From Proteobacteria bacterium UBA2136 (GTDB lineage: Bacteria > Pseudomonadota > Alphaproteobacteria > UBA2136): 64,000 nt of DNA. This document shows positions 1-64,000 of the stretch, piece after piece (positions within the stretch are counted from its first letter, which is position 1; every line of letters starts with the position of its first letter). The stretch covers positions 104,913 through 168,912 of the forward strand of contig DCXM01000006.1 of the NCBI GenBank assembly GCA_002328405.1, written 5' to 3'. The notes under the pieces are model-generated. The model was not told the origin of the DNA, ran no database searches, and was given only the letters and a program-made list of their open reading frames with translations. Both the position numbers and the translations under genes were made by a program.

Positions 1-46
1 GAAGTTTTTTAGCGGCTTGACACAGCAAAGCCACAGCTGAGAGGGT

Positions 47-754
47 TTACGAGCCCTTCAGCAAATCCGGCCTGTTCTTTTTGGTTTTTTGGTAAGCCTT
101 ATCCATCCGCCATTTTTGAATGTTGGCGTGGTGACCACTGGTCAACACCTCGGGCACCGTTTGCCCTTCCCACTCCACAGGGCGGGTAAAGTGCGGGTAC
201 TCCAGTAAAACCTCCCCCGCTTCAGTTTGAATGTCAAAACTTTCCTCATGCAAGGTGTTAGCATTGCCCAAACTTTCAGGAATATTGCGCACCACCGCAT
301 CAACCACAACCATGGCCGCCAATTCCCCTCCGCTGAGCACATAGTCCCCAATGGAAATTTCCTCATCCACTTCCGCTTGTAGCACACGGTCATCAATACC
401 TTCATAGTGACCACACAGCAAAATCAAACCACCCTCATGACTGGCCAGCTGGCGTGCCTTTTCTTGATTAAAGGACGTGCCTGAAGGGCTCATGTAAACC
501 ACCTTGGCATTGGGCGAGCCTTTTTTTGCATGACGAATAGCTGCCGCCACAACATCGGGGCGCATCACCATTCCAGCGCCACCGCCATAAGGTGTATCAT
601 CCACAGTTTTGTGCTTACCAAACGCAAAATCACGAATTTGAACGGTGCTCAGCGCAAACAAGCCCTTTTCTTCCGCACGTTTCATGATGGAAACACCAAG
701 CGGTCCAGGGAACATGTCCGGAAACAGGGTTACAACAGTAATGGGTAGTGTCAT
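47..754 (-). CDS. trmD: tRNA (guanine37-N1)-methyltransferase TrmD
   Basis: 235 aa ORF with the TrmD/SPOUT fold signature (…LLCGHYEGIDDRV…, SIGDYVLSGGE). It lies downstream of rimM and rpsP on the same strand. Confidence 0.9.
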   Translation of the reverse strand: MTLPITVVTLFPDMFPGPLGVSIMKRAEEKGLFALSTVQIRDFAFGKHKTVDDTPYGGGAGMVMRPDVVAAAIRHAKKGSPNAKVVYMSPSGTSFNQEKARQLASHEGGLILLCGHYEGIDDRVLQAEVDEEISIGDYVLSGGELAAMVVVDAVVRNIPESLGNANTLHEESFDIQTEAGEVLLEYPHFTRPVEWEGQTVPEVLTSGHHANIQKWRMDKAYQKTKKNRPDLLKGS

Positions 755-920
755 GCTTTTTCCTTTAAATTACCTCTTTTTTGTAGGCAAATTCCCTTAA
801 AAAAACAAGCACAATTAAAATAATTTAAATTAAAGTGTTGATTTTTAACAAAACGACCCCATAATTTTTAGCAACATTCACCTAAACCGTTTTACTTCAC
901 CACCACAGGAGGGTTCCCCT

Positions 921-1124
921 ATGAACCTAACAACACAAGAGAAAAACTTTCTCAAACGCTTAAAAAAAGAACCTTTCAAACTCACCATTGATCAAGCCAT
1001 GGACGATGCAAACCAGCAAGACATAGCCCTTGCAGACGCCCTGCATGAAAAAGGACTGTGCAACGTGACCTGCACCCCAAGCAAGGGGTACCATGCCTAC
1101 ATCCCCAAACCTGACAACGCATAA
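921..1124 (+). CDS. hypothetical small protein (67 aa)
   Basis: ORF preceded by GGAGGG 6 nt upstream of the ATG and followed by a hairpin+T-run terminator; no recognisable domain. Confidence 0.4.
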   Translation: MNLTTQEKNFLKRLKKEPFKLTIDQAMDDANQQDIALADALHEKGLCNVTCTPSKGYHAYIPKPDNA

Positions 1125-1147
1125 CCCAACTGAAAAAACGTTACCAG

Positions 1148-1178
1148 CTCACACATTTGACAATGTGTGAGTTTTTTT
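1148..1178 (+). terminator. rho-independent terminator
   Basis: Inverted repeat ctcacacatt…aatgtgtgag followed by TTTTTTT. Confidence 0.5.
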
Positions 1179-1266
1179 GTTGCAGAAATTATTAACAAGA
1201 CACATAAAAGGTTAACAATACTTTGAAACATTATAAACTGTGGCCTTGTGCCACTAAGGAACATTT

Positions 1267-1581
1267 ATGGAAATCATCCTAGCATCTGCTTTAGCTATTG
1301 CAAGCGTTACTCTTTATAGAGCGTTTATCGAAAAAACAGGCACGCCTGTGCATGTAACTGGCGGTTTAAAACGCCCTTTAACAGAGCTGGAATGCGAATA
1401 CATGGAAACCCTGCCTTTATTTGGCGCACATGTCCCCGCTGACCAGAAATTGTCACAAGCGCATGAAAGTTTGCTTTTGCTTGATTTGGTTACCGAACAG
1501 TGGAGCGATGACGGCCAAAGCCGTTTTATCAAGTTTACTGAAACGGGCCATCCCATTGCACAAAGCATGCGCACCAGCTAA
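1267..1581 (+). CDS. hypothetical protein (104 aa)
   Basis: ORF with AGGAAC-like RBS, followed by hairpin agacctg…caggtct + T-run; no recognisable domain. Confidence 0.4.
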   Translation: MEIILASALAIASVTLYRAFIEKTGTPVHVTGGLKRPLTELECEYMETLPLFGAHVPADQKLSQAHESLLLLDLVTEQWSDDGQSRFIKFTETGHPIAQSMRTS

Positions 1582-1597
1582 CTCCCCCTCGACAAAA

Positions 1598-1626
1598 GAC
1601 CTGAGCTTATGCCCAGGTCTTTTTTA
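1598..1626 (+). terminator. rho-independent terminator
   Basis: agacctgagcttatgcccaggtct followed by TTTTTT. Confidence 0.45.
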
Positions 1627-1649
1627 TAAAATCGACACTAAAAATTTAA

Positions 1650-2183
1650 TTAAAGGTCAAAGAAGTCCGCAACATCGTCATGCACTGTCACAACCTGCGC
1701 ATCAATATCAGACTTTAAGATGTATTCATCAGTATACGGAATTAAGATATCCTTGGTTTGCGGCTCCGCCCGTTTGATTTGAATGACCGTATGCGCGCCA
1801 TTGTCAAAGTGAGAACGAATCACCCCCACCTTTTCACCACTTTCAAACAACACAGCGGTGCCGACCAATTGGTCCAACAACATGTCATTTTCATCCAAGG
1901 TTGGTAAATAATCATCCGAAACATAAAGATAAGTTTTTAAAAGTTTTTCTGCCTCATTCCGGTTGGTGACACCGTCAAAGTGAATCAGCGCACCTTTGGG
2001 GGTTAACTTTGCTTTTGAAACAGAAAATGGCACGTCATCCAAACTGAACAACGTGCCATATTCAAAAATGCTTTGTGGGTTTGCAATAAACAGTTTTACT
2101 GTTACTTCCCCACGCAGACCATGCGCCGCAGTAATAACACCTGCACAAAAGAAACCTTCTTTAACAGGTGGGCGCTTGTGCAT
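1650..2183 (-). CDS. rimM: ribosome maturation factor RimM
   Basis: 177 aa; RimM N-terminal motif (GxVxxxHGLRGEV) and a PRC-barrel-like C-terminus. Sits in the conserved position between rpsP and trmD. Its stop overlaps the rpsP start. Confidence 0.85.
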   Translation of the reverse strand: MHKRPPVKEGFFCAGVITAAHGLRGEVTVKLFIANPQSIFEYGTLFSLDDVPFSVSKAKLTPKGALIHFDGVTNRNEAEKLLKTYLYVSDDYLPTLDENDMLLDQLVGTAVLFESGEKVGVIRSHFDNGAHTVIQIKRAEPQTKDILIPYTDEYILKSDIDAQVVTVHDDVADFFDL

Positions 2184-2572
2184 TATTCTGCTGCTGCCGC
2201 TTCTTCTGCTGCTTTAGCTTCAGCTTCTTCAGCTGCTTTAGCCGCTGCTTCTTCAGCCGCTTTAGCTTCAACACGCTTGCGTACAATTTCAGCACTGCGG
2301 TCGATAGACTTTTGGTACTTCGCACGTTGTACGTCAGAACCTAGGCCTTCTTTGATGATCAGCTTAGAAACTGTTTCAGTTGGCTGTGCACCTGTGCCTA
2401 ACCAGTAGTTTACGCGCTCTGCGTCCCACTTAAGTTCTTTTTTAATTGGGTTCCAGAAGCCCAATTTTTCGATAAAACGACCGTCACGAGGTGAACGAGC
2501 GTCCGCTGCGATTACGTGGTAAAAAGGTTGCTTTTTACGACCACCACGCGTCAAACGAATTTTAACTGCCAT
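2183..2572 (-). CDS. rpsP: 30S ribosomal protein S16 with an Ala/Glu/Lys-rich C-terminal extension
   Basis: N-terminus [35 protein letters not shown] is canonical S16. The C-terminal ~45 aa is an (AEEAAAKA)n low-complexity tail. Confidence 0.9.
2196..2272. repeat. coding tandem repeat (~24-nt unit) encoding the (AEEAAAKA)n tail of S16
   Basis: Repeated gcttcttcagc(c/t)gctttagc units are visible directly in the sequence. Confidence 0.6.
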
Positions 2573-2796
2573 AGTATTTTCCTAAATTTTATAATTCGGA
2601 TTCTAGTCGCGCTGTTGAAGGGCTCATCCCTTCCCGTACCATCTCCGAACAAACTACCAGCGCGATACGGTAAGCGTGTTTTACACACAAAAACGGTTAA
2701 AATCAACACTTTTTATCACAAAACACATCGCAACTTTATTTTTCGCTCAAATTTTGTCAAAATAACCGCAACACATTTAATGGCAAGGAACCACAG

Positions 2797-4227
2797 ATGA
2801 CCGCAATTATTTGGCTGAGAAACGACTTAAGACTTGAAGACAACCCCGCACTGAATACCGCCTGCCAAATAGGGGAAGTGTTGGCCGTTTATGTGCGTGA
2901 ACCGCAAAGCCAACAAACCCAAGCGCGGGATTGGTGGTTGCACCACAGCTTAAAAGACCTTGAGCAAAACCTAACCAAAAACGGCATCCCTTTGGTTTAC
3001 TTAAAGGGTGACGCCGCTGAAATTTTACCCAAATTCATTCAAGAACAAAAAGCGACACACCTTTTTTGGAACCGCCGCTACGATGAAGCTGGCATAAAAA
3101 CAGACACCCAAATCAAGGACCTGTACAAAGATGATGGCGACGTGCTTTGCCAGTCCTGCAAAGGCAACCTGCTTTTTGAACCGTGGGAAATTAAAAACAA
3201 GCAAGGTGGGTTTTTTAAAGTTTTCACCCCGATGTTCAAAGAACTGATGACCCATAAAGCCCCTGCGCCCACACCCTTTAACCCACCCAAATCAAAGCGT
3301 GAGCGTGTCCAAAGTGACCTCAATTGTGCTTTAGATGACTTTGCCTTAATTGATCATAGTAAAACGTGGCATCACAACTTTGAAAAAGTGTGGCAAATTG
3401 GCGAAGCCGCCGCCCAGCAAAAGCTTGAAGCATTTTTGGCGGAAAAAGTTTTGGAATATAAAGAAAGACGGGACTATCCAAGCGAAAACGCAACCTCCCT
3501 ACTTTCCCCTCATTTACATTTTGGTGAAATTTCCCCACGCGACATTTTTGAACAAGTACAAGCCTTTGAGCTGGCACAAAACGAACAAGGCAACAAAAAC
3601 ATTCATCACTTTAAAAGTGAAGTGGTCTGGCGTGAATTTTCATACCAACAACTCTATTTTTATGACGCCATTGACCACAAAGCCATCAACGAAAAGTTTG
3701 CCGAATTCCCATGGTCTGAAAATGATGCCTATTTAAAAGCATGGCAAACAGGTCAAACAGGCATTCCCATTGTGGATGCCGGCATGCGTGAACTTTGGCA
3801 AACAGGCACATTGCACAACCGTGTGCGGATGATTGTGGCATCGCTCCTCACCAAAAACATGCTTATCCCATGGCAAGAAGGCGCAAAATGGTTTATGGAC
3901 ACCTTGGTTGATGCGGATGAAGCCGCCAACAGTGCTTCATGGCAGTGGGTGGCAGGTTGCGGTTTGGACGCTGCCCCGTACTTTAGAATTTTTAACCCCG
4001 TCACCCAAGGGGAACGTTTTGATGAAAATGGCGAGTATGTTAAAAAATGGCTACCCGAGCTACAAGACCTTGACAAAAAATACATCCACAAACCTTGGGA
4101 AGCCAGTGTGTTTGACCTAAAACTGGCCAACATTGAATTGGGCAAAACCTACCCCAAGCCCATTGTAAACCTTAAAACCAGCCGTGAGAAAGCGCTGGAG
4201 GCTTATAACCATGTTAAAAATCAATAA
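2797..4227 (+). CDS. phrB: deoxyribodipyrimidine photolyase (class I CPD photolyase/cryptochrome family)
   Basis: 476 aa. N-terminal photolyase alpha/beta domain (IIWLRNDLRLEDNPAL) and a FAD-binding domain with motifs TGxPxVDAxMRxL and WxTGxxHNRxRMxxASFL. Divergent from rpsP. Confidence 0.9.
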   Translation: MTAIIWLRNDLRLEDNPALNTACQIGEVLAVYVREPQSQQTQARDWWLHHSLKDLEQNLTKNGIPLVYLKGDAAEILPKFIQEQKATHLFWNRRYDEAGIKTDTQIKDLYKDDGDVLCQSCKGNLLFEPWEIKNKQGGFFKVFTPMFKELMTHKAPAPTPFNPPKSKRERVQSDLNCALDDFALIDHSKTWHHNFEKVWQIGEAAAQQKLEAFLAEKVLEYKERRDYPSENATSLLSPHLHFGEISPRDIFEQVQAFELAQNEQGNKNIHHFKSEVVWREFSYQQLYFYDAIDHKAINEKFAEFPWSENDAYLKAWQTGQTGIPIVDAGMRELWQTGTLHNRVRMIVASLLTKNMLIPWQEGAKWFMDTLVDADEAANSASWQWVAGCGLDAAPYFRIFNPVTQGERFDENGEYVKKWLPELQDLDKKYIHKPWEASVFDLKLANIELGKTYPKPIVNLKTSREKALEAYNHVKNQ

Positions 4228-4333
4228 AAACCTTGAAATGTAGATAGCAGATAGTTATATGAAGTTTGTAAAAGCATAACATCCTCTTTTCAATTGAGCA
4301 CCGTGCTCTCATCAACCTTTGGAAATCTATCTT

Positions 4334-4966
4334 ATGAAAAACATCGCCTTGACGTTGTGTATTTTCTGCACCTCATTGCTTGTTCATGCAACCAATAATG
4401 AGATGCTACCCGCTTTAGCCAAAAGTAACCTGTACTATGCAACAGTGCGACATTCAACAGCCCCTGAAAATTCTGAAACAGTAACAATTGAAAAAATCAA
4501 TCAAGCTCGGAGCAGTGCTTTCCTTGAATTTTTCAAAACTAAAAATTTAACTGACACAACAAATCCCTACATCCAAGATATTGTGGAAGCCGGTGCATAC
4601 TGCGTATCTGATGACGCAAAACCTCAAGACACCCTGTATGGATGCCTTAAAGCCATTCAACAGTTCAACAAAGCCGTAAAAGATTTTGAACCAAGCCCAT
4701 ACAAGGAACTTTACTTAGAGCTTGAAACACACCCGCATACACCTTCTTATGAAGAGATTGTTGAAGCACAAAAAATTTATTCTAATTTCTTGCAGAACCC
4801 GCCCAAGGTTGGCGAGCATCAAAGATCTATGTTTTACGTGTATTCACAATCAGTTGGAAAGGTTTTAGACGATACTCACAACGCATCACCAACAAAGTCC
4901 AGAGGCGTTGTTGAAATATACATATACTACCTTGCCGAGGGCATTAAAGTAAGGAACAAATCATAA
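4334..4966 (+). CDS. hypothetical secreted protein (signal peptide MKNIALTLCIFCTSLLVHA)
   Basis: ORF track begins at 4319, but the Met at 4334 gives a canonical Sec signal peptide. No known domain. Followed by a bidirectional terminator. Confidence 0.5.
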   Translation: MKNIALTLCIFCTSLLVHATNNEMLPALAKSNLYYATVRHSTAPENSETVTIEKINQARSSAFLEFFKTKNLTDTTNPYIQDIVEAGAYCVSDDAKPQDTLYGCLKAIQQFNKAVKDFEPSPYKELYLELETHPHTPSYEEIVEAQKIYSNFLQNPPKVGEHQRSMFYVYSQSVGKVLDDTHNASPTKSRGVVEIYIYYLAEGIKVRNKS

Positions 4967-4982
4967 ACATCGAAAACAAAAA

Positions 4983-5012
4983 AGCACCCTATTGATTAGG
5001 GTGCTTTTTTTA
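4983..5012. terminator. bidirectional rho-independent terminator
   Basis: agcaccct…agggtgct hairpin flanked by an A-run and a T-run, placed between convergent genes. Confidence 0.5.
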
Positions 5013-5018
5013 ATGACG

Positions 5019-5477
5019 CTAACAGTTTAATGCCTTGTCAATTTCTGCGACAATTTCTAACGCTTCGGGCGTGATACGATCACGATACCGCTCTATAGCC
5101 GCTAGGTCATCCGCACCTAAGCTGGCTAAAATATCAGCACAACGCGGATGATCCATAACATCGCACAAAATAGCTGCAAAAACGGGCGCATCTTCCGCTC
5201 TATACTTACTAACTTTATAAACAGTGACCGACACATCTGTTGTAAAGTGATTTTTGCGATAGCTTTCATCAAACTTCATACGTGTATTTGAAATAGACTG
5301 TAGCGAACCCAAAATATCTTCTTCATCCAAACTCGCCTCCATTTCAGAACGCGTTTTCATGGATTTTTCGGGGTCATCCAGCATAAACGAATTCGCCAAT
5401 GCACGAAGAACACTACACTCAACAAAAATATCAACTGACGAAAACTTTTTACGAACAGGTAAATCAAATAAAGACAT
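5019..5477 (-). CDS. hypothetical protein (152 aa)
   Basis: Intact ORF between ffh and a terminator; no recognisable domain. Confidence 0.4.
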   Translation of the reverse strand: MSLFDLPVRKKFSSVDIFVECSVLRALANSFMLDDPEKSMKTRSEMEASLDEEDILGSLQSISNTRMKFDESYRKNHFTTDVSVTVYKVSKYRAEDAPVFAAILCDVMDHPRCADILASLGADDLAAIERYRDRITPEALEIVAEIDKALNC

Positions 5478-5580
5478 AAATGCCTCCTATAAGAAAGTAA
5501 ACGGAAAGGGTATATTGCTTGTACAGTTGTCATATAAGTATACACTTTATGTTTTACAAGAGAAAACTTATTAAAATGAC

Positions 5581-6939
5581 TTAACGCCCCATGGGAGGGA
5601 ACCCACCACCACCGCCAAACATTGAACCCAAGCCGCCCATGCCACCACTTTGCATTTTTTTCATCATTTTTTGCATTTGTTGGTGAGACTTAATAAGCTT
5701 GTTAACAGCGCTCACTTCCAAACCACAACCCTTTGCAATGCGCTGACGGCGCTTGGCATTTAAAATAGAAGGGTTTTTACGTTCCTGCTTGGTCATGGAA
5801 TCAATAATGGCAATTTGATGGACAACCATTTTGTCATCTACATTGGCTTGGTCCAGCTGTTTCGCCATTTTAGACACTCCAGGGATCAACTTCATCATCC
5901 CCTTTAAACTGCCCATGCGTTGCATCATTTTCATCTGCTTTTTCATGTCGTTCAAATCAAACTGGCCGGACAGCATTTTTTCCATCATGCCCATCATATC
6001 TTCTTCAGATGTCGCTTCTTGCACCTTTTCCACCAAGCTGACCACGTCGCCCATGCCAAGAATACGGTTGGCCATGCTTTCAGGGCGGAACACTTCCAAG
6101 GCGCCAAGGCCTTCACCCATACCCAAAAACTTAATAGGGCAACCCGTCATTTCACGCATGGAAAGGGCAGCACCGCCACGACCATCACCATCAATTCGGG
6201 TAAGGACGTTACCGGTAATGCCAATACGTTCGTGGAATGTTTTGGCAACATTCACAGCGACTTGACCTGTTAAACTGTCCACCACCAATAATGTTTCAAC
6301 TGGGTTCACAAGTTGCTTGACCGTTTCAAGCTCAGCCATCAGATCTTCGTCAATTTCTAAGCGACCTGCTGTATCCAAAAACAGCACATCATAACCGCCT
6401 GTTTTGGCAGCCTTGAGCGCACGCTTTGCAATTTCAACAGGTTTTTGACCCTCAACAATCTCCAAACCGTCCACGCCTGTGCGCTCGGCCAATGTTTGCA
6501 ATTGCTGTTGAGCAGCAGGGCGATAAATATCTAAAGAAGCGAGCAGAACCTTCTTCTTTTCTTTTTCTTTAAGGCGCTTGGCAATTTTACCAGTGGTTGT
6601 GGTTTTACCCGAGCCCTGTAAGCCAACCATCATCACCACGGCTGGTGGTTGCGTGGCAAGGTTTAAACCTTCACCTTCGCCTAAAATTTCAACCAACTTG
6701 TCATTGACAATTTTAACAACCTGTTCGCCCGGCTTGATAGATTTTAAAACCTTTTCGCCAACCGCATCTTCTTTTACTTTTTTGATCAACGTTTTGATCA
6801 CCGGCAGGGCGACATCCGCCTCCAGCAGTGCGATGCGAATTTCACGCATTGCGGCGTCAATATCCTTTTCGGACAGCACACCACGACCCGTTAGCTTTTT
6901 AAAAACACCATCTAAGCGACCTGAAAGTTGATCAAACAT
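5581..6939 (-). CDS. ffh: signal recognition particle protein Ffh
   Basis: 452 aa; SRP54 N and G domains (GLQGSGKTTT, DTAGR) and a Met-rich M-domain (…MMKKMQSGGMGG…). Confidence 0.95.
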   Translation of the reverse strand: MFDQLSGRLDGVFKKLTGRGVLSEKDIDAAMREIRIALLEADVALPVIKTLIKKVKEDAVGEKVLKSIKPGEQVVKIVNDKLVEILGEGEGLNLATQPPAVVMMVGLQGSGKTTTTGKIAKRLKEKEKKKVLLASLDIYRPAAQQQLQTLAERTGVDGLEIVEGQKPVEIAKRALKAAKTGGYDVLFLDTAGRLEIDEDLMAELETVKQLVNPVETLLVVDSLTGQVAVNVAKTFHERIGITGNVLTRIDGDGRGGAALSMREMTGCPIKFLGMGEGLGALEVFRPESMANRILGMGDVVSLVEKVQEATSEEDMMGMMEKMLSGQFDLNDMKKQMKMMQRMGSLKGMMKLIPGVSKMAKQLDQANVDDKMVVHQIAIIDSMTKQERKNPSILNAKRRQRIAKGCGLEVSAVNKLIKSHQQMQKMMKKMQSGGMGGLGSMFGGGGGFPPMGR

Positions 6940-7071
6940 TGACTCAAAAACCCTTTAATTTCTATAACAAATGAGAAAATACAACAAACAGCCTTGAAAT
7001 GCAAAGGCATTCACATTACATAATAACCAACATGTGGGGATTGGCCCTACACATAACCTAGGCGTTTAATC

Positions 7072-7404
7072 ATGAAAAAACTGATAACAGCTGTTTTGGC
7101 AACCACCTTTGTTTTTTGCGCTTCAGCAAATGCTGATGAAATTAAAATAAACGACAGGGATGCTATTATACTTGAAAAAATATTTAAACAAACAGTTCGC
7201 CCAAAAAGCCACTTCTTTACAATCCTGTACTTTGATACGGGACGCATATGCGAAAAAGCACGCCGACACGAGGCGGGCATTCACTGCTCCAACTGGGACA
7301 GCAATCCCATACAAGCCAAGTTTTTTGTAGAAAAATGTGAAGCATATGCCAAAGATAAGAGATTGTGCACTTATTACCAGAATGCGGCGCCCAAACTAAA
7401 TTAA
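7072..7404 (+). CDS. hypothetical small secreted Cys-containing protein
   Basis: Signal peptide MKKLITAVLATTFVFCASANA; 4 Cys in the mature part; terminator follows. Confidence 0.5.
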   Translation: MKKLITAVLATTFVFCASANADEIKINDRDAIILEKIFKQTVRPKSHFFTILYFDTGRICEKARRHEAGIHCSNWDSNPIQAKFFVEKCEAYAKDKRLCTYYQNAAPKLN

Positions 7405-7423
7405 GTTTTAAAATAGCGACAAG

Positions 7424-7454
7424 AAAAACCCCTCATCAGAGGGGTTTATTTTTG
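7424..7454 (+). terminator. rho-independent terminator
   Basis: aaaaacccctcatcagaggggtttattttt. Confidence 0.5.
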
Positions 7455-7557
7455 AACGGTCAAGCACTGTTAACGCATCACCAAAACAAGTGACATTGTG
7501 TGAAATACTTTATTTTTCGATAACGACTGCTACACAACAACGTAGCCGCTTACATGT

Positions 7558-8754
7558 TTACGCCTCTACCTCACTAAAGAAGGTTTCAAAATGAACCATC
7601 CCCTTTTCAAGGGTGTGTAGGTCACAAGCGTAGGAAATTCTTAAAGCGCCGGGGTGGCCAAAAGCACTGCCAGGCACACAGGCTACACCGTGACTCTCCA
7701 ATAAAAGTTCACACAAACGCACATCATCGGTGATGGTTTGCCCTTTGTACTTTTTACCAATAAAATGCGACACGTCAGGAAACGCATAAAAAGCCCCTTT
7801 TGGGAATGGGCAAACCAGCCCTTCAATGCTTTCTAAGCTATCCATCACGGCGTCACGCTTTTGTTTGAATTCAGCACACCTTTCTTCAATGAACGTTTGG
7901 TCACCTGTTAAAGCCGCCGCCGCCGCCTTCTGGGAAACGTGGGGAATGTTCATAAAAGTGTTGGTCGCCACAGAAACCATCATTTTAATAATATCCTTCG
8001 GGGCGGCCACAAAACCCACACGCCAGCCGGGCATACCATAAGACTTGGAAACCGACTGCACAATCACCATTCGGTCACGCAGCTCTGGCTCCGCAGTTAA
8101 AAGGTGGTGAAACTCTTCGCCATCAAAAATAATCTTGTCATACAAATCGTCGGAAATAATCCAAACATCATGCTTTTTAAGAACCACGGCCAACGCGGCA
8201 ATTTCCGCTTTGGTGTAAACCATACCTGTGGGGTTTGAAGGGTTATTAAACAAAAAAATGCGTGTTTTGGGGGTAATGGCCGCTTCTAGCTGTTCTGGTG
8301 TCAGCTTATAGCCCTGCTCACTGCCACATTCAATGGGCACTGGCACAGCGTCCGCCATTTGAACGGTTTGAATGTAATTACTCCAAAAAGGGGCGGGGAA
8401 CAACACTTCATCGCCGGCATTGCACAACACCTGGCACAAACTGGTCAAAGCATTTTTTGCACCCATGGTGGCACATGTTTCATCCAAGCTGTAAGTGAAC
8501 CCTTGCGACTTTAAAAGGTTTAAGAATGCCTCGCGCAGTTCGTCGCTCCCCGCAGAGGACAAATAAGCGCCACTGTCTTCGTTTACGGCTTTTGTGGCCG
8601 CTTCATAAACGTGTTGAGGTGGTAAAAAACCAGGCACACCGATTGAGAAGTTAAAAATCTCACGACCTTCTTTGGCTAAGGCTTTTGCCTTCATGTTGAT
8701 GGCAACAATGGGGCTGCCTTCTGTGTGGGCGTATTTGTCACTCACTTGTGGCAT
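7558..8754 (-). CDS. pyridoxal-phosphate-dependent aminotransferase, class I (aspartate/aromatic aminotransferase-like)
   Basis: 398 aa; fold-type I aminotransferase with the PLP-lysine motif SKSYGMPGWRVG and an NPSNPTG loop. Confidence 0.85.
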   Translation of the reverse strand: MPQVSDKYAHTEGSPIVAINMKAKALAKEGREIFNFSIGVPGFLPPQHVYEAATKAVNEDSGAYLSSAGSDELREAFLNLLKSQGFTYSLDETCATMGAKNALTSLCQVLCNAGDEVLFPAPFWSNYIQTVQMADAVPVPIECGSEQGYKLTPEQLEAAITPKTRIFLFNNPSNPTGMVYTKAEIAALAVVLKKHDVWIISDDLYDKIIFDGEEFHHLLTAEPELRDRMVIVQSVSKSYGMPGWRVGFVAAPKDIIKMMVSVATNTFMNIPHVSQKAAAAALTGDQTFIEERCAEFKQKRDAVMDSLESIEGLVCPFPKGAFYAFPDVSHFIGKKYKGQTITDDVRLCELLLESHGVACVPGSAFGHPGALRISYACDLHTLEKGMVHFETFFSEVEA

Positions 8755-8829
8755 GGGCGCATTCCTTTTTTATTATTAAGCCCTTATATGTTACCTAAAA
8801 AAATAGCATGCGACAAATTTTATCCGCTT

Positions 8830-10050
8830 TTAATGACTGTCCTGATTGGTGATAATTTTTAGCGGCGCACCTGTTTTGGTTTCTGTCAGCTTTTCATTTT
8901 CCTTGAGCTCTTGAATTTTATTCAAAGGCTTTTCCAGCATTCTTTGTCTTGTGGTTGTCAATTCCGTAAATGCTTTTTGCGAGTTGTCGATATGCTTGCC
9001 CACTTTTTCCATTGCGTCGGTAAATTTAAACCATTGCTTCGAAAAAGTTTCCAACAGCTCCAAAATTTCCCCTGCCTTACGCTCCATATGGAAGTTGTCC
9101 ACCGCTTGGCGAATGACCGCCAAAACAGCATACAAAGTGGTCGGGGAGCAAAGGACAATCTTTTTGCGCAATGATGCGTCCACCAAGTCATGGTCATGTT
9201 CGTTTAAAAAGGCATACACCTGCTCATTGGGAATAAACACCAAAACATAGTCCAAGGTGCCTTGGCTTTTGTCGATATATTCACGCTTTGTCGCTTCGTC
9301 AATACGTTGTCTTGCGTCTTTTAAAAATTGTGACTTGTATTTATCCCGCTCCAAGTCATTTTCTGCATTCATGTAGTTGAGGTAATTTTCCAGCGGAAAT
9401 TTAACATCCATATGCACCACATGATTGTCTGGTAAATAAAAGGTGTAGTCTGGTCGGCTTCTATCGCCTTCCTTTAAGGTTTGCTGCTTGAGGTAGTTGG
9501 TCCCTTCAATGAAACCTGCAAGGCGCAGAACATCCTCTGCCATTCGCTCACCCCACTGGCCACGCACCCGTGAATTGGTAAGCGCATTTTTAAGGCTGTG
9601 CGTTGTTTCCCTTAAATTTTTGGTTTCTGACGCTGTTTTGGTGATTTCTTGAGTTAGCACATCAAACTTGGCCTTGCGGTCCTTTTCAAGAGTTTGAACC
9701 ATTTCATTGACCTTGTCCAGCTCGCCCTTCATGCTTTTAAGGGTTTGGTCAATCAGTTCCTTCTTAGCGCCCATTTCTTGTTTGTTGTTTTCGGTATGTT
9801 TTGTTAAGGACTCTCCGGCCATTTTTAAAAAGGACTCGGTGTTTTTGGACAATGCATCTAAAGACAACGCACCGAAGGATTCCTTCATAGAATTCACCAT
9901 CCGGTCCATATCTTCACGGGCGTATTTTTCACGCTCGCGGAAAAGCTGTTCAGCATTTTGTTTAGCTTGCTTCACCAAGTAAAAACCAAGACCCAAACCA
10001 AGGCTTAGCCCCACAACCATACCAATGGCAAAAACCATCCAACTTTCCAT
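8830..10050 (-). CDS. rmuC: DNA recombination protein RmuC
   Basis: 406 aa; N-terminal TM helix, long coiled-coil, RmuC core (RGQWGERMAEDVLRLAGF… DVKFPLE… VLVFIPNE). Confidence 0.85.
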   Translation of the reverse strand: MESWMVFAIGMVVGLSLGLGLGFYLVKQAKQNAEQLFREREKYAREDMDRMVNSMKESFGALSLDALSKNTESFLKMAGESLTKHTENNKQEMGAKKELIDQTLKSMKGELDKVNEMVQTLEKDRKAKFDVLTQEITKTASETKNLRETTHSLKNALTNSRVRGQWGERMAEDVLRLAGFIEGTNYLKQQTLKEGDRSRPDYTFYLPDNHVVHMDVKFPLENYLNYMNAENDLERDKYKSQFLKDARQRIDEATKREYIDKSQGTLDYVLVFIPNEQVYAFLNEHDHDLVDASLRKKIVLCSPTTLYAVLAVIRQAVDNFHMERKAGEILELLETFSKQWFKFTDAMEKVGKHIDNSQKAFTELTTTRQRMLEKPLNKIQELKENEKLTETKTGAPLKIITNQDSH

Positions 10051-10221
10051 TTACAAAACCCTTTTATTGTTCAAAAAAACTATACCTTTTTTTAGTTTAT
10101 TTTTAAAGCTTGTCTTTTAAAGAAGCTGTGCCTATAATTTTTTAACAAATTACTCACATCCTCTTTTAACGGCGCATTTTTTTCTGCTGCGCCTGTAGCC
10201 ACCTCATAAGGAGGTTTAACG

Positions 10222-10392
10222 ATGCTTTATTTAATGATGTCAAACCACGGGCTTTTATTTTTAGCCCTATTCTGCAAATTAGCCGTATTTAGCGTATTTC
10301 TGGGCATTTGTTATTTTATGTCAAACCAATACTTAAAAGAAAAACAGGCACAAGACCCAAACTTCATCAAACCTAAGGAGCACTCACCATGA
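10222..10392 (+). CDS. candidate small membrane peptide (56 aa), not in ORF track
   Basis: AGGAGG 6 nt upstream of the ATG. Hydrophobic MLYLMMSNHGLLFLALFCKLAVFSVFLGICYF… Stop overlaps the next start as ATGA. Confidence 0.3.
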   Translation: MLYLMMSNHGLLFLALFCKLAVFSVFLGICYFMSNQYLKEKQAQDPNFIKPKEHSP

Positions 10393-10538
10393 TGCATTCC
10401 GATCACGATATTATTCTGCGCACAAGTGCGGATGATAAACCCAAGAAGAAAAAGTGTAAGCGCAACCCAGCCGGTTGTGAAACCTGTTCTTGCAAACAGA
10501 AAAAACAGCGAAAAGATCAATCACCCAAAAGTGAATGA
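10389..10538 (+). CDS. candidate small basic Cys-containing protein (49 aa), not in ORF track
   Basis: ATGA overlap with the upstream small ORF. …KKKKCKRNPAGCETCSCKQKKQRK…; terminator 7 nt downstream. Confidence 0.3.
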   Translation: MMHSDHDIILRTSADDKPKKKKCKRNPAGCETCSCKQKKQRKDQSPKSE

Positions 10539-10544
10539 CAAACA

Positions 10545-10576
10545 AAAGCCCTCTTTATGAGGGCTTTTTTATTTTT
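10545..10576. terminator. bidirectional rho-independent terminator
   Basis: aaaagccctctttatgagggcttttttattttt. Confidence 0.5.
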
Positions 10577-11282
10577 GTTCTGTGTAGAACAAGCCCACAA
10601 CAGGCCCCATATTTTGCTTTTGTATCACCACCGCAGCTTCCAACCCTTCGGGTCTAAGTGGTAATGTCAGGGACAGCTCTTTTTGACCATCCCACACCTT
10701 TAACAGTTCCTTAGAGCGGACAATGTTCACCGAGTGTAAAACACGCCCTTGATTCTCACCCTTGGTGACGGATGTGACAGCTTCAGGTCTGTAAGACACA
10801 TACCAAATATTGGCGACACCGCCCATGTCAAAGGCAGGCATTTGAACATATTCTCGGCCGTTTTTTTGGCTGTAAAAAATTGGGACATTCACTTGATTAT
10901 TTCGTGCCGATGACGCCAACATTTTAACCCGCCAGCCCCATGAGGCAGTGGTTTCTGATTGACCGTCCACCACCACTTGTGGCGTGTACAGGCTGCTGTT
11001 TTCAAACTTTTCCATATAATGCACTTGCCGTTGGCTGAAAGCACCTTGGGCAAAAGGGTCTTGCCAGCCCATTTTATCCCAATAATCCACATGGAAGCTT
11101 AAGGCAAAAAAATCGTCACGCTCATTTAATTGGCGGATAACCTTCTCACCCGCAGGGCAAGATCTGCAACCTTGTGAGGTAAAAAGCTCTAACAGCACAG
11201 GCCTTGCCTGCGCAAACAAGTCGTTCACACAAAAAAGCAAAACCAAGAAGGCAAGGGTTAGTTTTTGCCACATTGCACACAC
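10569..11282 (-). CDS. DUF1223 thioredoxin-like protein (secreted, CxxC)
   Basis: Signal peptide, then ELFTSQGCRSCPAGE, which matches the DUF1223 hallmark (ELFTSQGCSSCP). Overlaps the DoxX stop, so it is likely co-transcribed with the MNIO cluster. Confidence 0.65.
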   Translation of the reverse strand: MCAMWQKLTLAFLVLLFCVNDLFAQARPVLLELFTSQGCRSCPAGEKVIRQLNERDDFFALSFHVDYWDKMGWQDPFAQGAFSQRQVHYMEKFENSSLYTPQVVVDGQSETTASWGWRVKMLASSARNNQVNVPIFYSQKNGREYVQMPAFDMGGVANIWYVSYRPEAVTSVTKGENQGRVLHSVNIVRSKELLKVWDGQKELSLTLPLRPEGLEAAVVIQKQNMGPVVGLFYTEQK

Positions 11283-11836
11283 ACCTTGTTAAATTGACGC
11301 CTCACCCAGCTATCAAGCGACAAACAGCCCGAACCACGGCTGACCACCACCATTAACAGCAGCATCCACAAATAGTGTAAGTCATGTGCTTGGTATGTCA
11401 AATGCATCACCAAGGTCATAATCAGCAAACCAAAGGCCGCAATGCGCCCACCCAAGCCAACAAACAGCATCCAAGCAAAAACAATTTCAAAAAACGTGGC
11501 ACTTAACGCTGCAAATTCAGGTGAAAGATAAGGCACATTGTATTCATATTCAAACAACATATAAGCCGTATCCGTCACTTGATAAGGCAGAGGGATAAGA
11601 GGGAACTGCACACCCAAAAAGCTGACCGTTTCAGGCAAGCCAAACAATCCTTCACCTGTCACCTTGGTGTCAGCCGACCTTAAGAAAATTAAACCCATCC
11701 AAAAGCGTATCACCAACAAATTTACTGGCTCCACCACCCGTTCTAAAAAAATAAACTTACATTGCACCAACTGGCACAACTTTCCCCAACAACCGCATTT
11801 TTTCATAGTTTGATTTTGTTCATTGTTCATGGTCAT
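11258..11836 (-). CDS. DoxX family membrane protein (bufferin-cluster associated)
   Basis: Four predicted TM helices with DoxX-like topology. Overlaps the DUF2063 gene stop; same position as DoxX in bufferin operons. Confidence 0.7.
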   Translation of the reverse strand: MTMNNEQNQTMKKCGCWGKLCQLVQCKFIFLERVVEPVNLLVIRFWMGLIFLRSADTKVTGEGLFGLPETVSFLGVQFPLIPLPYQVTDTAYMLFEYEYNVPYLSPEFAALSATFFEIVFAWMLFVGLGGRIAAFGLLIMTLVMHLTYQAHDLHYLWMLLLMVVVSRGSGCLSLDSWVRRQFNKVCVQCGKN

Positions 11837-12581
11837 CTCTCCTCACAATCAATTGATGTTGCAATGCCAGCGTTAAGGCTTGCTCTAGCGTATCTCCGCC
11901 ATCTTCTTCAGCAATGTCTCTTAAAGTTTTGCCATCAAATAGCGCTTGCATTGCACCGTACACAGCTTTTGACAGCCCCTGAACCTGACAGTCGTAGGAT
12001 TCATCTCGCCATATCAAGGCATATTCATTATGAGCCAAATCAATATTTTCGACATCAAAACCACATTGCGATTGAATGTTATTATAAAGTGAAACAGCTG
12101 CACCATTAAAAGCCATTAAACAGGCCCTATCCACTGCTTTAAAGCGTAAATTTTCCATATCATCTTCGGTTATATGAACCAATGACAGACCCGTTAAAGA
12201 CATGTCATTTTCAGCGTGTTCGCATTGGTGCACCGCCCATTCCAACTTTGCAACATCATATAAAAATGTGTAATTCTGCGCAGAGGGGTGGTTTTGCAAA
12301 AACTCAGGGAATTTTTCACCATATTCAAACAAGCAACCCGATGTCGGTGGATACGCTTTAATATACTCTTCCGCAATGTAGCGAAAATAGGCCAGATCCA
12401 CCAATTCCGCTGTGATAGGGTATGTTGTGTGCAACGCTTTTTTTAAGCTGACAAATATATTGTTTTGATAAATGGCCAGCCGCTCAACCATTTGACCACT
12501 GACAATATCATGACTTGGTAAGCTTGCACCTTCTTGTTTTAAAAAGTGCTGTTGTAAAGTCTGCTGAAGGTTATGCAACAT
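11820..12581 (-). CDS. DUF2063 domain protein, partner of the MNIO enzyme (BufC-like)
   Basis: 253 aa; N-terminal motif …LAIYQNNIFVSLKKAL… (the YRNNV-type motif of DUF2063). Start overlaps the DUF692 gene stop by 11 nt. Confidence 0.75.
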   Translation of the reverse strand: MLHNLQQTLQQHFLKQEGASLPSHDIVSGQMVERLAIYQNNIFVSLKKALHTTYPITAELVDLAYFRYIAEEYIKAYPPTSGCLFEYGEKFPEFLQNHPSAQNYTFLYDVAKLEWAVHQCEHAENDMSLTGLSLVHITEDDMENLRFKAVDRACLMAFNGAAVSLYNNIQSQCGFDVENIDLAHNEYALIWRDESYDCQVQGLSKAVYGAMQALFDGKTLRDIAEEDGGDTLEQALTLALQHQLIVRRDDHEQ

Positions 12582-13449
12582 GTTGAGGCCTTACTTTTTG
12601 TTGAACAGTCATCGCCTTTTCCATTTCCCCTATCAGTACCGAAAGCGCTGGAATCTGACTGTCCCACTCCACCAAAGTGGCTGGTCGCCTGTCTGTGCTT
12701 TTTAAAAACAATTCGTACAACTGCCAAACATCATCTGCCACTTGAGCACCATGACTATCCACTTTCACCACCTGACCAGAGGCAAGGGTTTGCAATTCAT
12801 GCCCCGCAAGGTGCACCTCCTCAACCGCATCAAACGGCATGGCGCGTAATTGATCCGTCGCATCAAGGCCCAAATTTTCCGCCGTGACATAAACATTGTT
12901 CATATCCAACAGTAAACCACAACCTGTTTTTTCCACCATTTGGCTTAAAAACTCACCTTCTGGTTGCTGACCCTTCAAATTAAAGCCAACGTAAACAGAA
13001 GGGTTTTCCATCAAAATCTTCCTGCCCAAAAATTGTTGAACCATGTCAATATGCTGGCACAGTCTTTCCAGCGCTTCTCGGGTATAAGGCAGTGGCAGAA
13101 GGTCATTGAGATGCATACCGTCCACCCCTGACCATGACACATGTTCACTGACCAACGACGGTTGATATTGATCGACAATTTCTTTAAGGCGTTTTAGGTG
13201 TTTAAGGTCTGGCCTTGTGTGTGAACCTAGGGACAAACCAACACCGTGAAAACTTAGAGGATAATGTTCAGCCAATGCCTGCAAATAGGCATGCGCCTTA
13301 CCGCCTAATGCAAAAAAATTTTCACTGTGTACTTCCAAAAACCCAATTTCAGGCTTTTGTTCTAGAATTTCTTGATAATGCGGTGCACGCAATCCCACAC
13401 CTACATGAGCTGTGAGGTCTTGTGCACCATTTGGTCGGATGTCGTTCAT
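12571..13449 (-). CDS. multinuclear non-heme iron-dependent oxidative enzyme, MNIO/DUF692 (BufB-like)
   Basis: 292 aa; hallmark DUF692 motifs VGVGLRAPHY and FLEVHSENFF, TIM-barrel-like length. Abuts the precursor gene stop (13450). Confidence 0.85.
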   Translation of the reverse strand: MNDIRPNGAQDLTAHVGVGLRAPHYQEILEQKPEIGFLEVHSENFFALGGKAHAYLQALAEHYPLSFHGVGLSLGSHTRPDLKHLKRLKEIVDQYQPSLVSEHVSWSGVDGMHLNDLLPLPYTREALERLCQHIDMVQQFLGRKILMENPSVYVGFNLKGQQPEGEFLSQMVEKTGCGLLLDMNNVYVTAENLGLDATDQLRAMPFDAVEEVHLAGHELQTLASGQVVKVDSHGAQVADDVWQLYELFLKSTDRRPATLVEWDSQIPALSVLIGEMEKAMTVQQKVRPQHVA

Positions 13450-13713
13450 TTAAGACTCGGACGATTCCAAACTGCCGTTTACCAGCTTATCGCAAAGCCC
13501 TTTTGGAACGTAAACCCATTCAGTGGTGTCGCCATCTTCTTTTGACATACCTGCGCATGAGTGTACCGATGTACCACAGTCGTTTTGACCGGCTTTAGCA
13601 ACACCATAACATTTTTCATGTTCTTTTTTCTTCGCTTCAGCTTCACTGGCAGCGCCCGTGGTTGCAAGCGCACCTGTTAGCGCCAAGAAAGCCAATTTCG
13701 TTGTATTGTTCAT
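13450..13713 (-). CDS. DUF2282 precursor peptide (bufferin-like RiPP precursor, BufA-like)
   Basis: 87 aa. Sec signal peptide ([25 protein letters not shown]), then core [42 protein letters not shown] with 4 Cys in the DUF2282 pattern CYGVxxAGxNDC…HxCAG…WxxVPKGxC. Confidence 0.8.
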
Positions 13714-13921
13714 TGTTCAAGTTCCTTATTATTGAATGCAAGCAGTATTATTGCTTTTGTTATTTCTACATAGATATTCGCACCTATTTTCAGAATGGTT
13801 ACATTGTGAATGATTTTTGTGAGAAAAAAAACAGAAAGTTCATTTTTAAAGACAAAACAGCTTTGTATGGCAACTTTCTATACATAAGACATATAAACAA
13901 TTGACTGGCGACACAACAGCC

Positions 13922-15442
13922 TTACCAAGCGTCAAACTTGCCTTTAAATTCAGGGTCAGCGTAGTAGCGGATTTTTTCTGCTAAGACCGGACGACAACCC
14001 TGGACAAAAATAACCTGTGCGTCGTTTGGCATCCGCATCACTTCATCAGGGGTCATGAGAGGTCTCGACGTTTCGGAAACGTTGCTGCTGACATTGCCAC
14101 CAAACCACTGCCCCTTCTCCTTCGAGGTCCCTTCACCTGCCACACGGACCGTGGTTGTACCCATCATGTCAGACAAAATTTTGGCGGTGTCAAAGTCATT
14201 GGTACCAAAAGCCATCCGAACACTACAGTTGGCAATTAAGGACGCCCACTTGGGATAATCTTCCTTAATTTGTGATAAATCCTGAATAAACATCCAAAGG
14301 GAAATGCCATAACCAGCCAAATAACCGACACCTGATTCGATGTTTTTCATGTAACCAAGGGCTGGAAACTCATCAATAATAAACAAAGTTGGGTCTTTTG
14401 GTTTTTCTTGGGTACGGGTCAGCGTGGCAATAGTGATACCCATCATCAAACGCACTACAGGCTTGTATACATCTAAATACTCAGGTGGAATAATCACATA
14501 AAAAGATGTCGGCTCTTTTTTAATGTCTTCTAATTTAAAGTCACTGCGTGATGTGATGGAGGTTAGCCTTGGGCTGTCCCAAACAGCGGTTTGCGACTTT
14601 GCGGTGGAAAGAACCGAAGCCAATACCTTAGGCTCGGTCGCCGCTACTGAGTTAGCAATCCTTTGGATAATTTGGTTTTTACTGCGCTGCATGTCTTTAA
14701 TGGTCAGCTGAAAGTCTTTTTGGTCCTGCATAATCAGGTAACGCACCTCGCCCAAGTTGCGCAGCGCCGCAGGGCTTTCATTGGCCACATAAAGAATAAG
14801 GCCTGTGATCACGGTTTTTGCTTCATTGGTCCAAAACTCATCGCCACCACCGGGGACAATAATCATATCCGCAATTAAGGCGGCATCATCCAACTCATCA
14901 CTGGTGTTAATGCGAATAAAATCAATGGGGTTAAAGCAACCGCTACCTTCCATAAACGGTGCAAACGTGATTACTTTTGAAAATTGTGCACGGTGACGAC
15001 CAGAAACGGCGTAGTTTTCACCTTTAATGTCATTCACAACCACAGATCCTGGGTGGTCCAACAAGTTTGGAATAACGTGACCAACACCCTTACCACTACG
15101 TGTCGGTGCAAACGTGATTAAGTGACCAGGACTGCGAAAGCGCACAAATTTATTATCAAACTTGCCCAGCATAAAGCCATTTTCACGGACAAGATCCGCT
15201 TCTTTAAGATCCTTCATGGTTGCAAAGTCAGCAGAACCGTGGGCATGACTTGCCTTGCCTTGCATTTTCTTAAGTTCGCCCACTTGCTTTTTATAGCCTG
15301 CTTTGGGGCGATTTTTAAAATAAATATAAGCCATCGCAACAACAGCGGCAACAACCGCTGGAATCATCAACCCTTCCGGTACAACAAAAGGAATGGCCGC
15401 AGCCACCACAAGAGCTGTATACAAAAAAGTTTTTTGAGACAT
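13922..15442 (-). CDS. virD4: type IV secretion system coupling protein, VirD4/TraG family
   Basis: 506 aa; two N-terminal TM helices, Walker A APTRSGKGVGHVIPNLL (VirD4 type), Walker B LFIIDEFPALG. No other T4SS genes in the window. Confidence 0.75.
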   Translation of the reverse strand: MSQKTFLYTALVVAAAIPFVVPEGLMIPAVVAAVVAMAYIYFKNRPKAGYKKQVGELKKMQGKASHAHGSADFATMKDLKEADLVRENGFMLGKFDNKFVRFRSPGHLITFAPTRSGKGVGHVIPNLLDHPGSVVVNDIKGENYAVSGRHRAQFSKVITFAPFMEGSGCFNPIDFIRINTSDELDDAALIADMIIVPGGGDEFWTNEAKTVITGLILYVANESPAALRNLGEVRYLIMQDQKDFQLTIKDMQRSKNQIIQRIANSVAATEPKVLASVLSTAKSQTAVWDSPRLTSITSRSDFKLEDIKKEPTSFYVIIPPEYLDVYKPVVRLMMGITIATLTRTQEKPKDPTLFIIDEFPALGYMKNIESGVGYLAGYGISLWMFIQDLSQIKEDYPKWASLIANCSVRMAFGTNDFDTAKILSDMMGTTTVRVAGEGTSKEKGQWFGGNVSSNVSETSRPLMTPDEVMRMPNDAQVIFVQGCRPVLAEKIRYYADPEFKGKFDAW

Positions 15443-15555
15443 TGAAGCTTTACGCCTTATATTTTTTATTCACTATACACGCCGTACCAAACCTGTAAAG
15501 ACAAGCGCACCATTATAACCGCCCTGCTGTGACTTTGCAGTAGCACTTACAAGGG

Positions 15556-15804
15556 CTAGCGCTCTAAATCAAAGCCTTGTTCTTGCTCATGTTGTTGCTC
15601 AAGGCTTTTATCCATGACTTTATCACGGCCTTTCTCCAGCGCCATTTGAACTTGGCGAGACTGCGCAAGATAAACTTCATGCGTTTGCTCGGATTCTTTT
15701 AAAATCGTTTGAGCCGCACTCAACTCACCCTCGAGTGGTTTAATTTCACCATCTAAAAGCTCTTTAATTTGAGCAGATTTTTTTTCTCCATCAATCACAA
15801 CCAT
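15556..15804 (-). CDS. hypothetical coiled-coil protein (82 aa)
   Basis: Glu/Lys/Gln-rich helical ORF, translationally coupled (3-nt gap) to the upstream 183-aa ORF; upstream of virD4. Confidence 0.35.
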   Translation of the reverse strand: MVVIDGEKKSAQIKELLDGEIKPLEGELSAAQTILKESEQTHEVYLAQSRQVQMALEKGRDKVMDKSLEQQHEQEQGFDLER

Positions 15805-15807
15805 TTT

Positions 15808-16359
15808 TTAAACTCCCTTTAGTATATGCCCAAGCCAATTGGCAATTTTTTTGCCTTCGTTGAATGACTTTTTCATTTGTTCATAATTTATTGTATGCGC
15901 AACTTCTTTTGCGCGCAACCTGCCCCCAGTATTCACAACACCAAAAAGTGAAAAACCACGCAAATTACCAAAAACAGCCGGACGATTGCGCAGTGTCCAA
16001 CCTGTTTTAATCAGCCCTTTAACACCTTCCCACTGCAAACATTTTTGTTCTGCTTGGCTTGGTTTTTTGTAAACAATGCTAAAATTCGTACGCAAGTCTT
16101 TTTGAATCAGTTCCAATTTTGAGCGTATATCCTTAAAATCCTGCTTTAGGATTTGAATTTGATTCTCAATTTTTCGCACACGCCTTTTATTACCCCAAAT
16201 TGTGGAATCGCTCTCTTCCAGTGCCTTATTGAGGTAATGATTCAGCGCCGCCAGCTCGCTGGGTTTCATATTGTTTACAAGGTCAGAAAATTGGGCCTCT
16301 TTCCCAGTGTGACCCAGTATTTCCTTCAGTTCTGGCCTTGCGGCAAGAATATCCATCAT
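15808..16359 (-). CDS. hypothetical protein (183 aa)
   Basis: Intact ORF, no recognisable domain; first gene of a three-gene string ending in virD4. Confidence 0.4.
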   Translation of the reverse strand: MMDILAARPELKEILGHTGKEAQFSDLVNNMKPSELAALNHYLNKALEESDSTIWGNKRRVRKIENQIQILKQDFKDIRSKLELIQKDLRTNFSIVYKKPSQAEQKCLQWEGVKGLIKTGWTLRNRPAVFGNLRGFSLFGVVNTGGRLRAKEVAHTINYEQMKKSFNEGKKIANWLGHILKGV

Positions 16360-16560
16360 AAGTTCCCTTTTGCTTACACAGTTAATCCCCTTAACAGTTA
16401 TTTATAGAACATCACACCAATTCAATTATTAAAAAAACTTACACCTCCTGACACCTCAGGTTTTTATTATTTTTTTGATAAATAAGATATTTAGGCTTGC
16501 ATTCCATTCTACGCACCCCTACACCTTTTTAAAGAGGGAATTTAATGACGAGGGCAAGCC

Positions 16561-17106
16561 ATGCCACAACGTGATAAGTATGAAAAACTGTTGGATTTGA
16601 CGTCTCAAATGTCGTCTGATCAACAAATTGAGTTCATCCACAAAATTATAACCGACATTCCGCTTCAAACATTTTTTAATGAAAGAGATGCGCAAACAAT
16701 TGCACCCGTGGTGGACCTTATTCAAGAAACACTCACCTACAACATAGAAGCTAATTTATTTGAAGAAATGTTGGGATTGATGGCCTTTAAATGCGAAGAC
16801 ACCCATAACAAAAGCAAAGCATCAGTGCAAACGGTAACACATCAAAAAAAGGCTAAAGCCGCTTCCTACATAACAGATGCGGTATACAGCAGCTTAGAGT
16901 TCATTTACCATGAGCAACAAGAAAAAAGCTGCCCAATCAACATTATGCATATTTTAAACAACATTGAACTGGGTTATAAGTGGCTTAATGAATCAGCCAG
17001 TAAACCACATAAATTTTTAGAAACCTCTGCAGAAACAGCGCTAGAGATTCTGAATTGTGAAAAACCCCTTTATGTGGCAGAAGTTGTCAACTTCCCCAAC
17101 CGCTAG
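16561..17106 (+). CDS. hypothetical protein (181 aa)
   Basis: Intact ORF; no domain recognised. Confidence 0.4.
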   Translation: MPQRDKYEKLLDLTSQMSSDQQIEFIHKIITDIPLQTFFNERDAQTIAPVVDLIQETLTYNIEANLFEEMLGLMAFKCEDTHNKSKASVQTVTHQKKAKAASYITDAVYSSLEFIYHEQQEKSCPINIMHILNNIELGYKWLNESASKPHKFLETSAETALEILNCEKPLYVAEVVNFPNR

Positions 17107-18563
17107 AGCGTTGCGGACACATCCACAGTGATTGACACCTCAGCTGAGGAAACAGCACCCGTTAAGCTAACAGGTTCAACTTCCGCTTCCACGTCAACCT
17201 CTGTTTCACCTTCAACTACGATTACAGTAGGTGAGACAACTTTAACAACCCCATCTACCACCACAGCCGTTTCGGACACATCACTTTGTGGCATAACAGC
17301 TGTTTCGCTGACTTCTAAGGTAGGGGCAGCTGAGGGCTGACTTTCGTCCACCTCAAGGCCTGTCACTTCTGTCACAGAGCTCATTCCTTGTGACTTATCT
17401 TCTACCGCTTCAGGGTCAGAAGTCACCACATCTTCCACATCCCCCAAGTAAGACTCTAAAATATGGTTAAAACTTGGCACAAACATCATAATAGGGAAGC
17501 CATTAAACAACACTTTTTGACCTGTACTTTCGAAGTGAATTTCTACCTCTTCTTGTCCTTTAGGGGTGAATTTGGTGAGGTCCACCGGTGCTTCATTAAC
17601 ACCGCCAATATGGTTTAAAGCATCAATGTTTTTAAGTTTAATGCGCATTTGCCCCACGGGCTTCATATCGTCATTCAGGCGTAACTGATATGAAAGTTCC
17701 CCTTCAAAGTCATCAATTTTAAGGGATAAATCTTCCAAAGAAAATTCAGCCCCTTGCTGAGCCATATTCTTTGCAAAGGCCATGAGGGAATTTTTTAGCG
17801 CCCGTTTTTGTGCAGTGGTCGCATTTTGAGCGTCCAAAGCGTGCACAGCGTCTAACAATACACGCACATCAGTTGGCATATTTTTCAACAAAAGTTTAAA
17901 ACTAAAAGCATCCACTTCAAAACTGTTCTCGGCTTGCAAATCAAAGAATGTTGCACCTGAAACTTTGACAGATGTTTCACCATTCAATGCACCTTTTGTG
18001 GTTTTATCTGACGAGTTAAGGTGAATAGAGTTGACAGTTAACAAGCGTTTTTCCGCAATGTCTTCCGATGTCACATAAACATCCAAATCACTCATCACGC
18101 CCTTGTAATTCTTGGAAACGCCCCAAACACCTTCACCCACAGAGCGGGCAATGTTAAAACGCATTTGAACATTGTCTTGGTCGGACTGGACATCCACAAC
18201 ACCTTCAAAGTCCTTAATAAAGCTGTGAACCTGAATGGGTTGACCTGTAAACACTTTATAAAAATCAAAAATGGAAACATAGACGCGGTTTTCGCCACTG
18301 GTTGTAAGCTTAGCGCGGTGGTTTGTGCTTTTTTCAAACAAAATAAGACCAACATTTTCCACATCAAACCCAGCCTTAAAAGGAAAGCCCGTTGGTTTGA
18401 GAGTGTAATGAACATCCACGTCTGTTTTAGGGTTTGAAAGTTGCAATCTTTCAATATTTTGTGCAACAACCTCTTCAACTTTGTGAAGGGTTTGAAGCCA
18501 CAAAAAGTACCAGCCAACTGTAACTGCCAGCAAAACAACAAACAACCAACTTAAGCGCTTCAT
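17103..18563 (-). CDS. hypothetical N-terminally anchored protein with Val/Glu/Thr/Ser-rich repetitive C-terminus
   Basis: N-terminus MKRLSWLFVVLLAVTVGWYFLW (signal anchor, reminiscent of alphaproteobacterial DUF2125 proteins). C-terminal ~100 aa carries SETAV/VxVE repeats. Confidence 0.45.
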   Translation of the reverse strand: MKRLSWLFVVLLAVTVGWYFLWLQTLHKVEEVVAQNIERLQLSNPKTDVDVHYTLKPTGFPFKAGFDVENVGLILFEKSTNHRAKLTTSGENRVYVSIFDFYKVFTGQPIQVHSFIKDFEGVVDVQSDQDNVQMRFNIARSVGEGVWGVSKNYKGVMSDLDVYVTSEDIAEKRLLTVNSIHLNSSDKTTKGALNGETSVKVSGATFFDLQAENSFEVDAFSFKLLLKNMPTDVRVLLDAVHALDAQNATTAQKRALKNSLMAFAKNMAQQGAEFSLEDLSLKIDDFEGELSYQLRLNDDMKPVGQMRIKLKNIDALNHIGGVNEAPVDLTKFTPKGQEEVEIHFESTGQKVLFNGFPIMMFVPSFNHILESYLGDVEDVVTSDPEAVEDKSQGMSSVTEVTGLEVDESQPSAAPTLEVSETAVMPQSDVSETAVVVDGVVKVVSPTVIVVEGETEVDVEAEVEPVSLTGAVSSAEVSITVDVSATL

Positions 18564-18792
18564 ATAATCACTCCATATTTGTATGATAGACTTGTGAGTA
18601 TAGGGGCAAACGCCTTTTTTTTAAACCATTTTCTAGTCCAAATCATTAGACCTTGCCCACAAGACTTATTTTTGCTATTTTTGATGAGATACAACTTTAC
18701 AACATATTCTTTTCATTCACCCAAACCTACACTCTTGTCATTACATACAAATAATTGACATTTATCAAAAACATACCTGTGGAGGTATCGTT

Positions 18793-19671
18793 ATGCAGTC
18801 ACCCAAGTACCCAACCCTGACTAAAAAAGGGTTTTTAACCAAGCGTGGGCATGACCTGGACAAAAACCTCATTGAATTTTTAAATGAAGTGATTTCCCAA
18901 ATGCCTCACGGCTTACCCCTTAATAGCAAAATACGTGGATTGTACGCACAAGACCTTTATATGCAAACGTATGAAGGTCAAGCATCACCACAACTGCCTT
19001 TTGCTGAAAATATCAGCGAAGAAACCTTGCGGCAAAACCTGTTTGAATGGACACAAAACTCTCCGCTTCGGCTGATTACATCTTATGATCCTAATCAGTC
19101 AAACAGCCCGCAAGTGTACCTTGAGCGCTACCCGTTGTTCATCACGGAAGAATTGATTGGATACATTCACTTTTTCCGCACCAGTGATGAACCGCACTTG
19201 CACACCCACCCGTGGCGCACATCTTACAGCGCCATTTTAGCAGGTGGATACACCGAAACCCGCTTGAAGGACATGACGTTACTAGCCGAAGGGAAAGGCT
19301 GTGTTCAACATCAACGTTCCGCCGGGAGCTTTGGCAGTTTAACCCATCAAACCCAGCACTTTGTAACCCTCCCGCAAACCGCAACGGGTGAACGCACCTG
19401 CTGGACCCTGTTTTTGCACCACCGCAACTGGGAATACGGCTGGGGATTTACTGAAAATGAACCTGTTGTCGCCAAAGTGTGGGATGACCTTGCCAATGAT
19501 GGAAACGGTGAATACAAAGAAACTTCTGGCACGTTGTTTGTCACCAAAGAAAAAGGTGGCGGTGCGAACAAAAAAAGCTGGTGGACCATGGAGCAAGGAC
19601 CAACTCGTTTTATTGATAAAGCCCACATCCTCAGGGAAAAGTACCAGCTTTCCAAAGATAGCTATTTATAA
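18793..19671 (+). CDS. hypothetical protein (292 aa) with His-rich HLHTHPW motif
   Basis: GGAGG RBS; possible metal-binding His cluster (cupin-like?) but no confident family assignment. Confidence 0.45.
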   Translation: MQSPKYPTLTKKGFLTKRGHDLDKNLIEFLNEVISQMPHGLPLNSKIRGLYAQDLYMQTYEGQASPQLPFAENISEETLRQNLFEWTQNSPLRLITSYDPNQSNSPQVYLERYPLFITEELIGYIHFFRTSDEPHLHTHPWRTSYSAILAGGYTETRLKDMTLLAEGKGCVQHQRSAGSFGSLTHQTQHFVTLPQTATGERTCWTLFLHHRNWEYGWGFTENEPVVAKVWDDLANDGNGEYKETSGTLFVTKEKGGGANKKSWWTMEQGPTRFIDKAHILREKYQLSKDSYL

Positions 19672-19698
19672 AAACAACCCCTTCGAATAAAAACACCC

Positions 19699-19730
19699 TC
19701 AATGCGAGGGTGTTTTTTTGTTTATCTACA
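19699..19730. terminator. bidirectional rho-independent terminator
   Basis: acaccctcaatgcgagggtgttttttt between convergent genes. Confidence 0.5.
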
Positions 19731-19738
19731 AGCTTCTG

Positions 19739-20110
19739 TTAAAAGCCTTTGATACCATGCACTACCATCAAACAGCCAAAAATGGCTACCATCGCACCGC
19801 TGATGACCCATAAATTCACCTTTGCTTGATCCACAATAATCGCCATCAACGTCATCCAAATCACTGTAAAAATGACTGTACCTACACCGCCAATGGTCGC
19901 ACCACCAATTTCGTAAGCCTTACCAATCAAATAATTAGAAGGGCCAAAAAACAAAGGGAAGGCTGCAATGATCCGCAAAACAACATTGTCGGTCAATGCG
20001 TATAGACCGCCAAAAACAGAAGGGAACAAAAAGCCATTTAAAAAAGCAATACCCAAATAAACACCCGCCATACCAAGGGCTGATAATGCAAACGCATAAA
20101 CTGTAATCAT
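19739..20110 (-). CDS. hypothetical small integral membrane protein (123 aa, ~4 TM)
   Basis: Highly hydrophobic with Gly-rich helices. Start overlaps the upstream helicase gene stop (ATGA), so it is co-transcribed with it. Confidence 0.45.
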   Translation of the reverse strand: MITVYAFALSALGMAGVYLGIAFLNGFLFPSVFGGLYALTDNVVLRIIAAFPLFFGPSNYLIGKAYEIGGATIGGVGTVIFTVIWMTLMAIIVDQAKVNLWVISGAMVAIFGCLMVVHGIKGF

Positions 20111-21426
20111 GAATTTTCTTTCATTTTTTGACTTTGCGCATAGTCCTTCACAAAACTTAAAATACGCTCATCGCATTTAATGTCTCTCGCCTGAATGGGT
20201 TTTTTTAGCGCAATTTTATCAAAATGTCTACATCTGGAAAGGGCAACGTAAAGCTGACCTGGCGCAAAAGCACCTCGACCCAAATCAATAATCGCACTGT
20301 CCAATGTTTTGCCTTGGCTTTTGTGAATGGTGATCGCCCATGCTAAAATAAGGGGGTACTGGCTAAAGCTGCCAATTTCCTCTTCCACCAGCTTATCTTC
20401 CTCTTCATCAAAAGAATAGCGGATAGACGGCCACTTTTCCTGTTCTATCTTGTAACGCCTTGGCTCACCATTTTTAAAAATTTCCACTTCCACATTTTTC
20501 AGGGACAAGTTCACCACACGACCAATGGTGCCATTGACCCACCTTTTATCAGGGTCATTTTTCACAAACATCACCTGCGCCCCTTCTTTAAGAACCAGCC
20601 TTTCAGGGCAAGGCAGGCGACCAGTCTCGCTGTCAAACTCCCCCTTCACGTCTCCTTTAAAAGTGTAGGGCGTGCCCTTCAGCTCTTTGAGCTTTGATTG
20701 ATTCAACGTATTGGCAATTTTGTTGGTAGAACACAAGGTAACACTGCTTTGATAGTCCTCCATATCCACACCATGACGTTCATTTAAAAAGTTTAAAATC
20801 TCCGGCGTTTTGTGGCCAACCCGCACCCGATTTAAAGTATCAATAAAGCCGTCTTCTTGTTGCCTAAAAATGTTGTTAAAGCGCACAAGTTCAAAGTCGT
20901 CCATGTCAAAACTGTGGGCATCAAAGAAAAAGGGAGAATTGTAAAAACGTTTAAAATATTCCTCTTCTTCACCGGTAATCACAGGTGGCAGCTGAAAAAG
21001 GTCCCCAATGACGCACATTTGAACACCGCCAAACGGCATACCTTGTTGAGGACCATTGACACGCAAAACCTTTTCAATACCATCCATCACATCGGCACGC
21101 ACCATGGAAATTTCATCAATAATCACCAAATCAATTTGCTGATAAGTTTTGCGGTTGCGGCGCCGACCAATGTTTGAAACATCGACAAACCGAGGTTCCA
21201 AACCAAAAAATGAATGAATGGTCTGTCCCCTGACATTTAAAGCGCTGACACCCGTTGGCGCCACGACGACGATGTTCTTTTTGGTGTTTTTACGAAAATA
21301 ATCCAAAAAAGTGGATTTACCAGTCCCCGCCTTACCTGTGATAAACACATGACTGCCAGTATACTCCAGCGTTTCAAACGCTTTTTCGAATTCGCTGGTT
21401 AATTTAATGTCATCGGAAGAAATCAT
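20107..21426 (-). CDS. Pif1/RecD-like ATP-dependent DNA helicase (AAA_30 + UvrD_C_2)
   Basis: Walker A GKAGTGKST, Walker B VIIDEISMV, C-terminal IHKSQGKTLD motif. The track start at 21462 is a TTG; the first ATG is at 21426. Confidence 0.8.
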   Translation of the reverse strand: MISSDDIKLTSEFEKAFETLEYTGSHVFITGKAGTGKSTFLDYFRKNTKKNIVVVAPTGVSALNVRGQTIHSFFGLEPRFVDVSNIGRRRNRKTYQQIDLVIIDEISMVRADVMDGIEKVLRVNGPQQGMPFGGVQMCVIGDLFQLPPVITGEEEEYFKRFYNSPFFFDAHSFDMDDFELVRFNNIFRQQEDGFIDTLNRVRVGHKTPEILNFLNERHGVDMEDYQSSVTLCSTNKIANTLNQSKLKELKGTPYTFKGDVKGEFDSETGRLPCPERLVLKEGAQVMFVKNDPDKRWVNGTIGRVVNLSLKNVEVEIFKNGEPRRYKIEQEKWPSIRYSFDEEEDKLVEEEIGSFSQYPLILAWAITIHKSQGKTLDSAIIDLGRGAFAPGQLYVALSRCRHFDKIALKKPIQARDIKCDERILSFVKDYAQSQKMKENS

Positions 21427-21539
21427 AAGAAAGAATATCTCACAAAAGGTTACCACTCGCAATTACCACTTTACAAAAAATGCAAACAAGCCTACATTAC
21501 AAAAAGTTATCAACTTTCTTTTCCTTTTCAGGAGGCTTT

Positions 21540-21857
21540 ATGCTTAACAACTTAGACCCTAACATCCTGCAACGCGCTCGGAAGATTTATAATTTTAGCA
21601 AAGATGAATTCATAAACATTTCCGATCGCATTGGTAAAATGCCAACACACTTAACCGGTCAAGAAATGATGCATGAATTTGACCACGAATTCAAAACCGG
21701 TCAAGACAAGCTTATTCAGGCTGTCACAATGGTTCTTTGCTCTCATGACGGTATTGCTGACAGCGACCATGCCATCACCACAGATAAAGACGGTAGCGCG
21801 CACAAGTCTCAAAACTATCAAGACATTGTTCAGCTAATCGCCAGCCAGATACAGTAA
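21540..21857 (+). CDS. hypothetical protein (~105 aa)
   Basis: AGGAGG 6 nt upstream of the ATG at 21540 (track ORF starts earlier, at 21480); strong terminator follows. Confidence 0.4.
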   Translation: MLNNLDPNILQRARKIYNFSKDEFINISDRIGKMPTHLTGQEMMHEFDHEFKTGQDKLIQAVTMVLCSHDGIADSDHAITTDKDGSAHKSQNYQDIVQLIASQIQ

Positions 21858-21867
21858 CATTTCGATA

Positions 21868-21901
21868 AAAAACCCCTCTCAACCTTGAGAGGGGTTTTTT
21901 G
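21868..21901 (+). terminator. rho-independent terminator
   Basis: aaaaaacccctctcaaccttgagaggggtttttt. Confidence 0.55.
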
Positions 21902-22031
21902 AATGTATCAGCTAAAACCAATGTCAGCAGCATTAGTGATATTGTTGTATATGTTTTATTTTTAAACGAGGACGTGTAGAAAAAGCCCTACACGACACGG
22001 CATAAAAATGAAACAGATGCAGCAAGAGCGC

Positions 22032-22991
22032 TTATGCCTCAAGCAGCCCTTCAACATAACGGATGGTATCCAAAGCCGCCATACAGCCCAAACCAGCTGC
22101 TGTCACCGCTTGGCGGTAAATTGGATCAGCCACGTCACCAGCAGCAAAAACACCATCCACATTCGTGTTGACTGTGCCCTTTTCAACTTCTAGATATCCA
22201 TATTCGTCCATATCCAACTGACCTTTAAATAAGTCAGTGTTTGGCTTGTGACCAATGGCAATGAAAACACCGTGACAAGGCACTTCTTCATATGCCCCAT
22301 CTTCGGTGTTTTGAAGTTTCACAGATGTTACACCACCCAGCGGGCCTTCTGTGCCTTGAATTTCAGCCACAACCGAGTTCCACTTTACTTGAATATTTTC
22401 GGTTTTTTCAATGCGGTTGCGCAGCACAACTTCACCACGGAAAGCATCACGGCGGTGCACCACCGTAACCGATTTACAAATGGCACTGAGGTACAAAGCC
22501 TCTTCCATCGCGGTGTTACCACCACCCACAACGACTACATCTTGACCGCGGAAAAACGCACCATCGCAAGTGGCACAAGCGCTCACACCTTTACCACTGA
22601 ACTTTTGTTCGCTTTCCAAGCCCAACCATTTGGCAGAAGCACCTGTTGCCACAATCAGTACATCACAGGTGTAAGTCGTGCCACTGTCACCTTTTAAAAC
22701 ATGTGGCTTTTGCTTCAAGTCCACTTCCACAATGGTGTCATTCACCATTTCTGTGCCGCAGTTTTCCGCCTGTTTGTTAAATTGATCCATCAACCAAGGG
22801 CCTTCAACAACGTTTGCAAAGCCAGGATAGTTTTCCACTTCATGGGTAATGGTCATCTGACCACCTGGCTGTAAACCATGAATAAGCATGGGCTTTAAGT
22901 TTGCGCGTGCTGTGTAAATAGCAGCGGTTGAACCGGCAGGTCCACTGCCTAAAATGATAACTTTGCGGTGAATGTTATTGGACATTGTCAT
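22032..22991 (-). CDS. trxB: thioredoxin-disulfide reductase
   Basis: 319 aa; FAD motif GSGPAGSTAAIY, redox-active CATCDG, NADPH motif VVGGGNTAMEEA. Confidence 0.9.
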   Translation of the reverse strand: MTMSNNIHRKVIILGSGPAGSTAAIYTARANLKPMLIHGLQPGGQMTITHEVENYPGFANVVEGPWLMDQFNKQAENCGTEMVNDTIVEVDLKQKPHVLKGDSGTTYTCDVLIVATGASAKWLGLESEQKFSGKGVSACATCDGAFFRGQDVVVVGGGNTAMEEALYLSAICKSVTVVHRRDAFRGEVVLRNRIEKTENIQVKWNSVVAEIQGTEGPLGGVTSVKLQNTEDGAYEEVPCHGVFIAIGHKPNTDLFKGQLDMDEYGYLEVEKGTVNTNVDGVFAAGDVADPIYRQAVTAAGLGCMAALDTIRYVEGLLEA

Positions 22992-23052
22992 TTAAACCAT
23001 ATTTTTTGATGTTAATCTCATGCATGTAGGGATTATTATTAACAAGCTTCTG

Positions 23053-23065
23053 GTTGAAGTTCAAC
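23053..23065. promoter_or_regulatory. perfect palindrome GTTGAAgTTCAAC in the trxB/prx divergent intergenic region (candidate operator)
   Basis: Seen directly in the sequence; centrally placed between divergent redox genes. Confidence 0.3.
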
Positions 23066-23169
23066 ACAATAAAAGTCTGACATTTTCATTTTTACCATTT
23101 CCGCCAGTTCTGTTATAGTGCGGTTATATGGTTATATTTTTTAAGTCATAAAAAATTAAGGAGAAAAAA

Positions 23170-23763
23170 ATGACATTTATGGTTGGGCAAAAATTCCCAA
23201 CTGCTACCACACCAGCAGTTATGGAAAATGGCGAAATTAACAACGACTTTAGCGTAGCCGAGCATGGCAAAGGCTCATACACAGTTGTATTCTTTTACCC
23301 ACTTGACTTTACATTTGTATGCCCAACAGAACTTGTGGCATTCAACAAAGCAATGAGCCGTTTTGAAGCACTGGGTTGCAAAGTTGTTGCCGCATCTGTG
23401 GACAGCGTTTTCTCTCACGCTGCATGGCGCCGCACACCACTGGCAGACGGTGGCATTGAAGAAGTGAACTACCCAATGCTTTCAGACATTGAGCGTAAGC
23501 TTTCAAACGAGCTTGGCATCTTGGCTGATGGCGGTGTGACTTTCCGTGCATCTTACCTAATTGACAAAGAAGGTACAGTTCGCCACATGGTTGTGAACGA
23601 CCTACCACTTGGCCGCAGCGTTGAAGAAATGTTGCGCATGGTGGAAGCTTTAGACTTCCACGAAAAACACGGTGAAGTTTGCCCAGCAAACTGGAAACAA
23701 GGCGAAGAAGGTATGCAAGCCAACCGTGAAAGCACAAGCGCTTACTTGTCTAAAACAGCATAA
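23170..23763 (+). CDS. peroxiredoxin (typical 2-Cys Prx, AhpC/TSA family)
   Basis: 197 aa; peroxidatic Cys motif FTFVCPTE and resolving Cys GEVCPA near the C-terminus; AAGGAG RBS. Confidence 0.9.
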   Translation: MTFMVGQKFPTATTPAVMENGEINNDFSVAEHGKGSYTVVFFYPLDFTFVCPTELVAFNKAMSRFEALGCKVVAASVDSVFSHAAWRRTPLADGGIEEVNYPMLSDIERKLSNELGILADGGVTFRASYLIDKEGTVRHMVVNDLPLGRSVEEMLRMVEALDFHEKHGEVCPANWKQGEEGMQANRESTSAYLSKTA

Positions 23764-23814
23764 GCTCAAACAACAAAGCTTTTTGCTGACTTGGCAAAAA
23801 TAGCTTGATACATA

Positions 23815-23846
23815 AAAAAGCCCTGCACACAGCAGGGCTTTTTTAG
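23815..23846 (+). terminator. rho-independent terminator
   Basis: aaaaagccctgcacacagcagggctttttt. Confidence 0.55.
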
Positions 23847-23998
23847 TGAAACTTCAAAAGCTTGACATCTCATAACAAACCAAGTATACAATAAAACCAA
23901 TAAGGATATAGAACCATCAAGGCACAACTTAAACGCCAAATCTTTTCGTTCATTAAACTTCAAACTTCATGAAGTTTTCATCTAAGAGGGGTATTATT

Positions 23999-24337
23999 AT
24001 GCCTATACAAAAAAACAAAATCAGTCTAGCTGTGGCTGCTGCCACCATTCAAAGCACACTCAAACCTTTTGTCAATCAAGACGTGTGCATTGCAAAATCA
24101 AGCGAATTTGAAAGTTCAATTTACTTTAGCGACAATCGTTTCCCGCTTGATCTCATCAACAATGGAACACCTGGTTCTGACCAGCGGGAAGGTGAGCCTT
24201 CTATTCTATCGCAAATTAGCAAAATTGAAGAGCAAGGCATTAAGATTGCGATCAAACCGCGTCAAGAAAATGACGAGACCGGTTACCAAAACGGTATGCC
24301 GCAGGACTTTAAGATCGTTGTAACAGCACCAGCGTAA
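23999..24337 (+). CDS. hypothetical protein (~112 aa)
   Basis: ORF with AGAGGGG RBS before the Met at 23999; terminator ~130 nt downstream. Confidence 0.35.
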   Translation: MPIQKNKISLAVAAATIQSTLKPFVNQDVCIAKSSEFESSIYFSDNRFPLDLINNGTPGSDQREGEPSILSQISKIEEQGIKIAIKPRQENDETGYQNGMPQDFKIVVTAPA

Positions 24338-24465
24338 TGAAGCTGTAAAGCGATCTTAATCATACAAATTTCATTTAGCGTTGATGAAGGTTACTAAAGC
24401 ACTGCTTTAACCAATGCACAATACCAGCGCTTTTTACCTATCACTTAACATATCGACACAACTTC

Positions 24466-24500
24466 AAAAGCTCTGCACACTGTGTAGAGCTTTTATTTTT
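24466..24500 (+). terminator. rho-independent terminator
   Basis: aaaagctctgcacactgtgtagagcttttattttt. Confidence 0.5.
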
Positions 24501-24662
24501 GGGAATGTTTATTTTTAATGTTATACTCCCAGTCAAACGTTATTTAAAAAAAAGCATATCGTGGCAACCAACTTGAAAAAGCGATGGTTCAACACCACAA
24601 ATGTGATAGCGAATATTTTTTAAAGTTTTTAAAAACAAAATAAGAAAAATGAGGTGAACCCC

Positions 24663-26927
24663 ATGCAAATTGAAAGCACACCAGCCTTTGTGGAAGCTGT
24701 TTACAAAAAAACAGAAGAAAATCTGAAAATTGTCCGTGAAAGGCTTAAACGCCCCCTCACCTACGCAGAAAAAATTATTTACGGCCACTTAGATGACCCA
24801 CAAGACGCTGAACTTGAGCATGGTACATCTTACATTAAAGTACGCCCCAACCGCATCGCATTGCAAGATGCCACCGCGCAGATGGCTATTTTACAATTTA
24901 TGCTCGCAGGTAAGTCCTCGGCTGCTGTACCAGTGACTGTTCACTGTGACCACCTGATCCGTGCCCACACAGGCGCAAAAGACGACTTGGCCACAGCCAA
25001 CAGCGAAAACAAAGAGGTTTACAATTTCCTTTCATCCGCTTCTTCAAACTATGACTTTGGCTTTTGGAAGCCAGGTGCTGGTATCATCCACCAAGTGGTG
25101 CTGGAACAATACGCCTTCCCTGGTTTGATGATGCTGGGCACAGACTCCCACACACCAAACGCTGGTGGCCTTGGTGCCTTTGCTTGTGGCGTAGGCGGTG
25201 CCGACGCTGTCGACGTGATGGTTGATATGCCTTGGGAAGTTTTACACCCGAAAATTGTAGGTGTCCGCTTAACAGGCGAACTTAAAGGCTGGGCCGCACC
25301 GAAAGACATTATTTTGAAGCTGCTTGGCATTTTAACATGTGCGGGCGGTACCAACCGTGTGATTGAATACTTTGGCGAAGGTGTGCAATCTATTTCTTGC
25401 ACCGGTAAGGCAACCATTTGCAACATGGGTGCAGAGCTCGGCGCAACCACATCTATCTTCCCATATGACAAGCGCATGTCCACCTACCTTGGTGTCACCA
25501 ACCGTAAAGAAACTGCCGAACTGGCCGACAAGTACACACACTTGCTTTGCGCAGATGATGAAGTGCTCGCCAAACCGGAAGACTTTTACGAAATGGTGAT
25601 CGACATCAACTTGTCCGAACTAGAACCACACATTGTTGGCCCACACTCACCAGATTTGGCCGTGCCTGTGTCAGGCATGAAAAAGCACATGGAAGAAGGT
25701 GGCTGGCCTAAAAACCTCACATCCGCCCTCATTGGTTCTTGCACCAACTCATCTTATGAGGACATGGGCCGTGTCGCCGAAATGGCCGAGCAACTTTCTG
25801 CAAAAGGCGCCAAGTTGAAAATGCCACTCCTCATCACACCGGGCAGTGAGCAAGTTCACCAAACCATCATCCGTGATGGGCAATTGGCTTCACTGGAAAA
25901 ATTGGGTGCAACCGTTCTTGCCAACGCTTGTGGCCCTTGCATTGGCCAATGGAAACGGGACGACATTGAGATGGGCGAAGAAAACTCCATCGTTTCATCT
26001 TACAACCGTAACTTCCCGAAACGTAATGACGGCAACCCACAAACTTGCTCATTCATCGGCAGCCCTGAAACGACGTTGGCTTATGCCTTGTTTGGCCGCC
26101 TAGACGTTGACCCATACAACACCGACATTGAAGCCGCAGACGGTACAAAATTCCGCCTCAACGCACCCGAAAATGTTGCGGAAGTTCCAGCCGACGGTTT
26201 TGTGAAGGATGAAGCTGGCTACCAAAAACCAGCAGACGGCAAAGTGGACGTTGTTGTTGACGAAAACAGCGAACGCCTTGAAAGGCTCACACCATTCGAC
26301 AAATGGAGCGGCGAGGACTACAAAGGCCTCCGCCTATTGCTAAAAGCGCAAGGCAAATGCACAACCGACCACATTTCTCCAGCAGGGCCTTGGTTGAAGT
26401 TCCGTGGCCACCTTGACAATATCAGTGACAACATGTTCAACGGCGCCATTAACGCCTTTAGCGGTGAAGCTGGCTTTGGTAAAAACCCTTACACCGAAGA
26501 AAAAGAGCAGTTCAGCAAAATTGCCCGTGCCATTAAGGCCAAAGGCGAAGGCTGGGTTGCCGTGGGTGACAACAACTACGGTGAAGGTTCGTCCCGTGAG
26601 CATGCGGCCATGAGCCCAAGGCTACTCGGTTGCCGTGCCGTAATCACCCGTAGCTTTGCACGTATCCATGAAACCAACCTCAAAAAGCAAGGTGTTCTAC
26701 CTTTAACCTTTGTGAATGAGTCGGACTACGAGCTGATTGAAGAAGGTGACAAAATCGACCTTGTTGGCTTGAAGGACTTGGCACCAGGCAGCCGTGTCAA
26801 AGCTGTGGTCACACACGCAGACGGCTCAACTGTTGAAATTGAACTGAAACACTCACTCAACAATGAGCAATTGGTTTGGTTTAGAAACGGCAGTGCTTTA
26901 AACACCATCCGCGCAAAAGCGTCATAA
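24663..26927 (+). CDS. acn: aconitate hydratase (mitochondrial-type aconitase family)
   Basis: ~754 aa; Fe-S ligand cysteines in the aconitase motifs (…VGGADAVDVM…, IGSCTNSSYEDM, NACGPCIGQW), swivel-domain SR motif (GSSREHAA). The track start at 24654 is a GTG; the ATG at 24663 has a GAGGTGA SD. Confidence 0.85.
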   Translation: MQIESTPAFVEAVYKKTEENLKIVRERLKRPLTYAEKIIYGHLDDPQDAELEHGTSYIKVRPNRIALQDATAQMAILQFMLAGKSSAAVPVTVHCDHLIRAHTGAKDDLATANSENKEVYNFLSSASSNYDFGFWKPGAGIIHQVVLEQYAFPGLMMLGTDSHTPNAGGLGAFACGVGGADAVDVMVDMPWEVLHPKIVGVRLTGELKGWAAPKDIILKLLGILTCAGGTNRVIEYFGEGVQSISCTGKATICNMGAELGATTSIFPYDKRMSTYLGVTNRKETAELADKYTHLLCADDEVLAKPEDFYEMVIDINLSELEPHIVGPHSPDLAVPVSGMKKHMEEGGWPKNLTSALIGSCTNSSYEDMGRVAEMAEQLSAKGAKLKMPLLITPGSEQVHQTIIRDGQLASLEKLGATVLANACGPCIGQWKRDDIEMGEENSIVSSYNRNFPKRNDGNPQTCSFIGSPETTLAYALFGRLDVDPYNTDIEAADGTKFRLNAPENVAEVPADGFVKDEAGYQKPADGKVDVVVDENSERLERLTPFDKWSGEDYKGLRLLLKAQGKCTTDHISPAGPWLKFRGHLDNISDNMFNGAINAFSGEAGFGKNPYTEEKEQFSKIARAIKAKGEGWVAVGDNNYGEGSSREHAAMSPRLLGCRAVITRSFARIHETNLKKQGVLPLTFVNESDYELIEEGDKIDLVGLKDLAPGSRVKAVVTHADGSTVEIELKHSLNNEQLVWFRNGSALNTIRAKAS

Positions 26928-26943
26928 CGCTTGCAACACAAAC

Positions 26944-26975
26944 AAAAAACCGCCTGTTAAAGGCGGTTTTTTTTC
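26944..26975. terminator. bidirectional rho-independent terminator
   Basis: aaaaaaccgcctgttaaaggcggtttttttt between convergent genes. Confidence 0.55.
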
Positions 26976-26979
26976 ATCG

Positions 26980-27471
26980 CTAAGACACCTGTTTTAAAGG
27001 CTCGTTTTGTTTGTGCGGCATCTGGTCATAGTAAATGACTGCGCTGGGCGCCAGCTTGGCCACTTTGGCAACAAATTTTTCAGCATCTTCTTTATGCTGA
27101 AACATCACCGCAAAGCTGTTTTTATCATCTTTAAATTGCTTACGGAGCGTTTTAATCAAACGTTTGTCAGGCAATGTTACCAAGGGTATATGCGCCATAT
27201 GAATGTCATGCACATTCAGTGAAATGCCTTGTGTGTTTTTAGCGCGGTAATGGCGCACACGGTTGGCATCTCCTAAACTTAGGCCGTAAACATAAACCGC
27301 ATGATGCGCATGCGATTGTTTTTGGCAAAGACTGCGATAACCAGAACAGCGTTCAATAAATTGTTCTAATATTTTGGACATGGTTACCACAATTGAAGGG
27401 TACAAACGACGCTTTTTAACAACGCCTAAATCATTACGTTCAACACAAATTGTATTTTTCATATTTGTCAT
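26980..27471 (-). CDS. hypothetical protein (163 aa)
   Basis: Intact ORF, His-rich segment; no family recognised. Confidence 0.4.
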   Translation of the reverse strand: MTNMKNTICVERNDLGVVKKRRLYPSIVVTMSKILEQFIERCSGYRSLCQKQSHAHHAVYVYGLSLGDANRVRHYRAKNTQGISLNVHDIHMAHIPLVTLPDKRLIKTLRKQFKDDKNSFAVMFQHKEDAEKFVAKVAKLAPSAVIYYDQMPHKQNEPLKQVS

Positions 27472-27631
27472 ATATCTCCAAGAAAAGACAAAAAAGAAGG
27501 GTGGGGGTAAAAGCTAAACCTCCTAAATCAGGTGAAAGAAAATAAAAGATAAAGATTATGCAGGTTCCAAAAACCCACATTCATTAGGGTTGACCCTTTT
27601 ATCAAACAGGTCATATAGACGCAAGTGTTTT

Positions 27632-28570
27632 TTACAGTTGGTCCAAAATTTCCGTAATTTTTTGCGTTGTCCTTTGCTCTTTAGCGGTGTGCCCCGCATT
27701 GCCAATCACGTAAAGTTGGCTATGTGGCACCGCTTTATGTAACTGATAAGCGGTTTCAAACGGACAAACCATGTCATAACGCCCTTGTACAATATGCACA
27801 GGAAAGTCTTGTGTTTTTTGGCCAATGGTTTTCAAAATGGCATCGCCATCTATAAAGCCTTTGTTTACAAAGTAGTGGTTTTCTATCAAGCTGTGGCTTA
27901 GAACATAATCGGCATTTTCCATTTGTGCATTCAACGCAGCCTCATCCACCTCCAACCGAGAGATACAAAGCTCCCACTTCGTCCAAGCTTGCAAAGCCTT
28001 CTTTTTCAACTTCTGCTCACCTGTTTGAAAAATGCGGTGATAATTTTGGATGATATGCCCTTGTTGTTCTGTGGGAAGAACATTGGCAAAGTCTTCAAAA
28101 ACATCGGCAAACACAACACTTGAAACACCGCCTTTTTCATACATGTTAAACAGCTCCCGCTCCCGACATAAAAAGACACCATAAACCACCACTGATAAAA
28201 AATCTTCTGGGTATTGGTCAGCGTAAGCCAGTGCCAAGGTTGACCCCCAAGACCCGCCAAAAACATGCCATTTTTGATGCCCCAATTGCTCTTTTAAAGC
28301 GTGCAAGTCTTCCACCAAATCAGAGGTGGTGTTTTGAGCCAAACAACCGTGGGGAATGCTTTGACCACAGCCACGCTGATCCAACAATATAATTTGATAT
28401 TTTTCAGGGTTAAAAAATTGCCGTTGCCAAGCCGACGTGCCACTGCCGGGGCCACCATGTAAAAACACAATCGGCACACCTTCTGGGTTGCCTGATAATT
28501 CATAATAGATTTTATGCTGACCACGCGGCAAAAAAGCAGTTTTGTAGGGTTGGATTTCTGGATATTTCAT
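27632..28570 (-). CDS. pip: proline iminopeptidase (prolyl aminopeptidase, alpha/beta hydrolase S33)
   Basis: 312 aa; N-terminus matches Pip (…IVFLHGGPGSG…), nucleophile elbow GGSWGSTLALAYA. Confidence 0.85.
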   Translation of the reverse strand: MKYPEIQPYKTAFLPRGQHKIYYELSGNPEGVPIVFLHGGPGSGTSAWQRQFFNPEKYQIILLDQRGCGQSIPHGCLAQNTTSDLVEDLHALKEQLGHQKWHVFGGSWGSTLALAYADQYPEDFLSVVVYGVFLCRERELFNMYEKGGVSSVVFADVFEDFANVLPTEQQGHIIQNYHRIFQTGEQKLKKKALQAWTKWELCISRLEVDEAALNAQMENADYVLSHSLIENHYFVNKGFIDGDAILKTIGQKTQDFPVHIVQGRYDMVCPFETAYQLHKAVPHSQLYVIGNAGHTAKEQRTTQKITEILDQL

Positions 28571-28623
28571 AAAAATAAGATTAGCAAAAAAACAACGCTC
28601 ACTCCATATTAAAAGTTCTTTTC

Positions 28624-28652
28624 TTGGTGGTCACTTCAAGTCAGGCTATAAT
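28624..28652 (+). promoter_or_regulatory. sigma70-like promoter candidate for metY (TTGGTG-17-TATAAT)
   Basis: Hexamers with 17-nt spacing ~40 nt upstream of the metY start. Confidence 0.35.
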
Positions 28653-28694
28653 GTTCATATAAAAAATAATACAAAAAACAATGAGGTTAACCCC

Positions 28695-29969
28695 ATGCAC
28701 TTTGAAACTAAAGCCATCCACAGCGGTCAAAAATGTGACCCCTCCAGCGGCAGCGCCATCACCCCTATCCATCAAAATGTGTCATTTCAGTTTGAATCGG
28801 CCGAGCAAGCGTCCAACCGTTTTTCGTTAGATGAATTTGGTCAAATTTACAGTCGCATGGGCAACCCAACGGTGGATCATTTTGAAGAGCGCATGGCCGC
28901 ATTAGACGATGGCGTTGGCGCCGTTGCGTTAGCATCGGGCATGACCGCCGTGGCCTATGCGGTGATGAACATTTGCAAAGCGGGCGACAACTTTGTCACC
29001 AGCCGCAACCTTTACGGTGGTGTTTCAAACCTGTTTATGAATATTTTTAAGGACTATGGCATTGAGGCACGATTTGTCGACCACGAAGACCCTGAAAACT
29101 TCCGCCGCGCGATGGATGACAAAACAAAACTGTTTTTCGGGGAGGTTTTGCCAAATCCACGCCTAAACGTACTTCCTATTGAGGACATCGCAAAGGTAGC
29201 CAAGGATGTCGGCGTGCCTTTAATTGTGGACAACACCTGCGCCACACCGGCTTTGTGTCGCCCGATTGAACATGGTGCGGACATTGTGGTTTACAGCGCA
29301 ACCAAATACATTGGCGGACATGCCAATGCCATGGCTGGAGTTGTGGTGGACAGTGGCAATTTTGACTGGAGCCAAAACCCCGACAGATTCCCGATGATCA
29401 ACCAGCCAGATCCTTCCCTTCATGGCATTGAGTGGGTGAAGAAATTTGACAAACTGGCCTACCTTGTCAAACTGCGCGCCACCATGCTGCGTGACTTTGG
29501 TGGATGCTTAGCACCCATGAATGCTTATTTAATGAGCCAAGGACTGGAAACCCTATCCCTTAGAATGGAAAAACATTGCACCAACGCCAAAAAAGTGGCT
29601 GAATTTTTACAAAACCACCCCAAGGTTGGACATGTCATTTACCCAAGCCTTGCCAACGACGGTACCAAAGAACTGGCTGAAAAACAATTTGGCGGTGACC
29701 ACTACGGTGCATTGGTCGGCATGGACGTTAAAGGCGGCACTGTTGCAGGCAAAAAGGTGGTGGAAAGTTTAAAGATGTTTTACCACGTAGCCCACATTGG
29801 TGATGTGCGTTCGATGGCCATTCACCCTGCGTCGACCACGCATTCACAAATCCCCAGCCAAGAGCGTTTGAAAGCCGGCATCACCGATGGCTATGTCCGC
29901 CTATGTATTGGCATTGAACACCCAGACGATATCATTGCCGACCTCAGTCAAGCTTTGGATAAAATTTAA
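28695..29969 (+). CDS. metY: O-acetylhomoserine/O-succinylhomoserine sulfhydrylase (PLP-dependent Cys/Met metabolism enzyme)
   Basis: 424 aa; PLP-lysine region SATKYIGGHANAMAGVVV, typical MetY/MetZ length and N-terminal motifs. Confidence 0.85.
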   Translation: MHFETKAIHSGQKCDPSSGSAITPIHQNVSFQFESAEQASNRFSLDEFGQIYSRMGNPTVDHFEERMAALDDGVGAVALASGMTAVAYAVMNICKAGDNFVTSRNLYGGVSNLFMNIFKDYGIEARFVDHEDPENFRRAMDDKTKLFFGEVLPNPRLNVLPIEDIAKVAKDVGVPLIVDNTCATPALCRPIEHGADIVVYSATKYIGGHANAMAGVVVDSGNFDWSQNPDRFPMINQPDPSLHGIEWVKKFDKLAYLVKLRATMLRDFGGCLAPMNAYLMSQGLETLSLRMEKHCTNAKKVAEFLQNHPKVGHVIYPSLANDGTKELAEKQFGGDHYGALVGMDVKGGTVAGKKVVESLKMFYHVAHIGDVRSMAIHPASTTHSQIPSQERLKAGITDGYVRLCIGIEHPDDIIADLSQALDKI

Positions 29970-29979
29970 CAACAACCCA

Positions 29980-30010
29980 CAAAAAAGCCACCCTTGGGTG
30001 GCTTTTTTCA
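29980..30010 (+). terminator. rho-independent terminator
   Basis: aaaaaagccacccttgggtggctttttt. Confidence 0.55.
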
Positions 30011-30017
30011 TCGCTTA

Positions 30018-30515
30018 TTATGATTTATCGGATTTACCGCCTTTGCAACGTGCACGGTCTTTTTCGGCCCGTGCCTTTTTGTGCGCTTGCTGCTCGGCAA
30101 TGGTACGCTTATTTTTGTGCGCTTTGCGACGCTTGTTGCCATGCTTATCGCAGCCGTAACGGTCTAAACCAGAATTGTTGCTTGAGCGTGAACTGTTACC
30201 CTTACGGCGAGCTGGGTTCGAGCGAGGTTTTACCTGCTTTTGCTCTTGGCGTGCCTCGGTAATCCAGCGTTCTGCAATGGTATAATTTACAAAGTCCACG
30301 CCAATACCTGCAGGTTCCAGTTCACGTGCTAATTTGTTACAAATTTGGGTGGAAACACCATTTGGCACCCCTACAAACTTTGCACGATTTTGAACGGCAC
30401 GTAGCGCAATGTCTTTCGTTGCAGATTCATCGCCCAGCACCAAACGTGCAAAAAGCTTTGGGTTTGCCGCAATGTTTAAACGGTTATGAGCCACAGCAGG
30501 CTTTTGATTGGTCAT
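30018..30515 (-). CDS. hypothetical protein with structured N-terminal domain and highly basic Lys/Arg-rich C-terminal tail (possible RNA/DNA-binding; ProQ/FinO-like?)
   Basis: 165 aa; the C-terminal 70 aa are ~40% K/R. Family assignment is uncertain. Confidence 0.4.
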   Translation of the reverse strand: MTNQKPAVAHNRLNIAANPKLFARLVLGDESATKDIALRAVQNRAKFVGVPNGVSTQICNKLARELEPAGIGVDFVNYTIAERWITEARQEQKQVKPRSNPARRKGNSSRSSNNSGLDRYGCDKHGNKRRKAHKNKRTIAEQQAHKKARAEKDRARCKGGKSDKS

Positions 30516-30680
30516 AAGATATCCTTAGCCCTGAACAGGGCAAGTTACGTTAAGATTTTGCCACACGGAGAGTGTGACCGTAAAAGATCAAGTATTGATT
30601 ACATGTGATTATGTAGGCATTTTAAATGCCAATTTCAATACCATGAAAAGAAAAACTCCCCAGACGGGGAGCTTTCTGAT

Positions 30681-33600
30681 TTAGTTAACCAAGCCTTTTA
30701 ACTGCCCTAAAGCAACGTTTAAAATGGCGTGAGAGACTTCTTCGTTCTCCTTCAACTCCTCAATAAATTTGTTGTATTGAGTCATTGAACCATTTTTGGT
30801 GCCAAGCCAGCATTTAACAGCGTCGCCTGCTTGTTTAATTTTACCGCACTCCTTGTCTTCAATCACATGGCCGGTAATTTCTTTTTGATAACCATATAAC
30901 TGCTCAATGATAGACAAGCTACCCACCCGTTGCCAGTTGTTGGTCACGGGGATTGCACGAGTACGTTTGTGCAGGTAATCAAACTCCAAGCTTTCACCCA
31001 CTCTAAAGTGCAGGTCCATCACCTCGCCCACTTTTTTCTGACGTTCCATGGCAATGGTTGCCACATCGGCCGAACAGTTAAGCGTTGGCATCAGAGACCA
31101 TTCCTTTGCAACTTTTGCAGGCACGCCCATTTCAAGCCATGTGGATTCACGCTTGTTAATGCGTTCTTGCATGTCCGCCGTTAAGTGTTTTGGCAACACC
31201 TTACGAATGTCATCAAAGTAAGTTTGGAACGCTTTTAAGCTTTTCTCCACGTTCAATGGTTTGTCCTTACCATTACGCAAGAACCAAAACGCTGTACCTT
31301 CTAAAAGTTTTTTAACGACATTACGCATTTCTTTTTGGACATTGGCGTTCACCTTGTTATCCAAGGCATCAATGGCGTCATACCATTTTTGTGCACCCAA
31401 TAGTTTCTTAGAAATAACAAAGGCACGGGTAATGGTGCAAGCCTCGTGGCCTGTTTCATCCATCATACGGTCCATAAAGGTCATACCCATGCGGTTGATC
31501 AGCTCATTGGTCACCTTCGTTGCAATAATTTCCGTTTTCAGGCGGTGCTTTTGCATAAAGTCTTTGTATTTACGCTGCAACTTGGTTGGGAAGTAGTCGT
31601 ACAGGTACAAGTCTTCCATCACCGTCTCACTTGGCAACTTGCTGTTCACCAAAGTGTTGTAAAGGTCCATTTTGGTGTAAGCCATCAATACAGAAAGTTC
31701 TGGCCTTGTAAGCCCTCTTCCTTCCTTAGAACGTTGTTCCAGCTCTTCCTCATCTGGTAGGTATTCCAACTTACGGTTTAGGAAACCTTTCTTCTCAAGC
31801 GATGTTAACAAGCGCTTGTGCGGTTCCAACATATCCTTACTGACCATTTGCGCAATACTTAAAATTTGTGACTGACGGTAGTTGGCTTCCAGTGAAAGTT
31901 CACCCACCTCTTCTGTCATTTCTTCTAACAATTTATTACGTGCCGCTTCTTTAAGTTTGCCGGTTTCTTCAACCAAACGGAGCAACACTTTAATGTTCAC
32001 CTCAATGTCAGAACAGTTGACACCGGCCGAGTTATCAATCGCATCGGTGTTGACGTAACCACCTTTAGCCGCATAATCAATACGTGCCAGTTGGGTAAAG
32101 CCTAAGTTACCGCCTTCGCCAAGGGCTTTCACACGTAGCTCATCCGCATTGATACGAATGGCATCATTGGCACGGTCGCCCACTTCGGCGTTGCTCTCTT
32201 CCTTAGACTTCACAAAGGTACCAATACCGCCGTTCCACAGCAGATCAACTGGTGCTTTTAAAATGCACTGAATCAATTCATTCGGTGTCATCTTCGCTTG
32301 ATTTACACCGAGCACTTGCTGCATTTCTTTTGAAATTTCAACCGACTTTTCACCACGACTGATGATGGCACCACCTTTTGAAATGGCATTTGTGTCATAA
32401 TCCGCCCAAGTAAGCCTTGGGTTTTTAAACAGGCGTTGACGTTCCTTGTAACTTTTCGCCACGTCTGGGTTCGGGTCTAAGAAGATGTGCATATGGTTGA
32501 ACGCTGCCACCAACTTCGTATGCTTGGAAAGCAACATGCCGTTACCAAACACGTCCCCCGCCATGTCGCCAATGCCTACGCAGGTAAAGTCTTCTTCTTG
32601 AATGTTGCGACCCATTTCACGGAAATGGTGTTTCACACATTCCCAAGCGCCACGGGCAGTGATACCCATTTTTTTATGGTCATAACCGTTTGAACCGCCT
32701 GATGCAAAGGCATCGCCAAGCCAGAAGCCTGCATCGGTGCCATCCCAATAGTCGGCAGTTAACGCCTGTTCATTGGCAAGGTCTGAAAATGTGGCGGTAC
32801 CTTTATCCGCTGCCACAACAAGGTACGGGTCATCGCCGTCCTTCATCACCACGTTACGTGGGTGAAGCACTTTACCTTCAAATAAGTTATCGGTCACCGA
32901 AAGCAAACCGTGGATAAACACCTTGTAAGCCGTTTGCACAGCTTCCATCATCGATGCTCTATCCTTGCTTTCAGGTTCCGCCTTCAGGACAAAACCACCT
33001 TTTGAACCCAACGGCACAATCACCGCATTTTTGGTCATCTGTGTTTTCATCAAGCCAAGCACTTCGGTTCTAAAGTCTTCTGGACGGTCCGACCAGCGTA
33101 AACCACCACGTGCCACCATGCCACCACGCAAGTGAACACCTTCCACCACACTGTGGTAGACAAAAATTTCATACATGGGGTGTGGTTTTGGCAGGTTTGG
33201 CACCTTGGCACTTTCCACCTTAAAGGCTAGTGGCGCTGTCGCCTCTTCATTTTGGAAGGCGTTGGTACGCACGCACGCATTGATCACGCCCCAAATTTGG
33301 CGCAAAATCACGTCCTCATCCAGTGACTTCACCTGCGCCAAGGTTTCTTCTAATTTACCTGCAATCGCTTTTTCAGACTTTTCACGCACCGCTTTTGAAA
33401 GCGCTGGGTTAAAGCGAGCATCAAAAAGTTCACACAAGGTGCGGGAAATATCAGCATGCTTGATTAAAGTTTGGCGGATATATTCTTTTGAGTAAGGCAT
33501 CACGCACTGCTGGAGGTAAGCCACAAAAGCTCGCAAATAAACCACTTCGCGGATGTTGAGCCCAGCTTCAACAATCAATGCATTCAAGCTGTCATTTTCC

Positions 33601-35528
33601 AATTCGCCACACCATGCGCGTTCCACCGCTTCTGTGAGAACATTTCTCACATTTTCGTCATAAATGCACTTTTGATTCGCATTTACGGCAACACCAAAAT
33701 CATGCACCCAAACGCCTGGTTCGTTCAAAGCTTCAATGTATGTTGAGTTCTCATCTGTGATGTAAAGACCCATGTTATTGAAGGTTGGCATCAACTGGGA
33801 CAAGCCAATTCGTTCTTCTTTATGGAGCACTTTTAAATGCACTTCCTTTTCTTCTCCTAGAGCGATGGAAACCAAGAAGTTGAGGTCATATTTAAACATG
33901 TTTTCAAAGGATGTAATGTCCTGCAACGCCATGTAAACATTGTTGTTTTCTTGGTAACCAAGGCGGAAAGCGCCTTTGTATTTTTTGTGTAAGCTTAAAC
34001 CCTCACGCTCACCATAAGCGTCGCAAAGCTGGTGTTCCAAGTCGTCCGTCCACGACCTTGCAACTTCACGGATCCGCGCTTCCACTTCCAGCTCTTTCAC
34101 CTGTGGGACAGACGGTGGGTTGGAACGAATTTTTAGGTACAATCGCGCAAGACGTGATTCGCCTACGTTCATCAAATATTCAATATCTTCAGCGTTGTAT
34201 TCTTCTGTTAAAATGGCAACAATTTTCTTACGCAACGCACTGCTCATACGGTCTAGCGGAATAAAGACCATGGCGGTGGTCAACAACTCGTGACGGCTTT
34301 GACGAACAAAAAGGCGCACCTGTTGACGTTCCTTTAAATTCAAAATCCCGGTAGAAATACGTTCTAAATCATCCACATCAATTTGGAAAAGCTCGTCCCT
34401 TGGGTACATTTCAAGGATGTTGACCAACGCTTTGTAGTTGTGAGACTGTGGCGGCAAGTTGGTTTGTGCGGACAGCACCTTTTCAATTTTACGGCGGACA
34501 ATTGGAATTTGCCTTGGGTTGGTGGTGTACGCGCGGGATGTCAACAGACCAAGGAAGCGGTGTTCGCCAATCACGTTGCCTTTTTCGTCAAATTCTTTAA
34601 TACCGATGTAGTCCATGTCTGCCCTGCGGTGAACTGGAGACTTGGTGTTGGCTTTGGTAATAGTGACAAAATCTTTTTTGTTGGAGTAATAATGTTTAAG
34701 GTTTGGCGGCACATCATCTAAACATGTTTTTTCATAAACAGATGACGTTTTATCATCACGCAAAATGCCTAAACCACTGCGCTTGGAAAGCGCCATGTAT
34801 GTCTTTTTATTTTCGTGTGAAATTTTATAATGGCGATAACCTAAGAAAATGTAATTTTTGTTAATCAGCCATTTGAAAAACTCAGATTCTTCGCTGTGCT
34901 TTTTGGCCGTTGTGGACTTTTCAACCTTTTGCACCAAAGCATCCATTTTTTTCACCATACCTGCAAAGTCACGGCTAACAGCTGCAGCTTCTTTTAAAAC
35001 ATGTTGAATAGCGGCTTCAATTTCTTCTAACAAAGAATCTTCAGGAATATATTCCAATTCCATGTGGATCAACACTTCACGGTTGTAACCTTCTGGCGCC
35101 TCGCCTGAATCAGTGTTGTCCTCAAACTCAAGCAAACGGCCGTTTTTATCTCTCTTCACCAAGAAAACAGGGTGGAAGGTGTGGCGCACTTCAATGTCCC
35201 TATCTTGGGCTTCTTCCCACATGGAATCCACCAAAAATGGGCCATCGTCCATGTAAACTTCAATCACCACATTGCTGGTGTCCTGCGCGCGGTAGACCGA
35301 AACATGCTGTTCACCCGGTTTAAAGGCCTTTAAAACATCAAAAGCGTGCTCCATATGTTTATCAAAGTGAGGGCGATTATCAATCAGTGAGACGACTTCT
35401 GCCTCTGGCGTTCTGTCAAAATAAAGTTGCGCAAATTTTGCTAAATTTTTGCCCTGCTTGTTTTTTTGAAGTTTTTTGATAAAAGTTTGAAAACTTTTTT
35501 TACCGCTCTTGGTTTCAATTGGCGCCAT
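30681..35528 (-). CDS. gdhB: NAD-specific glutamate dehydrogenase, large (~180 kDa) Bac_GDH family
   Basis: 1615 aa single ORF; characteristic length and central catalytic region (…GGxRWSDRPEDFRTEVLGL…, KGTATFSD) of giant NAD-GDHs. Confidence 0.9.
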   Translation of the reverse strand: MAPIETKSGKKSFQTFIKKLQKNKQGKNLAKFAQLYFDRTPEAEVVSLIDNRPHFDKHMEHAFDVLKAFKPGEQHVSVYRAQDTSNVVIEVYMDDGPFLVDSMWEEAQDRDIEVRHTFHPVFLVKRDKNGRLLEFEDNTDSGEAPEGYNREVLIHMELEYIPEDSLLEEIEAAIQHVLKEAAAVSRDFAGMVKKMDALVQKVEKSTTAKKHSEESEFFKWLINKNYIFLGYRHYKISHENKKTYMALSKRSGLGILRDDKTSSVYEKTCLDDVPPNLKHYYSNKKDFVTITKANTKSPVHRRADMDYIGIKEFDEKGNVIGEHRFLGLLTSRAYTTNPRQIPIVRRKIEKVLSAQTNLPPQSHNYKALVNILEMYPRDELFQIDVDDLERISTGILNLKERQQVRLFVRQSRHELLTTAMVFIPLDRMSSALRKKIVAILTEEYNAEDIEYLMNVGESRLARLYLKIRSNPPSVPQVKELEVEARIREVARSWTDDLEHQLCDAYGEREGLSLHKKYKGAFRLGYQENNNVYMALQDITSFENMFKYDLNFLVSIALGEEKEVHLKVLHKEERIGLSQLMPTFNNMGLYITDENSTYIEALNEPGVWVHDFGVAVNANQKCIYDENVRNVLTEAVERAWCGELENDSLNALIVEAGLNIREVVYLRAFVAYLQQCVMPYSKEYIRQTLIKHADISRTLCELFDARFNPALSKAVREKSEKAIAGKLEETLAQVKSLDEDVILRQIWGVINACVRTNAFQNEEATAPLAFKVESAKVPNLPKPHPMYEIFVYHSVVEGVHLRGGMVARGGLRWSDRPEDFRTEVLGLMKTQMTKNAVIVPLGSKGGFVLKAEPESKDRASMMEAVQTAYKVFIHGLLSVTDNLFEGKVLHPRNVVMKDGDDPYLVVAADKGTATFSDLANEQALTADYWDGTDAGFWLGDAFASGGSNGYDHKKMGITARGAWECVKHHFREMGRNIQEEDFTCVGIGDMAGDVFGNGMLLSKHTKLVAAFNHMHIFLDPNPDVAKSYKERQRLFKNPRLTWADYDTNAISKGGAIISRGEKSVEISKEMQQVLGVNQAKMTPNELIQCILKAPVDLLWNGGIGTFVKSKEESNAEVGDRANDAIRINADELRVKALGEGGNLGFTQLARIDYAAKGGYVNTDAIDNSAGVNCSDIEVNIKVLLRLVEETGKLKEAARNKLLEEMTEEVGELSLEANYRQSQILSIAQMVSKDMLEPHKRLLTSLEKKGFLNRKLEYLPDEEELEQRSKEGRGLTRPELSVLMAYTKMDLYNTLVNSKLPSETVMEDLYLYDYFPTKLQRKYKDFMQKHRLKTEIIATKVTNELINRMGMTFMDRMMDETGHEACTITRAFVISKKLLGAQKWYDAIDALDNKVNANVQKEMRNVVKKLLEGTAFWFLRNGKDKPLNVEKSLKAFQTYFDDIRKVLPKHLTADMQERINKRESTWLEMGVPAKVAKEWSLMPTLNCSADVATIAMERQKKVGEVMDLHFRVGESLEFDYLHKRTRAIPVTNNWQRVGSLSIIEQLYGYQKEITGHVIEDKECGKIKQAGDAVKCWLGTKNGSMTQYNKFIEELKENEEVSHAILNVALGQLKGLVN

Positions 35529-35712
35529 TGTTTTTCTCTTCTTTTTGAATGCTTTAAAGTTAATTTTTGTTTATCAATTATTTTAAATTCCATTGTACCG
35601 TCATGTAAAGCATTTTAGCAAAAAACACCCTCTTACAGGGTGCGCATCCAAGGCAACGCTGTTGCAAATTTAATCTGTTTTAAATATTAAGAATGGTAAT
35701 GTCTTGCGCCGG

Positions 35713-36411
35713 TTAAGCTTTAATGTCCAACAAGGCATCTTCCATATCATTCACAGCGGAGAATACTGTTAAGCTGGCTTCATATGCTCTTTGTGAAACT
35801 TTCATATCCACCACAGGGGACACAGGGTCACTGGCAGCCAGAAAAGCTTCAGGCGATAAATCCGACCCGCTTACCACATTGGCGGCGGCACTGTATGTGT
35901 TCACCAAGTCGGTTGCCGCATATGAAAAGTCTGTTTGGGCTTTTTGCGCCCCTTTCACAGCTGTCGTCAATGCGGAAGAAGCACTTAAAGTTCCTGAATT
36001 TAATAAATTAATCAATAAAACATCCCTCCAATTTTAAGCGTATTGATCGACAGCGTCGCTGTTACTTAGATAAGCTTGTGACAGAACACCACCCGACGCG
36101 CCATATGATGAGGTGAGCAAGCCTGATAAACCTTGACTGCCAACACCGTAAGCGGCACTTAGTAACGAATCTGCCGCGCTGTAACTGTTCAGTTGAGCCA
36201 GCGAGCTTAATGTCGATTCCTGAGAACTGAGAGCTTGCGCCACCGCACCCGAAAGGGGCTGTGTTTGGCCACCAAAATCCACATTCACATCAGGAATTTG
36301 CTGACTGACGTAGGACTGTAACAATGAACTTTGGGACGCACTGCTCAAAACACGGCTACCAAAGCTGTTGGCCAGCAGTGATTGATTCATCGTACTTGTA
36401 ATGTTGGTCAT
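35713..36411 (-). pseudogene. flagellar basal-body rod/hook-family gene remnant, one reading frame interrupted by a single in-frame TAA
   Basis: ORFs 36034-36411 and 35713-36015 are in the same frame, separated only by the stop at 36034-36036. The downstream part ends with a Flg_bbr_C-like motif (…VVDMKVSQRAYEASLTVFSAVNDMEDALLDI). Ser/Ala/Gly-rich middle. Confidence 0.4.
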
Positions 36412-36550
36412 TTTTACCTCCCTTTCTCTCTACATTTATGGCATTTCACGTAAATTATGGACTGACAAGGGGTTGTTTCCAGAAAAACCAAACTTCACAG
36501 CGCAACCCTTAGAACAGTTTAAAACAACCAAAATAGGTCGGACATTAAAC

Positions 36551-37378
36551 TTATGACCCCATCAACACCAAAGACAAGGCTTTTTTGTGGGTGATTTCAA
36601 TGTCATCTTGTAGTTTTGTCAGCGCTTCCATTTTTCGGAAATCTTGGGTGGTTTGGGCGACCCCCACCTCCGATTCCGCGCGTGAAAGCCCTGTTTCAAT
36701 GCGGTTTAGTTCTTCACCTTTAATGTCAATCATCTTCGCTTGTTCGGCATCACCACTTAGAGCACTTGAACCACCCAAACCCGCCAACGGCTCGGCACTG
36801 CCTTGACCGCCACTACTGGTAATCGGCTCCTCAATATATTCCGGCACAGGCGACGCTTCGCCGACATCCTCACCAGACACTGATGAAGGCTCAGACGACA
36901 ATTCTCCAATGTTACTGGTGCGACCAATATTAGAAAGAGCTGCTGTGGCGCTAGAACCTTCAACCGCACCGGTGGTTCCTGCTAACGCCACCAAAGCTGC
37001 ACTGGTTGCTGCGGCGGAGATCTCCTCATCACCTTGAGGTAAGTCAAAAACACTGCGGGCGTTGGTGATGGCGACAATTTCATCTAAAAAGGATTGGTCC
37101 GTCACAGCACTGTCCGTATTCACGCTTTGAATAGCATTCACCATCTGGCTTGAAACTGCAACTGTAGCGGACAGCCCACCCATGGATGACATGTCCGTAA
37201 AGGCTGGACCTTCCTCATTATTGGGGGACAGTCTGGAAAATCCAAATGGATTATCCTGACTTGCAAAACCATTCGCGATATTAAGTGCAACAACACCGAA
37301 GTCCGAACTATGTTCTTCTATTCCCATTGAGACACGAGCGTAAGCGCTCATGGCAACTGAATTGACTCCTGCGACCAT
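36551..37378 (-). CDS. hypothetical Ser/Ala/Gly/Thr-rich low-complexity protein with rod-protein-like N-terminus (possible second flagellar remnant)
   Basis: N-terminus …FGVVALNIANGFAS… resembles the NIAN motif of flagellar rod/hook proteins. The remainder is low complexity; different frame from the downstream remnant. Confidence 0.35.
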   Translation of the reverse strand: MVAGVNSVAMSAYARVSMGIEEHSSDFGVVALNIANGFASQDNPFGFSRLSPNNEEGPAFTDMSSMGGLSATVAVSSQMVNAIQSVNTDSAVTDQSFLDEIVAITNARSVFDLPQGDEEISAAATSAALVALAGTTGAVEGSSATAALSNIGRTSNIGELSSEPSSVSGEDVGEASPVPEYIEEPITSSGGQGSAEPLAGLGGSSALSGDAEQAKMIDIKGEELNRIETGLSRAESEVGVAQTTQDFRKMEALTKLQDDIEITHKKALSLVLMGS

Positions 37379-37575
37379 GGCATAACCTTTCTAGCATTAC
37401 ATTTATTCAATTTTATTCTTTTTTGCACTTGCTTGATACGGCTTCCATCCACACTACTTATGGGAATGTATACAACTTTATTTTTGAATATTCCTGTCAC
37501 CCCTTAATGGATAACCATACCAACCCTTTGTGGTTTTGCTTTATCTTATTTTCAAAACATTGTATAAAACGTGGC

Positions 37576-38280
37576 ATGACAAATAGAGAATACATTCTGG
37601 CTTTTGATACCTCAACCGAACACCTCAGCGTGGCGGTTGTTGACCGTTTGGGCAACACATTAAGTCAATTTAATGAGCTGGCCTTTCGCCACCTAAGCGA
37701 CAAATTACACCCAGCCATTGAGCAATGCATGACCGAAGCTGGCATTACATACCCACAACTTCTTGCCATTGCCTGCACCAAAGGCCCTGGCTCCTTTACC
37801 AGTGTGCGTGTTGGCTTATCGGCTGCCAAAGGGTTAAGCTTTGCCCTTCAAATTCCAGTGGTCACATTTAACACCCTTGAAGTTTTAGCAAAGCAAATTG
37901 CCGAAAGCGACAACCTTGAAACAAAGCTTCACATTTGGGTGGAAGCCCACGGCGGCAATGTTTACACCACATCCTTCCTGCACGGTGAGAAACAATGCGA
38001 CATTGAATCCCTCCCCGCAGGACTAGCAGCTGAAAAAATTGAAGAGGGTGAAATGCTTGCTGGCAGTGGTATGCAAAAATACAGCGACGCTGCCCCCTCC
38101 CATGCACAACAAATTCACCAGCTTTATGTTCAAGCCACAACTTTAGCACAGATGGCTTTTGAAGCGTTGGAGCACAACAAGGCAAACGTCAACGACCTAA
38201 AACCACTTTATATTCACCCGCTTCAGTATCATAAAACTTACAAAAGCGATGGCACACCACTCAGCAAAGCCACTTCTTAA
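37576..38280 (+). CDS. tsaB: tRNA threonylcarbamoyladenosine biosynthesis protein TsaB
   Basis: YeaZ/TsaB N-terminus ILAFDTSTEHLSVAVVD. The track ORF extends to 37423, but Met52 (37576) is the conserved start. Confidence 0.85.
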   Translation: MTNREYILAFDTSTEHLSVAVVDRLGNTLSQFNELAFRHLSDKLHPAIEQCMTEAGITYPQLLAIACTKGPGSFTSVRVGLSAAKGLSFALQIPVVTFNTLEVLAKQIAESDNLETKLHIWVEAHGGNVYTTSFLHGEKQCDIESLPAGLAAEKIEEGEMLAGSGMQKYSDAAPSHAQQIHQLYVQATTLAQMAFEALEHNKANVNDLKPLYIHPLQYHKTYKSDGTPLSKATS

Positions 38281-38283
38281 AAC

Positions 38284-38742
38284 ATGCTCACCTTTACCGC
38301 CATCAACATCAGCCATGCCAAGATTTGCGCCCAGTTGGACAGCTTGTGCTTTGACAGTGAAGTGTTTGACCTGACAATGATTCAGTCTCTTCTCAGCACG
38401 CCTTATGTTTCAGGTTGTTTGGCAATGGAAGGGGAAGATGCAATTGGTTATGCGCTGTTTTCCCACAGCGGGGGCGAAGGTGACTTGCTCACCATTTCCA
38501 TTTTACCAAACAAGCGAGGCCAAGGTTATGGCAAAAAATTGCTGATGGAAGTGTTTAAAATGGCAACCGCCCAAAAAATAGAAAAACTGTTTTTAGAGGT
38601 GAGGGTCAGTAATCAAGCAGCGATTCAGCTTTATCAAAACCAGGGTGGCAAAACCATTGGCCGACGTGCCAATTATTACAGTATAGCCAATAGCACCCAA
38701 AAAGAAGACGCACTGGTGATGGAGCTGCCGATAAAAATTTGA
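38284..38742 (+). CDS. rimI: ribosomal-protein-alanine N-acetyltransferase (GNAT)
   Basis: 152 aa GNAT fold (…NKRGQGYGKKLL…) immediately downstream of tsaB, the conserved pairing. Confidence 0.8.
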   Translation: MLTFTAINISHAKICAQLDSLCFDSEVFDLTMIQSLLSTPYVSGCLAMEGEDAIGYALFSHSGGEGDLLTISILPNKRGQGYGKKLLMEVFKMATAQKIEKLFLEVRVSNQAAIQLYQNQGGKTIGRRANYYSIANSTQKEDALVMELPIKI

Positions 38743-38804
38743 CAAAGCAACCCTTTTAACGCACTCTAACTTTTAAAATCACCTTCCCTTTTTGAGGTTT
38801 TACC

Positions 38805-39014
38805 ATGAAAAAAATTTCTCACCTGATCCAAAAAGTCAGAAACTTATGGCCAAAAATTTGTTGCGCCCTATCATTCCACACACCGGACGGTGACTGGGGC
38901 TATCACGCCCACAAGCCAGAAGCCTACTGCAAGTGCAAACACTGCCGAAACTGGATTACTAAAAAACAAAGAGACTTGTAAAAAGCGTAACGAACTCTTA
39001 CATAAGGAGCAGTA
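38805..39014 (+). CDS. candidate small Cys-rich protein (69 aa), not in ORF track
   Basis: Hand-translated: MKKISHLIQKVRNLWPKICCALSFHTPDGDWGYHAHKPEAYCKCKPAETGLLKNKETCKKRNELLHKEQ. Its 3' end carries the AAGGAG RBS of the next gene. Confidence 0.25.
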
Positions 39015-39048
39015 ACTTTTTACCGAACCTTTTACCAATAAGGAATTC

Positions 39049-39510
39049 ATGATGCCTTCACAATGCACTGAAGACCCTTCAATACCCTCACCCATCAACC
39101 AGAGCCTTGCCTGCGAAGACTCAAACATCAACCGTGTTTTTTGCAAAAGTGAAACGGGTAACATTCAAACGTACTGTTACCAAGATTACTTAAAAAACAC
39201 CGATGACTGGCCATTAAGCAACTGCGGTCAATTTCACATTGGCCCCACCGAAAAAAAGAACATACGCCGTTATGTTACCTTTTTTTACCGCGGCGGTTTT
39301 AAGTCATGCGACTTAATGTACGGCATGGCCACTTTAGAGAAAAAAGCCTGCGTTAAAACCAAACGCATTTTTTATACCCTCACCATGGAGCCTGACCTGA
39401 CACAAGTGACATGGCTTGATAAGTATCTGGTGAAAGACATTATTGCAGTGGATGATAACAGCAATGCAGCTGACCCCTTTTACAGGGAACCCGCCATATT
39501 AACGCTTTAA
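39049..39510 (+). CDS. hypothetical Cys-containing protein (153 aa)
   Basis: AAGGAA RBS; 9 Cys; followed by a terminator hairpin; no family recognised. Confidence 0.45.
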   Translation: MMPSQCTEDPSIPSPINQSLACEDSNINRVFCKSETGNIQTYCYQDYLKNTDDWPLSNCGQFHIGPTEKKNIRRYVTFFYRGGFKSCDLMYGMATLEKKACVKTKRIFYTLTMEPDLTQVTWLDKYLVKDIIAVDDNSNAADPFYREPAILTL

Positions 39511-39536
39511 TGCCACACCTTGATTGAACGATGTAA

Positions 39537-39565
39537 GAAGCCCTCATATTTGAGGGCTTTTTGTT
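39537..39565 (+). terminator. rho-independent terminator
   Basis: gaagccctcatatttgagggcttttt. Confidence 0.5.
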
Positions 39566-39569
39566 TGCT

Positions 39570-39601
39570 CAAAAAAAAGCACCCGATGGGTGCTTTTTTT
39601 A
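39570..39601. terminator. bidirectional terminator downstream of pnp
   Basis: aaaaaaaagcacccgatgggtgcttttttt. The stem is near-identical to the 43170-43203 terminator. Confidence 0.5.
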
Positions 39602-39607
39602 TAAAAA

Positions 39608-41809
39608 TTACGCGCTGCGACGTGGACGACGATCCTTACGATCTTTTCTGTCGTTGTCTTTACGCTCTGGACGTGGCTGGTCACCACCTTCTTCTGCTGC
39701 TTTGATTTTCGCCGCAACAGCTTCGTTTTGGTCTTGACCTTTCATGGTCAAACGCACTTTACCGCGCTCGTCCACTTCCATGCAGTGTACAGTTACTTCG
39801 TCACCTTCTGCGAGGACAGAGTCCACAGTGCCAAGGCGTACGTTGCAAATTTCACTGATGTGTACCAAGCCATCTTGGTTTGGAAGAATGCTTACAAACG
39901 CACCAAAGTCTGCAATACGCACAACTTTACCTGTGTAAGTTTGGCCTGCTTCCGCTTCCGCCAAAATGTCTTCAATCATCTTCACAGCCGCTTTCAAGCC
40001 TTCTGCATTTTCAGAAGATACACGGCAAGAACCATCATCTTCAATGTCCACAGCAGCGCCTGTTTCTTCAATGATACCGCGGATAACTTTACCGCCTGTA
40101 CCAATTACTTCACGGATTTTGTCCACTGGAATTTGCAAGCTGTGCATTTGTGGTGCTGTGTCAGAAACTGTACCACGGCTTTCTTGGATTGCTTCAGCCA
40201 TTTTTGTAAGAATGTGCAAACGACCTGTTTTAGCTTGCGCCATTGCTTTTTCAAAAATTTCTTTGGTAATCGATGTAATCTTGATATCCATCTGCAAAGC
40301 TGTAATACCTTTTTCGGTACCACAAACTTTAAAGTCCATATCACCCAAAGCGTCTTCATCGCCCAAAATATCTGAAAGAATGGCAAAGTCATCACCTTCC
40401 TTAATAAGACCCATAGCAATACCAGCAACAGGGCGAGGCATTGGGACACCAGCAGCCATCAAACTCATGGAAGATGCACAAACTGTACCCATAGAAGAAG
40501 AACCGTTACAAGATAGAACTTCTGCAACCACACGTGTTGTGTAAGGCCATTCTTCTTTGCTTGGCAACATAGCTGTCAAAGCACGACGTGCCAACATACC
40601 ATGACCATATTCACGGCGAGATGTACCGCCCATACGGCCTACTTCACCCACAGAGTATGGAGGGAAGTTGTAGTGCAACATAAAGTGATCTTTGTATTCG
40701 CCTTCAATAGCGTCCACAATCTGCTCGTCACGGCCTGTGCCCAAAGTGGTCACACCCAGCACCTGCGTTTCACCACGGGTAAACAAAGCTGAACCGTGAA
40801 CACGGTTTAGAACGTCCACTTCACAGATGATTGGACGAATTTCGTCCGCCTTACGGCCACCAATACGCTTGCCATTTTCCAAAATGTTCGCACGTAGTAG
40901 TTCACCTTCAAGTTCTTTCATTTGTGCTTTTACAAGGTCTGCGCTGTACTCAGCATCATCACCTGTTGCAAAGGCTTCAACCGCTGCTTCTTTTACAGCG
41001 CTCATCGCATCTTTACGGTCCCACTTATCAGCGTGTTCGTATGCTTTTTGAACATCGGCACTGAATTTTTCTTTCAGTTTGCCAAAAAGTTCGCTGTGGT
41101 CAGGTGTTTCAAATTCGTAACCTGGTTTTGCACAAGCTTCAGCCAATTCAATAATCGCATCAATCACAGCTTGGTATTCATCTTTCGCAAACATAATCGC
41201 ACCCAACATCTGATCTTCAGAAAGTTCAGAAGCAGAAGACTCAACCATTGTTACACCTTCAGATGTACCAGCAACAGTCAACTTAAGGTCTGTTTCGTCA
41301 ATCACATCCATGGTTGGGTTTAAGATGTATTCGCCATCTTTAAAACCAACGTTGGCCGCAGCAATTGGACCAAGGAAAGGAATACCAGAAAGTGTCAGCG
41401 CTGCTGACGCACCAATCATCGCTGGGATATCACTGTCGTTTTCGCCATCAGATGCCAAAACAGTCAACACAACTTGTGTTTCGTTTTTGAAACCTTCTGG
41501 GAACAATGGGCGGATTGGACGGTCGATCAAACGAGATGTCAACGTCTCTTTTTCAGTTGGGCGGCCTTCACGGCGGAAGAAACCACCAGGGATTTTACCA
41601 CCAGCGTAGAATTTTTCTGTGTAGTTTACGGTCAGTGGGAAGAAGTCTTGGCCTTCTTTCATAGATTTAGCAAAAGTTACAGCCGCAAGCACCTGTGTGC
41701 CACCGTATGTTACCATAACTGCGCCATCAGCTTGGCGGGCCATTTTACCTGTTTCAATGGTTAATGGACGACCGCCCCATTCCATTTCTTTTTTGAAAAT
41801 TTTAAACAT
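39608..41809 (-). CDS. pnp: polyribonucleotide nucleotidyltransferase (PNPase)
   Basis: 733 aa; two RNase PH domains, KH and S1 domains, Arg/Asp/Lys-rich C-terminal tail. Confidence 0.95.
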
Positions 41810-42306
41810 TTTATTTCCTTAATTCATTTTTCAAAACGCCCTTTAGGTGAAGCGCTTCATCTAAAAACCCCATCAACTTTAAACTTAAGGCTTTTAAACG
41901 AAACTCTTCCACCCCAAAGAGCACAATTTTACCCACTCTTTATACTTCATTTAAGGCAAAATTTAAAGTGCTAAAACCAAACTGTCAGCTTTTTACAAGG
42001 GCAGTTTCAAGGCCTAGCCATAAGTTTTTAACTTTGACATTCAGAGTGGCAACTTGAAGGTGGCCATTCTGGTTACCGTTTTCAAGGTCACTTTGTGACT
42101 TTAACAATTATTTTGTGCGATTTATCGCACTTATTGACATATCAGAATTTATTCATGAATCAACTAGATGAGATAAGATTTTACTTGTTTGAAGGCTGTG
42201 GAAACGCCAGTGTATTTAACAATACACGCGTCCCGCAATATCTGAAAAACAAGAAAAAGATTGCTCATATAGAGTTTCAAGGAAAATTCTGCAACAGGAG
42301 AAACTT

Positions 42307-43146
42307 ATGTCAAACGTAACAGGTAGTACACAAAACAGCTGGGGATCTTTGTTAGTTGGCATGCTTGCAAAGGCGGAGATTGATGAATCCATCAGTCAAT
42401 TCAACCCAAAACCAGCGACCTTAAAGTTCGGGCGTTCAAAGCACCCAACAGGGTTTGGCGAACAACAGCAACGTGAAGCGCGTACACACCGTACGCACTG
42501 GAGCGATTGCATGGACGCTGACCGCATCGTGCGTTTCAAGTCTGCCAACGCACCTTCCATTGAAGAAGGCTTGGCAGAGTATGAAGAGACGCGTTGTTTG
42601 GGCGGTTACACCTCAACAAAAGCTGCTTACGCAGATTGCGCAAAGGAATACCTCCTATCGCAACACTCTTTGGAGTATCCTGATGAACAGGCCATGCTGG
42701 AACAATATGGTCGATTCCTGCTCAATCATGGTTATATTGAATGCCAAGAAACTCATTATTTCGCCAACTTCGTACCTTTTGAACACCTTCCACGTGATGG
42801 GCATATGCCTAAAGCATGGAAAGAATTTCAAAACGAACAACGAAACAAAGAGTATCAAGAACACATAGCATTCTGCGAAGATCATGGAATGATGTGCGAT
42901 GATGACCTTGACGGTTACTGGAATTCAGACAGCCGAACCGAAATGGAATTAGATGATTTTGATGACATGTCTAACTTCATGGAAAGCAATGCACCTGCGC
43001 ATACTTACGTTGCGCCGCTTCCTGCGGACAACAAAGTACGTGCTTGGTATGCTGGTAAAGGTAAAGTCGCAAGGCTGACCCAGCGTCAGTACACAGCCGA
43101 TTGTGGCCAGCCTGTCCCTGAAGGTTATGATCCTTACGAGGATTAA
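42307..43146 (+). CDS. hypothetical acidic protein (279 aa) inserted between pnp and rpsO
   Basis: CAGGAG RBS; Asp/Glu-rich C-terminus; no family recognised. Opposite strand to the surrounding operon. Confidence 0.45.
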   Translation: MSNVTGSTQNSWGSLLVGMLAKAEIDESISQFNPKPATLKFGRSKHPTGFGEQQQREARTHRTHWSDCMDADRIVRFKSANAPSIEEGLAEYEETRCLGGYTSTKAAYADCAKEYLLSQHSLEYPDEQAMLEQYGRFLLNHGYIECQETHYFANFVPFEHLPRDGHMPKAWKEFQNEQRNKEYQEHIAFCEDHGMMCDDDLDGYWNSDSRTEMELDDFDDMSNFMESNAPAHTYVAPLPADNKVRAWYAGKGKVARLTQRQYTADCGQPVPEGYDPYED

Positions 43147-43169
43147 ACCTGAACAGAAACATTTAGCGA

Positions 43170-43203
43170 AAAAAGAAAAGAGCACCCGAGGGTGCTCTTT
43201 TTA
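43170..43203. terminator. bidirectional rho-independent terminator
   Basis: gaaaagagcacccgagggtgctcttttt between convergent genes. Confidence 0.5.
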
Positions 43204-43222
43204 TATCGAAACAAAGCTTATT

Positions 43223-43576
43223 TTAGTCGCCAAAAATACCAAACAAGCGTGGATCTGCTTCGCAATATCCTTTGTCATGGTAACAATTGGCATAATACCA
43301 CTTTTCTTCACCATTTGGCTTGCGTACTTCAATTTCACAATCCACTTCGCTGTATTCGTCATCATCTGCGTCGCATTCAAGACCACCAATATGCTCCATA
43401 CCTTGTTCGTGCACATGACGCACCAAAAGCTGCTTGGCAATTTGTTCACGCTCGCCAGGCCAAACATACGGGCCAGAAACAATAAACCAAGAGCCATAAG
43501 CAATCGCGCATAACACTCCAATAATAACCAACACAACTATCAGCTCAATCAACGTAAAACCTTTTGAATTTTTCAT
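43223..43576 (-). CDS. type IV prepilin-like protein (prepilin-type N-terminal cleavage/methylation domain), orphan
   Basis: Met30 of the track ORF gives MKNSKGFTLIELIVVLVIIGVLCAIA, the class III signal peptide (G|FTLIE) shared by type IV pilins and T2SS pseudopilins. C-terminal domain has 4 Cys. Confidence 0.6.
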   Translation of the reverse strand: MKNSKGFTLIELIVVLVIIGVLCAIAYGSWFIVSGPYVWPGEREQIAKQLLVRHVHEQGMEHIGGLECDADDDEYSEVDCEIEVRKPNGEEKWYYANCYHDKGYCEADPRLFGIFGD

Positions 43577-43727
43577 GTAAGAATTTTCCTTAAAAAAGAA
43601 ATGAAAAGACAAGGTGTTCCCTAAGAACAAATTTGTTTTAAGAACCACACAGCCTTTTTTCAAGCCCTAAACACAAAAAAGGCCGCCTTAAAAGCAGCCT
43701 TTTTACAGTTTGAAACCTTAAGATTTC

Positions 43728-43997
43728 TTACTTACGCAAGCCAAGCTCTTTGATCAAAGCCGTGTAACGGTCTTGGTCTTTACCTTTCAGGTAGCCCAAG
43801 ATCTTACGACGGTTGTTTACAAGAGCAATCAAACCACGACGAGAGTGCTTATCTTGCTTGTGAGACTTAAAGTGCTCAGTCAAGTTGGCAATACGTGTTG
43901 TTAGAATTGCAACCTGCACTTCAGGAGAACCAACATCACCTTCGGCACGTGCAAATTTTTTGATCAGTTTTTGCTTATCAGCAGCTGTAATAGACAT
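43728..43997 (-). CDS. rpsO: 30S ribosomal protein S15
   Basis: 89 aa; canonical S15 (…[34 protein letters not shown]…). Confidence 0.9.
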
Positions 43998-44028
43998 AAT
44001 ATTTTTTCCTTACATGTCGATATCGTTA

Positions 44029-44952
44029 TCATTTTTCAAACAAAAGTGGGAAGTTTTTTTGCGGCTTTGCAACTGCATTATCCAACATTGCCAAGCTAAC
44101 CAACAAACCACATTTTGTTTTTAACCGCACCATTTGGCCTGTGCTTAAACCGTGGTCACCCTTCAGTTCAAGCGCTTGACCATTTAACACGGTTTGCGCT
44201 TCATCCTTAGAAATGGTGTAAACCGGGATATCGTCCAGTACATAATCCACATCCAAAAGATAAGTTTGGGCACTTTGCCCCATTTTTGTGCATAAATCAA
44301 GTTTTTCTTGCGTTACCGCTTGCGATATTAAAAAAGGTGGCACTTTGGTACGCACCAACACACTCACAAAAGCAAAACAACCGAGTGCCCGACCAATGTC
44401 CCGACAAAGGGACCGCACATACGTCCCCTTACTAACATGGACATTCAGCGTCGCTTTATCCGTGTCAAAACTTTCCAATTCTATATTAAAAATGGTGACA
44501 TCTCTAGGTGCAAGCTCCACCGTTTCACCTGCACGGGCACGGTCACAAGCACGCTTGCCGTTCACCTTCAATGCGCTGTAAACCGGGGGCATTTGCGAAA
44601 TTTCACCTTGAAAGTTCGCCATCACATCAAGCAACTCTTCTTGGCTCGGGCGATTGTCTGAAACTTGAACCACCTCGCCTTCGGCATCATCGGTGTCACG
44701 TTCCGCGCCAAAGGTCATTTCAAATTGGTAATGTTTATCTTCCGCCAACATATAAGAAAGTGTCTTGGTCGCCTCGCCCAAAGCAATCGGCAACACCCCT
44801 TCAGCCAACGGGTCTAATGTCCCCCCGTGACCGGCCTTTTTGGCATCAAACAAACGACGCACATATCCCACAGCTGCGTTCGAGCTCATGCCTTTGGGTT
44901 TATAAAAATTCACAAAACCGTGAATATCTTGACCTTTTTTACGCCTTGCCAC
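44029..44952 (-). CDS. truB: tRNA pseudouridine(55) synthase
   Basis: 307 aa; TruB catalytic motif GHGGTLDPLAEGVLPI. Confidence 0.9.
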   Translation of the reverse strand: MARRKKGQDIHGFVNFYKPKGMSSNAAVGYVRRLFDAKKAGHGGTLDPLAEGVLPIALGEATKTLSYMLAEDKHYQFEMTFGAERDTDDAEGEVVQVSDNRPSQEELLDVMANFQGEISQMPPVYSALKVNGKRACDRARAGETVELAPRDVTIFNIELESFDTDKATLNVHVSKGTYVRSLCRDIGRALGCFAFVSVLVRTKVPPFLISQAVTQEKLDLCTKMGQSAQTYLLDVDYVLDDIPVYTISKDEAQTVLNGQALELKGDHGLSTGQMVRLKTKCGLLVSLAMLDNAVAKPQKNFPLLFEK

Positions 44953-44964
44953 AATACACCTATT

Positions 44965-45285
44965 TTATTTTTGGAATTTGATAATGCACATTTCAATGTC
45001 CGTGTCACAATACACATCTTGAATTGGGGGCTCTAAATACTTGGGGCAATATGGCATTTTTTGACTGGCCAATTGAAAGTGACATTCAGCGTCATTTTTA
45101 AAATCTTGATGAACGGCTGCACTGCTGCCACAAGTACCCTTAATAACCACACAGTCTGCATCTTGTTTGCAAGACTTCCATTCAGGTTGATATTCATCAT
45201 CCACCCGACCATCGCAACCATATACATCCTGAGGTTTTGAAGAAATCAAAAAAAACAAAAGCAACACAACTCTATGTAAACGCAT
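44965..45285 (-). CDS. hypothetical secreted Cys-rich protein (8 Cys)
   Basis: Signal peptide MRLHRVVLLLFFLISS from Met7 of the track ORF; abuts the stop of the upstream gene. Confidence 0.4.
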   Translation of the reverse strand: MRLHRVVLLLFFLISSKPQDVYGCDGRVDDEYQPEWKSCKQDADCVVIKGTCGSSAAVHQDFKNDAECHFQLASQKMPYCPKYLEPPIQDVYCDTDIEMCIIKFQK

Positions 45286-45286
45286 A

Positions 45287-45688
45287 TCAAACTTTCTTCG
45301 CATTTAAGTTTGCCATCAAATCAATCGACTCATGATTAACATCATCCAATCTTCTGAGCTCCATTTCAAGCTCTTGCCTAAGTGTCAAAATCTCACGCTC
45401 CAATTCCTTTATTCGATTCTCAGGCAAGTTTTGCCTTTTTGTGACAACATACTTCAAACACCTAACAACACCATAAACACTAATCAGAATCCAGCTTAAT
45501 TGAATAAACATCGACCCTGCATTAAAGTCCTTTAGCAATGAAATTGCCACAAGCAAAGCTGAGAACAAATTCAACAACGAATAACTCATCGTTTTAGCAT
45601 AATCCCTTTTAAGCTGTAAAAGAGCATATGACAACAAATAACCAAAAGCGCCACACATGCCAACAAGGCTATACAAAGTCAACTCCAT
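45287..45688 (-). CDS. hypothetical membrane protein with C-terminal coiled-coil (133 aa)
   Basis: Three predicted TM helices, then KELEREILTLRQELEMELRRL; inserted between rbfA and truB. Confidence 0.4.
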   Translation of the reverse strand: MELTLYSLVGMCGAFGYLLSYALLQLKRDYAKTMSYSLLNLFSALLVAISLLKDFNAGSMFIQLSWILISVYGVVRCLKYVVTKRQNLPENRIKELEREILTLRQELEMELRRLDDVNHESIDLMANLNAKKV

Positions 45689-45770
45689 GATAACTCCTTA
45701 TAAAAACAAAACAGTCCTAAACATATACACAAGAAAGAAAGTTACTTTTTAAAAGAACTGACAATCGCAG

Positions 45771-46151
45771 TTATGCACCCACGCCAATTTGATTAAAAAG
45801 TGCTTCAATGCGTGCTGTGCGTGCTGTGTCTTCATCCGGAATAAATTTCAGACGTGGCGTACTTTTACGGCTAAATTTCGTCAGTTCTTGCTGGAATCGG
45901 AACGCCTCTGCATTCAAGGCTTTGGCCACTTCTTTGGTCATATCCTGATCCGCATCATTCAAGGTTGTAAAGAAAACACGGGCGTTGCGCAGGTCTGGGC
46001 TAATCCACACGTGAGGAATAGAGATCATCCCGTCAATCAGTGGGTTTTTAAAGCCGCCTTTGGACAAACTTTGACCCAGAGCTTCACGAATTTGCTCTGC
46101 CACACGCTCTTGCCTTACGGACATTTCTTTCATTGTATCAACCTCATTCAA
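45771..46151 (-). CDS. rbfA: ribosome-binding factor A
   Basis: RbfA core (…RVAEQIREAL… ISIPHVWISPDLRNARVFFT…); conserved position downstream of infB. Confidence 0.85.
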   Translation of the reverse strand: MNEVDTMKEMSVRQERVAEQIREALGQSLSKGGFKNPLIDGMISIPHVWISPDLRNARVFFTTLNDADQDMTKEVAKALNAEAFRFQQELTKFSRKSTPRLKFIPDEDTARTARIEALFNQIGVGA

Positions 46152-46292
46152 TTTTTAAGTTACCTTTTAAGTAAGCAAGGTGTATACCACAATCAAGTCA
46201 AAAATAAAACTTTTTCAAATTTTACAAATCAACCGAGTTGCTCAAAACAAAAAAGCGCCCGAAGGCGCCTTTTTATATAAACAGCCAAAAGC

Positions 46293-48809
46293 TTAGCTTT
46301 CAGCGTCCATCATTGCTTGAAGTTCCGCTTCTTCACGGGCTGCTTTGGCAGCCGCTTCTTTATCAGCTTGTGCTTTTTTCACATCTTCAAGGGTACGTTT
46401 AACTTCCACCATTTCATAGGCCTCCACTTCATCACCTTCTTTGATGTCGTCAAAGTTGGCAAAGGTTAAACCACACTCGTAGTTTTCTGCCACCTCTTTC
46501 ACATCATCCTTAAAGCGGCGCAAGGTATCAATTTCACCTTCATGCACAACCACACCGTCACGCACAATACGGATCTTACCGTTACGGATCAACTTACCTT
46601 CTGTCACATAACAACCAGAGATCTTGAACTTGTTGATCAACATCACTTGACGAATTTCCGCACGGCCAATCACCTTCTCTTCATATTCAGGAGAAAGGAG
46701 ACCCGTCAGCGCAGCTTTTACATCGTCCATCAAATTGTAAATCACGCTGTAGTAACGCACTTCAATACCTTCACGCTCCGAAGCGGTACGCGCTTGAGCA
46801 TTGGCACGGACGTTAAAGCCAAGGATCAACGCATCTGAAGCCGAGGCCAAGTTCACGTCGTTTTCGGTAATAACACCCACCGCACCGTGAATCACTTGAA
46901 CCTTCACTTCATCTGTTGCCAGCTTGTTCAAGGCATCGGTAATCGCCTCAACAGAACCTTGCACGTCTGCCTTCACAACAACAGAAAGTTTAACCACTTC
47001 ACCTTCAGCAATTTTGCTAAACAATGATTCAAGTGAAGCTTTAGAACCAACCATCGCTTTTTCACGCTTTTTCTGCTCACGGAAGGCAGCCACTTCACGG
47101 GCACGACGATCATTTGGCGCCACTTGGAAACCATCACCTGCATCACAAACGGACTGCAAACCTTGAATTTCAACCGGCGTTGCTGGGCCAGCCTCTGTCA
47201 ATTTATTCCCTTTGTCGTCCATCATCGCACGGACACGGCCCCAAATGGAACCCGCCACAAACACATCACCAACACGCAATGTACCACGATTTACAATGAT
47301 AGAAGCAATCGGACCACGCCCTTTATCCAAGCGGGATTCCACAACCACACCGTCGGCACGGCGGTCGGGGTTGGCTTGAAGTTCCAACACGTCCGCTTGC
47401 AGCAGAATCATTTCTTCCAAGTGCTCCAATCCTGTGCCAGCTTTTGCTGAAATTTCACAGCAAACAATGTCACCACCAAAGTCTTCTGGCACAAGGTCGT
47501 GGCTCAAAAGCTCTTGTTTAACACGGTCAGGGTTCGCTTCTGGTTTATCACATTTGTTAATCGCCACAATAATTGGCACTTCCGCCGCTTTCGCGTGGCG
47601 GATCGCTTCAACAGTTTGTGGCATAATGCCGTCATCTGCTGCCACAATCAAAATGACAATATCAGTCACAGATGCACCACGGGCACGCATGGAGGTAAAC
47701 GCCTCGTGACCTGGTGTATCCAAGAAAGTGATCAAACGGCCAGACTCGGTACGAATTTGATACGCACCAATGTGCTGTGTAATACCACCAGCTTCACCGT
47801 CCACCACGTGTGTTTTACGCAAAGCGTCTAACAAAGATGTTTTACCATGGTCAACGTGACCCATTACCGTCACCACAGGAGGGCGCTCGGAAAGTTCATC
47901 TTTTTTATCTTCGTTGCCCACCAAATCTTCTTCAATGTCGCTGTCGCTCACCAATTTGTAGGTGTGGCCAAACTCTTCCACAATCAAAGCGGCTGTTTCT
48001 TGGTCGATCGACTGGTTTTGTGTCACCATCTGGCCCATCATCATCAACTTCTTGACTACATCTGCCACTTTTTCGGACATACGGCTTGCCAGCTCTTGCA
48101 CGGTGATGATATCTGGGATCACCACTTCACGGATCACCTTCTCGGCAGACTGTTCAGAGCCACCGTATTTTTTCACCTTTTGACGGCGTGTGCCGTGCAT
48201 GCCACGCATCCGCGTTTCCAAACCTTCAAGGTAAGCATTACGGCCGCCACGTTTTTTGTTGCCAGCAGGCGCAGCTTTACCAGCGGGTGCTTTTTTCTTA
48301 CCCGAGGTAAATTCTTCCGCTGTAAAACGCTTGGAACTGCCTTTTTGATCAACCGATGCAGCCACTTGCTGCTCAGCCAATTCTTGCTTACGGCGCTCTT
48401 CTTCTTGTTTTTCTTTGTCTGGAGTTGCTTGCGCTTCCGCTTCTTTTTGCTTGGCTTCTTCTAAAGCCTTGCGTGCTTCTTGCTTTTGCTGAGACTCTGC
48501 CTCCTTTTGCGCTTTAAGGGCTTTGAGTTCTTCAGCGCGTTTGCGCTCTTCTTCACGGCGCTTTTCTTCCAGCACTTCATTTTCTTTAGCTTTTTCCAAC
48601 ACTTTTAGGCGCTGGTCCAGCTCGCTGTTACCAGAAGGCTTTGCAGGACCTTCACTTTGTGACTGACTAGGTGATGTATTAAAACGACGACGTTTCACTT
48701 CGACAGAAACACCCGACTTAGAGCCACTGCTTTTACCAGAGCTCCCCAGACTTAATGTTCCACCTAAGCTTAACGTTCCTTTTTTTGTACCTTTATCAGA
48801 ATCTGTCAT
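46293..48809 (-). CDS. infB: translation initiation factor IF-2
   Basis: 838 aa; GTPase G-domain (GHVDHGKTSLLD, DTPGH, NKCD), charged repetitive N-terminal region. Confidence 0.95.
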   Translation of the reverse strand: MTDSDKGTKKGTLSLGGTLSLGSSGKSSGSKSGVSVEVKRRRFNTSPSQSQSEGPAKPSGNSELDQRLKVLEKAKENEVLEEKRREEERKRAEELKALKAQKEAESQQKQEARKALEEAKQKEAEAQATPDKEKQEEERRKQELAEQQVAASVDQKGSSKRFTAEEFTSGKKKAPAGKAAPAGNKKRGGRNAYLEGLETRMRGMHGTRRQKVKKYGGSEQSAEKVIREVVIPDIITVQELASRMSEKVADVVKKLMMMGQMVTQNQSIDQETAALIVEEFGHTYKLVSDSDIEEDLVGNEDKKDELSERPPVVTVMGHVDHGKTSLLDALRKTHVVDGEAGGITQHIGAYQIRTESGRLITFLDTPGHEAFTSMRARGASVTDIVILIVAADDGIMPQTVEAIRHAKAAEVPIIVAINKCDKPEANPDRVKQELLSHDLVPEDFGGDIVCCEISAKAGTGLEHLEEMILLQADVLELQANPDRRADGVVVESRLDKGRGPIASIIVNRGTLRVGDVFVAGSIWGRVRAMMDDKGNKLTEAGPATPVEIQGLQSVCDAGDGFQVAPNDRRAREVAAFREQKKREKAMVGSKASLESLFSKIAEGEVVKLSVVVKADVQGSVEAITDALNKLATDEVKVQVIHGAVGVITENDVNLASASDALILGFNVRANAQARTASEREGIEVRYYSVIYNLMDDVKAALTGLLSPEYEEKVIGRAEIRQVMLINKFKISGCYVTEGKLIRNGKIRIVRDGVVVHEGEIDTLRRFKDDVKEVAENYECGLTFANFDDIKEGDEVEAYEMVEVKRTLEDVKKAQADKEAAAKAAREEAELQAMMDAES

Positions 48810-48824
48810 TCATCACCTCATCAT

Positions 48825-49367
48825 TTAATCAATCAAAGCTTTATATTTACTATACACGTTTAAAAGACAATCAGCTTCTTTTTTGTCTTCCACACCAACC
48901 AAGCTTACATTGTGTTGGCCCAGTGCATTTTCAAGGTCTAAACTTGTTACACCATGACATAACATAATTTGCCAAGAATGTACACGTTTTGAAACATCTT
49001 TGCCAGCATCGCTCGCCAACACCAACGCTTTTAGGGGTTTTGTAGCCATGCGCTCTTGAACCTTTGGCAGTCCCACCACAATCGAGCCAGACTTTTTAAG
49101 CAAAGAAAGTGTCTGTAAAAAATGCTTCTTCAAAGCATTTTCAACCGCATTCTTCATATTACCTGCCACGGTTACACCCGAACCCTCAGCCAACTGCTGT
49201 TGCAAAAACTGCTGCAAGCAATCCTTGGTTGCCGGGATGTAAAAAGATTTTTGCGCCGGCGCTTTTTCGTGTAGGTCAAACCACAGGTTGTTTTGGTCAT
49301 CCAAAACAAAGCGCAAGCGCTCCTCTTTTGTTAAGCTTTCACTTTCAAAAAGAAACACTTGCGACAT
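48825..49367 (-). CDS. YlxR(DUF448)/L7Ae-like fusion RNA-binding protein of the nusA-infB operon
   Basis: 180 aa between nusA and infB. C-terminal part resembles L7Ae-family proteins (…GSIVVGLPKVQERMATKPLKALVLASDAGKDV…), the arrangement typical of alphaproteobacteria. Confidence 0.55.
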   Translation of the reverse strand: MSQVFLFESESLTKEERLRFVLDDQNNLWFDLHEKAPAQKSFYIPATKDCLQQFLQQQLAEGSGVTVAGNMKNAVENALKKHFLQTLSLLKKSGSIVVGLPKVQERMATKPLKALVLASDAGKDVSKRVHSWQIMLCHGVTSLDLENALGQHNVSLVGVEDKKEADCLLNVYSKYKALID

Positions 49368-49386
49368 ATGCCTCGCCTTTCAACAA

Positions 49387-50991
49387 TTACGCTGTGGCGT
49401 CCAACTCTTCGTTGTCAGACTCTTCGTCCTCGAACCAATGCTTACGGGCTTCCATGATCAAGCTTTCAGCTTGGTGCTTGGTCATCATGCCATCTGTCAA
49501 CATCTCAAGAAGTTCGTCTGTTGCAAGTTCTGCAAAGTCGTCAAGCGTAGTGACACCACCACGTACAACTTCCATCAATGCTTCAAACTTCAAGCCGTGC
49601 AAGTTGATCAAAGCTTCTTCAACCTTCTTGTCTTGCAGCTCTTGCATTTGTGCATCCACGCTCTTTTGAGCACGGGCTTGAATTTCAACCGCTAGATCAT
49701 GGTTAAAGCCTTCAATCGCTGCAATTTCATCCACACTTACCAACAGCAAGTCGTTGATACTTGAGAAACCTTCGCCCACCAAAACATGGGTAATTGTTTC
49801 GTCCACATCCAAACCTTCCATAAAGGTCTTAGACATCACCGCAAATTCTTTTTGGCGACGCTCTTCTTCTTCCTGCTCGCTCATAATGTCAATGTTCCAA
49901 CCTGTAAGGATGGAAGCAAGGCGCACGTTTTGACCACGGCGGCCAATGGCGATAGACAATTTATCTTCTGGCACAACCACGTCAATGCGTTGCTCTTCTT
50001 CATCCAGCACAATCTTAGAAACTTCTGCAGGCGCAAGGGACTCAACCAAGTATTCTGCTGGGTTGGCTTTCCACTCAATAATATCAATGCGCTCACCTTG
50101 CAATTCGCTGGTGATAGACTGCACACGAGAACCACGGATACCTACACAAGCACCCACTGGGTCCAAGTTGTGATCAAATGATTTCACTGCAATTTTTGCA
50201 CGGTGACCAGGATCACGCGCTACGCCCATCACTTCAATCACACCGGTTGAAATTTCTGGCACTTCTTCTTCAAAAAGCTTCTTCAAAAACTCTGGGTGCG
50301 TACGAGATAGGAAAATTTGCGGACCACGCACTTCACGCTGTACTTTGAAAACGTAAGCACGGACACGGTCGCCTAAACGGTAAGATTCACGTGGCAACAT
50401 TTCATCACGTGGTAGGAAGGCTTCAACACCGTTCACTTCCACCGTGGTGCCTGAGTGATCGTTACGCTTCACCGTACCAGTTACCAACTTACCTTCGTTT
50501 TCTTTAAAGGCTTCAAACTCTTTACCACGTTCAGCATCACGTACCTTTTGGAAAATAACCTGCTTGGCAGCTTGTGCCGCAATACGACCAAAGTCCATTG
50601 GCGGCAAGTCTTCCATGATGAACTCACCCACTTCAATGTTCGGGTTGTTCTTTTTCGCTTCTGCTAGAAGAATTTGCATGCCGTTTTCTTTCAACGGGTA
50701 ACCCTTGCTGTCACAAGCCGGACGCATTTCCATTGGGCGCTGCTCACGTTGAGCCAAACGGTACTCTTCTGGGCTTACCGGTTCCATCACAAGGTTGACA
50801 ACTTCCAACGCTTTTTTCAAAGTGATGCCACCGTCAATACGGTCCATATTGGCGATAATGTTCAGGTGCATCCCAAACTTACGACGTGCAGCCATTTGAA
50901 TAGCCTCTTCCATCGCCGTGATGATACTTTCCTTGTCAATATCCTTCTCACGTGCAACAGCATCTGCAACTTGTAAAAGTTCCAACGTCAT
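49387..50991 (-). CDS. nusA: transcription termination/antitermination factor NusA
   Basis: 534 aa; N-terminal domain, S1, two KH domains and C-terminal acidic repeats. Confidence 0.95.
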   Translation of the reverse strand: MTLELLQVADAVAREKDIDKESIITAMEEAIQMAARRKFGMHLNIIANMDRIDGGITLKKALEVVNLVMEPVSPEEYRLAQREQRPMEMRPACDSKGYPLKENGMQILLAEAKKNNPNIEVGEFIMEDLPPMDFGRIAAQAAKQVIFQKVRDAERGKEFEAFKENEGKLVTGTVKRNDHSGTTVEVNGVEAFLPRDEMLPRESYRLGDRVRAYVFKVQREVRGPQIFLSRTHPEFLKKLFEEEVPEISTGVIEVMGVARDPGHRAKIAVKSFDHNLDPVGACVGIRGSRVQSITSELQGERIDIIEWKANPAEYLVESLAPAEVSKIVLDEEEQRIDVVVPEDKLSIAIGRRGQNVRLASILTGWNIDIMSEQEEEERRQKEFAVMSKTFMEGLDVDETITHVLVGEGFSSINDLLLVSVDEIAAIEGFNHDLAVEIQARAQKSVDAQMQELQDKKVEEALINLHGLKFEALMEVVRGGVTTLDDFAELATDELLEMLTDGMMTKHQAESLIMEARKHWFEDEESDNEELDATA

Positions 50992-50995
50992 TTCT

Positions 50996-51526
50996 TTATC
51001 CTTCTATTCGATTTATAATTTTTCTCATATCTTCATCTGTAAAGAACAGATGGGCATACTTAATTTGCTCGTAAGGCAATTTTACCTCTGTGCCATCTTC
51101 ATCCATTTCAATGGTCACTTCACCTTCGTTTAAACCTTTTAAAACGCCTACAAACTTACGGCGATTGTCAAACGGCACTGCCATTTGCACCTTCACACGG
51201 GCGCCTGTGTACTCTTCAAAGTCCGCATCTGTAATCAGCGGCCTTTCCATCCCTGTGCTTGAAATTTCAAGGTTATAGCGACTTTGAATCACATCTTCCA
51301 CATCTAATAAAGCTGAAGCCATTCTTGAAACTTCTGCGCATTGGTCCACCGTCGCGGAAATCATGTTATCTCGTGTGGTTTCTTTCGGTTCAATCATTAC
51401 CTGCAAAGTCCCGCTGTGCTCACCCCCAGCAAAGCGCACACGCACCACGCGCAAACCCAGCTCATCCACACCAGGTTCTAACAGTTGCCAAATCTCTTGT
51501 TCTACGGGTTGTAGCATTCTATTCAC
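50996..51526 (-). CDS. rimP: ribosome maturation factor RimP
   Basis: 176 aa; conserved position upstream of nusA; RimP-like N-terminus (…LGLRVVRVRF…). Confidence 0.85.
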   Translation of the reverse strand: MNRMLQPVEQEIWQLLEPGVDELGLRVVRVRFAGGEHSGTLQVMIEPKETTRDNMISATVDQCAEVSRMASALLDVEDVIQSRYNLEISSTGMERPLITDADFEEYTGARVKVQMAVPFDNRRKFVGVLKGLNEGEVTIEMDEDGTEVKLPYEQIKYAHLFFTDEDMRKIINRIEG

Positions 51527-51654
51527 CTTATAAAATTAAAAAAAGCGGGGTATACCCACTTGTTTTTTACACAAAAACAATTTTAAAAACTTGTTTACCT
51601 GAAGGGGAATATATAACGAATCCCCCTTCACTGCAAGTGTTGTCACAAAAAAAT

Positions 51655-52038
51655 TTAGGCTGCTGTTTTAGCCATGGATTTTACAAGATCCAAAACTTTT
51701 TTACGCACCTTATCATCAGCAATACTGTAGTAAGCACGAATCAAATCAATAGACTCACGCTTGTTCAACTGACGATCAAATTCAGAAACTTCTTCGTTCA
51801 CCTCTAACGCATCCGACTTATAACCTTCATAGAAATACTCAACAGACACATTTAGAATAGTAGCTATCATATACAAACGGCTGGCGCCAATGCGGTTGCT
51901 ACCATTTTCATATTTTTGTACTTGTTGGAAAGTAATACCTAACTGGTCGGCCAATCTTTCTTGGCTCATACCCAAAACCGTACGACGCAATCTTACGCGA
52001 CTACCAACATGAACATCTACAGGATCCGGTCCACTCAT
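51655..52038 (-). CDS. XRE-family helix-turn-helix transcriptional regulator
   Basis: 127 aa; HTH_3 motif LGMSQERLADQLGITFQQVQKYENGSNRIGASRL; C-terminal dimerisation region typical of small alphaproteobacterial XRE regulators. Confidence 0.7.
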   Translation of the reverse strand: MSGPDPVDVHVGSRVRLRRTVLGMSQERLADQLGITFQQVQKYENGSNRIGASRLYMIATILNVSVEYFYEGYKSDALEVNEEVSEFDRQLNKRESIDLIRAYYSIADDKVRKKVLDLVKSMAKTAA

Positions 52039-52275
52039 TTACACCACCTATTATTTATATTATTTAAATTACTTTAATTTTCACAGAATGGACACGTTTT
52101 AACATACCACCCCACAGCAAAACTGACAGGAGAATATACGAAAACAAAATGTATTACAAAGTAAATGCACATTTTTGCGCATTTTACAACTTCAAGAACC
52201 TAACAAAAACCCAAAACAACTTAAAAAGTGTACACAAAAAACAACCACCAGAATCCAAACAGAAACAACTTCACC

Positions 52276-53682
52276 TTATAACGATAGAACGCCCTGTTCA
52301 CCGTCCACCAATTGCCATAACACACGACCGTAAGCATCAATCAAAGCAGAAGTTCCGCCATGGGCAACACGCAGAACAGTTTTTTGCAGTAGCGCCGCTT
52401 GAACCTTTACAATGGCAAAATGCTGGGCAGGACCCCAAAACCCTCTAAACCATGCATCATTGGTGATGTTTAACACATAATCAGCGTCACCATCCACCAA
52501 GTCTGCCGCAAAAGGCAAAACAATTTCACCGCAAATTAAAGGTGCAAAAACCACTCCTTTCACCATCAAACCCTGCTGATCCGCCTGCCCAGAACTGTAG
52601 CTGGACTGCCCTTGCAAAAACTTTTGCAAAAATGCAGGCATCCAATTTTGAAACGGGAAATACTCACCAAACGGCACCAAATAACGCTTGTCATAACGGA
52701 ACGATAACTGCCCGTCCGCATCCATTTTATACAAACTGTTATAATAACCCCCTAGGCGGTAAGAAGGCGCGCCAAAGACAAAGGCCTCCGCAGTTGTCTT
52801 TTGTCGAAGGTAGTCCCTCAGCGCATCATCACGCTCCACATAATACGTGACAGCTGTTTCTGGCCAAATTAAAAGGTCCACTTCCTCGGGCGGACTTGAC
52901 CGCTCTAAGTAGTCATTCAGATAAGACCACTTTGTTTGCTTTTGCCACTTTTCCTTTTGCGGCACATAACCCGAAACCACATGCACCGACAAACCTTTTT
53001 CATCCTTTTCGGTCAAGCCGTCAGGCGCATTAGACAAAACCGCCAAGCCATTCAAATAAACACCCACCAAAAGCAAGACTGAAAACACCCGCCCCACAGG
53101 ACAACGCAACCACACCGCACTAAGCACAAAAATAAAGGACAAACCAAATAAGCCAACATGTGGCAATGCTTGCAAAAATTCAGGACTGTCCGCCCACACA
53201 TGCACAGGCAAGTTCCACGCAAAAGTTGGTACCAAAAAACTGCGCATCGCCTCAAAGGCCACCCAAAAAGACGCAAAAAACAACCCCTGAACCAACACGC
53301 CACGACCTTGAAGCAACCGCACCGCCGGTGCTAAAAACAACGCCATAAACGCCGCCAAGAAAGCCGACAAAACCACAACACATACCACACCCAAAAGCCA
53401 TGCCAACCACAAAGGATCATACATCGCTAAAAATGAGCCAATCAACCAATTCAGTGCGGTAAGGTAGTGACAAAAGGCAAACACAAACACAAACAGAACC
53501 ACCCGCCAAAACCCCTGAAGCTGAAAGGCCATACTTGCCACACCCCAAAGCGCCAACAGCGCAAGCGGCCAAAGATTAAAGGGCGCAAACCCTAAGGTAT
53601 ACAAACAGCCACACAACACCGCCCATAAAAAAGGCGTGCCCCGCAATCGGTCACACACCCCTTTTAATTGAGTCATCAACAC
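52276..53682 (-). CDS. lnt: apolipoprotein N-acyltransferase
   Basis: 468 aa; N-terminal polytopic membrane domain, C-terminal CN-hydrolase domain with catalytic Glu/Lys/Cys (…LIWPETAV…, …LICGEI…). Confidence 0.85.
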   Translation of the reverse strand: MLMTQLKGVCDRLRGTPFLWAVLCGCLYTLGFAPFNLWPLALLALWGVASMAFQLQGFWRVVLFVFVFAFCHYLTALNWLIGSFLAMYDPLWLAWLLGVVCVVVLSAFLAAFMALFLAPAVRLLQGRGVLVQGLFFASFWVAFEAMRSFLVPTFAWNLPVHVWADSPEFLQALPHVGLFGLSFIFVLSAVWLRCPVGRVFSVLLLVGVYLNGLAVLSNAPDGLTEKDEKGLSVHVVSGYVPQKEKWQKQTKWSYLNDYLERSSPPEEVDLLIWPETAVTYYVERDDALRDYLRQKTTAEAFVFGAPSYRLGGYYNSLYKMDADGQLSFRYDKRYLVPFGEYFPFQNWMPAFLQKFLQGQSSYSSGQADQQGLMVKGVVFAPLICGEIVLPFAADLVDGDADYVLNITNDAWFRGFWGPAQHFAIVKVQAALLQKTVLRVAHGGTSALIDAYGRVLWQLVDGEQGVLSL

Positions 53683-53684
53683 TT

Positions 53685-54560
53685 TTAAACAGCCTTTGAC
53701 AATTCATCTTTTGGAATAAAGGTCAAACGCTGAACACGGCGACCGTCAGACTTTGTCACCACCAACCTTGCACCTGTCTCAAGGTTCAACTGCTCGCCTT
53801 CCGCTGGCACTTTGCCGCAAAAGTCCAAGACAAAACCGCCCAACGTTTCATAATCCCCATCGGCAGAAGCGCCTAAACCTTGAACCAAGGCTTCGTCCAT
53901 GTCGACAATTTCCATCCGCGCGTCCAATTGCAGGCGTCCACCCACAAGCTCCACGACATCTTCCGCATCGCTAACTTGTTCATTTTCATCGTCCAAGTCG
54001 CCTACCAACTCTTCCATAATATCTTTTACGGTAATCAAACCTTCGGTGCCGCCGTATTCATCCACCACAATCGCCACTTGGACGGTGCGGTTACGCATTT
54101 CATCCAACACAGATGGGATTGCCAAAGTTTCGGGCACAAAAGTGCAAGGTCGCATCACACGTTTTAGATCAAAAGAACTTTCCTCACCGATGTGCTGAAC
54201 CATGTCTTTTAAGGTAACAAAACCCACAACTTCATCCAAGTCTTTACCGCACACAGGTAAACGGGAGTAACCAGACTCCTTAAAACACTTCACAACGGTT
54301 TGATAATCGTCTTTTTTAGAAAGATACACAATGTCACTTCTTGGTACACAAGCGGCACCGGCAGTGATACTGCTAAAGCTTAACACAGCTGTAATTAGGT
54401 TTTTCTCTTCTTCAGACAACGGCTCCTCATCTTCACGACTGTCAATCAGATCGTGCAGGTCCTGATCCACATCCTTGCGGAAAATTTTGGTCCAAAACCC
54501 TTTAAAACCGTCTTTCCAACCACGCCTCGACGACGTCTCTGGCTCTACTTTACTGTCCAT
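53685..54560 (-). CDS. corC: CBS-pair + CorC_HlyC domain protein (CorC/TlyC family, Mg/Co efflux-associated)
   Basis: 291 aa; tandem CBS domains and a C-terminal transporter-associated domain; conserved ybeY-corC-lnt arrangement. Confidence 0.85.
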   Translation of the reverse strand: MDSKVEPETSSRRGWKDGFKGFWTKIFRKDVDQDLHDLIDSREDEEPLSEEEKNLITAVLSFSSITAGAACVPRSDIVYLSKKDDYQTVVKCFKESGYSRLPVCGKDLDEVVGFVTLKDMVQHIGEESSFDLKRVMRPCTFVPETLAIPSVLDEMRNRTVQVAIVVDEYGGTEGLITVKDIMEELVGDLDDENEQVSDAEDVVELVGGRLQLDARMEIVDMDEALVQGLGASADGDYETLGGFVLDFCGKVPAEGEQLNLETGARLVVTKSDGRRVQRLTFIPKDELSKAV

Positions 54561-54578
54561 CTAAGATATAAAAACCCT

Positions 54579-55091
54579 TTAATTATTGAACTTATCTTCA
54601 CCCTTATGGTAAGGGTTATTAACGCCCAGTTTGGCTAAAATGTCAATTTCTAAACGCTCCATCTCTTCCGCCTCGGCGTCATCAATGTGGTCGTAACCCA
54701 ACAAATGTAAAACACTGTGGATAAACAAATGACAAAAGTGATCTTCCACGCTTTTATTTTGCGCTTGCGCTTCACGCTTTAAAGTATCCACTGAAACAAT
54801 CACATCGCCAATGTATTTTTCAGGCATTTCCACCATTTCCATACCCGGCATATCATCACCACTGGGGAAGGATAAAACATTGGTCGGCTTATCCTTACCA
54901 CGAAACTGTTTGTTAAGGGACTGCACCTCCACATCGTCAGACAACCTCATCGCCAGCAGTAATGTCTTACCCTCGCCTTCCAGCGCCAAGTCAGGGCATT
55001 GCCAAAGCACTTGTAAAGCTTGTTCGCACAGCTTTAGAACCTGCCCTTCATCTATAAAAGGCACCGCAAAATCAACATCCACTTCAATCAT
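54579..55091 (-). CDS. ybeY: rRNA maturation endoribonuclease YbeY
   Basis: 170 aa; zinc motif HSVLHLLGYDH. Confidence 0.9.
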   Translation of the reverse strand: MIEVDVDFAVPFIDEGQVLKLCEQALQVLWQCPDLALEGEGKTLLLAMRLSDDVEVQSLNKQFRGKDKPTNVLSFPSGDDMPGMEMVEMPEKYIGDVIVSVDTLKREAQAQNKSVEDHFCHLFIHSVLHLLGYDHIDDAEAEEMERLEIDILAKLGVNNPYHKGEDKFNN

Positions 55092-55116
55092 AAAAAAACC
55101 TCTAAAAAAAATCCAT

Positions 55117-55989
55117 TCAACTTAACACAATCGGCAAAACTGCGGCATAACTGGCACCACCTACCGCTAATTGTTGTTGCCAACGCCCCTCACCCCAGTA
55201 AACGGCGGCCACCACCATCACCGCAACAGCGGCCAATGTCATCGCCACCCAACCTAAAGTCACCGGAATATACGTTACAAAGAGAGACAAAATCACCATT
55301 TCAGTCGCCGTTTGAAAAACACCCAAACCAGCCGTGTTCCACTTAAATGGCGCCATAAAAACCTGAAAACTTGAACGCCTGCCAAACAAACAAGCGGTCG
55401 TCAACATCCCCACGCCACTTAAAAACACCAAACCATACCAATGGCAATGGGTTAAAAAGAAGTGATCCACCAAGCCAAACATACTACCAATGCATACTTG
55501 AATTAAAAACAACAACTTCACAAAGGGCGTTTGCGTACTTAAATGCCCTTTAAAATAAAAATACAAACCAATAGCAAAAAGAGCCGAAACTGAAAGCCAC
55601 TGCGGCAACGTTAATTCCTCGCCAAAAATGGCATTACCCGCCGCAATCACGCCAATGCACAAAAACCCAAAGAAACCAGCACTGCTGTTACTTGTACGAC
55701 GTATGATCTGCCCGCAATAAATCAACCCCCAAAAACCTGCGCCCTTAAGCAAACCCAGTAAAATTAAATAAGGGCTATCGACCAAAATAGCCTGAACTGC
55801 TTGCGCTTCCTCCATAAAAATAGGCAACAACAAAATCGGCGCCAACACATACCAACCACCAATCGAATTGCAGGACTCAAACGGCGTGCTAACCAACGCC
55901 TGTTGCCGCATGTACAAAGCGCGGACAAAAGCCAGTGCAAACAAACCTGCCATGATAACCATGGTTGACATTTCATATCTCCATTGCAT
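55117..55989 (-). CDS. hypothetical polytopic membrane protein (~8-9 TM)
   Basis: Highly hydrophobic 290-aa ORF (a Met7 start at 55971 is also possible); no family recognised. Confidence 0.45.
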   Translation of the reverse strand: MQWRYEMSTMVIMAGLFALAFVRALYMRQQALVSTPFESCNSIGGWYVLAPILLLPIFMEEAQAVQAILVDSPYLILLGLLKGAGFWGLIYCGQIIRRTSNSSAGFFGFLCIGVIAAGNAIFGEELTLPQWLSVSALFAIGLYFYFKGHLSTQTPFVKLLFLIQVCIGSMFGLVDHFFLTHCHWYGLVFLSGVGMLTTACLFGRRSSFQVFMAPFKWNTAGLGVFQTATEMVILSLFVTYIPVTLGWVAMTLAAVAVMVVAAVYWGEGRWQQQLAVGGASYAAVLPIVLS

Positions 55990-56055
55990 AAAATCTTCAC
56001 TTCAATGTATATTAACAGTCACAAAAAACAAAAACAAAAATAAGCACACACAATT

Positions 56056-57210
56056 ATGGCAAACACATTTTTATTCACCAGCGAATCCGTTTCTGAAGGC
56101 CACCCTGACAAAGTCTGCGACCAAATCAGCGACGCGATATTAGATGCATTCCTTGCGCAAGACCCACAAGCACGTGTCGCTGTGGAAACATTGGTCACCA
56201 AAAACCTTGTAACCGTTGCGGGGGAAGTACGCTCTCATTTCAAACCCGATTATGACAAAATAATCCGCCAAACCATCCGCAAAATTGGCTACACTTTTGG
56301 CGACTTTAACGCCGATACGGTGGAGATTATCAACCGCATTCACAGCCAAAGCGCCGAAATTGCCCAAGGTGTTGACGAAGGCGAAAGCAAAGAAGAAGGC
56401 GCTGGCGACCAAGGCCTAATGTTTGGCTTTGCGGTCAATGAAACACCGACATTGATGCCTGCCCCCATTTATTACGCCCACTTGATCATGAAAAAATTGG
56501 CAGAAATGCGCCATGCTGGCGAAACACGATTAGAACCCGACGCCAAAAGCCAAGTCACCCTTCTTTACAAAGACGATAAACCTGTGGCGGTGGACACGGT
56601 TGTTGTTTCCCACCAACACAAAAAAGACGTCAGCCAAGATGACATCAAAACATTGGCCGAAACTGTTTTGGCACAAGTGTTCCCCAAAGGGTGGATCACC
56701 AGTAAAACCAAAGTGTACATCAACCCGACAGGCTCCTTTAATTATGGCGGACCTGGGGCAGACACCGGTTTAACAGGGCGCAAAATCATTGTTGATACGT
56801 ACGGTGGTATGAGCCGTCACGGCGGCGGTGCCTTTAGCGGTAAAGACCCTACAAAAGTTGACCGTAGCGCCGCATACGCCGCAAGATACCTTGCCAAAAA
56901 CGTGGTTGCTGCGGGGTTAGCACAATCTTGCGAAATTCAACTTTGCTACGCTATTGGTGTCAGCCAGCCACTGGCCATCTACCTTGACACTTTTGACACC
57001 GGCAAAGGCTACAGCGATGAAGAACTGGCACAAGCCGTGCGCAAGTCAATGGACCTGTCACCCAAAGGCATCCGCACCCATTTAAACCTCAATCAGCCGA
57101 TTTATCAAAAAACGGCAGCTTATGGCCACTTTGGTCACCCAGCCGAAGGCAATCACTTCCCGTGGGAAGCCACCGACTTGATTGACAAAATTAAAGAAAA
57201 TCTCGTATAG
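56056..57210 (+). CDS. metK: S-adenosylmethionine synthetase
   Basis: 384 aa; MAT signatures [12 protein letters not shown] and [23 protein letters not shown]. Confidence 0.95.
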
Positions 57211-57240
57211 AAAAAGCCCCCAAAGTTGGGGGCTTTTCTT
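57211..57240. terminator. bidirectional rho-independent terminator
   Basis: aaaaagcccccaaagttgggggcttttctt between convergent genes. Confidence 0.55.
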
Positions 57241-57712
57241 ACTTCGCTACATAAACATTGTAATAACTTTTAATAAAGTGGTCGAACTGCCCGTAAAAGG
57301 CGTCAATTTTTGGCACAGTGTCTTCCGCCAAAAACGCATTGGCACTCAAGCGCTCCACACGACTGATGGTTTCTTTCTCGCCTTTATCCATGTCACCGAA
57401 AAAGTAACTGCAATGGTTGACGGCAAAAATGGACGAAGTGGAAATGGCATCGGCACTTTGCTTAATATCATCAAAGCGCTTAGCAGTTAAATGAAAGCCA
57501 CGGTAAAGGCGGTAAACCTCATAATAAGTTTTACCGTCCTTAGCACGAGCGCTTCGCATTTTACTGCGCAACGCATCCAGTTTTGGTGCAGTCACCGCCG
57601 TGACTTGGTCAAAACATCGGTCACGCAAGGGGCTTTTCCCCTTGTCCGCCACAGCAAGCGAGGCGCAAGCCATTAAACCAACCGCAAAAACCGCTTTAAA
57701 TACACTTTTCAT
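57239..57712 (-). CDS. hypothetical secreted protein (signal peptide MKSVFKAVFAVGLMACASLAVA)
   Basis: Signal peptide begins at Met14 of the track ORF; no domain recognised. Confidence 0.45.
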   Translation of the reverse strand: MKSVFKAVFAVGLMACASLAVADKGKSPLRDRCFDQVTAVTAPKLDALRSKMRSARAKDGKTYYEVYRLYRGFHLTAKRFDDIKQSADAISTSSIFAVNHCSYFFGDMDKGEKETISRVERLSANAFLAEDTVPKIDAFYGQFDHFIKSYYNVYVAK

Positions 57713-57850
57713 AACAAATGCTCCTAAATGGAAAGAAATGCAAAATTGCAAAAGGGTGGATTTACATAAAAAAGACCAGGTAACTTACAAAGCGCAACAT
57801 AAAACAATTTATTAAAAAATTCAACGCCAACCTTTACACTTTTCTAAAAA

Positions 57851-58594
57851 TTGTCTACAACACATATTATGAAACACGGTGACAAAGACTTATTTGTAAA
57901 AGAAGGGCGCTTGCGCTCCTTTGGGCGTACCTCCTCAAGACTCACCCAAAAGGACCAGCAAAAACTGGACGACAAGCTAAAACCTTATCTATTAACAGCT
58001 CAACAAGCAAAAGAATTTAAACCACAAAGCAAACTGGTGGTGGAAATTGGTATGGGCAACGGCGCTTGCTTGGCACAACGCGCAAAAAACGAGCCTGAAA
58101 CACAATTCATCGGCTGTGAAGTATACAAAAACGGCCTTAACGCACTGGTCAACACCCTAACCGAGCAAAACAGCCAAAACTTCCACATTTGCCATGACGA
58201 TGCCCGTGATTTACTTGAAAACCTACCGCCACAATGCGCCGATGAACTGGTTGTGCTTTACCCAGACCCATGGCCGAAAAATAAACAAAAAAAGCGCCGC
58301 ATCGTCAATACCGAGCTCTTAAACCTTGCCAACCGACTGCTCAAAGATGACGGCGTTTTATTCATCGCCACCGATATCCCAGACTATATGATGTGGATCT
58401 TGCGCGAAGTGTACAATCACGACACATTCTTCCCCATTGCAACCAAACCAACCGAATGGGCAACCGCACCCGACTGGTGGCTGAGCACAAAATACGAGCA
58501 AAAAGCCATCAAGCAAGGACGCTCTCCCTGGTATATGACTTTTAAGCGCGGGGTAGACAAATCCAACACCAAGTGCGCACCACTAACCACATGA
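57851..58594 (+). CDS. trmB: tRNA (guanine46-N7)-methyltransferase
   Basis: 247 aa; SAM-binding EIGMGNG, motif LYPDPWPKNKQKKRR. Confidence 0.85.
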   Translation: MSTTHIMKHGDKDLFVKEGRLRSFGRTSSRLTQKDQQKLDDKLKPYLLTAQQAKEFKPQSKLVVEIGMGNGACLAQRAKNEPETQFIGCEVYKNGLNALVNTLTEQNSQNFHICHDDARDLLENLPPQCADELVVLYPDPWPKNKQKKRRIVNTELLNLANRLLKDDGVLFIATDIPDYMMWILREVYNHDTFFPIATKPTEWATAPDWWLSTKYEQKAIKQGRSPWYMTFKRGVDKSNTKCAPLTT

Positions 58595-58944
58595 CTCTGT
58601 ATTTACTTGTGGCATCTGGTGGCATGATTGGCGCTCTTTTGCGTTACGGCATCAGTCAATGGCAACCACATATCAGCACCACTTTTGCCATCAACATCTT
58701 CGGGTCATTTTTATTAGGCGCTTTTATGGCATGGCAAAGCCAAAACCCAAACATCAGCCCAGCCCTTAAAGCATTGGTCAGCGCTGGTATTCTTGGCGCA
58801 TTTACCACCTTTTCCACTTTTAGCATGGAAAGCTTTCACCTTATTAACAAAGGGCTTTATGCAAAAGCCTTTTGCTACGTAACCGCTTCTGTTATCCTTT
58901 CCATTGGTGGCTTTGCGCTGGCAAACACCTTGTTTAAAAACTAA
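58573..58944 (+). CDS. crcB: fluoride ion channel CrcB/FluC
   Basis: 123 aa, four TM helices; N-terminal GGxxGAxLRY motif (GGMIGALLRYG). Confidence 0.8.
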   Translation: MRTTNHMTLYLLVASGGMIGALLRYGISQWQPHISTTFAINIFGSFLLGAFMAWQSQNPNISPALKALVSAGILGAFTTFSTFSMESFHLINKGLYAKAFCYVTASVILSIGGFALANTLFKN

Positions 58945-58957
58945 AAAGGCTTTTAAC

Positions 58958-59479
58958 ATGCGTCAAATATTTTTAAAAACTTGGTTATGGGCATTACTTT
59001 GCCTCTCCTTCACCCATTTAGCACAGGCCCAAACCAAACCTGCCCAAAAAGCCGACTTGATTGGCACATGGCAAGTGGTTGCCTTTTTCCCAGGGTCTTT
59101 CGCCTTGAATAATCCAGACTCTGACCTGTTACTGCCCAGCCAAATTTACGGATTTTATCAAGACAACCATATGCGAAGTTTGACAGATGATAAGGCGAAA
59201 GAATTTAACTACACCCTAGACGAACTTGAAAGCCGTTTTGGCAACCGCCCACAAAAATTACACTATCAAGTCATTAAAGCAGGACTGGTCGCCACCACCA
59301 TTGATGAAAAACAGCAAATTGGCAGCCTTTGGCAAAGCTACATCGCCACCGAGGACCATAAGATCGAAGGGTTACCCACCCAAAAAGGTGACCTTATTAT
59401 GGGGATGATCCCTCATGACAAATCCGCCCCTGCCGGTCAATTTAGCTATATCCGTGTATTAAGAGCCGTCAACCGCTAG
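58958..59479 (+). CDS. hypothetical secreted protein (signal peptide MRQIFLKTWLWALLCLSFTHLAQA)
   Basis: AAAAAGG RBS before the Met at 58958; the track ORF starts earlier, overlapping crcB. Confidence 0.45.
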   Translation: MRQIFLKTWLWALLCLSFTHLAQAQTKPAQKADLIGTWQVVAFFPGSFALNNPDSDLLLPSQIYGFYQDNHMRSLTDDKAKEFNYTLDELESRFGNRPQKLHYQVIKAGLVATTIDEKQQIGSLWQSYIATEDHKIEGLPTQKGDLIMGMIPHDKSAPAGQFSYIRVLRAVNR

Positions 59480-60189
59480 AAGTTATCTTTTTGTTGGCGT
59501 AGTTTTGCAAAGGCCTCCACAGTCGCAGCACGCATAAATATATTATGCGATCTTTCATAGCAAATAGTTGTTGGAATAGTGGGCAACCCTTGTTCGCGCA
59601 CTTTTTCCGCCTGCATTAAGGCTTGCTGGTAACAGCGCCCATCCGCCACCGAAACTGCAAATTTAAAGTTATCCACCGTGTATTCATGGGCACAATAAAC
59701 CGCAACATCGTCAGGCAGGCCTTTTAATTTAACCAATGAGTTAAACATATTATCAGCAGACCCTTCAAACAGACGGCCACAACCGCCAGAAAACAATGTG
59801 TCACCACAAAAAAGCATTTTCTCTTGCTCAAAATAATAAGCAATATGGCCAATGGTGTGCCCATCCAAGCGCAACACCTTCGCCTTAGAAGCACCCACCA
59901 TCACTTCATCACCGTCCACCACCGTGGTTGTCGCCCGTGGTATACGATGCACATCGCACCTTGCACAGATCACATCAGAATTATAAATATCGCATAATTT
60001 AGCAACACCGCCTACATGGTCATAATGGTGATGGGTGATTAAGATATTATGCAAAGTATCCTCAGCTAGAAATGACAAAACAGGCTCACTATCACCAGGA
60101 TCTACCACAGCCCTTTGCCCCGTTACATCACATTGGAGCATGAAAATGTAATTGCTATCAAAAGCCTTTAATAAATTCACATTTAACAT
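59476..60189 (-). CDS. gloB: hydroxyacylglutathione hydrolase (glyoxalase II, metallo-beta-lactamase fold)
   Basis: 237 aa; metal-binding motif ITHHHYDHVGG. Confidence 0.85.
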   Translation of the reverse strand: MLNVNLLKAFDSNYIFMLQCDVTGQRAVVDPGDSEPVLSFLAEDTLHNILITHHHYDHVGGVAKLCDIYNSDVICARCDVHRIPRATTTVVDGDEVMVGASKAKVLRLDGHTIGHIAYYFEQEKMLFCGDTLFSGGCGRLFEGSADNMFNSLVKLKGLPDDVAVYCAHEYTVDNFKFAVSVADGRCYQQALMQAEKVREQGLPTIPTTICYERSHNIFMRAATVEAFAKLRQQKDNF

Positions 60190-60719
60190 TTTGGTTTAAC
60201 ATATCCCCCTTTGTGAATTTGAACCATTCGACCATAAGAATCTCGACTACCGATGGTTAAATAAGCCGTCGTTTTTTTAAAAGGTGGCTTTTGAGCTGGC
60301 AACTTTGATGCTTCTGCCAATTTTAGATGGCAGCCTGTGGTGATGTGTGGTTCAAAATCAGCACCATAACCATTAAACACTTTCCTACCATCAAACAATC
60401 GCATAACATCTTTTTGGATTTTGGACAGGGATCCCACCCCTTCTAAGCTAAAACTACTATAAATACGACTTCGCCATGGCGCATCAAGCACAAAAGTTTT
60501 GATCACCACCGGAATTTCGGTTGGGATGACGGATTGTTGTAATTTTTGCCACATATCGTCAACATCTGATGCATCCCCCTCTATATGAGTGATTGAAACA
60601 TGCGGCACAGAATTAACACCCAACACATATTCAGAAGCGCTTTTTTGATGCAGTCGCTTTGATACCAAAGAAAGCGCCATTTCGTCTTGCGGGTTAAATG
60701 TGTATGCAATGTTCAACAT
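60183..60719 (-). CDS. 2H phosphoesterase superfamily protein (LigT/2'-5' RNA ligase-like)
   Basis: Two H-x-(T/S)-x motifs (HVSIT and HITTG) at the expected spacing; start taken at Met22 (MLNIAYTF). Confidence 0.5.
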   Translation of the reverse strand: MLNIAYTFNPQDEMALSLVSKRLHQKSASEYVLGVNSVPHVSITHIEGDASDVDDMWQKLQQSVIPTEIPVVIKTFVLDAPWRSRIYSSFSLEGVGSLSKIQKDVMRLFDGRKVFNGYGADFEPHITTGCHLKLAEASKLPAQKPPFKKTTAYLTIGSRDSYGRMVQIHKGGYVKPKC

Positions 60720-60773
60720 AGAGCATGACTTCCTTACTTTTTTATTGCATAATACTATAACCCGAAACTGAAA

Positions 60774-61502
60774 TTGGTGCAAAAGTTGGATATTTTAACA
60801 CTTAGAAACTGGTATAGAACACCCACAGGCCACATGGTGCGCCGCCATGTGCAACATGCCATTTCCAAGCTTTGGCCCAGTCTTCACGGTAAACGCATTT
60901 TAGTAGTGGGTTACGGAATACCCTACGTTAAACTTTGGCTCAAAGAGGCTCAGGTTTTTTGCGCCTTGCCTGCACGCATGGGAGCTATGCCTTGGCCCAA
61001 CCACGCACCCAACAAATGCATACTCAGCTGGGAACATGAACAACCATTCCCCGACGATTTTTTTGATGCCATTTTGGTGATGCACTGCCTAGAGTTTTGT
61101 CAAGATGAGCTGGCTGTTTTAAATGAGTGTAACCGTATTTTAAAGGACAAGGGGCACATCCTCACTATTGCGGCTAACCGCAGTGGAGCTTGGTCCCATC
61201 GTGAGATTTCGCCTCTTGCGATGGGGCGACCGTTTAGCACCGGCCAACTGGACCGCGCTTATCAAAAATGCGCCTTTAAGGCGACCCAATCAGCTCTTGC
61301 GCTTTACACCCCACCGACAGACAGGGCTTGGGTTCAAAAATACAGCGAAACCTTTGAAAAGCTAGGCACCAAGCTACAAGCACCGATGGGCGGTGTTATT
61401 TTGCTTGAAGGGCAAAAGGATATTCACGCCTGCTTGGTCATTCGATCCAATGAAACCAGCAAAAGGTTTATCCGCTTTACCCCTGCCGCAATGAACAGTT
61501 AA
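60774..61502 (+). CDS. class I SAM-dependent methyltransferase
   Basis: 242 aa; Rossmann-like motif ILVVGYG and a conserved acidic loop. Divergent from gloB, as in many alphaproteobacteria. Confidence 0.55.
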   Translation: MVQKLDILTLRNWYRTPTGHMVRRHVQHAISKLWPSLHGKRILVVGYGIPYVKLWLKEAQVFCALPARMGAMPWPNHAPNKCILSWEHEQPFPDDFFDAILVMHCLEFCQDELAVLNECNRILKDKGHILTIAANRSGAWSHREISPLAMGRPFSTGQLDRAYQKCAFKATQSALALYTPPTDRAWVQKYSETFEKLGTKLQAPMGGVILLEGQKDIHACLVIRSNETSKRFIRFTPAAMNS

Positions 61503-61575
61503 TCAATCGGTTAACTATCAAATTCCGAGCACAAAAAATGAATAATAGCAGTTAATTAAACTAATCAGTTAATTA

Positions 61576-64000
61576 TTATGAAAATGTTTTATGGATAAAT
61601 GACTCAACCTTCATCAAGGTGATTTTAAGATTTTTAAGCCTGTTATCATACTCCACATCATTTGCATCCAAAGCCAAACGACACTGATACACAACCTCGT
61701 CCATACCTAAAGGTTTTGCAGCATCTTTTAACCGCTTCATAGCAGTCGTCCAATTTTTTCGATCCTTGTTTTTACACGCCGTTTCCAAAACGTTAAGAAC
61801 CTGATGCGCCGTCTCAATGTATCCTTCTAAAGCCTCTTTTTGATTTTCACTTCCTTTGCCCACTGTACTTTCCAACTTTTGTACTTTAACCACAGCAATG
61901 TTGTCATCACCCTTTAAACTACCGCGAACACTATTTTTCTGAACTTCATGGAAAACTGATTCAAGTTTAGAACTGGTCACAGGCTTGCTTAAATAGCCAT
62001 CCATCCCAGACTGAATACACAAATCTCGATGCTCTTTCAAAGCATTAGCTGTCAAAGCATATATGGGAATAGGCGTCATATCATTCTCATTTTCCAACTG
62101 ACGAATAAGCGCTGTCGCCTTAGTCCCATCCATAACCGGCATTTGCATATCCATAAAAATAACGTCGTAATCTTGCGTCTTAAATTGCTCAAATGCCTCT
62201 TGACCATTCCCAACAACATCTACGTCAACCTCAAAGCCTTGAAGCATTTTTAAAATGACTTTTTGATTAATGATATCGTCTTCAGCAACCAAAACACGCA
62301 TGCCTTGAAAATCTGGCTCACCACTCCCCCCATCTTGTATTAATCCAGAGCTATCACTGTACACAAATTCACACGCATGGGAACTAAGTCTATTTAAAAA
62401 CTTATACATCGCAATTTCAGAAAGCGGCTTTTTGATATGTGCATAAACCCCAAGCTCGTTCAATTCTTGCGAATTTATCGAACTATCTTTATATGCATAA
62501 GTTACCCACTTTAAATGTGTGTTTTTCACAAAATTTGAAGACTTACGAAGCCACATCATATTATCTTCTGAATATTGATCAATGTTCACAAAAGCAAAGT
62601 CAACCTCTGGATTAAACATATCATCAACATCGTCTATACACCTCAGCAATGTCACATCAAAACCAACATACTCCAAAATCTCGACCATATACTCAGATTC
62701 CAAATCATCGCAATCCACAACCAAAGCCTTACCTGCCACACTGTTTTGCGCCACTTGATATTTATAAAAAGTGTCGTTCAGGTCATCTCGCTCTAATTTC
62801 AAGTTAAATTCAAAGCACGATCCATTAGCCAGCTCACTTTTTAAATTGATACGACCATTCATCCGTGCCACCAATTCACTGATAATTGAAAGCCCAAGCC
62901 CTGTCCCACCATACTCTCTAGTTGTAGAAGCATCGGCTTGAGTAAACCGTTCAAATATTTTATGTTGATTTTCAGCGCTAATACCAATACCTGTATCTTC
63001 AACTGCCGCACAAAAACCCAAACGCTCGTCATATCGCACTGTTATTTTAACAAAACCTTGATGCGTAAATTTAATGGCATTGCTAACCAAATTAGAAAAT
63101 ATTTGCTTAACCCTTGTGGGGTCACCCACCGCCAAACCCGGCATTCCAGGCTCAAAACGCAGCAACATGGAAACACCCTTCACTGACGCTAGATGATGAA
63201 ATGTATTAAAAACATCAAAGATAGCATTACGAAAATCAAAGGATACATTTTCCAAAGCAAGCTCTCCAGCTTCTATCTTTGTAAAATCTAAGATATCATT
63301 GATGATACACAATAAATTGTCTGCACTACGTTCAATGGTCTGTGCCAAATCTCGCTGTTCTTCACTCAGCGATGTATTCAATAAAATGTCTGTAGTGCCA
63401 ATCACCCCATTCATCGGCGTTCTAATTTCATGGCTCATATTTGCTAGAAAATCACGTTTTGCCATGTTCGCCACTTCAGCCGCTTGCCTTTGCTTTTCAG
63501 CCAAATCACGTTCTTTTTGTAGCTTAAAATCACGCTCTTTTATTTTAAAAACCATATTATTAAAAGAATGCACCAAACTGCCCAATTCATCACCACGCTC
63601 TAAATACCGAATAGATATTGGCACATCTGCATTTTGAGCGACCCTATGCATTCTATTTGTGAGATGCTTCAAGGGCTTGACCAATATTTTGTCCAATAAA
63701 AACAACATCAAGAGCATCACAAAAATCAAAACCAGCAACATCAATACAAGCTTAACCGACATAGACTTTTCAAAAATTTGATCAATATTCCTCTGAGTCC
63801 ACACAATGGACAAATACCCCACCAACTCACCCGTACGGGGCATCACCACACTGATAAAAGTGATATACTGGCTTTTGTCTATCTGTGAAATGGTGACAAC
63901 CTCACCCTTATCTAGCTGGGTTAAATTTTGTACAAGCAATTTATGAAGGTCGAAGTCGTGCTGGTAATAAGGTGACTCATCATAAGTTTCTACCTTCAAA
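61576..64000 (-). CDS. hybrid sensor histidine kinase/response regulator with C-terminal HPt domain (5' end beyond window)
   Basis: TM region, HisKA ([14 protein letters not shown]), HATPase_c (GTGLGLSI), receiver domain ([13 protein letters not shown]…[14 protein letters not shown]), HPt-like C-terminus. The reading frame is open at the window edge. Confidence 0.8.

Follow-up and report, generated by a model that had tools for sequence, protein, structure and literature searches.

Organization of the rpsO-pnp locus

The window analysed here, a stretch of 64,000 nucleotides from an uncultured marine alphaproteobacterium, carries the genes pnp (39608-41809, minus strand) and rpsO (43728-43997, minus strand), separated by a spacer of 1918 nt. 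The former encodes a polynucleotide phosphorylase (PNPase) of 733 aa in which all of the PNPase Pfam domains were found, and the latter encodes ribosomal protein S15 of 89 aa (PF00312, E=7e-36). Read from the pnp side to the rpsO side, the islet within the spacer holds a gene for an acidic 279-aa protein (ORF279; 42307-43146, plus strand), a bidirectional terminator and a gene for a prepilin-type protein (43223-43576, minus strand). A preliminary description of this DNA had placed an acidic opposite-strand ORF of 279 aa and a prepilin-like gene within a gap of about 1.9 kb, and each of these was located. The span it gave for them (42307-43663) does contain both genes, but its upper end is that of a maximal, TTG-started ORF of 146 aa. 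The gene almost certainly begins instead at the ATG at 43576, giving a protein of 117 aa, since AAGGAAA precedes this codon as a ribosome-binding site and the orthologous proteins have the same length of 117 aa.

The PNPase of the window is 99.5% identical to that of L024, 94% to those of L003 and L006, 90% to that of L001 and 80-81% to those of L010 and L019; with named alphaproteobacteria, identity is at most 63%. A comparison of the whole 64-kb window with Rfam gave zero matches reaching the gathering threshold, and the segment from 39400 to 46400 returned only sub-threshold, terminator-like noise.

The ORF279 family

ORF279 is preceded by an AGGAG ribosome-binding site, and its product has a pI of 4.9, with 47 Asp and Glu residues against 27 Lys and Arg. 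Only eight homologues were found among 5.8 billion proteins, and three for the prepilin-type protein, which bears out the earlier statement that both genes are lineage-restricted; a collection of 1.84 billion proteins held nine representatives of the ORF279 family. Across relatives the protein is kept at 43-97% identity, with invariant motifs that include KHPTGFGE, APS/TxEEGLAEYE and AYADC. No match was found in Pfam, NCBIfam, PHROG or PADLOC, and the best hit of the family profile against PDB sequences had an E-value of about 1 (UvrA, regarded as noise). An AF2 model built from a nine-sequence alignment reached a pLDDT of 46.4 and a pTM of 0.29, too poor for a fold search. Our best guess is that ORF279 is a cytoplasmic, largely disordered acidic protein with a putative role as an adaptor or regulator. 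The family is tiny, clade-restricted and uncharacterised, and it forms the constant core of the islet.

Both ORF279 (dN/dS of 0.22-0.33) and the prepilin-type gene (0.15-0.37) are real genes under purifying selection; their joint range of 0.15-0.37 compares with 0.04-0.16 in the neighbouring genes, and the islet is fast-evolving.

The prepilin-type gene

The 117-aa protein begins with the basic leader MKNSKG, ending in Gly, followed by FTLIELIV with Phe at +1 and Glu at +5, as in class III signal peptides; the mature part is acidic and has four conserved Cys residues. It was matched by PF07963 (E=5.3e-11; 42.1 bits against a cut-off of 21.2) and by TIGR02532 (E=8.8e-9; 34.8 bits against a cut-off of 16.3). 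The full-length NCBIfam equivalogs (GspG, GspH, PilA, ComGC and others) aligned with residues 1-30 only, at 14-27 bits against cut-offs of 49-400. In the AF2 model (pLDDT of 77), a long N-terminal helix precedes a four-stranded sheet, and a structure search with the globular part gave no significant match. No prepilin peptidase, pil, gsp, tad or type II secretion system (T2SS) genes were noticed in the 64-kb window, in which the GFTLIE-type motif occurs once. The protein is a putative substrate of prepilin peptidase, which would be cleaved and then assembled into a filament of the type IV kind. Its orthologues are 86% (L024) and 77% (L001) identical.

An inverted repeat, TGTTC-N5-GAACA (43615-43629), precedes the start codon by about 40 nt and is a candidate operator. 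It occurs once in the window and, among 30 loci, was found only in those that carry the prepilin-type gene (L001/2 and L024/25/26).

Transcription terminators

Three terminators frame the islet and its neighbours. On the 3' side of pnp is a bidirectional intrinsic terminator (39572-39600) with the stem AAAAAAAGCACCC-GAT-GGGTGCTTTTTTT, and its positional orthologues in relatives have the related stems GGACACCCGAAGGTGCCC and GGCACCCTTAGGTGCC. A second bidirectional terminator (43176-43201), with a perfect stem of 11 bp and A- and T-tracts, is common to the convergent ORF279 and prepilin-type genes; its orthologue in L001 is AAAGAGCACCGCAAGGTGCTCTTTTTTTT. The third is the terminator of rpsO itself (43676-43704, minus strand), a hairpin of 13 pairs with a T-run that has positional orthologues in L001 (GCCACCCGAAGGTGGC), L003 and L006. 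This separate rpsO terminator is absent from the preliminary description.

That description had noted the near-identity of the stem between the two islet genes to the one downstream of pnp and had read the pair as a duplicated module brought in by an insertion. The likeness itself was confirmed: the stem matches are GCACCCGAGGGTGC at 43182-43195 and GCACCCGATGGGTGC at 39579-39593, the two terminators have about 27 of 31 positions in common, and the stem search in the window yielded two matches against 0.01 expected from shuffles, although shuffled sequence is the wrong null for comparing terminators. The duplication fared otherwise, for each of the two terminators has a counterpart at the corresponding place in relatives, and a scan of the window found CACCC...GGGTG stems at six hairpin and T-run sites (4978, 19689, 29981, 35626, 39572 and 43176). 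One of these, at 4978-5010 (AAAAAAGCACCC...GGGTGCTTTTTT), has arms identical to those of the pnp terminator (GCACCC/GGGTGC) and the same A/T tracts, so that there is nothing special about the pair originally singled out. The likeness is a genome-wide style of terminator, and not the trace of a co-inserted module.

The pnp leader and the divergent control region

The 5' leader of pnp forms a long irregular hairpin (41838-41922, minus strand) that stops about 28 nt short of the start codon, with a minimum free energy of -40.8 kcal/mol and a z-score of -5.75. In an alignment of nine loci it comprises 32 pairs, with 93.6% of cells paired and 13 pairs changed on both sides, and the observed covariation values were reached in none of 500 shuffles. 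Further upstream, a candidate pnp promoter, TTTAAA-17 nt-TATAAA, is predicted at 41939-41967 (minus strand); GTATAA and CTTT..ATT are invariant in eight loci, and the spacing between them is intact in L019 and L010 despite an insertion of 54 nt further upstream. An alternative pnp promoter was also predicted, CTGACA-17-TAAATT at 41988-41960. In all, conservation across the clade extends over about 330 nt on the upstream side of pnp. A metagenome scan with a leader motif returned 10 loci, L019 and L020 being the only relevant ones.

On the ORF279 strand, a conserved hairpin of 11 bp (42041-42072, plus strand) probably lies close to where the mRNA of ORF279 begins. Read on this strand it has 95.5% of cells paired and five compensatory pairs, again reached in none of 500 shuffles. 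When the helix is read on the minus strand, nine of the 10 broken cells are A.C, the complement of G.U, which points to transcription of the plus strand. The hairpin was seen by eye in L030 as well. Its reading as a terminated small RNA was rejected, because the ORF279-family genes of L019, L010 and L030 have their ribosome-binding site and start codon no more than about 70 nt further on and no terminator intervenes. Closer to ORF279 is a palindrome of 16 bp read from the sequence, GTGCGA-N4-TCGCAC (42115-42130), whose arms are kept and whose centre varies in L003 and L006, and which is missing in L001. Readings of the conserved intergenic motifs as sigma-54 or LexA-box elements were rejected by eye, the spacing and arm orientation being unfit. 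The divergent promoters for pnp and ORF279 would lie about 80 nt apart, without overlap.

Conservation and age of the islet

Every relative found whose PNPase identity is at least 80% has an ORF279-family gene next to pnp and divergent from it, and these loci come in about nine forms that differ in sequence (L001/2, L003-5/9, L006-8, L027, L019, L010/11, L024, L020 and L030, in each of which it lies between pnp and rpsO). The preliminary description had proposed an insertion into a contiguous rpsO-pnp pair; this did not survive comparison with L024, a strain 97.5% identical to the window, and with L001, both of which have orthologues of the two genes in unchanged order. The prepilin-type gene is common to three lineages. 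The family reaches far back within the clade: the L010 member, whose PNPase is about 80% identical to that of the window, retains only 24-26% overall identity to the L003 and L006 members (E about 1e-16). No empty sites were found among the clade members, all of which have the family. Beyond these, L012 (PNPase identity of 76%) keeps part of the pnp leader, but the gene upstream of it encodes an alternative oxidase and a span of 7 kb contains no homologue of ORF279. As outgroups, Kordiimonas has a spacer of 213 nt and the metagenomic locus L013 (63% identity) one of 677 nt, which agrees with the earlier view that the rpsO-pnp linkage is normally tighter, but enlarged spacers exist elsewhere in the class (L029, below).

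The composition of the islet is native. The GC and GC3 contents of ORF279 (0.469 and 0.432) and of the prepilin-type gene (0.424 and 0.373) were compared with those of 62 ORFs of the window (0.444+/-0.034 and 0.442+/-0.052); in GC, GC3 and codon log-likelihood neither gene departs from the window means by more than about 1.4 standard deviations, and the GC profile is flat. Both the foreign composition and the flanking direct repeats anticipated for an insertion failed to appear: only short, chance-level direct or inverted matches flank the islet. At its borders there is no integrase, transposase or other mobility gene and no tRNA, and ORF279 has no phage-family match. A recent import is not supported; nothing points to it.

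The anatomy of the locus, its synteny, the purifying selection on its genes, their native composition and the RNA covariation described above are best accommodated, in our judgement with good probability, by an old, vertically inherited and clade-specific islet, native to the genome, in the gap between rpsO and an autonomous pnp. The islet would occupy the one permissive gap of the region, 3' of the rpsO terminator and 5' of the pnp promoter and leader, and the locus would be laid out as four units whose promoters, transcript ends and independence are predicted from sequence. The first would be rpsO, ending at 43676-43704; the second, the prepilin-type gene, preceded by an inverted repeat of its own and ending at 43176-43201; the third, ORF279, ending at that same bidirectional terminator; and the fourth, pnp with its own promoter and a hairpin leader of about 38 bp. 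The core would be the ORF279-family gene, transcribed divergently from pnp, with an mRNA that probably opens with the conserved stem-loop. By analogy with the architecture of RNase III/PNPase autoregulation in Escherichia coli, which the leader hairpin matches, control of pnp may be independent of read-through from rpsO.

A variable accessory slot

Beside this core, the remaining content varies. The prepilin-type gene is the accessory content in the window, L024 and L001; in L003, L006 and L027 its place is taken by genes for a 325-aa acidic protein and a Cys-rich membrane protein of 104-107 aa; L019 and L010 have the 325-aa protein alone, and L030 has nothing besides the ORF279-family gene. 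No homology was found between the prepilin-type protein and the 104-aa protein that fills this slot in L003.

By its flanking genes the window is nearer to L003 and L006 than to L001 (pnp, 94 vs. 90%; rpsO, 91 vs. 83%; rbfA, 78 vs. 70%; infB, 89 vs. 85%), whereas the C-terminal 77 residues of ORF279 find matches only in L001 (68%) and L019 (50%), and the prepilin-type gene only in L001 (77%). On the basis of these pairwise identities, taken from a handful of genes and not from a tree, homologous recombination, with the highly conserved flanking genes as anchors, seems to have reshuffled the accessory content; variation in rate or the loss of ancestral variants could mimic the same signal. The two C-terminal types of ORF279 have a few aligned residues in common (W247, R256, R260 and Q261), and because these do align, the types may be divergent versions of one module and not swapped ones.

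Over 12.35 kb compared between the window and the 97.5%-identical strain, the lowest identity (90.7-92.7%) fell in the prepilin-type gene, whose products are 86% identical with a dN of 0.066, compared with 0.002-0.012 for pnp, ORF279 and truB. Together with the non-homologous occupants of one slot and the phylogenetic signal of the islet's right half, which is incongruent with that of the flanking genes, this divergence lends itself to the proposal that the islet is a replacement-type flexible locus, in which alternative exported envelope or surface proteins, diversified by phage, grazer or niche selection, are exchanged through the rpsO and pnp flanks. The proposal overlaps the preferred explanation of an old native islet, to which it adds a selective cause. 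The dip in identity is modest, however, as several other bins stand at 93-94%; the dN/dS of 0.15-0.37 is purifying overall; the three prepilin alleles are too few for a site test; and export and surface exposure are putative. Such a selective cause is possible, though not the likelier case.

Alternative explanations

A second proposal ties the ORF279-family proteins to PNPase or RNA decay: they would serve as partners or regulators peculiar to the clade, under joint control with pnp from the divergent region that the two genes share. The gene's position beside and divergent from pnp in all of the approximately nine versions of the locus, the minimal one included, while the rest changes, is consistent with this notion, as are the structured elements on both strands of the conserved control region of about 330 nt and the precedent of SraG and pnp in E. 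coli (PMC5029454). Simple vertical inheritance, however, would also keep the two genes side by side in so narrow a clade, and the pnp of L012 manages with part of the leader and no ORF279 homologue nearby. In addition, the predicted promoters stand back-to-back without overlap, so that antisense pairing is not indicated; ORF279 has no RNA-binding or nuclease-related domain; and no SraG-like match was found in Rfam. A link of this kind is considered unlikely. Its fullest form, in which the ORF279 family would be an undescribed, clade-specific partner or regulator of PNPase or RNA decay, wired through the structured divergent region with the stem-loop at the 5' end of its mRNA and the long hairpin of the pnp leader, a protein counterpart of the SraG-pnp arrangement, and the adjacent slot an exchangeable cassette for exported proteins, is somewhat more doubtful still.

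The recent horizontal insertion of a two-gene cassette, with a copy of a pnp-type terminator, into a contiguous rpsO-pnp operon is very improbable. The very small set of sequences to which both genes are limited, the positions common to the two terminators and the short spacer of outgroups such as Kordiimonas would be expected of such an event; the presence of orthologues at this site throughout the clade members examined, to a PNPase identity as low as 80%, native composition, the lack of target-site repeats and mobility genes, the positional conservation of both terminators and a stem that belongs to a family of six or more in the window, with the identical-arm copy at 4978-5010 among them, all speak against it. 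The idea that either ORF, or both, might be no gene but a frame left open by chance in a long spacer, as the lack of a known domain and the low AF2 confidence of ORF279 might suggest, is scarcely credible given the conservation of ORF279 and its motifs in relatives, dN/dS values far under 1, good ribosome-binding sites on both ORFs and a significant prepilin motif match.

Significance

The value of these findings is mostly corrective, as what appeared in a single genome to be an insertion with its own terminator became, on comparison with relatives, an ancestral native feature. In this uncultured marine alphaproteobacterial clade, the nusA-infB-rbfA-truB-rpsO-pnp cluster is strewn with lineage-specific small genes, and pnp retains a structurally conserved and presumably autonomous leader. 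A tiny uncharacterised protein family has been delimited that is paired with pnp in every clade locus found, next to a small variable slot in which an orphan pilin-like gene is the fastest-diverging segment between near-identical strains. The locus overall is ordinary, with modest curiosities, and current understanding is unchanged unless ORF279 acts on PNPase.

Comparison with known systems

The nearest parallel is the rpsO-pnp spacer of E. coli, which contains the opposite-strand gene sraG, the bidirectional terminator T1, the promoter P2 and a stem-loop for RNase III (Fontaine et al. 2016, PMC5029454); the long leader stem-loop serves RNase III/PNPase autoregulation, and the opposite-strand SraG RNA modulates pnp (PMC5029454). 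As in E. coli, rpsO of the window has its own terminator, an opposite-strand unit in the spacer diverges from pnp, convergent units end at a common bidirectional terminator, and pnp has its own promoter (here predicted) and a long stem-loop in the 5' untranslated region upstream of the ribosome-binding site (41838-41922). Unlike E. coli, where the opposite-strand unit is a small RNA of 216 nt, it here encodes a 279-aa protein; the spacer is 1.9 kb with one further gene inside, the bidirectional terminator differs from that of rpsO, and the predicted promoters do not overlap. A search for SraG-like sequence gave no Rfam match at E <= 1, a result that carries weight only if Rfam includes a SraG model.

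The prepilin-type protein resembles type IV pilins and pseudopilins in its short basic leader to Gly, its FTLIE with Glu at +5 and its putative hydrophobic alpha1-N helix, and in the predicted long N-terminal helix with a four-stranded antiparallel sheet, here with four conserved Cys in the globular part. Unlike pilins, its similarity stops at about residue 30 and its globular part is without a significant structural match; unlike pilin loci, its gene is isolated in the 64-kb window, and three alleles are known.

Marine bacteria carry small flexible genomic islets between conserved housekeeping genes. The rpsO-pnp islet is like these in its varying gene content at a fixed position, its highly conserved flanks and its signs of recombination, and differs in its very small size (one to three genes), its constant core gene and the lack of a tRNA, integrase or repeat mark. 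Within the class, enlarged rpsO-pnp spacers with small called ORFs occur likewise in Azospirillum thermophilum (CP029353, L029; 1085 nt) and in L013 (677 nt), and the linkage is thus not inviolable; these putative ORFs, which in L029 lie on the rpsO/pnp strand, are unrelated to ORF279 and the prepilin-type protein.

Organization of the rpsO-pnp interval

Two genes lie between pnp (39608-41809, minus strand), which ends in a terminator at 39572-39600, and rpsO (43728-43997, minus strand, with truB next): ORF279 (42307-43146, plus strand), which encodes an acidic protein of 279 residues and is separated from pnp by 497 non-coding nt, and a prepilin-like gene (43223-43576, minus strand). A perfect bidirectional terminator is found at 43176-43201, and that of rpsO at 43676-43704. 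This islet is positioned between the rpsO terminator and the control region belonging to pnp, a gap able to take up genes with neither neighbour disturbed. Of the anatomy given in the preliminary description, the two genes stand, but the upper limit of 43663 marks only the end of a maximal TTG-started ORF (146 aa); the prepilin-like gene has its ATG at 43576, with AAGGAAA ahead of the start, and its product begins MKNSKG/FTLIELIV, the orthologues also being 117 aa long. Judged by their sequences, both are real genes. Pairwise dN/dS values of 0.22-0.33 for ORF279 and 0.15-0.37 for the prepilin-like gene, compared to 0.04-0.16 for pnp, rpsO and truB, indicate that both are constrained, yet evolving much faster than their neighbours.

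Age and origin of the islet

The islet is ancestral, clade-specific and fast-evolving, with a conserved core gene and exchangeable accessory genes. Its source clade is isolated, uncultured and marine; PNPase identity to the window runs through 90, 86, 85, 80, 76 and 73%, and then falls to 63% or less (Azospirillum, Kordiimonas and other Alphaproteobacteria). A near-identical strain (locus L024) is 97.5% identical over 12.35 kb with identical gene order, and L001 (PNPase 90%) carries orthologues of both genes, ordered as in the window. Consequently, the insertion proposed earlier can be retained for the deep past, but not as a recent event. In L003-L005, L009, L006-L008 and L027 (PNPase ~94% for L003-L007), the ORF279-family gene is joined by a same-strand gene for a 325-aa acidic protein and, in the rpsO-adjacent slot, one for a Cys-rich membrane protein of 104-107 aa; L019 and L010/L011 (80-81%) have the family gene and the 325-aa gene, and L030 (88% over a partial PNPase, the first 131 aa) has the family gene alone. 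With accessory content so varied and the family gene in all, the latter is the constant core of the islet. In all these loci it is divergent from pnp, and the arrangement is older than the diversification of the clade. The spacer between rpsO and pnp is 213 nt in the outgroup Kordiimonas (PNPase ~63%), 677 nt with one small called ORF in a metagenomic outgroup (L013; 63%), and 1085 nt with three small called ORFs in Azospirillum thermophilum (~63%), while in L012 (76%) pnp does not adjoin rpsO; the comparison bears out that the genes are lineage-specific and break the usual linkage.

In most lineages, the ORF279-family gene is found together with a member of the 314-325-aa acidic family (Cys-free, pI ~4.4; L003 8984-9961, L006 8950-9927, L010 4635-5579, L019 6114-6944); the window, L024, L001 and L030 have none. 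The acidic family has no match in Pfam.

That the insertion came with a duplicated terminator had been suggested by the likeness of the stems at 39572-39600 and 43176-43201. Both terminators are real, but their likeness is not exclusive: scanning of the whole window found six hairpin-plus-T-run sites on CACCC...GGGTG stems (the others at 4978-5010, 19689-19717, 29981-30008 and 35626-35642), the arms at 4978-5010 are exactly those of the pnp terminator (AAAAAAGCACCC...GGGTGCTTTTTT), the rpsO terminator of L001 is also GCCACCCGAAGGTGGC, and both terminators have positional orthologues with related stems in relatives. The resemblance is a matter of genomic terminator style, not of a duplicated module. 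The recurrent form is an A-tract, a (G)CACCC stem, a loop, GGGTG(C) and a T-tract, and perfect bidirectionality marks most of the window's strong terminators. Nor is there any sign of recent import in composition: GC, GC3 and codon log-likelihood score of both islet genes fall within ~1.4 standard deviations of the window's 62 long ORFs, a native range, with a flat GC profile. The islet has no direct repeats at its borders, and no tRNA or other RNA family reached threshold in the window.

Possible exchange within and around the islet

By its flanks, the window is nearer to L003/L006 than to L001 (pnp 94 versus 90%, rpsO 91 versus 83%, rbfA 78 versus 70%, infB 89 versus 85%), as it is over ORF279 residues 1-202 (51-54 versus 45%). 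For the last 77 residues and the prepilin-like gene, only L001 matches (68 and 77%), together with L019 for the C-terminus (50%). Two C-terminal types that have a few aligned residues in common recur in otherwise distant family members: type A in the window, L001, L019 and the protein P0135, and type B in L003, L006, L010 and the proteins P0132 and P0136. This incongruence of pairwise identities suggests that the islet recombined through its conserved flanks.

The nusA-to-pnp cluster is loosened throughout in this clade. The rbfA-truB interval (44965-45688 in the window, and its equivalents in L001, L003 and L006) also holds clade-specific genes, one for a Cys-rich protein of 112 aa whose N-terminus is hydrophobic (26-41% identity among relatives) and one for a membrane protein of the CBU_0592 family. 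A TauE-family gene, absent from the window and L024, additionally separates truB from the 112-aa gene in relatives. Downstream of pnp lies a 153-aa ORF (39049-39510, plus strand), of which no homologue was detected in L001, L003, L006, L019 or L010; there the slot is occupied by different small ORFs (96-164 aa), making this a second variable position flanking pnp. L024 has a 152-aa gene at the corresponding place. A PhdYeFM/PIN toxin-antitoxin pair between infB and rbfA of A. thermophilum (CP029353; L029 479-1152) is a further case of genes lodged within the conserved cluster.

Products of the islet genes

ORF279 (pI 4.9; 47 D+E versus 27 K+R) has no match in Pfam, NCBIfam, PHROGs, PADLOC or PDB sequences. 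Its homologues are 43-97% identical and share the invariant motifs MSN..., KHPTGFGE, APS/TxEEGLAEYE and AYADC. It occurs in eight clusters among 5.8 billion proteins (three for the prepilin-like protein), and nine were found when 1.84 billion representatives were searched with a profile. Among GTDB species genomes, a single one has the family, a MAG under the label Magnetococcales bacterium MED694; another clade member bears just the label Alphaproteobacteria. AlphaFold2 gave a poor model (pLDDT 46) in which most of the chain is helical or disordered. A functional link with PNPase, for which invariable divergent pairing with pnp is the sole lead, is improbable; common descent in a narrow clade accounts equally well for that pairing.

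The prepilin-like protein has a canonical signal peptide and a significant N-terminal methylation motif (PF07963, E=5e-11; TIGR02532, E=9e-9), while full-length pilin and pseudopilin models matched residues 1-30 only, all far under cut-off. Its AlphaFold2 model (pLDDT 77), in which a long N-terminal helix and a second one accompany a sheet of four strands, is compatible with a small pilin; a structure search with the model returned no significant match. No filament machinery is visible in the 64-kb window, and the likeliest role, to which we give an even chance, is in a type IV filament encoded elsewhere, as one of its minor or specialised subunits. In the 12-kb alignment with L024, the 300 nt of lowest identity lie in this gene (90.7-92.7% versus 97.5% overall), with dN of 0.066 compared to 0.002-0.012 for pnp, ORF279 and truB. 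An inverted repeat, TGTTC-N5-GAACA (43615-43629; L001 9288-9302; L024 5948-5962), some 40 nt upstream of its start codon, is present in every locus with the gene and absent from all others among the 30 loci, and is a candidate operator.

Control region of pnp and comparison with Escherichia coli

Upstream of pnp, strong conservation extends over approximately 330 nt throughout the clade. On the ORF279 side, an 11-bp hairpin (42041-42072) has 95.5% of cells paired on the plus strand with five compensatory pairs (0 of 500 shuffles), and ten broken cells on the minus strand, nine of them A.C, the complement of G.U; the structure thus belongs to the ORF279 strand. L019, L010 and L030 are compact loci in which the family gene's ribosome-binding site and start codon come no more than ~70 nt after the hairpin, which marks it as a 5'-UTR element and not a separate sRNA. 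The ORF279 mRNA would probably have this stem-loop close to its 5' end. Also upstream of ORF279 are a palindrome, GTGCGA-N4-TCGCAC (42115-42130), which keeps its arms but not its centre in L003/L006 and is absent in L001, and ~140 extra non-coding nt (42140-42306) particular to the window and L024.

Adjoining pnp is a long irregular hairpin (41838-41922, minus strand; ~38 bp, -40.8 kcal/mol, z -5.75) that matched no Rfam family. Over nine loci, its 32 pairs have 93.6% of cells paired and 13 pairs changed on both sides, values attained by 0 of 500 shuffles. Ahead of it stands an invariant TATAAA box, the putative pnp promoter. The pnp gene of E. coli is served by a promoter of its own, P2, located downstream of the rpsO terminator; RNase III cuts the long stem-loop of its leader to start autoregulation, and the rpsO-pnp gap houses the opposite-strand gene sraG (PMC5029454). 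With its apparent promoter and long leader stem-loop, the pnp gene beside the islet, which keeps an autonomous hairpin leader, resembles that of E. coli in architecture.
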